Shown: positions 1 through 25,594 of the stretch, in pieces
Position numbering within the stretch: the first letter of the stretch is position 1
How the letters are laid out: the number at the start of each line of letters is the position of its first letter
Assembly (NCBI GenBank): GCA_031426555.1
Contig: JANPLN010000022.1
Span: 1 to 25,594 of the forward strand
Reading direction: 5' to 3'
DNA from: Bdellovibrionales bacterium
GTDB lineage: Bacteria > Bdellovibrionota > Bdellovibrionia > Bdellovibrionales > JAGQZY01
DNA: 25,594 nt
Notes under the pieces: generated by a model
The model's database searches: none
What the model was told of the DNA's origin: nothing
The model's input: only the letters and a program-made list of their open reading frames with translations
Translations under genes and position numbers: made by a program

Positions 1-1
1 T

Positions 2-388
2 GGGTAAGTTGCGACGGATCATATGACAAAACCCACCCAAGCCAATGCTCGCAGTGTCTCCGTCGCCCGAGACGCCGATCATTTGCAGATCTGGATTTAC
101 CACTTTTGCCCCTGTAGCCACCGGAGCCATTCGACCGTGCAGGCTGTTAAAGCCATGGGACTTATTTAAAAAGTAAGCGGTGGTCTTCGACGAACAGCCA
201 ATTCCCGACATCTTGGCAACCTTGTAAGGATTGATCGACGATTGATAAAGGGCAGAGATTAAATTGTTAGTGATGCTGTCGTGACCACAGCCCGAGCAAA
301 GAGTTGATTTGGCCCCTGCATAGTCAGCGCGGGCCATGTTGAGTTTGTTTTTTCCAGTGCTGGGTGTTTCGGTTTTCGCGGTGTCCAT
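2..388 (-). CDS. korB: 2-oxoacid:ferredoxin oxidoreductase subunit beta (TPP-binding), N-terminal part; runs off the window edge
   Basis: Hand translation from ATG at 388: MDTAKTETPSTGKNKLNMARADYAGAKSTLCSGCGHDSI...KMSGIGCSSKTTAYF...FNSLHGRMAPVATGAK...GVSGDGDTASIG. Shows CxGCG, GIGCS and GDGD motifs; starts 1 nt after the alpha-subunit stop. Not in the ORF track. Confidence 0.93.
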   Translation of the reverse strand, partial: MDTAKTETPSTGKNKLNMARADYAGAKSTLCSGCGHDSITNNLISALYQSSINPYKVAKMSGIGCSSKTTAYFLNKSHGFNSLHGRMAPVATGAKVVNPDLQMIGVSGDGDTASIGLGGFCHMIRRNLP

Positions 389-389
389 A

Positions 390-2150
390 CTAAACAACTC
401 CTGCCATTAAATTTTCGGCGCGGGTGGGCCAGCCATCGTAGCTTAAGGACGATTTAATCTTTACGGCGTATTCGGGAAATTCCTGTAGCAATAATTTGCG
501 CATTTGCCCATCGCGGTTCTGCTCTATCACCACAATTTTGTCGTGGGTCTTTAAATAGTTTTCAACCGAAGCTGTAAACGGATAGGCCATGAGGCGCAAG
601 TAGCTAGCTTGTACACCTTTATGTAAAAGAAGATCGCGCAGCTCACGCACCGACGCGTCGGTGGAGCCGTAGGCAATTAAACCCAACGATGATGTTTGGA
701 CGTCGATCACAGGCTCCGGCACCAAGGTTTTTGCCGTTTGCCATTTTTTACTGAGGCGCTCGAGAAGTTTTTGAAACACGTCAGCGTTTTCGGTGTATTT
801 GGCAGACTCATCGTGGCCTGTGCCGCGAGTAAAATAACCCGCCAAATTGTGTTCGGTGCCAGGCAGAGTGCGATAGGGAATTCCATCGCCATCGATGTCT
901 TTGTAGCGGTTAAACTGTTGCGCCTTTTCCAAAGCTTCGGCCGAAAGAACTTTTCCGCGATCAAAAGGTTTTTGCGAGTAGGTAAAATCGTTGGAGATCC
1001 ATTGATTCATTCCTAAATCGAGATCCGACAAAACAAACACCAGAGTTTGCAAGCGCTCAGCTAAATCGAAAGCCGTCTGTGCCATGGAAAAACATTCTTC
1101 AGGAGTTGAAGGCAAAAGTAGGGGGTGTTGCGTATCGCCGTGGGAAAGTTGCGCGCAGGCGAGAATATCACCTTGCAGAGTGCGAGTTGGCAAACCCGTA
1201 GAAGGTCCGGCTCTCTGCACATTCCAAACTACTCCCGGAATTTCTGCAAAGTACATCAGACCTGCGGTCTCGGCCATTAAACTGATGCCGGGTCCCGAAG
1301 TGGCAGTCATGGCTCGCGCGCCGGCCCAGCCAGCTCCCGCCACCATGGTGATGGCACTCAGTTCGTCCTCTGCCTGGATCACCGAGTAGTTATTCTCGCC
1401 ATTTTTATTTTTGCGAAGTTTTTGACAATAGCTTTCAAAACTCTCCGCCAAAGAACTCGATGGCGTGATGGGATACCACGAAGCAAAGCTGCAACCCGCA
1501 AACACCGAGCCCAGGCCCGCGGCGGTATTGCCATCGATTAAAATTTTGCCCGTGTTGTGCTGGCGCGGTTCCAGCGTCCACGGGCTCGCCAGTCTGATAT
1601 GATTTTTATAGTACTCTCGTCCGACCGTGGCTGCGGCCACATTCAGATCCACCACGCTTTTTTTATTATTGAACTGATCGCCAATTGTTTTTTGCAAAAT
1701 ATCATCGGGGATACCTAACATCTCTGCAAGCACGCCCACATATACAATGTTGGTTAAAAGTTTTTTCAGTTTAATCGAATCTGTCACTTGGCTGGCTAAT
1801 TTTGTAAAATCAACGCTCAGGGAATTTACAGGAAGCGGTTTTGTAAAACGCAGTGAGGAGTTATGTATGAACAAACTCTCCGTGTCCAAATGGGCCATGT
1901 CGTCGTCACAGGTTTGCTGATTCACGGCCACGACGATATTCATTTTTGGCAGAATCGATGTGTAACCCTTTTCACTGGCGCGGATCACAAACCATGTTGG
2001 AAGGCCCGCGATATTTGACGGAAACAAATTTTTGCCCCCCACCGGAATTCCCATGCGAAAGATGGAGCGCAAAAGAATAAGGTTGGCAGACTGACTGCCG
2101 CTGCCGTTGGCTGTGCCGATAATAAGAGAGACATCGTTGATTTTGCCCAT
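390..2150 (-). CDS. korA: 2-oxoacid:acceptor (ferredoxin) oxidoreductase subunit alpha
   Basis: N-terminal gamma-like domain (NGSGSQS), YPITPSS, QAEDELSA, ATSGPG, QRAGPSTGLPT; directly upstream of the beta subunit. Substrate not determinable from sequence. Confidence 0.93.
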   Translation of the reverse strand: MGKINDVSLIIGTANGSGSQSANLILLRSIFRMGIPVGGKNLFPSNIAGLPTWFVIRASEKGYTSILPKMNIVVAVNQQTCDDDMAHLDTESLFIHNSSLRFTKPLPVNSLSVDFTKLASQVTDSIKLKKLLTNIVYVGVLAEMLGIPDDILQKTIGDQFNNKKSVVDLNVAAATVGREYYKNHIRLASPWTLEPRQHNTGKILIDGNTAAGLGSVFAGCSFASWYPITPSSSLAESFESYCQKLRKNKNGENNYSVIQAEDELSAITMVAGAGWAGARAMTATSGPGISLMAETAGLMYFAEIPGVVWNVQRAGPSTGLPTRTLQGDILACAQLSHGDTQHPLLLPSTPEECFSMAQTAFDLAERLQTLVFVLSDLDLGMNQWISNDFTYSQKPFDRGKVLSAEALEKAQQFNRYKDIDGDGIPYRTLPGTEHNLAGYFTRGTGHDESAKYTENADVFQKLLERLSKKWQTAKTLVPEPVIDVQTSSLGLIAYGSTDASVRELRDLLLHKGVQASYLRLMAYPFTASVENYLKTHDKIVVIEQNRDGQMRKLLLQEFPEYAVKIKSSLSYDGWPTRAENLMAGVV

Positions 2151-2268
2151 GGGGTAACAATATAGGATATTGCAGAGGGTTAATAAAGCAAATCGGCCAC
2201 TTAACGCATGGAATAGGGTGCTTGAAGAGTTGTTAGTTCAGCCAACACAGGCAGTGCGTCATGCGGTC

Positions 2269-3003
2269 TTAAATGGGAAGATCGGCAACTTTGGCTTCGG
2301 GATGCACTGACTTCACCCATTCGACATAATTGTTATAAAGCACGTCGGCCGCAGCAGGGGGATGTACGGGGCCCACGTGAATCGTCAGCTTTCCCGGCAT
2401 AGGGATAAGTCGCCCCTTGGGCCAAAGATCACTATTCCCGTGGATGTACAAAAATAAAATGGGCGTCTTGGTTCGCTCGGCAAACAGGCTTACACCCTTG
2501 CGAAACGATTGAATGCGTCCGTCAGGGGAGCGCGTGCCTTCGGGAAACAAGATCATCCAGATTTTATCCAGTTGCGTAAGCAGAGTGAGGCACAGATTCA
2601 CCGCTTCGCCTTTTTTATCTTTGCGATCGATGGGGATGGCTCCAAGGCAGTGTTTTGAAAAAAATGTAAACACCGGATTGGAAAAAAAGTAGTCCTTAGC
2701 TGCCGTAATGTAGAGATGTTGCCACAGCGAAAAGGGAACGGCCGCTGCGATGGACGTGGCATCCAGGTGGCTTGCGTGGTTTGAAATCAACAAAAGTCGT
2801 GGATGTTCTTTAAATATTTTTTTAAAGTCGCCGATCACTTTGATGCGAATGTAAATGCGAAAGCCGATTTGCTTAAGATAAAGCGCCCAGAGCAGTCGAA
2901 ACAGGTAACTTGTGGCATCTCGGTGTTTGGTGAAAAGTGGCAAATGCTTTAAATGGGTGGGCAGTTTGGTCCACTGATCGTTTTCGTAATCCCAGTTGTT
3001 CAT
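2269..3003 (-). CDS. Lysophospholipid acyltransferase (PlsC family)
   Basis: NHASHLD (NHxSxxD), AAKDYFF, IPIDR and FPEGTRS blocks; ATGA overlap with the upstream gene. Confidence 0.9.
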   Translation of the reverse strand: MNNWDYENDQWTKLPTHLKHLPLFTKHRDATSYLFRLLWALYLKQIGFRIYIRIKVIGDFKKIFKEHPRLLLISNHASHLDATSIAAAVPFSLWQHLYITAAKDYFFSNPVFTFFSKHCLGAIPIDRKDKKGEAVNLCLTLLTQLDKIWMILFPEGTRSPDGRIQSFRKGVSLFAERTKTPILFLYIHGNSDLWPKGRLIPMPGKLTIHVGPVHPPAAADVLYNNYVEWVKSVHPEAKVADLPI

Positions 3004-3911
3004 AGCGAGCCTTGCAAATAACTAATCACGTAATAACTTGCTGGGGCCACAAACACGAGGCGCTCGATGCGGGTGAAAAAGTCTCCCCGGCCAATGACGA
3101 ACGAGCTGTAAACTTTGATTCCTAAATCTCTGCGGATAACGACCAAAATGGTATCGCCGGTGCTGCCAAAGACAAAACAAGCTGTGGCGATCATCCACCA
3201 GTTCGCTTGCAAGTCCAAAGACAGAAGAGTGCGCGCTGAATAACCCAGGCCCAGAGTCACAATGGCCGCAACAACATAGCCCTCAAGGCTGCGCTTCGGG
3301 GTGAGGGCCGAAACAATTTTTATTCTTTTAAAATGGCGACTGATCCGCAAATAAACGTTTTCGAAGGTTTCTGTTAAAAGGATGATGTAGATGGCGATAT
3401 AGATTCCATCCACCAAGGCCATGATGCGTCCGAGATGCATAAAAAACCACAACAGCAAAAAATTGACCAGCGTGAGCGCAATGTACTGCACCATCTGTTT
3501 GTAGCTATTGCGAATCATTGGGATCAGACAAATCGCAAAGAAAAATAACGGCGGCATCATATCGAACAGATTGTCCATACCGTAGTAAATAAACACACTG
3601 CTAAGTATCAGTGCCAAGTAGCAAGCGATCACAAAATGACTGCGATGGTACAAACCGGTCATTTGGAAAAATATTTTAGCCCCGTAAATAGAAATAATAG
3701 TTACGAGAACCAAGGGAAAAGGCCAGCGCATTCCCAAAAGGACAAAAAGTAAAGGTGTGACTAAAAGCCAGCTCACAAGAGTTGAAAAGGAACTGCGAAA
3801 ATGATCTTGGCGTTTTTGTAAAAAATAATAAATCACCGTTAGCGAAAAAATAATACCAACGGTAAACGTAACGACCGCTAAAAATAAAGGTTCAGACCAT
3901 AATTGAAACAC
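3000..3911 (-). CDS. Phosphatidate cytidylyltransferase-like (CdsA/CTP_transf_1) membrane protein with degenerate motifs
   Basis: Polytopic hydrophobic protein; SALTPKRSLEG resembles SPKKTWEG; GDTILVVIRRDLGIK...IGRGDFFTRIERL resembles GDLxESxxKRxxGxKD...PGHGGxLDRxDS. GTG start with AAGGA SD. Confidence 0.75.
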   Translation of the reverse strand: MFQLWSEPLFLAVVTFTVGIIFSLTVIYYFLQKRQDHFRSSFSTLVSWLLVTPLLFVLLGMRWPFPLVLVTIISIYGAKIFFQMTGLYHRSHFVIACYLALILSSVFIYYGMDNLFDMMPPLFFFAICLIPMIRNSYKQMVQYIALTLVNFLLLWFFMHLGRIMALVDGIYIAIYIILLTETFENVYLRISRHFKRIKIVSALTPKRSLEGYVVAAIVTLGLGYSARTLLSLDLQANWWMIATACFVFGSTGDTILVVIRRDLGIKVYSSFVIGRGDFFTRIERLVFVAPASYYVISYLQGSL

Positions 3912-3927
3912 TGAATTCCTTTTTGCC

Positions 3928-5241
3928 TTAAAGTGTTAGACCAAAATCTTTAAGTTTTTTATAAAAACTAGAGCGTGAGATTTTAAGAGTTTTGGCAAGC
4001 GCGTCAACATCTTTCTCCTGAGCGATGGCAGCTTCTAAAACTTTCTTTTCAAAGTCATTCACAAGATCAGGCAGGCCGCGTTGTAAATCCAATCTTACGT
4101 CTTGGGTGCTGATGCTGGATGGCGACAAAATTCGCGCCAAATCTTCGGCGCGAATGAGGGGCAGCGGCGATTGCAGGCTGGCCTGCTCGCAAACCCTTTT
4201 CAGCTCCCGAACATTGCCGGGCCAAGTATGTTTTTTAAGGGCCTCGATGGCGTCCTCTGATAGAGTTTTGTTTTTATAGGGTTTCGCCCGTTTGATAAAA
4301 AACTGGCAAAGAGCCGGGAGATCTTCCATTCGCTCACGGAGTGGGGGAATGGAGATTTTGTGCCCAGACAGTCGCCACAAAAGGTCCTCGCGAAAGCGAC
4401 CCTCACTCACCATTTTTTGTAAATTCTCGTTGGTCGCGGCAATCACTCGCGTGTTGATGTGAAAGCTTTCATTGGCGCCGACTCGTCGAATCTCGCCACT
4501 CTCTAAAAAGCGCAAAAGTTTTGCCTGCTGCGAGAGGGGAAGGGCCTCAATTTCATCTAAAAAAAGATCGCCGCCCCCGGCGCTTTCCGCAAGACCAATT
4601 TTATTTTGCAAAGCGCCGGTGAAGGCCCCTTTGTTGTAACCAAAAAATTCCGATTCAAAAAGGTTTTCAGGGATGGCAGCCACATTCACTGTCACAAACG
4701 GGCGAGATTCCTCCTGCTGGTGCAGCATATGAGCGACCACTTCCTTCCCCGCGCCCGATTCTGCTTCGATTAAAACCGGTGTGTTTTCGCCTTTGAGCTG
4801 CGCCACTTGCCGGCGGAGATTCTCGGAAACCGTGGAGGTTCCAACCCACTGGAAGTTGTGCTCATGGGCCTGCAGCCGCAGTGCAAACAGGGCTTCCAGT
4901 TTGTTCAAAGTAATGATCACCTCGTCGGGAGTCAGCGGTTTTGGTAAAAAGCGGGTAGCTCCTGCTTTGAGTGTTTTTTCCATGAGCAACCGATCTAAAT
5001 CGCCCGAAATTGCGACAATTTCTGTGTGCGGATCGTTTTGACTGAGGGTTTTAATAACTTCAAGGCCCTCGTGCTTATTAAACTGGCCACTTAAATGCAG
5101 ATCCACAAAAGCGGCGTGGATGGTTTCTTTGGGAAGCGAAAATTGTGTTCGCCCAATAAAGGTCCAGGGCTCGTTAACCACAGAGCGAAGAGCTTCAAGA
5201 ATCATTGTATCGTCGTCGATAACTAGCAGGTTGAGTTTCAT
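3928..5241 (-). CDS. Sigma54-dependent response regulator (NtrC family: REC-AAA+-HTH)
   Basis: Likely start [11 protein letters not shown] (ATG 5241; the ORF-track extension overlaps serA). Walker [45 protein letters not shown]-terminal Fis-type HTH ([13 protein letters not shown]). Confidence 0.93.
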
Positions 5242-5248
5242 ACCCAAA

Positions 5249-5277
5249 ATGGTCTCATCAGCTTGTTGCTTAGGCAA
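5249..5277 (-). promoter_or_regulatory. Putative sigma70 promoter, probably leaderless, for the NtrC-like gene
   Basis: TTGCCT-17 nt-GACCAT with TG extension, 7 nt before ATG 5241; no SD. Confidence 0.5.
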
Positions 5278-5316
5278 ATCAAAATTATTTGCTTTTGATG
5301 GAGAAGCGAAAAATAG

Positions 5317-5346
5317 TTGCTCGCTTGTGCCGCTGGGAAATATACT
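5317..5346 (+). promoter_or_regulatory. Putative sigma70 promoter, probably leaderless, for serA
   Basis: TTGCTC-18 nt-TATACT, 7 nt before ATG 5354; no SD. Confidence 0.6.
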
Positions 5347-5353
5347 TTCCGCT

Positions 5354-6556
5354 ATGCAAAAAGTTCTTCTCCTCGAAAACATCCATTCCTCCGCAAAAAC
5401 CATGTTCGAAGCGGCAGGCTTCGAAGTGCATTCCGAAACAACCTCGTTTGCGGAAACTGAACTTTTGCAAAAACTTCCGCTTTACGATGTCATCGGCATT
5501 CGTTCAAAAACAAATTTAACCGCCAAAATTTTGCAGCACGCAACGCAGCTGCAAGCCATTGGTTGCTTTTGCATCGGCACCAATCAAGTGGATCTGGAAG
5601 TTTCGGCCATGCATGGAATCCCAGTTTTTAATGCGCCCCACAGCAACACTCGAAGCGTGGCCGAAATGGTCATCGCCGAAATTATTTCTTTGTCGCGCAA
5701 TCTGTGTGAACTCAGTCATCAAGTGCATACCGGCGTTTGGAATAAATCGGCCAAAGGATCGCGCGAGGTGCGCGGTAAAACTTTGGGCATTATCGGTTAT
5801 GGGCACATCGGCAGCCAGGTGAGTGTCCTTGCAGAAGCCATGGGTTTGGATGTTTGTTTTTACGATGTCACAAAAAAACTTCCTTTGGGCAACGCTAAAA
5901 TTATGCCGACCCTGGAAAGTTTGCTTGAGCGTTCGGACTTTATCACTTTGCATGTTCCCGAAACTCCCGAAACCAAAAACATGATCAGCGCTATAGAACT
6001 GACCAAAATGAAAAAAGGTGTGCATCTGATCAATGCGAGTCGCGGAACCGTGGTGGTCATTGAAGATCTCGCACAGGCGTTAAAAGCAAAACATGTGGCG
6101 GGTGCGGCGGTGGATGTGTTTCCGTCTGAACCTAAAGATAACAACGAAAAGTTTTTAAGCCCGTTGCAAGGAATGTCCAATGTGATCCTAACTCCGCATG
6201 TGGGCGGCAGCACCGAAGAAGCGCAAGCCGCCATCGGCGCCGAGGTGGCCTACAGTTTGCTGTCGTTTATGCAACAGGGAAAAACTTACGGGGCCGTACA
6301 GTTTCCAACCATGGATGTTCCGCAGTTGCGCCAAGGTGTTTCGCGATTAACCAACGCCCATCGCAACGTTCCCGGCGTGCTCGGCGAAATCAACAGCATC
6401 GTCTCGCAATTTGGCGTGAACATTCAGGCGCAATATTTAGCCACAAACAGCCAAGTGGGCTATCTGGTGATGGACCTCGAAGACACAACCAAATCAGGCA
6501 ACGTCGCCGACAAAATCGGCTCCCTAAAAACCAGCCTTAAAACCCGCCTCATCTAA
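5354..6556 (+). CDS. serA: D-3-phosphoglycerate dehydrogenase (E. coli-type, C-terminal ACT domain)
   Basis: Start MQKVLLLENIH; GIRSKT, GCFCIGTNQVDL, NAPHSNTRSVAE, GYGHIG, INASRG, LTPHVGGSTEEAQ, ACT domain HRNVPGVL. Confidence 0.95.
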   Translation: MQKVLLLENIHSSAKTMFEAAGFEVHSETTSFAETELLQKLPLYDVIGIRSKTNLTAKILQHATQLQAIGCFCIGTNQVDLEVSAMHGIPVFNAPHSNTRSVAEMVIAEIISLSRNLCELSHQVHTGVWNKSAKGSREVRGKTLGIIGYGHIGSQVSVLAEAMGLDVCFYDVTKKLPLGNAKIMPTLESLLERSDFITLHVPETPETKNMISAIELTKMKKGVHLINASRGTVVVIEDLAQALKAKHVAGAAVDVFPSEPKDNNEKFLSPLQGMSNVILTPHVGGSTEEAQAAIGAEVAYSLLSFMQQGKTYGAVQFPTMDVPQLRQGVSRLTNAHRNVPGVLGEINSIVSQFGVNIQAQYLATNSQVGYLVMDLEDTTKSGNVADKIGSLKTSLKTRLI

Positions 6557-6594
6557 AAAAACGCCGACCGGACCAACCTCGCCCGGCTCCCCCG

Positions 6595-6651
6595 AAAAGG
6601 TACGCCGTTCCGTTTTTGGTACGCCGTACCTTTTGGTTGAGAGTTGCGTCA
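6595..6651. repeat. 57-bp palindromic REP-like element, copy 1
   Basis: AAAAGGTACGCCGTTCCGtttttGGTACGCCGTACCTTTTGGTTGAGAgtTGCGTCA. 52/57 identical to 14815-14871; outer inverted repeat AAAAGGTACG/CGTACCTTTT; inner palindrome GGTACG-C-CGTACC. Confidence 0.85.
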
Positions 6652-6660
6652 AAAAATATT

Positions 6661-6686
6661 TGCAACTTTTTTCCAATAACCACCAA
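6661..6686 (+). promoter_or_regulatory. Possible ECF-type autoregulatory promoter
   Basis: TGCAAC followed by a T-tract (typical ECF -35) and CACCAA 8 nt before the SD-less ATG of the ECF gene. Confidence 0.35.
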
Positions 6687-6694
6687 GTAGGGTT

Positions 6695-7192
6695 ATGACA
6701 GCAAGTGTGAATTGGGATGAGATCGTCAAAAGTCTAGGGCCGAGGTTGTACCGCTATTTTGCGGCGAGTCTTTCCGATTCGGTGGCCGATGATCTCACTC
6801 AAGATACGCTCCTGCGCACTGTGCGTAAATATCAGGATGGGCAAATTGATTTAAGCCGTGGAACCATTGATATGTTTGCCTTTGGCGTTGCGAAAAATGT
6901 TCGCTTTGAACACTTTAAACAACTGCGGGCCTGGGATTCTTTTGAAGAGTCCCCAGAAATGGAAAATCCATCGCCTTCTGCCTTTGATCAATTGAGCGAG
7001 CACGAACAAACCCACAGACTTAAGCGCTCCATCCAGCGACTTTCAACCATGCAGCAAGAAGTGTTGATGCTGACAATAGATCAAGAGTTAACCATGGCCC
7101 AGATTGCGCAAATTTTAAATCTTCCCGAAGGAACGGTGAAAAGTCATCACCATCGGGCGCGGCATGAACTGCAGCGAATGCTTGAGAATTAA
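6695..7192 (+). CDS. ECF RNA polymerase sigma factor
   Basis: Region 2 ADDLTQDTLLR...FAFGVAKN; region 4 LTMAQIAQILNLPEGTVKSHHHRARHEL; 165 aa. Confidence 0.92.
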   Translation: MTASVNWDEIVKSLGPRLYRYFAASLSDSVADDLTQDTLLRTVRKYQDGQIDLSRGTIDMFAFGVAKNVRFEHFKQLRAWDSFEESPEMENPSPSAFDQLSEHEQTHRLKRSIQRLSTMQQEVLMLTIDQELTMAQIAQILNLPEGTVKSHHHRARHELQRMLEN

Positions 7193-7201
7193 GGAGTCCC
7201 T

Positions 7202-7477
7202 ATGAATGATTTTAAAAAAGATCCTTTAGATCTATTGCGAAAAAAACAACCCACCGATTTACAAATGCATCGATGGAAAGTGGCTGTAAAAATGCAGTTT
7301 CCTGCTTCTGGCAGTTTTCCTGTGGGCCACTTTCTCCAGCTGACCGCTGCCGCCGGAGTTGGTTTGGTTGTGGGCGCTTTAATATTTGGTCAGGGCTTAA
7401 AGGCACAACCGCAAGAAATTATTCAAAATGCGTACGACGATGCAACTATGGAAGTGGTTTACACCAAGTTAGATTAA
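7202..7477 (+). CDS. Small single-TM protein, putative anti-sigma factor
   Basis: AAGGAG SD; directly after the ECF gene; one hydrophobic helix (LTAAAGVGLVVGALIFG). Confidence 0.65.
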   Translation: MNDFKKDPLDLLRKKQPTDLQMHRWKVAVKMQFPASGSFPVGHFLQLTAAAGVGLVVGALIFGQGLKAQPQEIIQNAYDDATMEVVYTKLD

Positions 7478-7488
7478 AAGGAGTATTT

Positions 7489-8409
7489 ATGAAAATATTA
7501 GGATGTGTTTTGATTTTTTTGCAAACAGGTTTTGTCTTGGCTCAGTCGGTGTCTACCGATTTTGGCCGCCATACAGGAGATAGTATTAAAAAACTTTCTC
7601 CGCAAGATTTGCGCGAACGTCTTGAGGTTTTAGGCAACGTCTATGTTACGAGTCCTGACGGCAAGGTTTTGTTTTATGAGGAAGCAGAATATCGCAGCTG
7701 GAAGTTCGGTCGCAAAGGGGACCTCATAAGTCACTGGAGCTATTCATCAGATAGGATGGATCCCTTTGGTCTTAGACATCATTGGAGCGTGGACGAAAAA
7801 GGCGCTTTGCAAGTGCATCTGCAACAGTACGAAAAGATGGAGCACAACCCGAAGGAGCCGCAAAGCCCTAGGCTCGTGAAACTTTTGCGAGAGGAAAAAG
7901 TAACTATTACGGATTTTGCACCGGTGACTTGGGATGTGGTTAAAACCGACAAGTACAGAGTGGTGGTGCGATTGACGCCCGTATTGAATAAAAAAGATGA
8001 GCCGCGCAGTGTGGGATCGGTTCCTGTCAGTGCCGAAGATATGATGATCGCCGATAACAAAGGAATGGTGTGGGTGAACAGTGCGACTTTTTCGGGAGAA
8101 TACGTTGGTATCAAAAGTCATCGCGGCTCGGTGTACTTAAGTTATCTTCCCTTCAAAGGGGCGCAAGAAATCGGTTTTGCTCAGAGCAATAAAATACAAA
8201 TCAAACTTGCGGACTCTCACAATTTAACCATGTTAAGTGCGGCGCCGATGCTTCCGGCCGGAGTCAAAGCCAAGGTGTATGGCCTTATAAAATTGAATAA
8301 CAAATCGTCTTCCATGGGAAGTGTGCATATTCAATCCAGCGATAAAGAAAAAGAAGTTTTAGAAGGTATTTACCTCTCGAACAAGTATTGCGCCAGTTCA
8401 TTAAACTGA
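7489..8409 (+). CDS. Hypothetical secreted/periplasmic beta-rich protein
   Basis: AAGGAG SD and ATG at 7489; signal peptide MKILGCVLIFLQTGFVLA-Q; 306 aa; 3' end overlaps the convergent HAD gene by 40 nt. Confidence 0.75.
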   Translation: MKILGCVLIFLQTGFVLAQSVSTDFGRHTGDSIKKLSPQDLRERLEVLGNVYVTSPDGKVLFYEEAEYRSWKFGRKGDLISHWSYSSDRMDPFGLRHHWSVDEKGALQVHLQQYEKMEHNPKEPQSPRLVKLLREEKVTITDFAPVTWDVVKTDKYRVVVRLTPVLNKKDEPRSVGSVPVSAEDMMIADNKGMVWVNSATFSGEYVGIKSHRGSVYLSYLPFKGAQEIGFAQSNKIQIKLADSHNLTMLSAAPMLPAGVKAKVYGLIKLNNKSSSMGSVHIQSSDKEKEVLEGIYLSNKYCASSLN

Positions 8410-8948
8410 GTGAACTGGCGGTAAGCATCCGCAGTGTTAAAATCGGGTGGTTCAGGGGAAAAAAGAGCTGTTTTGATATTTGCATTTTTTCCAGCAATTA
8501 AGTCGTATTTGTAGTCTCCAACATAGAGTGCCTTTTCCTGGCTCGTTGAAAAGTGTTCACAGATTTTATGTAAACCTTCTGGATCAGGTTTTGGTTTTGC
8601 ATCGTCGCGAGTCACCACAACGGAGATATTGAATTGGTGAAGCTGCAAAGTTTTGAGCGCAATGGCACGTGAATTCAGAGTGAAAACGCCGATGTTTATT
8701 TTTCTCTGGTTCAGCTCCTCAACAAGCGCGAAAGCACCTGGAATCGGTCTGGAAAGTCTTGCTCCCTCGTCTTCATAAAAATGCACAATATCCATGGCCG
8801 ATTTACGATCTTCTGCCTGCAAGCTATTTACATATTCGACAATTGAGTTGCCTGGATTTAAGTTGAGAGCTTGGTAGATGGCAGGGAAGTTAATTTTCGA
8901 ATCGACTAAAGTTCCATCCATATCAAAAATAATAGTATCGTATTTCAT
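8370..8948 (-). CDS. HAD-superfamily phosphatase (phosphoglycolate phosphatase-like)
   Basis: FDMDGTLVDS, KPKPDPEG, YVGDYKYDLIAGKNA; ATGA overlap with the HDAC gene. Confidence 0.92.
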   Translation of the reverse strand: MKYDTIIFDMDGTLVDSKINFPAIYQALNLNPGNSIVEYVNSLQAEDRKSAMDIVHFYEDEGARLSRPIPGAFALVEELNQRKINIGVFTLNSRAIALKTLQLHQFNISVVVTRDDAKPKPDPEGLHKICEHFSTSQEKALYVGDYKYDLIAGKNANIKTALFSPEPPDFNTADAYRQFTQFNELAQYLFER

Positions 8949-9850
8949 TGTCTCTTCTCCAAAATCGAATTGACCACACGATAGGTGTTCGCATAGGCCT
9001 CAACAGTTTTTTCAATAGGTTTTGCGTACCCTCCACCCAAGGCTAACGAAATAGGGATGTTGGATTGCAATGCGTATTCGAGGACAATTTTATCTCTCTC
9101 CATAAGTCCCGCAAAACTTAAGGACATCTTTCCGAGGGAATCGTAAATCAAGGGATCCACTCCAGTTTGGTAAAAGATAAAATCGGGGTTAAAATTTTCA
9201 ATACTCTGCATGCCAACATTGAGAGCTGCCAGATACTCCTTATCCTCAACTCCCGTGGGCAAAGCCATATCCAGATGCGACGGAACTTTGATAAATGGAA
9301 AATTCTTTTCACCATGAATGCTGAAGATAAAAACATTTTTATCTTTGCCAAGAATGCTCGAGTTCCCGTTACCCTGGTGCACGTCGAGATCGATAATGGC
9401 AATGCGGAGATCAGGATTTTCGCGGTGAAAGTACCGAGTCGCCACGGCAATATCGTTAAACACACAGTAGCCGCCCCCAGCATCGTAAAGCGCATGATGG
9501 GTCCCTCCCGCAAGATTGCCGGAGATGCCGTCTTTAAAAGCATTCTTGGCTGCGGCCAGCGCCCCGCCAACGGTGGCACAACTTCTTAAAAAAAGATTGT
9601 AGCTCCATGGAAACCCAATTTTTTTAATCATGAGAGGGTCCACAGAGCCATCTCTTATGGAGGCGATGTATTGGGGATGGTGAGCCAAGAGGAGTTCGTC
9701 CTCTGTGGCCAGCGGGCTTTCGATGAGATCCGCAGCAGCTATTATTTTGTGTTCGAGCAAGTAATCACGAAGTTGTTTATATTTACTCATCGGAAAGCGA
9801 TGAGTGTCAGGCAACTCAAGGGAGTAATAGTCCGAGAAAAAAACCTTCAT
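8945..9850 (-). CDS. Histone deacetylase family Zn-dependent amidohydrolase (class IV/HDAC11-like)
   Basis: HRFPMSKY, NLAGGTHHA, GYCVFNDIAV, DLDVHQGNG, GVDPLIYDSLG, LGGGY. Confidence 0.93.
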   Translation of the reverse strand: MKVFFSDYYSLELPDTHRFPMSKYKQLRDYLLEHKIIAAADLIESPLATEDELLLAHHPQYIASIRDGSVDPLMIKKIGFPWSYNLFLRSCATVGGALAAAKNAFKDGISGNLAGGTHHALYDAGGGYCVFNDIAVATRYFHRENPDLRIAIIDLDVHQGNGNSSILGKDKNVFIFSIHGEKNFPFIKVPSHLDMALPTGVEDKEYLAALNVGMQSIENFNPDFIFYQTGVDPLIYDSLGKMSLSFAGLMERDKIVLEYALQSNIPISLALGGGYAKPIEKTVEAYANTYRVVNSILEKRQ

Positions 9851-9858
9851 AAGTCCTA

Positions 9859-9887
9859 AAGTTCTGTTTCTAGGGGACCAATGTCAA
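9859..9887 (-). promoter_or_regulatory. Putative sigma70 promoter for HDAC-HAD (leaderless or very short leader)
   Basis: Perfect TTGACA-17 nt-GAACTT, 8 nt before ATG 9850. Confidence 0.5.
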
Positions 9888-9895
9888 GTGTCGGC

Positions 9896-10846
9896 TCAGA
9901 AAAGCTCTTGGTTCAGATCTAAATTGATAGGAAGGAGCTCTACTTCGGGAATAGTAAAACCAAAGGCTTTCGCTGCGGAGGAGATTGTTTGCTCGGCACT
10001 CCCGGTTGTGTAGTATTTTTGCGACGGAGACTGGGCGGGAGCCAATTTAAGATGCAATTCATTGCTCACGATCACCGCAGGATCCACCAAGGTCCATTTT
10101 GGAAAAAGTCGGGTAATGTGGTTTTCCACTGCGGGGTAATGTGTGCAGGCCAGGACTAAAGCGTCGAATTGGTTGATGTCATATTTTGCAAATATTCTGC
10201 GGAGCATTGGTAGCACATCCTCGTCAGAAAGCATCCCAGCTTCAATCAGCCCCGAAAGCGGTTGAGCGCTTTGCTCTGTGACGTCCAACTTTGATAACGA
10301 ATCGCGATAAATATGCGATTGCACCGTGGCATCTCCGCCAATAACACCAATGCGCTGAAAGGAGCTCACGCGCAAAAAACGAATTGCGGGTGTGATGACA
10401 TCGTAAATCGGAGCGTGGAAATTATTTTTATATTGCACGCGCAAGTCGGCCTTTTGCAAAACTTCTGAACTCGTTTGTAAAAGTGCAGCACTGGCGGCGT
10501 TGCAGGCCACCACAATGCCGTCACAGCCTTTGGACTCGAGCCAGTGAAATATTTTTTGCAATCGTTGTGTGAGCTCGACCGCAGACAACGTTCCGTAAGG
10601 TGTGAAGCCCGCATCGGAAAAATAAGTGATTTGCAAATTCGGTTCGTGTTTTAAAACCTCGGCCAGCACAGTGAGACCACCTATGCCCCAATCCACAAAT
10701 CCTAAGTGGGAATGCTTTACGGGTACGATAGGCTCTCCACGTGCTTTGAATGCACGGGTCCTGTATCGAAGGCGATAATGCGCGAGTTCCAGCCCACATT
10801 GAGCAATTCCACTTTTTGGCCTGGAAAGCGACTTTCCAAATACCAT
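9896..10846 (-). CDS. murI: Glutamate racemase-like (Asp/Glu racemase family), variant active site; true start uncertain
   Basis: LGFVDWGIGGLTVL, SDAGFTPYG, VVACNAAS and LACTHYP (both catalytic Cys present). Homology begins near 10710; the nearest upstream ATG/GTG/TTG start is ATG 10846, 130 nt inside the upstream gene. Confidence 0.8.
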   Translation of the reverse strand: MVFGKSLSRPKSGIAQCGLELAHYRLRYRTRAFKARGEPIVPVKHSHLGFVDWGIGGLTVLAEVLKHEPNLQITYFSDAGFTPYGTLSAVELTQRLQKIFHWLESKGCDGIVVACNAASAALLQTSSEVLQKADLRVQYKNNFHAPIYDVITPAIRFLRVSSFQRIGVIGGDATVQSHIYRDSLSKLDVTEQSAQPLSGLIEAGMLSDEDVLPMLRRIFAKYDINQFDALVLACTHYPAVENHITRLFPKWTLVDPAVIVSNELHLKLAPAQSPSQKYYTTGSAEQTISSAAKAFGFTIPEVELLPINLDLNQELF

Positions 10847-12660
10847 TTCATTTCATGTTCCGAGCGAATGGGATTGTAGGCCAACATTTTTTTCCAAGCT
10901 GCGGACTGAACCATTTTTTTAAGCGGCGCCGAAAACTGCTGCTGAGTTAAATTTTGCATCACCTGGCGGGTTTTCGATTGCACGAATTTTGGAGTTTCAG
11001 CGATTTTTACCGGAGCGGCCACCATATCTAACACCAAAAAGCGTCCACCGGGCTTTAACACGCGCAAGATTTCTTTCATGCACGGGTCCCAGTCTAAGTA
11101 GCGAAACGCCAAGGTCGACATCACCACATCAAAAGAGTTATCAGCAAACGGAACACGGGGACCGTTGATTTTTTGAAAAGAGAGTTTTGAATTCGAACGT
11201 CGGCACTTTTGCGCCTGGGCAATCATTCCTTGCGACAAATCAACGCCCACGCCATTTGTAAAGTGTGGAGACAGTTGATTGAGAAACGCTCCATTGCCAC
11301 AGCCAATATCCAGCACGCTTTGTGGTTGAAGTTGAGCGAGCTTGCTCTCCAGCCACACCAGTTCGTCAGAGCGCACCTGAATATCTTGAAAGGTGTCTTC
11401 GTACATCTCGGCCACGGAGTCATAAGTCGTGTCCGCAGTCTCTTCCGAAGGTTCAAAGGCTAACATTTTATCTGCAGGGCAGAGCTGCGAGTATTTTTTG
11501 ACCGAGCCTAAAACACCGTGGGATTTTTTACCAGGGCAAGCGATAATATACAGATTCTTTTTGCTCGCTAGGGGATGCAGTTTTTCCCAGGCAAATCGAT
11601 CGGGGCGACTCGAAACAGTCGTGTAGTTGTGGTACCCATGGGCTTTTACCTTGAGAGTGCGCGCGATAAACGGCGCAAACCAACGACCCGACCGGCAAGC
11701 GTGGAAGAAAAATTCAGAGCTTTGCAAAATTGGCAGCTGCATGGTTTTCCATTCAAACGGGCTAAATTGCTCGGGCCACTGACGGCTTCCAAACATGATT
11801 CCATACATTCCGCTATGACCAAAAAAATGAAAGTTCTTAACCTGGAAATTATTTTTCTTAAGCTCGGCAAAAATTCGCAAAAAATCTTTTTTCGATTCAA
11901 CACGTTCGCACACCACAGGTCTTGCTGCCACAGCGCTGAGTTCGCGAGCTTTGGTTTGCGCCGCTTTTTCAAACTCCCGTCCACCCTCGCGATAGTGCGT
12001 GGTGTACATTATCAAATCGCAGTGGCCCTGGAGTGCGATGGCCGTCGGGCTTTGCACCGGCCAGGCTTGCTCTTCGAGAATTTCACGAGTGTCATTAGGA
12101 ACCCAGGCACCGGTGTCATCAGAAACTGTAAAGGTAGTGCGAGATTTCAAAGCATAAACTTTCATACGATGGATCGGCGGATTATAAATATGCAGAGTGA
12201 GTCCATCAGTGTCCAAGCAGCGCATGGAGTGAATGTCGCCTTGCTCTACCGGAATCAAATCACCGGGGGCGTAATGGACGTGTTTGTCGTAGGCTTCAAG
12301 GCCCGAGTCAGTAAAGCGATAACCGGTCTCAATGTAGTTTCCTTGTAAAACGAAAACATACCCATTGGAGGAGCCGTGATCGTGGGGAAGGCATTCTTCA
12401 CCCTGCTTCCAGCTGGCGACCATCACTTCGAGTGTGTCCGTCACGATAAGCTTGTTGCGATAGTAAGATTCCTCGGGGCGGAGTGGTTCTTGAATAAATT
12501 GTTGCAGAGGTTGAAGTTCCATCTTCAGCGCGTTTAAAGTTGCAGAATGTTTTGGATTTTGTAAAAAGCGTTGGACCAAACTTTGGAGCGATGAAGAGCT
12601 TGCGGTTGTGGCAGAGTTTATGGAATCATATGCTGCATTGGAAGATGCGTTTGTAGACAT
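10717..12660 (-). CDS. Three-domain fusion: cysteine dioxygenase-type cupin + caspase-like (clan CD/DUF4347-like) His-Cys domain + class I SAM-dependent methyltransferase
   Basis: Likely ATG 12660 (GAGG SD). CDO: YYRNKL, W...PHDHG, IHSM, LHIYNPP. Middle: FHFFGHSG ... FFFHACRSG. C-terminal: VLDIGCGNG, GVDLSQGMI, PFADNSFDVV, RVLKPGG. Confidence 0.8.
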   Translation of the reverse strand: MSTNASSNAAYDSINSATTASSSSLQSLVQRFLQNPKHSATLNALKMELQPLQQFIQEPLRPEESYYRNKLIVTDTLEVMVASWKQGEECLPHDHGSSNGYVFVLQGNYIETGYRFTDSGLEAYDKHVHYAPGDLIPVEQGDIHSMRCLDTDGLTLHIYNPPIHRMKVYALKSRTTFTVSDDTGAWVPNDTREILEEQAWPVQSPTAIALQGHCDLIMYTTHYREGGREFEKAAQTKARELSAVAARPVVCERVESKKDFLRIFAELKKNNFQVKNFHFFGHSGMYGIMFGSRQWPEQFSPFEWKTMQLPILQSSEFFFHACRSGRWFAPFIARTLKVKAHGYHNYTTVSSRPDRFAWEKLHPLASKKNLYIIACPGKKSHGVLGSVKKYSQLCPADKMLAFEPSEETADTTYDSVAEMYEDTFQDIQVRSDELVWLESKLAQLQPQSVLDIGCGNGAFLNQLSPHFTNGVGVDLSQGMIAQAQKCRRSNSKLSFQKINGPRVPFADNSFDVVMSTLAFRYLDWDPCMKEILRVLKPGGRFLVLDMVAAPVKIAETPKFVQSKTRQVMQNLTQQQFSAPLKKMVQSAAWKKMLAYNPIRSEHEMKWYLESRFPGQKVELLNVGWNSRIIAFDTGPVHSKHVESLSYP

Positions 12661-12823
12661 GCTTTGGACCTCTATAGATAGATGATCTTGTAACACATCA
12701 CATTAAGCTTAAAGCACTGAAAATATTACAATCGGGACAAGAATTAGTTTAGAAAGGGCTTTTACATGGACAATAACACGCCGCTCAACTAAACGTCCCA
12801 GTGTCTAATTAAAAGGAGATTGT

Positions 12824-13219
12824 ATGAAATTATTTTTAGGTTTGGTTCTTTTGGTATCAAGCATGGCTTTCGCAGGTTCCACTTCTGGAACAAAGTTACA
12901 AAAACAAGTTGTTAAAATGGGAACGTGTGCTGGTAAATACGCTCTTGAAGGAACTGAAGTGACCTTCACGACCGAGAAAAAATCTGTTTACGGTCAAAAA
13001 GCAAACATGCTGATGATGACGTTTGCTCCAGGCGCTTATGCTGCTGATGCTTATACAACGGACGATGCTTACTCTTACACGATGTCTGATGAAGAGGGCG
13101 AAGCTGTTTCTGTTGCCTACAGTCCTTGGAAAGTAACAGGATCAAAAGTTCTTGTATACGTTCAGGGTGAATGGCTTTCATTAACTATCGGATTTAAATC
13201 TAAGACTTGCTGGTTTTAA
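12824..13219 (+). CDS. Small secreted hypothetical protein
   Basis: AAAGGAG SD, signal peptide MKLFLGLVLLVSSMAFA-G, codon usage suggesting high expression (GCT/ACT/TCT/GGT), own terminator. Confidence 0.85.
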   Translation: MKLFLGLVLLVSSMAFAGSTSGTKLQKQVVKMGTCAGKYALEGTEVTFTTEKKSVYGQKANMLMMTFAPGAYAADAYTTDDAYSYTMSDEEGEAVSVAYSPWKVTGSKVLVYVQGEWLSLTIGFKSKTCWF

Positions 13220-13255
13220 TTAGCCAGTTTTATTTATTTTAGGTTAAAATCGAAG

Positions 13256-13285
13256 AACCCGCTAATGAGCGGGTTTTTTGTTTTT
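13256..13285 (+). terminator. Rho-independent terminator
   Basis: Hairpin AACCCGCT-AATG-AGCGGGTT followed by TTTTGTTTTT. Confidence 0.85.
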
Positions 13286-13298
13286 GGAGCCTGATCAT

Positions 13299-14795
13299 AT
13301 GCGTTCTCTCATTAATTTTGAATCTCCCAGCGGAGCTAGAATTCAAAGTCATATTCAGTGGCTTGTGCCCTTTGTTTTCGCTCTAGTGCTCTTTGCTTAT
13401 CTACTCATTCAATCGGTTCCTTCTGGCGTTAACGGTTACTTCTATCTTAAGCAGATCAAATATTTTTTCGAAACAGGTCAACTGTACTTTCAAGATCGAT
13501 CATTGGCATTTTCGCTCCCATTTATACTTCGATATTTTCTACCAACCGATCTTTTAGCTTATCACTTGAGTGTGGGCGTTTTGCTCACAGCATTTTGTGT
13601 TTTGCAAGGACGAATGGCTCTGCGCTTGGCTCATTGTTTCACGTCCAATTCCGCTCCCAATTCCACCGCAATTACCACGTCTCTCAAAAACACTTTTTTG
13701 ATTGTGCTGCTGCTCACGGTGCTATTTTTCACTCACCCGCACATTCTGTTTTTTGGACTTAATTTTTATAAAAATCTTTTTGCTGTGGTGTTCGTTTTGC
13801 TTGGAATCGATCAACATTTTGTATTTACAACCACTGCTAAGAAAAAATCTATAGCGATTTCGATCCTGGCTTTTGTCGTCGCTGTATTGGCCCATAAAAG
13901 CAGTTTGATATTGTGCGGGGCATGGATGGTGGCGGCCTTTGTTTTCCATTTTCAAAAGCAGCGAAGGTTTTTATTACTTGTGCCGGTGCTGCTTGCAGTT
14001 CTGTTTGTGGCGTTTCTATTTTATTTTCCCCGAGCCTCTGCCTATATTTCGTTTTTGCAATCGGGGTTTCATTTTTCTACCGATTACGTATTATGGCTAA
14101 AGAGTCAGACGCGCCTTGGGAATTTTATTTTTGGTGGGTATATCACGCTGGCAGTTTTGGCAGGCTACCTCATTGTCACGTTTAAAAGTGCAAGCACGCC
14201 ATTTCGTGTTTACGGCCTGTGGATGTTGAGCGTTTTGTTATTTGCGCTTTTGCCTATTCACTCCATCGGGCAGAATCAGTTGGGATATCGGTGGTTGTTA
14301 ATGAGCTTAGGGCTTTCGCTGCCTCTGGTGGCGGCCGTGTGCGTGCGTTACCGATTTATCGGCGGCATACTTCTCGGGTTGCATCTAGGGCAGTGGATGT
14401 ACGCGGTTCCACTGCATCGTTATTTTTTAGATTTTCAAAAGCATCAAGAAAACTTTCAGCAAATTACAAAATTTGTCGACGGCGAGGATTATCTGATCGC
14501 GCACCACGGTTTGGAATTTTACATCGATTACACCACCGGCCTTCGTGCCCGTATCTTTCTGCCCGAAAGTAAGCCCGCAAACGGAGAGGTCTTCCGCATC
14601 GTGCATGTTCCCTTCGGCGCCCTCCGCTGGCAACCCCTGCGAATCGCAGTGAATCAAAGAGCCATCCTCCGGATCACCCGCGAATACTTTTTACTCACCG
14701 AAGCCCAGTGGCTCGACGCCCGCAAAGCCGCCATCTTCCCTCCCGAAAGCTGGCAAATCCCCATGGACAAAAACCCCGGCCACGTCTACCAGTAG
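13299..14795 (+). CDS. Polytopic membrane protein, possibly GT-C-type glycosyltransferase-like
   Basis: ATG 13299 with GGAG SD; about 11-12 hydrophobic segments; conserved-looking first loop PSGVNGYFYLKQI...GQLYFQD; soluble C-terminal domain (LIAHHGLEFYIDY). Confidence 0.6.
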   Translation: MRSLINFESPSGARIQSHIQWLVPFVFALVLFAYLLIQSVPSGVNGYFYLKQIKYFFETGQLYFQDRSLAFSLPFILRYFLPTDLLAYHLSVGVLLTAFCVLQGRMALRLAHCFTSNSAPNSTAITTSLKNTFLIVLLLTVLFFTHPHILFFGLNFYKNLFAVVFVLLGIDQHFVFTTTAKKKSIAISILAFVVAVLAHKSSLILCGAWMVAAFVFHFQKQRRFLLLVPVLLAVLFVAFLFYFPRASAYISFLQSGFHFSTDYVLWLKSQTRLGNFIFGGYITLAVLAGYLIVTFKSASTPFRVYGLWMLSVLLFALLPIHSIGQNQLGYRWLLMSLGLSLPLVAAVCVRYRFIGGILLGLHLGQWMYAVPLHRYFLDFQKHQENFQQITKFVDGEDYLIAHHGLEFYIDYTTGLRARIFLPESKPANGEVFRIVHVPFGALRWQPLRIAVNQRAILRITREYFLLTEAQWLDARKAAIFPPESWQIPMDKNPGHVYQ

Positions 14796-14814
14796 GTGCC
14801 AGGTCCAGTTCAAT

Positions 14815-14871
14815 AAAAGGTACGCCGTTCCGCTTGCGGTACGCCGTACCTTTTGGTTGAGATCTGCGTCA
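14815..14871. repeat. 57-bp palindromic REP-like element, copy 2 (same orientation as copy 1)
   Basis: AAAAGGTACGCCGTTCCGcttgcGGTACGCCGTACCTTTTGGTTGAGAtcTGCGTCA, between convergent genes. Confidence 0.85.
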
Positions 14872-14900
14872 TGAATGGTCGGAGAACAGGATAGGGTGCC

Positions 14901-16289
14901 TTAAAAGATTTTGCCGGGATTGATGATATTATCGGGATCGAATATTTTTTTGATTTGTTTTAGGATTTCGATTTCTTGTGGCGAACGGGAGTAATGCAGG
15001 AACTTCTTTTTTGCAAGGCCCACGCCGTGCTCGGCGCTGACGGAGCCGTCGTATTTGGCGATTTGTTGATAGAGAAGATCGTCGGCGCCCTGGCACTTTT
15101 TGATAAAGTCTTCGCGCGAGAGATCCTTTGGTTTTAATATATTAATGTGTAAATTTCCGTCGCCGATGTGGCCAAACCAAATCACTTCCCAATCGGGGTA
15201 GGATTTTTGAATGATTTCTTGCGTGGTCTTTACAAATTCCGGCGCGCGCGAAACGCGCACAGAAACATCGTTCTTGTACGGCGTGAACGGGGAGATGGAT
15301 TCGCTGATGTACTCGCGCAGACTCCAAAAGTTTTCGCTTTGCGTGGAGTTTTGACTGATCACACCGTCGGAGACCCAGCCGTTTTCTAAGCAATCACTAA
15401 AAAGTGATTCGATGAGCTCTGCAGAATCTTCGCCAGTCTGTTCCACTTCCAATAGCAAATAGAAAGGGGCTTGTGTTTCGAAGGGCGCCGACAATTTTGC
15501 ATGGGCCGCCAAAACCTTCTGCATCGCTTGATGGGAAAAGAACTCACAGGCAGTGACACTCATTTTTTTATTAAAAGTTCGAAATACTTCTAAAGAGTGT
15601 TCGAGGTGGTCCAAACCCAGCACTAAAACTTTGAGTTCTTTGGGCTGGCTGGTCAGTTGAATTTCGATTTGGGTAAAAAACCCAAGGGTGCCTTCGCTGC
15701 CAATCAACAGATGGCGAAGGTCATATCCCGTGGCATTTTTTTTAAGAGATTTATTTAAATAGAGAGATTCGCCAGCTCCGGTCACAACTTTGAGGCCCGA
15801 GATCCAGTTGCGAGTGAGGCCGTACTTTACGACCTTTACCCCTCCAGCGTTCGTTGCCACCGTTCCACCCATTTGGCTCGAACCCACGGCTGCAAAATCC
15901 ACGGGATAGTAGTAGCCTTTTTCTTCGGCAAAGTTTTGCACGGTTTCGGTGATCACGCCCGGTTGAACGGTGAGGACCAGATCGGTTTCGTTAAAGTCTA
16001 AAATTTTATTCATGCGATCAAAGGCGACGACCACTTCTTTGTTCGTCGCTGTGGCTGCAGAGCTTAGTCCTGTGCGCCCACCTGAAGGGACTAAAGGGAT
16101 TTTATGTTTTCGCGCCCACAAAACCAGGTCCACCACATTTTTTTCGTTTTCGGGGAAAACAATCAGCGAAGGATTGGCTGCGTAGTAAATTGACCAGTCT
16201 TTGCCATAGGTTTGCAAGTCGGGGGCAGAGCCTGTGACTTGGTTGGCTGTTAAGATGGTTTGCAGGTCTTTGAGAGCGGCATCAGTCAT
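14901..16289 (-). CDS. FAD-linked oxidoreductase (VAO/GlcD family), probable D-2-hydroxyglutarate dehydrogenase
   Basis: PSGGRTGLS, YYPVDFAAVGSSQMGG..ATNAGG, KNATGYDLRHLLIGSEGTLG, FGHIGDGNLH, SAEHGVG, DPDNIINPGK. Confidence 0.85.
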   Translation of the reverse strand: MTDAALKDLQTILTANQVTGSAPDLQTYGKDWSIYYAANPSLIVFPENEKNVVDLVLWARKHKIPLVPSGGRTGLSSAATATNKEVVVAFDRMNKILDFNETDLVLTVQPGVITETVQNFAEEKGYYYPVDFAAVGSSQMGGTVATNAGGVKVVKYGLTRNWISGLKVVTGAGESLYLNKSLKKNATGYDLRHLLIGSEGTLGFFTQIEIQLTSQPKELKVLVLGLDHLEHSLEVFRTFNKKMSVTACEFFSHQAMQKVLAAHAKLSAPFETQAPFYLLLEVEQTGEDSAELIESLFSDCLENGWVSDGVISQNSTQSENFWSLREYISESISPFTPYKNDVSVRVSRAPEFVKTTQEIIQKSYPDWEVIWFGHIGDGNLHINILKPKDLSREDFIKKCQGADDLLYQQIAKYDGSVSAEHGVGLAKKKFLHYSRSPQEIEILKQIKKIFDPDNIINPGKIF

Positions 16290-16294
16290 GGGTT

Positions 16295-16657
16295 TTATGC
16301 ACTTTCCTTATGAAAGCGTTTTAATGCAACAAAGCACTTTTGGCTATCCAATTCCAAGGTGCTTTTATGTTCGTGTTGAAACCGAATATGCCGGAGCATT
16401 TCAACAAAGATCATGATGCTAAGACCCAATTTGGGCGAGTTGTCATCGCACAGATCTTCTAAAATTTCAGCAAGTGTTGTCGCCTCGTGAACTCCATAGG
16501 TGGTACCCGTGCCGCGTATTTTATGAAATTCATTTTTAAGGTTCTTCAAATCCCGACGAAACCAAAACGTCATAATGCTCTCGATCTTTTCGTCAAAAGA
16601 TTCGAGGTACTCCTGTTTGAGTTCAATAAATAAATCATTGAGTTCGTTTTTCTTCAT
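16295..16657 (-). CDS. Stand-alone Hpt (histidine phosphotransfer) protein
   Basis: EFHKIRGTGTTYG matches HxxKGxxxxxG; ATG 16657 overlaps the kinase stop (ATGA). Confidence 0.85.
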   Translation of the reverse strand: MKKNELNDLFIELKQEYLESFDEKIESIMTFWFRRDLKNLKNEFHKIRGTGTTYGVHEATTLAEILEDLCDDNSPKLGLSIMIFVEMLRHIRFQHEHKSTLELDSQKCFVALKRFHKESA

Positions 16658-18012
16658 GCCGCGACTCCGTTGGAAGTTTGTGACGATTCGCTCAATCGCC
16701 ATTCAGGAATGGTAAAGGAAAAAGTCGAGCCGATTCCAATTTTGGAACGGACAAGCATAACGCCTTGGTGCTCTTCCACCAGAGCTTTTGAAATGGCCAA
16801 ACCAAGCCCCGTACCTTTAACCAGCTTGCTTTCGGGCTGGGTGCCTTGGCGGAACTTTTCAAAAATCAATTGCTGATCGTGCTCGGCAATGCCAGCGCCC
16901 CGATCGGTGATGGCGATTTCTAACAAATTATTTTCGTTGATAAAAAAGCTCAGAATCACAGCTTGTTTTTTTGGCGAATACTTAATGGCGTTTGAAATTA
17001 AATTAGTGACGACCTGTTGAATACGATCTTTATCGAGAGAAGCATCGAGGGCGTGGTCCGGAGGCTGAATTTCTAAAAGAACATTGGCTGTTTGTGCAAG
17101 ACCGTGAAGGCTGTCGACACAGGACTCTGCGAGTGTTTGCACGGAGATCCATTCTTTTTGTAGTTTAAATGTTCCCGATTCCATCTTTGCCAGATCTAAT
17201 AAGTTATTGATAAGTCGCACAAGGCGATCCGTTTCCTGCTCGGCAATTCGAATCAACCCCAGAGACTCTTGGTCGATGTTGCCCACGATCCCAGCGGAGA
17301 GAAGACCCAGAGAGCCTTTTATAGAGGTGAGAGGGGTGCGCAATTCGTGACTGGCAATGCTGACGAACTCGGACTTTGCTCGATCGAGGGCCTTCAGTTC
17401 GTCCATGTTGTTCAGAGCTCTTTGCGCCAGAGAATTAAAAGTTCTTTGCAAATCACCGATTTCATTGTTTTCGGGGTTGGCCAATTTAAAAGTATAGCGA
17501 TCCACCAAAAAATCCATCATTCGCTGAGACAATCTATGTAAAGGTCGCACAATGGAATTGTTGAGGTAGTAGGCAAAGAAGAAAAGTCCTAGTACGGGGA
17601 GTGCTAACGTAATCATAGCCAGCAGTTGAAACTGATTCTTTTGGATCTGTATTTTTTGGGCGGTGAACTCGTAAAATCGACGTTCTGTTTCCTGCAGTTC
17701 AGAAAACCGTTTTTTACGCAGATCTTTATTAAAAGTATTGAGCGCTTGAATCAAATTGCTGATGGCTTCGTTGCGGGATTTTTCGGTGATGGAAAGGCGC
17801 CATTTGCGAAAGTACTCTGTGGTTTCCTTGGGGTTCTGTTTGGGATCGATTCCGCGATTTTCAATTTCGTTGGCATAACTTCGTAAGTAGAGGCTCACGT
17901 GAATGTCGTCCTGGATTTTATCAAGTTTTTGATAGTGCTCGTAGGCGCTAACGGCAAAAAAACCGGTGCAAACCGTGATGATGGTTACTGCAATGCTGAT
18001 TTTTCCGCGCAT
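16654..18012 (-). CDS. Membrane sensor histidine kinase (2 TM, HAMP, HisKA, HATPase)
   Basis: H-box ASHELRTPLTSI, N-box NLISNAIKYS, DRGAGI, GTGLGLAI. Start ATG 18012 or coupled TTG 18021. Confidence 0.93.
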   Translation of the reverse strand: MRGKISIAVTIITVCTGFFAVSAYEHYQKLDKIQDDIHVSLYLRSYANEIENRGIDPKQNPKETTEYFRKWRLSITEKSRNEAISNLIQALNTFNKDLRKKRFSELQETERRFYEFTAQKIQIQKNQFQLLAMITLALPVLGLFFFAYYLNNSIVRPLHRLSQRMMDFLVDRYTFKLANPENNEIGDLQRTFNSLAQRALNNMDELKALDRAKSEFVSIASHELRTPLTSIKGSLGLLSAGIVGNIDQESLGLIRIAEQETDRLVRLINNLLDLAKMESGTFKLQKEWISVQTLAESCVDSLHGLAQTANVLLEIQPPDHALDASLDKDRIQQVVTNLISNAIKYSPKKQAVILSFFINENNLLEIAITDRGAGIAEHDQQLIFEKFRQGTQPESKLVKGTGLGLAISKALVEEHQGVMLVRSKIGIGSTFSFTIPEWRLSESSQTSNGVAA

Positions 18013-18017
18013 TGTTT

Positions 18018-18383
18018 TCAAGCGGCCGCCTTCAGTATGGTATCGATTTGCTGACACAGCGTTTGCGGATTGAATGGCTTTTGAATATATCCCACACCAA
18101 GATCCATAAACTCTTGAATGTCGTGTTGTGTGGACTTGGCACTTAAAAAGATAACGGGAGCACCGGCGGGAGCTCGTTCTTTGTATTGACGGCAAACTTC
18201 GGTGCCAGAAAGCTCGGGCATCATCCCGTCGAGGATGATCAGATCATAGCGGTTTGCTAAAGCCATATCCAGGGCTTCCCGGCCGTTCACGGCCACGGTG
18301 ACATCGTGCTGACCCACGCGTTCTAAAATGAGTTTTGCAATCATCAATATGTTTGAGTCGTCTTCGGCAAAAAGAATCTTCAT
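18018..18383 (-). CDS. Single-domain response regulator (CheY-like)
   Basis: MKILFAEDD, LIILDGMMP, IFLSA, KPF; ATGA coupling with the upstream gene. Confidence 0.92.
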   Translation of the reverse strand: MKILFAEDDSNILMIAKLILERVGQHDVTVAVNGREALDMALANRYDLIILDGMMPELSGTEVCRQYKERAPAGAPVIFLSAKSTQHDIQEFMDLGVGYIQKPFNPQTLCQQIDTILKAAA

Positions 18384-19066
18384 GCGGCAGCTCCATATTT
18401 TTTTAAACAATTTTTTATTTGTTGTCGTAAAAGATCATCCATCTCTAAAAAATTTCCTTCGATGACAAATTTTTGATGAACAGTGCTAAATTGGCAGCCG
18501 GTGACAACAGCTTTTGGTTTTTGAATGGAGGAAAGCTGATCGGTGTGCAGGTAAAACTCAAATCCCACGGGAATGGGAATCGCCGTGTGGGCGCTAAAGC
18601 CTGCGATGCCGATAGTGCGCATTTTCAGCGGGCTTTGGGCGCTGGCCGCCCAATCTACACTCACCATGGAGTCCATGTTGATCACTGCGGGATTCACGAT
18701 TTTATTTTCTAATATTTTTTGCACTTTTTGGGTGAGCAGCTGAGCATCGATGGGCTTTATGATGTACTCTTTAACGCCGAGCTCGATGGCCTGTTGAATA
18801 TCTTGTTTTTCACGACGACCGGTGAGCATGGCGATGATCAGATCCGTATGCTTCGCTTGCAACCGAATGGTTCGAATGAGATCAAAGCCGCTGTACTGAG
18901 GCATATTCGCATCGGATAACAAGAGATCATAGGTGTCGTTGTTGAGTTCGTTCAGCGCCGATAAACCGTTGTCGACGACTACGACATGGTAATTATCGCG
19001 CTCCAAAACTTTTTTTACATAACGGCGAACATCGGCGTCGTCATCGACCAATAAAATCTTAAACAT
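18380..19066 (-). CDS. Response regulator with a C-terminal beta domain (possibly degenerate PilZ-like)
   Basis: ILLVDDD, LLLSDANMP, MLTG, KPID; C-terminal MRTIGIAGF...AVVTGC...IEGNF resembles a PilZ barrel without RxxxR. Confidence 0.85.
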   Translation of the reverse strand: MFKILLVDDDADVRRYVKKVLERDNYHVVVVDNGLSALNELNNDTYDLLLSDANMPQYSGFDLIRTIRLQAKHTDLIIAMLTGRREKQDIQQAIELGVKEYIIKPIDAQLLTQKVQKILENKIVNPAVINMDSMVSVDWAASAQSPLKMRTIGIAGFSAHTAIPIPVGFEFYLHTDQLSSIQKPKAVVTGCQFSTVHQKFVIEGNFLEMDDLLRQQIKNCLKKYGAAA

Positions 19067-19089
19067 AATGGCCTCCTCTTAACCAGTTT

Positions 19090-19117
19090 CTTATCGGAAA
19101 AAACCATGGAACTATGA
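19090..19117 (-). promoter_or_regulatory. Putative sigma28 (FliA) promoter for the phosphorelay operon
   Basis: TCATAGTT-11 nt-TCCGATAA versus consensus TAAAGTTT-N11-GCCGATAA; followed by GAGAGG SD and ATG 19066. Confidence 0.55.
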
Positions 19118-19232
19118 AGAGTTAAGTGAGTTTTTGCGAGCGTTTAGACTCGACGTCTGGCGAGGGAAAAAGCCCAAGACTTAGATCGAAACCGACCAGG
19201 AGTTCGACGGTATTAACGAAATAGTGCCGATC

Positions 19233-20039
19233 TTACAATGTAGAGATGGCAAAGCCAACCAGACCAGTCATGGCAATGACAAAAAGTAGAAGATACACAA
19301 TTGCGATGAGGAAAATACGTAACAAGGTCTGCTTGGGCGTTGTATTAAACACAGTCCTGAGCGCTGAATATAAATACCACCCACTCCAGATGGCGAAAAA
19401 AATATTGGTGTCTAAAAGAATTCCCAAGGGGAGAAGGAGACTCAGAACCATAAAGTAAGCGGCATGCAGGTGGAGTGCAAAATAAAGATACGCGGGATAG
19501 TTCAGTCGGTGTTTGCGAAAAAGCCACTGGATAAATAAAGCAAACAAAGGAACGAGCAAAAATACAAACTTAGGAAAAGCGTTTGTTAAGTTTTTAATAA
19601 ATTGTTCTGGCGAAGTTTCTATTTTTTTGAGTTTTTTTTCGACATTTGCTTCGAAGGTGGGAAATCCTATGTCGAGGTCGGCAACTACTTTTGTAGTGGA
19701 GTCCTTTTTATCAATTTGAGCGTCGTTGCTAAACGGTGTTACCCCGCCCAAAAAGAAATAGATAATACTCATCGTAAGATAAAGGCGAATGGCTCCGATG
19801 GATCGCCCACGTTGACCTTCGAGAAATTCCTTTGTCAGCTGACCTGGTTTAAGTGCTAAAACTTTGAGGGTGCGAAATATTTTTCCGTCGAGATGAAAAA
19901 ACTCATGGATAATTTCGTGAACGAGATCATGGCTCGAGGGATTTTTTTGTGTGTGGGAATTTTGCCCACAATGGTGACAAAAAGCTCCGACGAGACGGGT
20001 TTGGCAATTGAGGCAGACCTCGGAGGTTTGTGCCGACAT
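19233..20039 (-). CDS. DUF3667 family membrane protein (N-terminal zinc ribbon)
   Basis: CLNC...FCHHCGQ, FFHLDGKIFRTLKVL..KPGQLT.EFLEGQR...RLYL; several TM helices. Confidence 0.85.
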   Translation of the reverse strand: MSAQTSEVCLNCQTRLVGAFCHHCGQNSHTQKNPSSHDLVHEIIHEFFHLDGKIFRTLKVLALKPGQLTKEFLEGQRGRSIGAIRLYLTMSIIYFFLGGVTPFSNDAQIDKKDSTTKVVADLDIGFPTFEANVEKKLKKIETSPEQFIKNLTNAFPKFVFLLVPLFALFIQWLFRKHRLNYPAYLYFALHLHAAYFMVLSLLLPLGILLDTNIFFAIWSGWYLYSALRTVFNTTPKQTLLRIFLIAIVYLLLFVIAMTGLVGFAISTL

Positions 20040-20040
20040 A

Positions 20041-20208
20041 TCAGCCCGTCATCAGTTTTTTAAAAAAGCAGAATCGCATAGAGCCGCTGAGCAAAAAATA
20101 AAGACCAATCACGGTCCAGTAGGGGCCGCCCATAAAAAGGATGGTGGTCAAAAAAATGCCCAACAGTAAGCGCAAATAAACTTGCAGTGTGGAAAGGTTT
20201 TCTTTCAT
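20041..20208 (-). CDS. Small 2-TM protein, DUF2892/YgaP-TM-like (55 aa, not in the ORF track)
   Basis: MKENLSTLQVYLRLLLGIFLTTILFMGGPYWTVIGLYFLLSGSMRFCFFKKLMTG; exactly fills the gap between the grxD stop and the DUF3667 start. Confidence 0.75.
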   Translation of the reverse strand: MKENLSTLQVYLRLLLGIFLTTILFMGGPYWTVIGLYFLLSGSMRFCFFKKLMTG

Positions 20209-20517
20209 CTACGCTTTGAGAGTGGTTTGCAATTCGCCGGCTTCGTACATTTCCATCATAATATCGCTGCCGCCGATGAGTTCTTTGTTGTGATAGAGTT
20301 GCGGAATTGTGGGCCAATTGCCATACTCTTTGATGCCTTGGCGGATTTCTTCGTCTTGCAAAATATCAACGGTTTCAAACGGCACGCCAATTTCTTGCAA
20401 AATGGCTGTGGCGCGAGCTGAAAAACCGCACTGAGGAAACGCCGGGGAGCCTTTCATAAAAAGCACGGTTTTATTTTGTGTGAGAAGATCTTCGATGCGT
20501 TTTTTAATTTCGGACAT
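20209..20517 (-). CDS. grxD: Monothiol glutaredoxin (Grx4 family)
   Basis: LFMKGSP..PQCGFS, WPTIPQLY, GGSDI; AGGAG SD. Confidence 0.95.
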   Translation of the reverse strand: MSEIKKRIEDLLTQNKTVLFMKGSPAFPQCGFSARATAILQEIGVPFETVDILQDEEIRQGIKEYGNWPTIPQLYHNKELIGGSDIMMEMYEAGELQTTLKA

Positions 20518-20531
20518 AATGACTCCTATGT

Positions 20532-20783
20532 TTAGCCTTGTGGCGTTTCGCCGTCGGCGATCAATTGCGTACGGATGGTGAGCGCGTGCACTTCGCCCGT
20601 CTTTAATTCGGCGTCAAAAACTGACATGACATGTTTATGGCATTGAATGCGTGAAAGCCCGGCAAATTTTTTCGATGATATATACACTGAGTAATGATCC
20701 TGGGTGCCGGTGAGATCGGTCACATCCACCGATCCATCTGGGTAAGCTGATTGCAGGCGGGCTTTGATTTCTTGTGGCGTCAT
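20532..20783 (-). CDS. bolA: BolA/IbaG family protein
   Basis: DLTGTQDHY, S..F.GLSRIQ.H..V, EVHALTIRT; canonical neighbour of grxD. Start ATG 20783 (or GTG 20789). Confidence 0.92.
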   Translation of the reverse strand: MTPQEIKARLQSAYPDGSVDVTDLTGTQDHYSVYISSKKFAGLSRIQCHKHVMSVFDAELKTGEVHALTIRTQLIADGETPQG

Positions 20784-20839
20784 GGGCACTTATATAGCTT
20801 TGTTTCAGGGAAATGCGAACAATAAATTGTTTTGGCAGC

Positions 20840-20868
20840 TTGCCCTCAATGATGCTCTATGTTATGAA
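20840..20868 (+). promoter_or_regulatory. Putative leaderless sigma70 promoter for the HNH gene; a divergent one for bolA lies at 20791-20819
   Basis: TTGCCC-17 nt-TATGAA with TG extension, 6 nt before ATG 20875. On the minus strand TTCGCA-17 nt-TATATA lies 7 nt before bolA ATG 20783. Confidence 0.45.
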
Positions 20869-20874
20869 TTTGCC

Positions 20875-21162
20875 ATGTTCGTGGATGGGTTTGTCGATAA
20901 ACAGCAGGTTGCCAAAGAGCGCTCCAAAGCGCGGGAACTCCGCCACTCCCAGTGGTGGAAGCAGAAATTGGCGCAAGGCCTCTGTCATTACTGTGAACAA
21001 AAGTTTTCATCCATAGAGCTCACCATGGACCATGTTGTGCCCCTTTCCCGAGGCGGGCGAAGCACCAAGGGCAATTCCGTGGTTTGCTGCAAAGAGTGCA
21101 ATTCCAAGAAAAAATACTACACGCCCGTGGATCTTCTTCTGATGGACTCACAGCCTAAATAA
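20875..21162 (+). CDS. Small HNH endonuclease family protein
   Basis: ERSKARELRHSQWW, CHYC, LTMDHVVPLSRGG, NSVVCCKECN; likely start ATG 20875. Confidence 0.88.
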   Translation: MFVDGFVDKQQVAKERSKARELRHSQWWKQKLAQGLCHYCEQKFSSIELTMDHVVPLSRGGRSTKGNSVVCCKECNSKKKYYTPVDLLLMDSQPK

Positions 21163-21311
21163 GTTGCTAGGTCTAATTTCAAATGCCGCACTATTCATCA
21201 TTAATTTGTAACATAACGTTTAATTGCGGTGTAAATCCATGGAACTCTTGATCTTTTCGTCGGTTGTATTGTTAGATGAAATGATGTGGATACAAAACAG
21301 AGGAGTTTTCA

Positions 21312-23105
21312 TTGGCTAAATCTCAAATTACGTCCAGCAGTACGGCGGAATACTTTGCCAAAAACTTGCAACAGGTTGGGTTTTCTTCGCCAACAAAAGC
21401 GGTCCTAACAACTCTTAAAGAGGCCGTTGATAATTCTCTCGATGCCTGCGAAGAGGAAGACATCCTTCCGATGTTGGACATTTCAATCAAGCGGCTGGGT
21501 ACAGGTGGCAGTAAAAATACAGATCTTATTGAAATCATCGTTGAAGATAACGGACCTGGTTTAGAGGCAGATATGCTTCCGCAGGTGTTTGGTGAGTATC
21601 TTGCGTCTTCCAAATTTGGTCGCGGTCGCTGCACCCGCGGTCAACAGGGGATTGGGATTTCGGCGGCCACCACGTGGGCGCAGTTAACCAACGCGTCGGG
21701 TGTGCTAGTGACCAGCAAAACCGCAAAAATGAAAAAAGCCGTCCGCGCGCAAGTGGATGTGGATATTAAGGGTAACAAAGGGTTGATGAAAAACAAAGAA
21801 ACCATCGACTGGAACAAACCCCACGGAACAAGAGTGGTGTTTCGCATCGATGGCCGAATACAATTAAATGGTGACGGCGGGTTGTTGACCTATCTTGAGG
21901 GAACAACACTGGTGAATCCCCATCTGGAGTTAAAATACAAATTGCTCGATTCGGAGACCGTGCATATCAAGCGCGTGAGCGAACAGAATCCGGATATTCC
22001 CACAGCCACTCTTCCGCACCCGCACACAATGAAGCTGGGCGAGTTTATAACCCATGCGGGGATTTATGGAAAAATCACCTTTGGTAACTTTTTAAAAACT
22101 GCTTTTTCGCGAGTGACGGATGCAACGCTCAAGGATTTCGTCACAAATAAAATGCCAAAAAGTTTACTCGTTAAACCTCTTACGCAAGTCAAAGAGGCTG
22201 ATTTTAAAGCCGCCTATCAAGCCATACAATCAACAGAACTTCCAAGTCCTTCCACTCGCTCAGTATTAACTGTGGGCGAAGATTCCCTTTCAAAAAGTAT
22301 TATGCGCCTTGGAGACATCGATTTTTTTAGTGTGGTGGCTCGCAAGCCGACTATCTGTGATTTTAAACCGGTGGCGGTCGAAGTAGCTCTCGCGCGCTTT
22401 TTAGGTCGTGGCAGCGAAGACGGGCAAATTCAACTTCTGCGTTTTGCGAACCGTGTTCCCTTGCAGTTTGATAAAGGCGCCTGTGCCATCACCAAAGCCA
22501 TTGAGTCGGTGAACTGGCGAGCCTACGGACTGGCACAATCCAAAAACACCCTCCCTCAGGGACCCTATGTGTTTGCGATCAGTCTTGTGTCGCCGTTTAT
22601 TAAATTTAAAAATGCGTCCAAAGAAACCATCGACGCCAGCGACGAGCTGGTGGAAGAGATTCGTTTGGCCGTGATGCGTGCGGGACAAAAGCTATCCCGT
22701 CATATCAATCGCGAAACCAAAGCCGCTGATCTCGAAAGAAAAATTCAACACATCGAGCAATTTGGTCCTATTTTAGTGGAGACGTTGGCTCGATTGGTAA
22801 AAGCCCCCGAAGCCCGCAAAAAACGCGCGCGTGAGGGACTAGAAAAGATTTTAGGTCGCGATTCGAAGGCTGCCGAAAAAGATCTTGATGTGGCAGATAC
22901 GCGCCTCAAAGAGCTTCGCGCAAAAATGCGCGAGCGCGGTATCGTGGGCGAGGATTTCCGTTCCAAAGACGACTCAATCTCCGATGCTTATAGTGAAGAA
23001 GATATTGGTTCTAGTGAAGACACAAGTGTGGATGAAGTCGTCGTGAGTAAAAAACAAAGTAAAAAGAAAAAGCGTGCGGGCAAAGAAGAGGTAAAAAATG
23101 TCTAA
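21312..23105 (+). CDS. top6B: DNA topoisomerase VI subunit B
   Basis: TTG start with AGGAG SD; GHKL motifs KEAVDNSLDA, EDNGPG, RGQQGIGIS; RFANRVPL, WxxY (NWRAYGL), transducer KFKNASKETI. Confidence 0.93.
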   Translation: MAKSQITSSSTAEYFAKNLQQVGFSSPTKAVLTTLKEAVDNSLDACEEEDILPMLDISIKRLGTGGSKNTDLIEIIVEDNGPGLEADMLPQVFGEYLASSKFGRGRCTRGQQGIGISAATTWAQLTNASGVLVTSKTAKMKKAVRAQVDVDIKGNKGLMKNKETIDWNKPHGTRVVFRIDGRIQLNGDGGLLTYLEGTTLVNPHLELKYKLLDSETVHIKRVSEQNPDIPTATLPHPHTMKLGEFITHAGIYGKITFGNFLKTAFSRVTDATLKDFVTNKMPKSLLVKPLTQVKEADFKAAYQAIQSTELPSPSTRSVLTVGEDSLSKSIMRLGDIDFFSVVARKPTICDFKPVAVEVALARFLGRGSEDGQIQLLRFANRVPLQFDKGACAITKAIESVNWRAYGLAQSKNTLPQGPYVFAISLVSPFIKFKNASKETIDASDELVEEIRLAVMRAGQKLSRHINRETKAADLERKIQHIEQFGPILVETLARLVKAPEARKKRAREGLEKILGRDSKAAEKDLDVADTRLKELRAKMRERGIVGEDFRSKDDSISDAYSEEDIGSSEDTSVDEVVVSKKQSKKKKRAGKEEVKNV

Positions 23106-24261
23106 GATGATTCAAGTTCGTGAGCAAACGAAAAATATTCCTCATGAAGTTCGAGAAATTTGCGACAAAATGCTTAAAGATTTGGAGCATGCCAAGCGTC
23201 CAACGTTGGATGCCATTAAGTGCACCTTGGATAATAGTTTTTATAACCCCAAAGTTGGGTTTTTAACTCCTGGTGATAAGATGGTGACCACGGAGCTCAA
23301 TGTCTCTTCCGTTCAAAAAATGGCGCGCGTTGTTTTTTTAATGGAAATTCTTTTGCGCAACATGGATATCGGCTCAGTAAATACCAAGCGCGAAATTTAT
23401 TATATGGCGAAAGGTTTGGTGAGGTCCGAAAAAAATCTAAAGGCATTGGACTTTGATGATCAAAATGAAAGTGATTCCATTATTGATTTTATCTGTGACC
23501 TCTTAGAAGTTTACCGCGAGGAAATGAACTGTTTTGCCAACGATCGAGGGGGGCAGACCTACTCGCAGCAGTTGGTTGTGCACGAAACCATGGCCGATGG
23601 GGAAAAAGCGACCATCGATCTGAGCACCTTGGGTACCTCGCCGTTTCAACCAAAAAATCGACCGCAATCGTTAAAGATAAAGACCAAGGGCAAAGTCGAT
23701 TTTTGTTTGGTGGTGGAATCAGAAGGTACGGCAAACACGTTGGTCGCAAACGGAATGACCAAACGCCACCGCTGCATCGTTGTGGGTGCCCAAGGGGTTC
23801 CGAGCAACGCTGTTCGCGGCTGGGTGCGCACGATCCAAAACCAACTGGATGTTCCCATTTACTTCTTTGGCGATTTGGATGCGTACACGTTGCAAAACAT
23901 CTACCGCACCTTGAAGGCGGGCTCCGCAGCCAGTCTGATTCGAAATAGCGATTTTTCCGCTCCCGAAGTGAACTTTTTGGGTGTTTTGCCCGAGGACGTG
24001 AAAAAGTATGATCTGCACTGTTACAAAGTGAACGAACACGATATCAAAGAAGGACGCTCTTTAAAAAAGGCCAAAGATGCTCTTAAAAACGACCCATTCT
24101 TTCAAGATAAGAAGAATCGCAAACTTTCGGATATCTTGAACTGGCTAATCAGTGAAAAGCTGCGCTGTGAGCAGCAGGCGCTCTACTCGGTGGACCCAAA
24201 AGATCCACACATTTGCGAAAAGATTATCGTCGACAAGATTAAACGAAAGATCTTCGTTTAA
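23098..24261 (+). CDS. top6A: DNA topoisomerase VI subunit A (Spo11 family)
   Basis: TKREIYY (catalytic Tyr), FDDQNESDSII, TOPRIM VVESEG and GDLDAY (DxD), EQQAL; overlaps the top6B stop by 8 nt. Confidence 0.93.
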   Translation: MSKMIQVREQTKNIPHEVREICDKMLKDLEHAKRPTLDAIKCTLDNSFYNPKVGFLTPGDKMVTTELNVSSVQKMARVVFLMEILLRNMDIGSVNTKREIYYMAKGLVRSEKNLKALDFDDQNESDSIIDFICDLLEVYREEMNCFANDRGGQTYSQQLVVHETMADGEKATIDLSTLGTSPFQPKNRPQSLKIKTKGKVDFCLVVESEGTANTLVANGMTKRHRCIVVGAQGVPSNAVRGWVRTIQNQLDVPIYFFGDLDAYTLQNIYRTLKAGSAASLIRNSDFSAPEVNFLGVLPEDVKKYDLHCYKVNEHDIKEGRSLKKAKDALKNDPFFQDKKNRKLSDILNWLISEKLRCEQQALYSVDPKDPHICEKIIVDKIKRKIFV

Positions 24262-24287
24262 GTTTTGATAATACCCTGCAGAACGCA

Positions 24288-24316
24288 TTGAGACATGGAG
24301 TGCTTTGACTTAGTAT
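24288..24316 (+). promoter_or_regulatory. Putative sigma70 promoter for aconitase
   Basis: TTGAGA-17 nt-TAGTAT, followed by GGAGG SD and ATG 24348. Confidence 0.55.
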
Positions 24317-24347
24317 TGGGTCATCTTACTCTTATTGGAGGTTTCCC

Positions 24348-25594
24348 ATGGCTCAAGTCGCTAACAGTCGCATTGATACCACGCCCGAACTGGTTAAAAA
24401 TGTGTACCAAAACACGCGTCTGCGCTTGGACATCATTCGCAAACGCTTGGGGCGACCTCTCACTTTGGCCGAAAAAGTTGTCTACGGGCATTTAGACGAC
24501 CCGCAAAACCAGGAACTCGAACGCGGAAAAAGCTTTTTGATGTTGCGCCCCGATCGCGTGGCCATGCAGGATGCCACTGCTCAGATGGCTTTGTTGCAAT
24601 TTATGCTCGCCGATAAAGACGAAGCGGCCGTGCCGTCGTCGGTGCATTGTGATCATTTGATTTTGGCTTACAAAGGAGCTTCGGAAGATCTTAAACAATC
24701 AAACCTTGAGAGCAATGAGGTTTACAGCTTTTTATCAAGCTGCGCCAGTCGCTACGGAATAGGCTTTTGGAAACCCGGTGCGGGAATTATTCACCAAGTG
24801 GTTTTAGAAAACTATGCGTTTCCCGGTGGCTTGATGATTGGAACAGATTCCCACACGCCTAATGCCGGTGGTCTGGGAATGGTGGCGGTCGGTGTGGGCG
24901 GATCGGACGCCTCGGATGTGATGGTAGGACTTGCCTGGGAAGTTAAAAATCCACAGTTGATCGGTGTGCATCTTAAGGGAAAACTTTCGGGATGGACCTC
25001 GCCCAAAGATATTATTCTAAAACTTCTCGGGATTTTAACCGTTAAAGGTGGAACAGATCGTATCGTCGAATATTTTGGCGAAGGCACAAAATCCATCAGC
25101 TGCACGGGTAAAGCGACAATCACTAACATGGGAGCTGAACTTGGAGCGACCTGTTCCCTTTTCCCTTATGATGATCGCATGAAAACCTACCTCAATGTGA
25201 CTAAGCGAGAAAAGCTTGCTCAATTAGCGGATCAAAATTTAGATATTTTAACCGCTGATGAAGATGTGGTAAAAAATCCGACAAAGTATTTCGATCAAGT
25301 CATCGAAATCGATCTCGATAAATTGGAACCGCATCTCGTTGGGCCGCACACTCCTGATCTTGCACACAGTATCAGTGAAATCAAAGCGGCAGCGGTTGCT
25401 AATAAATGGCCCACAAAGCTGTCTGCAGCGTTGATTGGCTCTTGCACAAACTCGTCCTACGAAGACATCGGACGGGCTACATTTATTGCCGAGCAGGCCT
25501 TGGCTGCGGGAATGAAAATGCCGCAAACATTTATGGTCTCTCCAGGATCCGCACTGATTAAAAACACCATCGAGCGCGATGGCCAGATGCAAAA
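24348..25594 (+). CDS. Aconitate hydratase (mitochondrial-type), N-terminal part; runs off the window edge
   Basis: Hand translation: MAQVANSR...[14 protein letters not shown]...[20 protein letters not shown]...VHCDHLI...GAGIIHQ...[11 protein letters not shown]...[12 protein letters not shown]. Not in the ORF track (no stop in the window). Confidence 0.95.

Follow-up and report, generated by a model that had tools for sequence, protein, structure and literature searches.

The conserved unit to which the analyzed gene belongs is a two-part core, a class I SAM methyltransferase and an adjacent paralog of glutamate racemase (MurI), accompanied usually by a peptidase domain and optionally by a cysteine dioxygenase (CDO). 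In the Bdellovibrionales bacterium under study, the cassette occupies two genes and 2.8 kb within the window, the whole stretch of 25,594 nucleotides analyzed on contig JANPLN010000022.1. The first is a three-module gene (10717..12660, minus strand, 647 aa) joining a CDO, a caspase-fold His/Cys domain, and the methyltransferase, and the second is the racemase paralog (9896..10720, minus strand), which overlaps the stop of the fusion gene. An earlier note on this DNA had treated the triple fusion as the functional unit, which is not borne out, since 45 of the 81 loci lack the dioxygenase. The note's inventory had also missed a fourth part, the racemase, which follows the methyltransferase in 73 of the 81 loci, and six of the other eight end at a contig edge. 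The cassette is tentatively read as cytoplasmic and as making a methylated D-amino-acid metabolite or short peptide derived from cysteine sulfinate, with putative substrates throughout; we hold this reading at somewhat less than even confidence.

Fusion gene and distribution of the cassette

The open frame is uninterrupted over 10717-12696 on the minus strand, and the ATG at 12660 encodes a start Met common to close homologs. Because these homologs begin at this Met, the residue numbers first assigned were 12 too high and the dyad called His294/Cys334 is His282/Cys322, while the codon positions given for it (11815-11817 and 11695-11697) were correct. The three-module ORF is genuine, and independent assemblies contain it as well. 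An assembly artifact at the fusion junctions had been a concern, which is removed by the homologs, as 20 of 120 listed show the same three-module form and 15 of the 81 loci are fused. One contig of run X1 also spans 9800-12701 with zero differences from this sequence, though the run may be the source sample and thus gives no independent confirmation. The identities proposed for all three modules hold, with Pfam placing CDO_I at residues 64-169 (E 6e-7, above the cut-off) and Methyltransf_11 at residues 450-543 (E 2e-23), and structure matches placing the middle domain. In a quick tree of 79 of the 81 loci, the fusion in this genome falls inside Bdellovibrionota loci whose genes are separate, suggesting that the triple fusion here is recent. 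The fused or separate state of the dioxygenase changed at least five times.

The core is encoded by 377 stretches in a one-genome-per-species collection. The 79 loci placed on the tree span nine phylum-level groups, which the tree largely follows. Within the phylum, strong cassette matches occur in 6 of 301 genomes, and within the genus in three of the five other genomes. Weak matches in nine of the 301 genomes were other proteins, and four that were inspected (L087-L090) are not cassette genes. Four short proteins joining middle-domain and racemase pieces look like assembly chimeras and were left uncounted. Relatives were not found in viral contigs, plasmids, or GenBank phages, nor in a metagenome scan with P0221, and the PADLOC anti-phage models gave no system-specific match, only a match of the methyltransferase region to mad2.

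Next to the cassette lies a divergent multi-pass membrane protein (13278..14795, plus strand) with about nine hydrophobic segments and no Pfam or NCBIfam family. Proteins of this type adjoin the cassette in 12 of the 81 loci, making it a possible accessory. The 67 neighbors scanned include no recurring transporter, ligase, regulator, or precursor peptide; YARHG, amidase, NlpC/P60, or DacB genes lie near some loci, and they make up a small part of these 67 and are confined to particular lineages. Predicted promoters and terminators were at chance level (7 found vs. 6.7 and 6.8 in shuffles). DUF6356 occurs outside the cassette in 2 of 81 genomes, and its one mention in the literature gave no function.

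Methyltransferase and racemase core

The methyltransferase module (10717..11445, minus strand, residues 406-647) has the features of class I enzymes, with G453 and G455 of the glycine-rich motif I and D474, the acidic residue following strand 2, present in 121 of 121 sequences, and a Rossmann-like fold (Z about 18). Y413, Y420, R430, E433, R520, Y521, D523, W524, and D545 are also invariant, and the motifs RYLDWDP and NPxRxEHE are specific to the cassette family. Its structural neighbors are tied at Z 17-18 and act on unrelated substrates. Small-molecule class I methyltransferases such as NovO, DhpI, CmoA, Rv0560c, and BelI/CysG share the fold at Z 16-18 and about 20% identity, but no match stands out and thus none names the substrate. 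The ESM Atlas likewise returned generic clusters. The lid is basic, with a median net charge of +8. His602 (codon 10855-10857) is kept only alongside the peptidase dyad and is lost in all 10 dyad-less forms. In ten forms the methyltransferase is present but an active peptidase is not, and racemase fusions account for five of the ten; methyltransferase-racemase fusions comprise five proteins (P0221, P0269-P0272).

The racemase paralog derives from the MurI family (TIGR00067), of which it retains the two-cysteine dyad, Asp10, the PYG motif, CTHY, and Glu160. Catalytic Cys73 (10502-10504) and Cys192 (10145-10147) are present here and in 60 of 60 paralogs. Unlike MurI, the paralog has a pocket changed from Ser to Trp at position 11, from Thr to Ala at position 75, and from Thr to Gly at position 129. 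In the 60 paralogs these positions hold Trp (55), Ala (55), and Gly (60), whereas 60 canonical enzymes have Ser (59), Thr or Ser (60), and Thr (60). The Ser11, Thr75, and Thr117 sites are key racemase pocket residues (PMC12744344). The paralog scores 121.5 bits against TIGR00067, below the cut-off of 146.65, and is a second copy besides the canonical MurI; a separate MurI above the cut-off exists in 25 of 30 hosts, and the genome under study has its own on contig C16. In a reverse search, the methyltransferase lay directly upstream of 16 of 20 paralog-type racemases vs. none of 60 canonical ones. Racemases at the loci and in this search were counted with the clean alignment A4. As to the start of the gene, the longest ORF begins at 10846, and the codon that serves L003 as its ATG is GTA in this sequence.

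A precedent for such a pairing is OpaE/OpaF, in which an epimerase from the family of Asp/Glu racemases is coupled to a methyltransferase (PMC12661438). Like the paralog, the oxepinamide epimerase OpaE belongs to this family, has a more hydrophobic pocket, and couples epimerization to methylation (PMC12661438). However, OpaE/OpaF are fungal, fall in the allantoin-hydantoin branch, act on an NRPS product, and involve no peptidase or dioxygenase.

Dioxygenase and caspase-fold domain

The dioxygenase module (12061..12495, minus strand, residues 56-200) is predicted to be an Arg-type bacterial enzyme acting on free cysteine. The iron triad (His93/His95/His144) is intact in 35 of 35 cassette dioxygenases, as are Tyr66, Arg68 (codon 12457-12459), His157, and Tyr159, the equivalents of CDO Tyr58/Arg60 and His155/Tyr157. 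The PF05995 score is 29.6 bits against a cut-off of 23. PDB matches of the cupin are CDOs, the closest being that of B. subtilis (E 1e-11; VIA Z 15.5, rmsd 2.7, 148 aligned). The B. subtilis enzyme (PDB 3EQE/4QM8; PF05995) shares the cupin fold, the three-His iron site, Tyr-x-Arg, His-x-Tyr, and a Gly (here Gly100) where eukaryotic CDO has Cys93. In contrast to that single domain of about 170 residues, the cassette CDO is fused or coupled to the peptidase-methyltransferase and the racemase. The free carboxylate of cysteine is bound in CDO by the substrate Arg, a residue that the peptide-oxidizing ADO lacks (PMC8503633). ADO/PCO enzymes are thus marked by having no such Arg at the Arg60 position (PMC8503633), whereas Arg68 is invariant in the cassette enzymes.

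The CDO keeps one position in 36 of the 81 loci, over several phyla, and is not adjacent in the remaining 45, at least three of which are cut by a contig end. Loci of Bacteroidota, Acidobacteriota, and Gemmatimonadota have no adjacent dioxygenase. In 22 of the 45 genomes of CDO-less loci, PF05995 has no match anywhere, although these genomes are incomplete and one copy known to exist escaped the search. Thus, not every member can be taken to use cysteine sulfinate. Where present, the CDO varies in pairwise identity in step with the other three modules (Spearman 0.59-0.64, with 0.56 for methyltransferase vs. racemase).

The middle domain (11446..12024, minus strand, residues 213-405) has, in its predicted structure, the caspase-hemoglobinase fold of clan CD, in agreement with the caspase-like assignment first made. 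A search with the full-length model was swamped by the methyltransferase; thus, the domain alone was used, modeled by AlphaFold at pLDDT 92.8. Foldseek gave solely clan CD proteins among the matches listed, led by CHAT, a metacaspase, and caspases (best E 7e-4). In VIA, the best 37 matches were all clan CD, with the first unrelated match at Z 7.4; Tce1 matched at Z 11.3 (rmsd 3.3, 149 aligned) and CHAT at Z 11.3 (rmsd 4.2, 158 aligned). The conservation expected of the dyad was confirmed: His282 and Cys322 occur in every one of the 121 sequences and in 50 of 50 distant relatives, and each residue directly follows a strand in the model. Self-cleavage at Asp410 was considered and dropped, as this residue is found in just 110 of 121 sequences.

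The nearest relatives of the middle domain are RHS C-terminal domains (HHalign 99.1%, E 7e-19) and the T6SS effector Tce1. Among its distant relatives, P0245 has an endolysin-like N-terminal piece. The domain has no Pfam match in the query protein, and Pfam, NCBIfam, a PDB profile search, PHROGs, and PADLOC all failed to place it. Of the named clan CD families (C14, CHAT, C80, DUF4347), none was above cut-off; one of 80 members matches DUF4347 at E 0.23. The ESM Atlas gave as its lead a cluster with 17% DUF4347 (score 0.89) and otherwise unnamed clusters. The fold and the strand-His plus strand-Cys dyad are shared with minimal clan CD peptidases, namely P. aeruginosa Tce1 (9QPE), SAVED-CHAT (8TL0), C80 domains, and the Tox-Caspase of polymorphic toxins. 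Tce1 and Tce2 are putative proteases with targets not known (PMC13323088), and Tox-Caspase domains serve as processing or toxin domains (PMC3482391). Unlike these effector-type domains, the middle domain lacks secretion signals and repeats and is joined to a methyltransferase in a metabolic-looking cassette. The marks of a polymorphic toxin or T6SS effector were thus not seen, as only the CDO and methyltransferase flank the domain and no signal-like or transmembrane stretch was found in 121 proteins, apart from one borderline case.

Proposed pathway and alternative readings

In the favored pathway, the dioxygenase would first oxidize free L-Cys to cysteine sulfinate, a mimic of Asp/Glu. At CDO-less loci, the substrate might instead come from another dioxygenase or another gene, or be a plain acidic amino acid. 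The methyltransferase would then methylate the acidic side chain, either converting the sulfinate to a methyl sulfone or ester or acting on a carboxyl. The racemase, with its pocket minus three hydroxyl residues and plus Trp, would invert the alpha-carbon of the modified residue, and methylation and inversion might occur in either order. In the last and weakest step, the His282/Cys322 domain with His602 would free the residue from, or transfer it to, a short peptide; the caspase-fold domain likely acts on a short peptide carrying the metabolite, where it would cut or form an amide bond. A methylated sulfur amino-acid metabolite had been one of two options in the earlier note and is the one that fits best.

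The metabolite reading draws on the racemase linkage and pocket changes, the free-cysteine CDO, the correlation of identities, the joint loss of His602 and the dyad, the lack of signals, and the OpaE/OpaF precedent. Counted against it are the many CDO-less loci, the uninformative methyltransferase neighbors, the lack of recurring partner genes, and the secreted effector-type relatives of the caspase-fold domain. Moreover, clan CD enzymes are, to our knowledge, protein endopeptidases or transamidases and none a small-molecule enzyme, and we know of no SAM enzyme that S-methylates a sulfinate. If the metabolite reading is correct, a caspase-fold enzyme would have a small-molecule role, the substrate of a MurI paralog would be a new one, and cysteine sulfinate in bacteria would gain a biosynthetic fate. 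A bolder version, which we consider rather doubtful, is that the caspase-fold domain was domesticated from the secreted-effector pool as an ATP-independent amide-forming or -cleaving enzyme, within a four-activity pathway whose product would be a cysteine-sulfinate residue that is methylated (as a methyl sulfone or a sulfinate ester) and has the D-configuration. Its chemistry would be new to clan CD enzymes, methyltransferases, and MurI-family racemases alike.

The folds of the modules are each known, and no description of their combination was found in the literature searched, in which subscription journals were mostly not covered. The cassette ties an unnamed family of RHS C-terminal domains to a soluble, assayable relative within reach of cultured hosts (Paraliomyxa miuraensis SMH-27-4, L032, is one cultured carrier), and with two genes in 2.8 kb it is directly testable.

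It is also conceivable, though unlikely, that the cassette tailors a host protein or peptide. The caspase-fold domain would cut this target, the racemase would epimerize the acidic residue newly exposed at its N-terminus, and the methyltransferase would cap that residue, with the CDO handling free cysteine aside. The clan CD fold with its effector-type relatives fits this, as does the covariation of His602 with the dyad. With the equivalents of Thr75 and Thr117 gone, there could be room for a peptide, and OpaE shows that the racemase family can act on peptide derivatives (PMC12661438). However, there is no conserved precursor gene among the neighbors scanned, the ten forms without an active peptidase keep the methyltransferase, and the repeated fusion of the dioxygenase is left unexplained.

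Detoxification, in which the cassette would hydrolyze an incoming amino-acid-analog or small-peptide antibiotic, invert it to the D-form, and methylate it, is a less probable reading again. It would suit a self-contained cassette of varied contexts, patchy presence in phylum and genus, and no exporter, with resistance-type methyltransferases such as Rv0560c among the tied structural neighbors, but the absence from the plasmids and phages searched, a tree that largely follows phyla, and the lack of a clear role for the dioxygenase argue otherwise. Ranked below this is the editing of peptidoglycan precursors, for example as a guard against lytic effectors, in which the MurI paralog would give a D-Glu analog, the methyltransferase cap a stem-peptide acid, and the peptidase trim. 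The MurI descent of the racemase, the wall-related genes near some loci, the endolysin-like piece of P0245, and the basic methyltransferase lid point in this direction, whereas those neighbors are few and lineage-specific, no Mur ligase is linked, and hosts keep a canonical MurI.

That the dioxygenase is a passenger, functionally untied to the methyltransferase-racemase pair and fused by recent read-through between neighbors, is improbable. It would accord with the nesting of this fusion among separate genes and with the three phyla lacking an adjacent dioxygenase, but not with a dioxygenase that keeps its position across several phyla with its active site intact in 35 of 35 and is repeatedly fused and co-inherited. 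The other option of the earlier note, in which cleavage bares an N-terminal Cys for oxidation by the cupin and methylation, as in Cys N-degron oxygen sensing, has a peptidase fold and a thiol dioxygenase on one chain in its favor but is highly improbable, because it omits the racemase, the most constant partner, and the CDO_I-type cupin, matched to CDOs in the PDB, keeps Tyr66 and the cysteine-binding Arg68 in 35 of 35 cassette dioxygenases, a free-cysteine mark absent from ADO (PMC8503633).

The fusion gene and its racemase partner

The fusion gene lies on the minus strand within an open reading frame that runs without interruption from 10717 to 12696. It starts at the ATG at 12660 and encodes 647 amino acids. 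Homologues at 85-94% identity start at the same Met, and the residue numbers used here are therefore 12 lower than those of an earlier note, which had correctly placed the modules in one frame but numbered them 12 too high. The full-length AlphaFold model has a mean pLDDT of 91, with a low-confidence linker at residues 203-210. Three-module fusions are also present in 20 of the 120 homologues listed, which rules out an assembly artefact and bears out the earlier claim of a real triple fusion. The host genome is 3.14 Mb, and the nearest relatives of the gene, among the best 80 of 377 stretches in a one-genome-per-species scan, occur in Bdellovibrionales MAGs.

The finding is real, and broader than first described: the gene next door had been missed. 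This MurI-like racemase gene (9896-10720, minus strand) comes next after the fusion gene and scores below the TIGR00067 cut-off. The scan recovered 377 stretches carrying the core, of which the best 80 were kept and joined with the window to give 81 loci. A racemase lies within 800 nt behind the core in 73 of the 81; six stop at a contig edge, and two (L009 and L070) lack it. In the reverse metagenome scan on the racemase, the 80 loci kept out of 537 comprised 20 paralogue-type and 60 canonical MurI loci. A methyltransferase is directly upstream in 16 of the 20 paralogue-type loci versus none of the 60 canonical ones; of the remaining four, two break off within about 100 nt, and no methyltransferase is seen in the other two (L091 and L110). 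Methyltransferase and racemase are fused in five proteins. A separate canonical MurI is encoded in 25 of 30 hosts, and also in the window's genome.

The paralogue retains both cysteines, Asp10, PYG, and His194; it is predicted to work like MurI yet fails the MurI membership test. Its pocket contains Trp, Ala, and Gly in place of the canonical Ser, Thr/Ser, and Thr, at three positions that PMC12744344 counts among the key ones of the pocket, replacements suggesting that its substrate is probably not plain glutamate. The putative racemase start reads ATG in locus L003, whereas the equivalent codon reads GTA in the window (10718-10720), L001, and L002. At the Mycobacterium asiaticum locus (L071:9689-10682), the racemase gene reads in two frames.

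Identity of the three modules

The tests run identify module 1 as a cysteine dioxygenase (CDO), module 2 as a clan CD domain that belongs to no named family, and module 3 as a class I methyltransferase. Pfam matches CDO_I at residues 64-169 and, after a stretch that has no match, a class I methyltransferase at 450-543. The best PDB match of the cupin is the Bacillus subtilis CDO (E 1e-11; Z 15.5 by structure). Copies are carried by 36 loci, one of them a fragment; Tyr66, Arg68, His93, His95, His144, His157, Tyr159, and Gly100 are kept in all 35 that were aligned, in agreement with the earlier assignment of the cupin. In bacterial CDOs, Cys93 is replaced by Gly (available text of PMC10989515). 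The host genome encodes another CDO-like cupin (contig C35, about 30400-30750), which shares its frame with what appears by eye to be a PLP-dependent decarboxylase, a taurine-type pathway arrangement.

Residues 213-405 are named by none of the profile libraries searched. Modelled alone, this middle domain reaches a pLDDT of 92.8 and a pTM of 0.90. Foldseek matched SAVED-CHAT, metacaspase, caspases, MALT1, and Raptor (best E 7e-4). The VIA structure search placed the T6SS effector Tce1 and SAVED-CHAT on top (both Z 11.3), followed by legumain, metacaspase, caspases, and GPI transamidase, with the first unrelated fold at rank 38 (Z 7.4). Every one of 121 sequences has both His282 and Cys322. The caspase-like fold proposed earlier is sustained. 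A profile search yielded 191 representatives; RHS or YD repeats occur in 12 of the 64 scanned with Pfam, with the homologue C-terminal, and HHalign of the domain against one RHS protein gave 99.1%. His and Cys are retained in 50 of 50 relatives outside the cassette. The domain is a member of a group used elsewhere in secreted effectors. Polymorphic toxins carry C-terminal caspase-like domains, among which this family may be included (PMC3482391, as far as available); Tce1 and Tce2 are described as putative cysteine proteases with unknown targets (PMC13323088, available portion). The RHS C-terminal family (P0172, P0176-P0179, P0197, P0220, P0246, P0260, and others) has SH(S/A)GxxGP and GC motifs and no Pfam match. 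Three secreted-looking Bdellovibrionota proteins of ~400 aa (L087, L088, and L089) contain GHS and HGCN motifs, give weak matches to the profile of the middle domain, and form another unnamed caspase-fold-like family.

The third module is a complete class I methyltransferase, as the earlier note had it, and carries family-specific invariant residues. Its structural neighbours, mostly small-molecule enzymes, are tied at Z 17-18, so no substrate is readable from structure. The dyad is dead in six proteins and the caspase-fold domain missing in four (P0148, P0169, P0171, P0194, P0221, P0226, and P0269-P0272; five fused to the racemase). His602 of the methyltransferase is lost in all ten, which retain its other invariant residues.

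Optional genes and distribution

Of the 81 loci, 15 have the dioxygenase as part of the fusion, 21 have it upstream as a gene of its own, and 45 have no adjacent copy. A quick tree places the window's fusion inside a group of Bdellovibrionota loci whose genes are separate. The dioxygenase switches between fused and separate at least five times, and between present and absent seven times. The triple fusion is a local event inside a widespread cassette, of which no description was found in the literature covered, a body that leaves out most subscription journals. The cassette is patchy: 301 genomes of the phylum gave strong matches in 6. Within the genus, three of five further genomes have such a match, and the two that lack it are 97-99% complete.

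A small DUF6356 gene directly follows the racemase in ten loci (L023, L033, L043, L052, L069, L073, L077, L078, L100, and L114), none with an adjacent dioxygenase. Its product of 65-75 aa, with three conserved His and one Cys, is a further optional member and may stand in for the dioxygenase. A CDO match was found in none of eight Bacteroidota genomes with DUF6356 versus four of seven without it (n=15; Fisher p 0.026, overstated because these genomes are kin).

The remaining neighbours differ between loci (67 scanned, mainly same-strand flanking genes, from 145 picked). In the window, the cassette adjoins a multi-pass membrane protein that belongs to no family and resembles GT-C glycosyltransferases (13278-14795 and 12824-13219, both plus strand). 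Such a protein accompanies nine Bdellovibrionota-type loci (divergent) and three Cytophagales loci (same strand), sometimes with YARHG or amidase genes. In five loci, L018, L063, L105, L117, and L075, the gene immediately upstream of the core is a radical SAM gene (two Pyrinomonadaceae and one Desulfuromonas by record titles, and two untitled metagenome contigs). The genes for subunits B and A of topoisomerase VI occupy 21312-24261 of the window, in a bacterial genome.

A candidate pathway and its rivals

CDO Arg60 forms a salt bridge with the L-cysteine carboxylate and is not conserved in ADO, whose substrates are N-terminal-Cys peptides (PMC8503633, in the part available). Since Arg-type residues are kept in the cassette, free cysteine is most likely the substrate of the dioxygenase module. 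All four catalytic modules are intact, methyltransferase and racemase are tightly paired, His602 is tied to the dyad, and no export signal was found. On this basis we tentatively favour, at somewhat short of even probability, a pathway in which the dioxygenase would turn free cysteine into cysteine sulfinate, which mimics Asp or Glu. The methyltransferase would cap the acidic side chain, the racemase, whose pocket is less polar, would invert the modified residue, and the caspase-fold domain would cut or form an amide linking it to a short peptide. We know of no enzymatic precedent for sulfinate methylation, and clan CD enzymes are known to act on proteins. Racemase-family epimerisation coupled to methylation has a precedent in OpaE/OpaF (PMC12661438, partial text).

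Where no copy is adjacent (45 genomes), PF05995 matches occur elsewhere in 23 and are absent from 22, which counts against cysteine sulfinate as a universal substrate, in a count over mostly incomplete genomes by a search that failed to recover the known copy of locus L040. That the dioxygenase is a passenger is improbable. Tailoring of a peptide or protein, unlikely as it is, ranks highest among the rivals to the sulfinate pathway. Detoxification is more doubtful, and peptidoglycan precursor editing a shade more so. The N-degron route, an option of the earlier note, is very improbable, as the free-cysteine Arg is retained in 35 of 35 cassette dioxygenases (Arg68 here), whereas the corresponding CDO Arg60 is absent from ADO (PMC8503633, same portion). 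At L038:5950-7921, the sole peptide-precursor-like context among the loci seen, a DUF692-like enzyme, its partner, and a 68-aa Cys-containing ORF were seen by eye directly upstream of the core.
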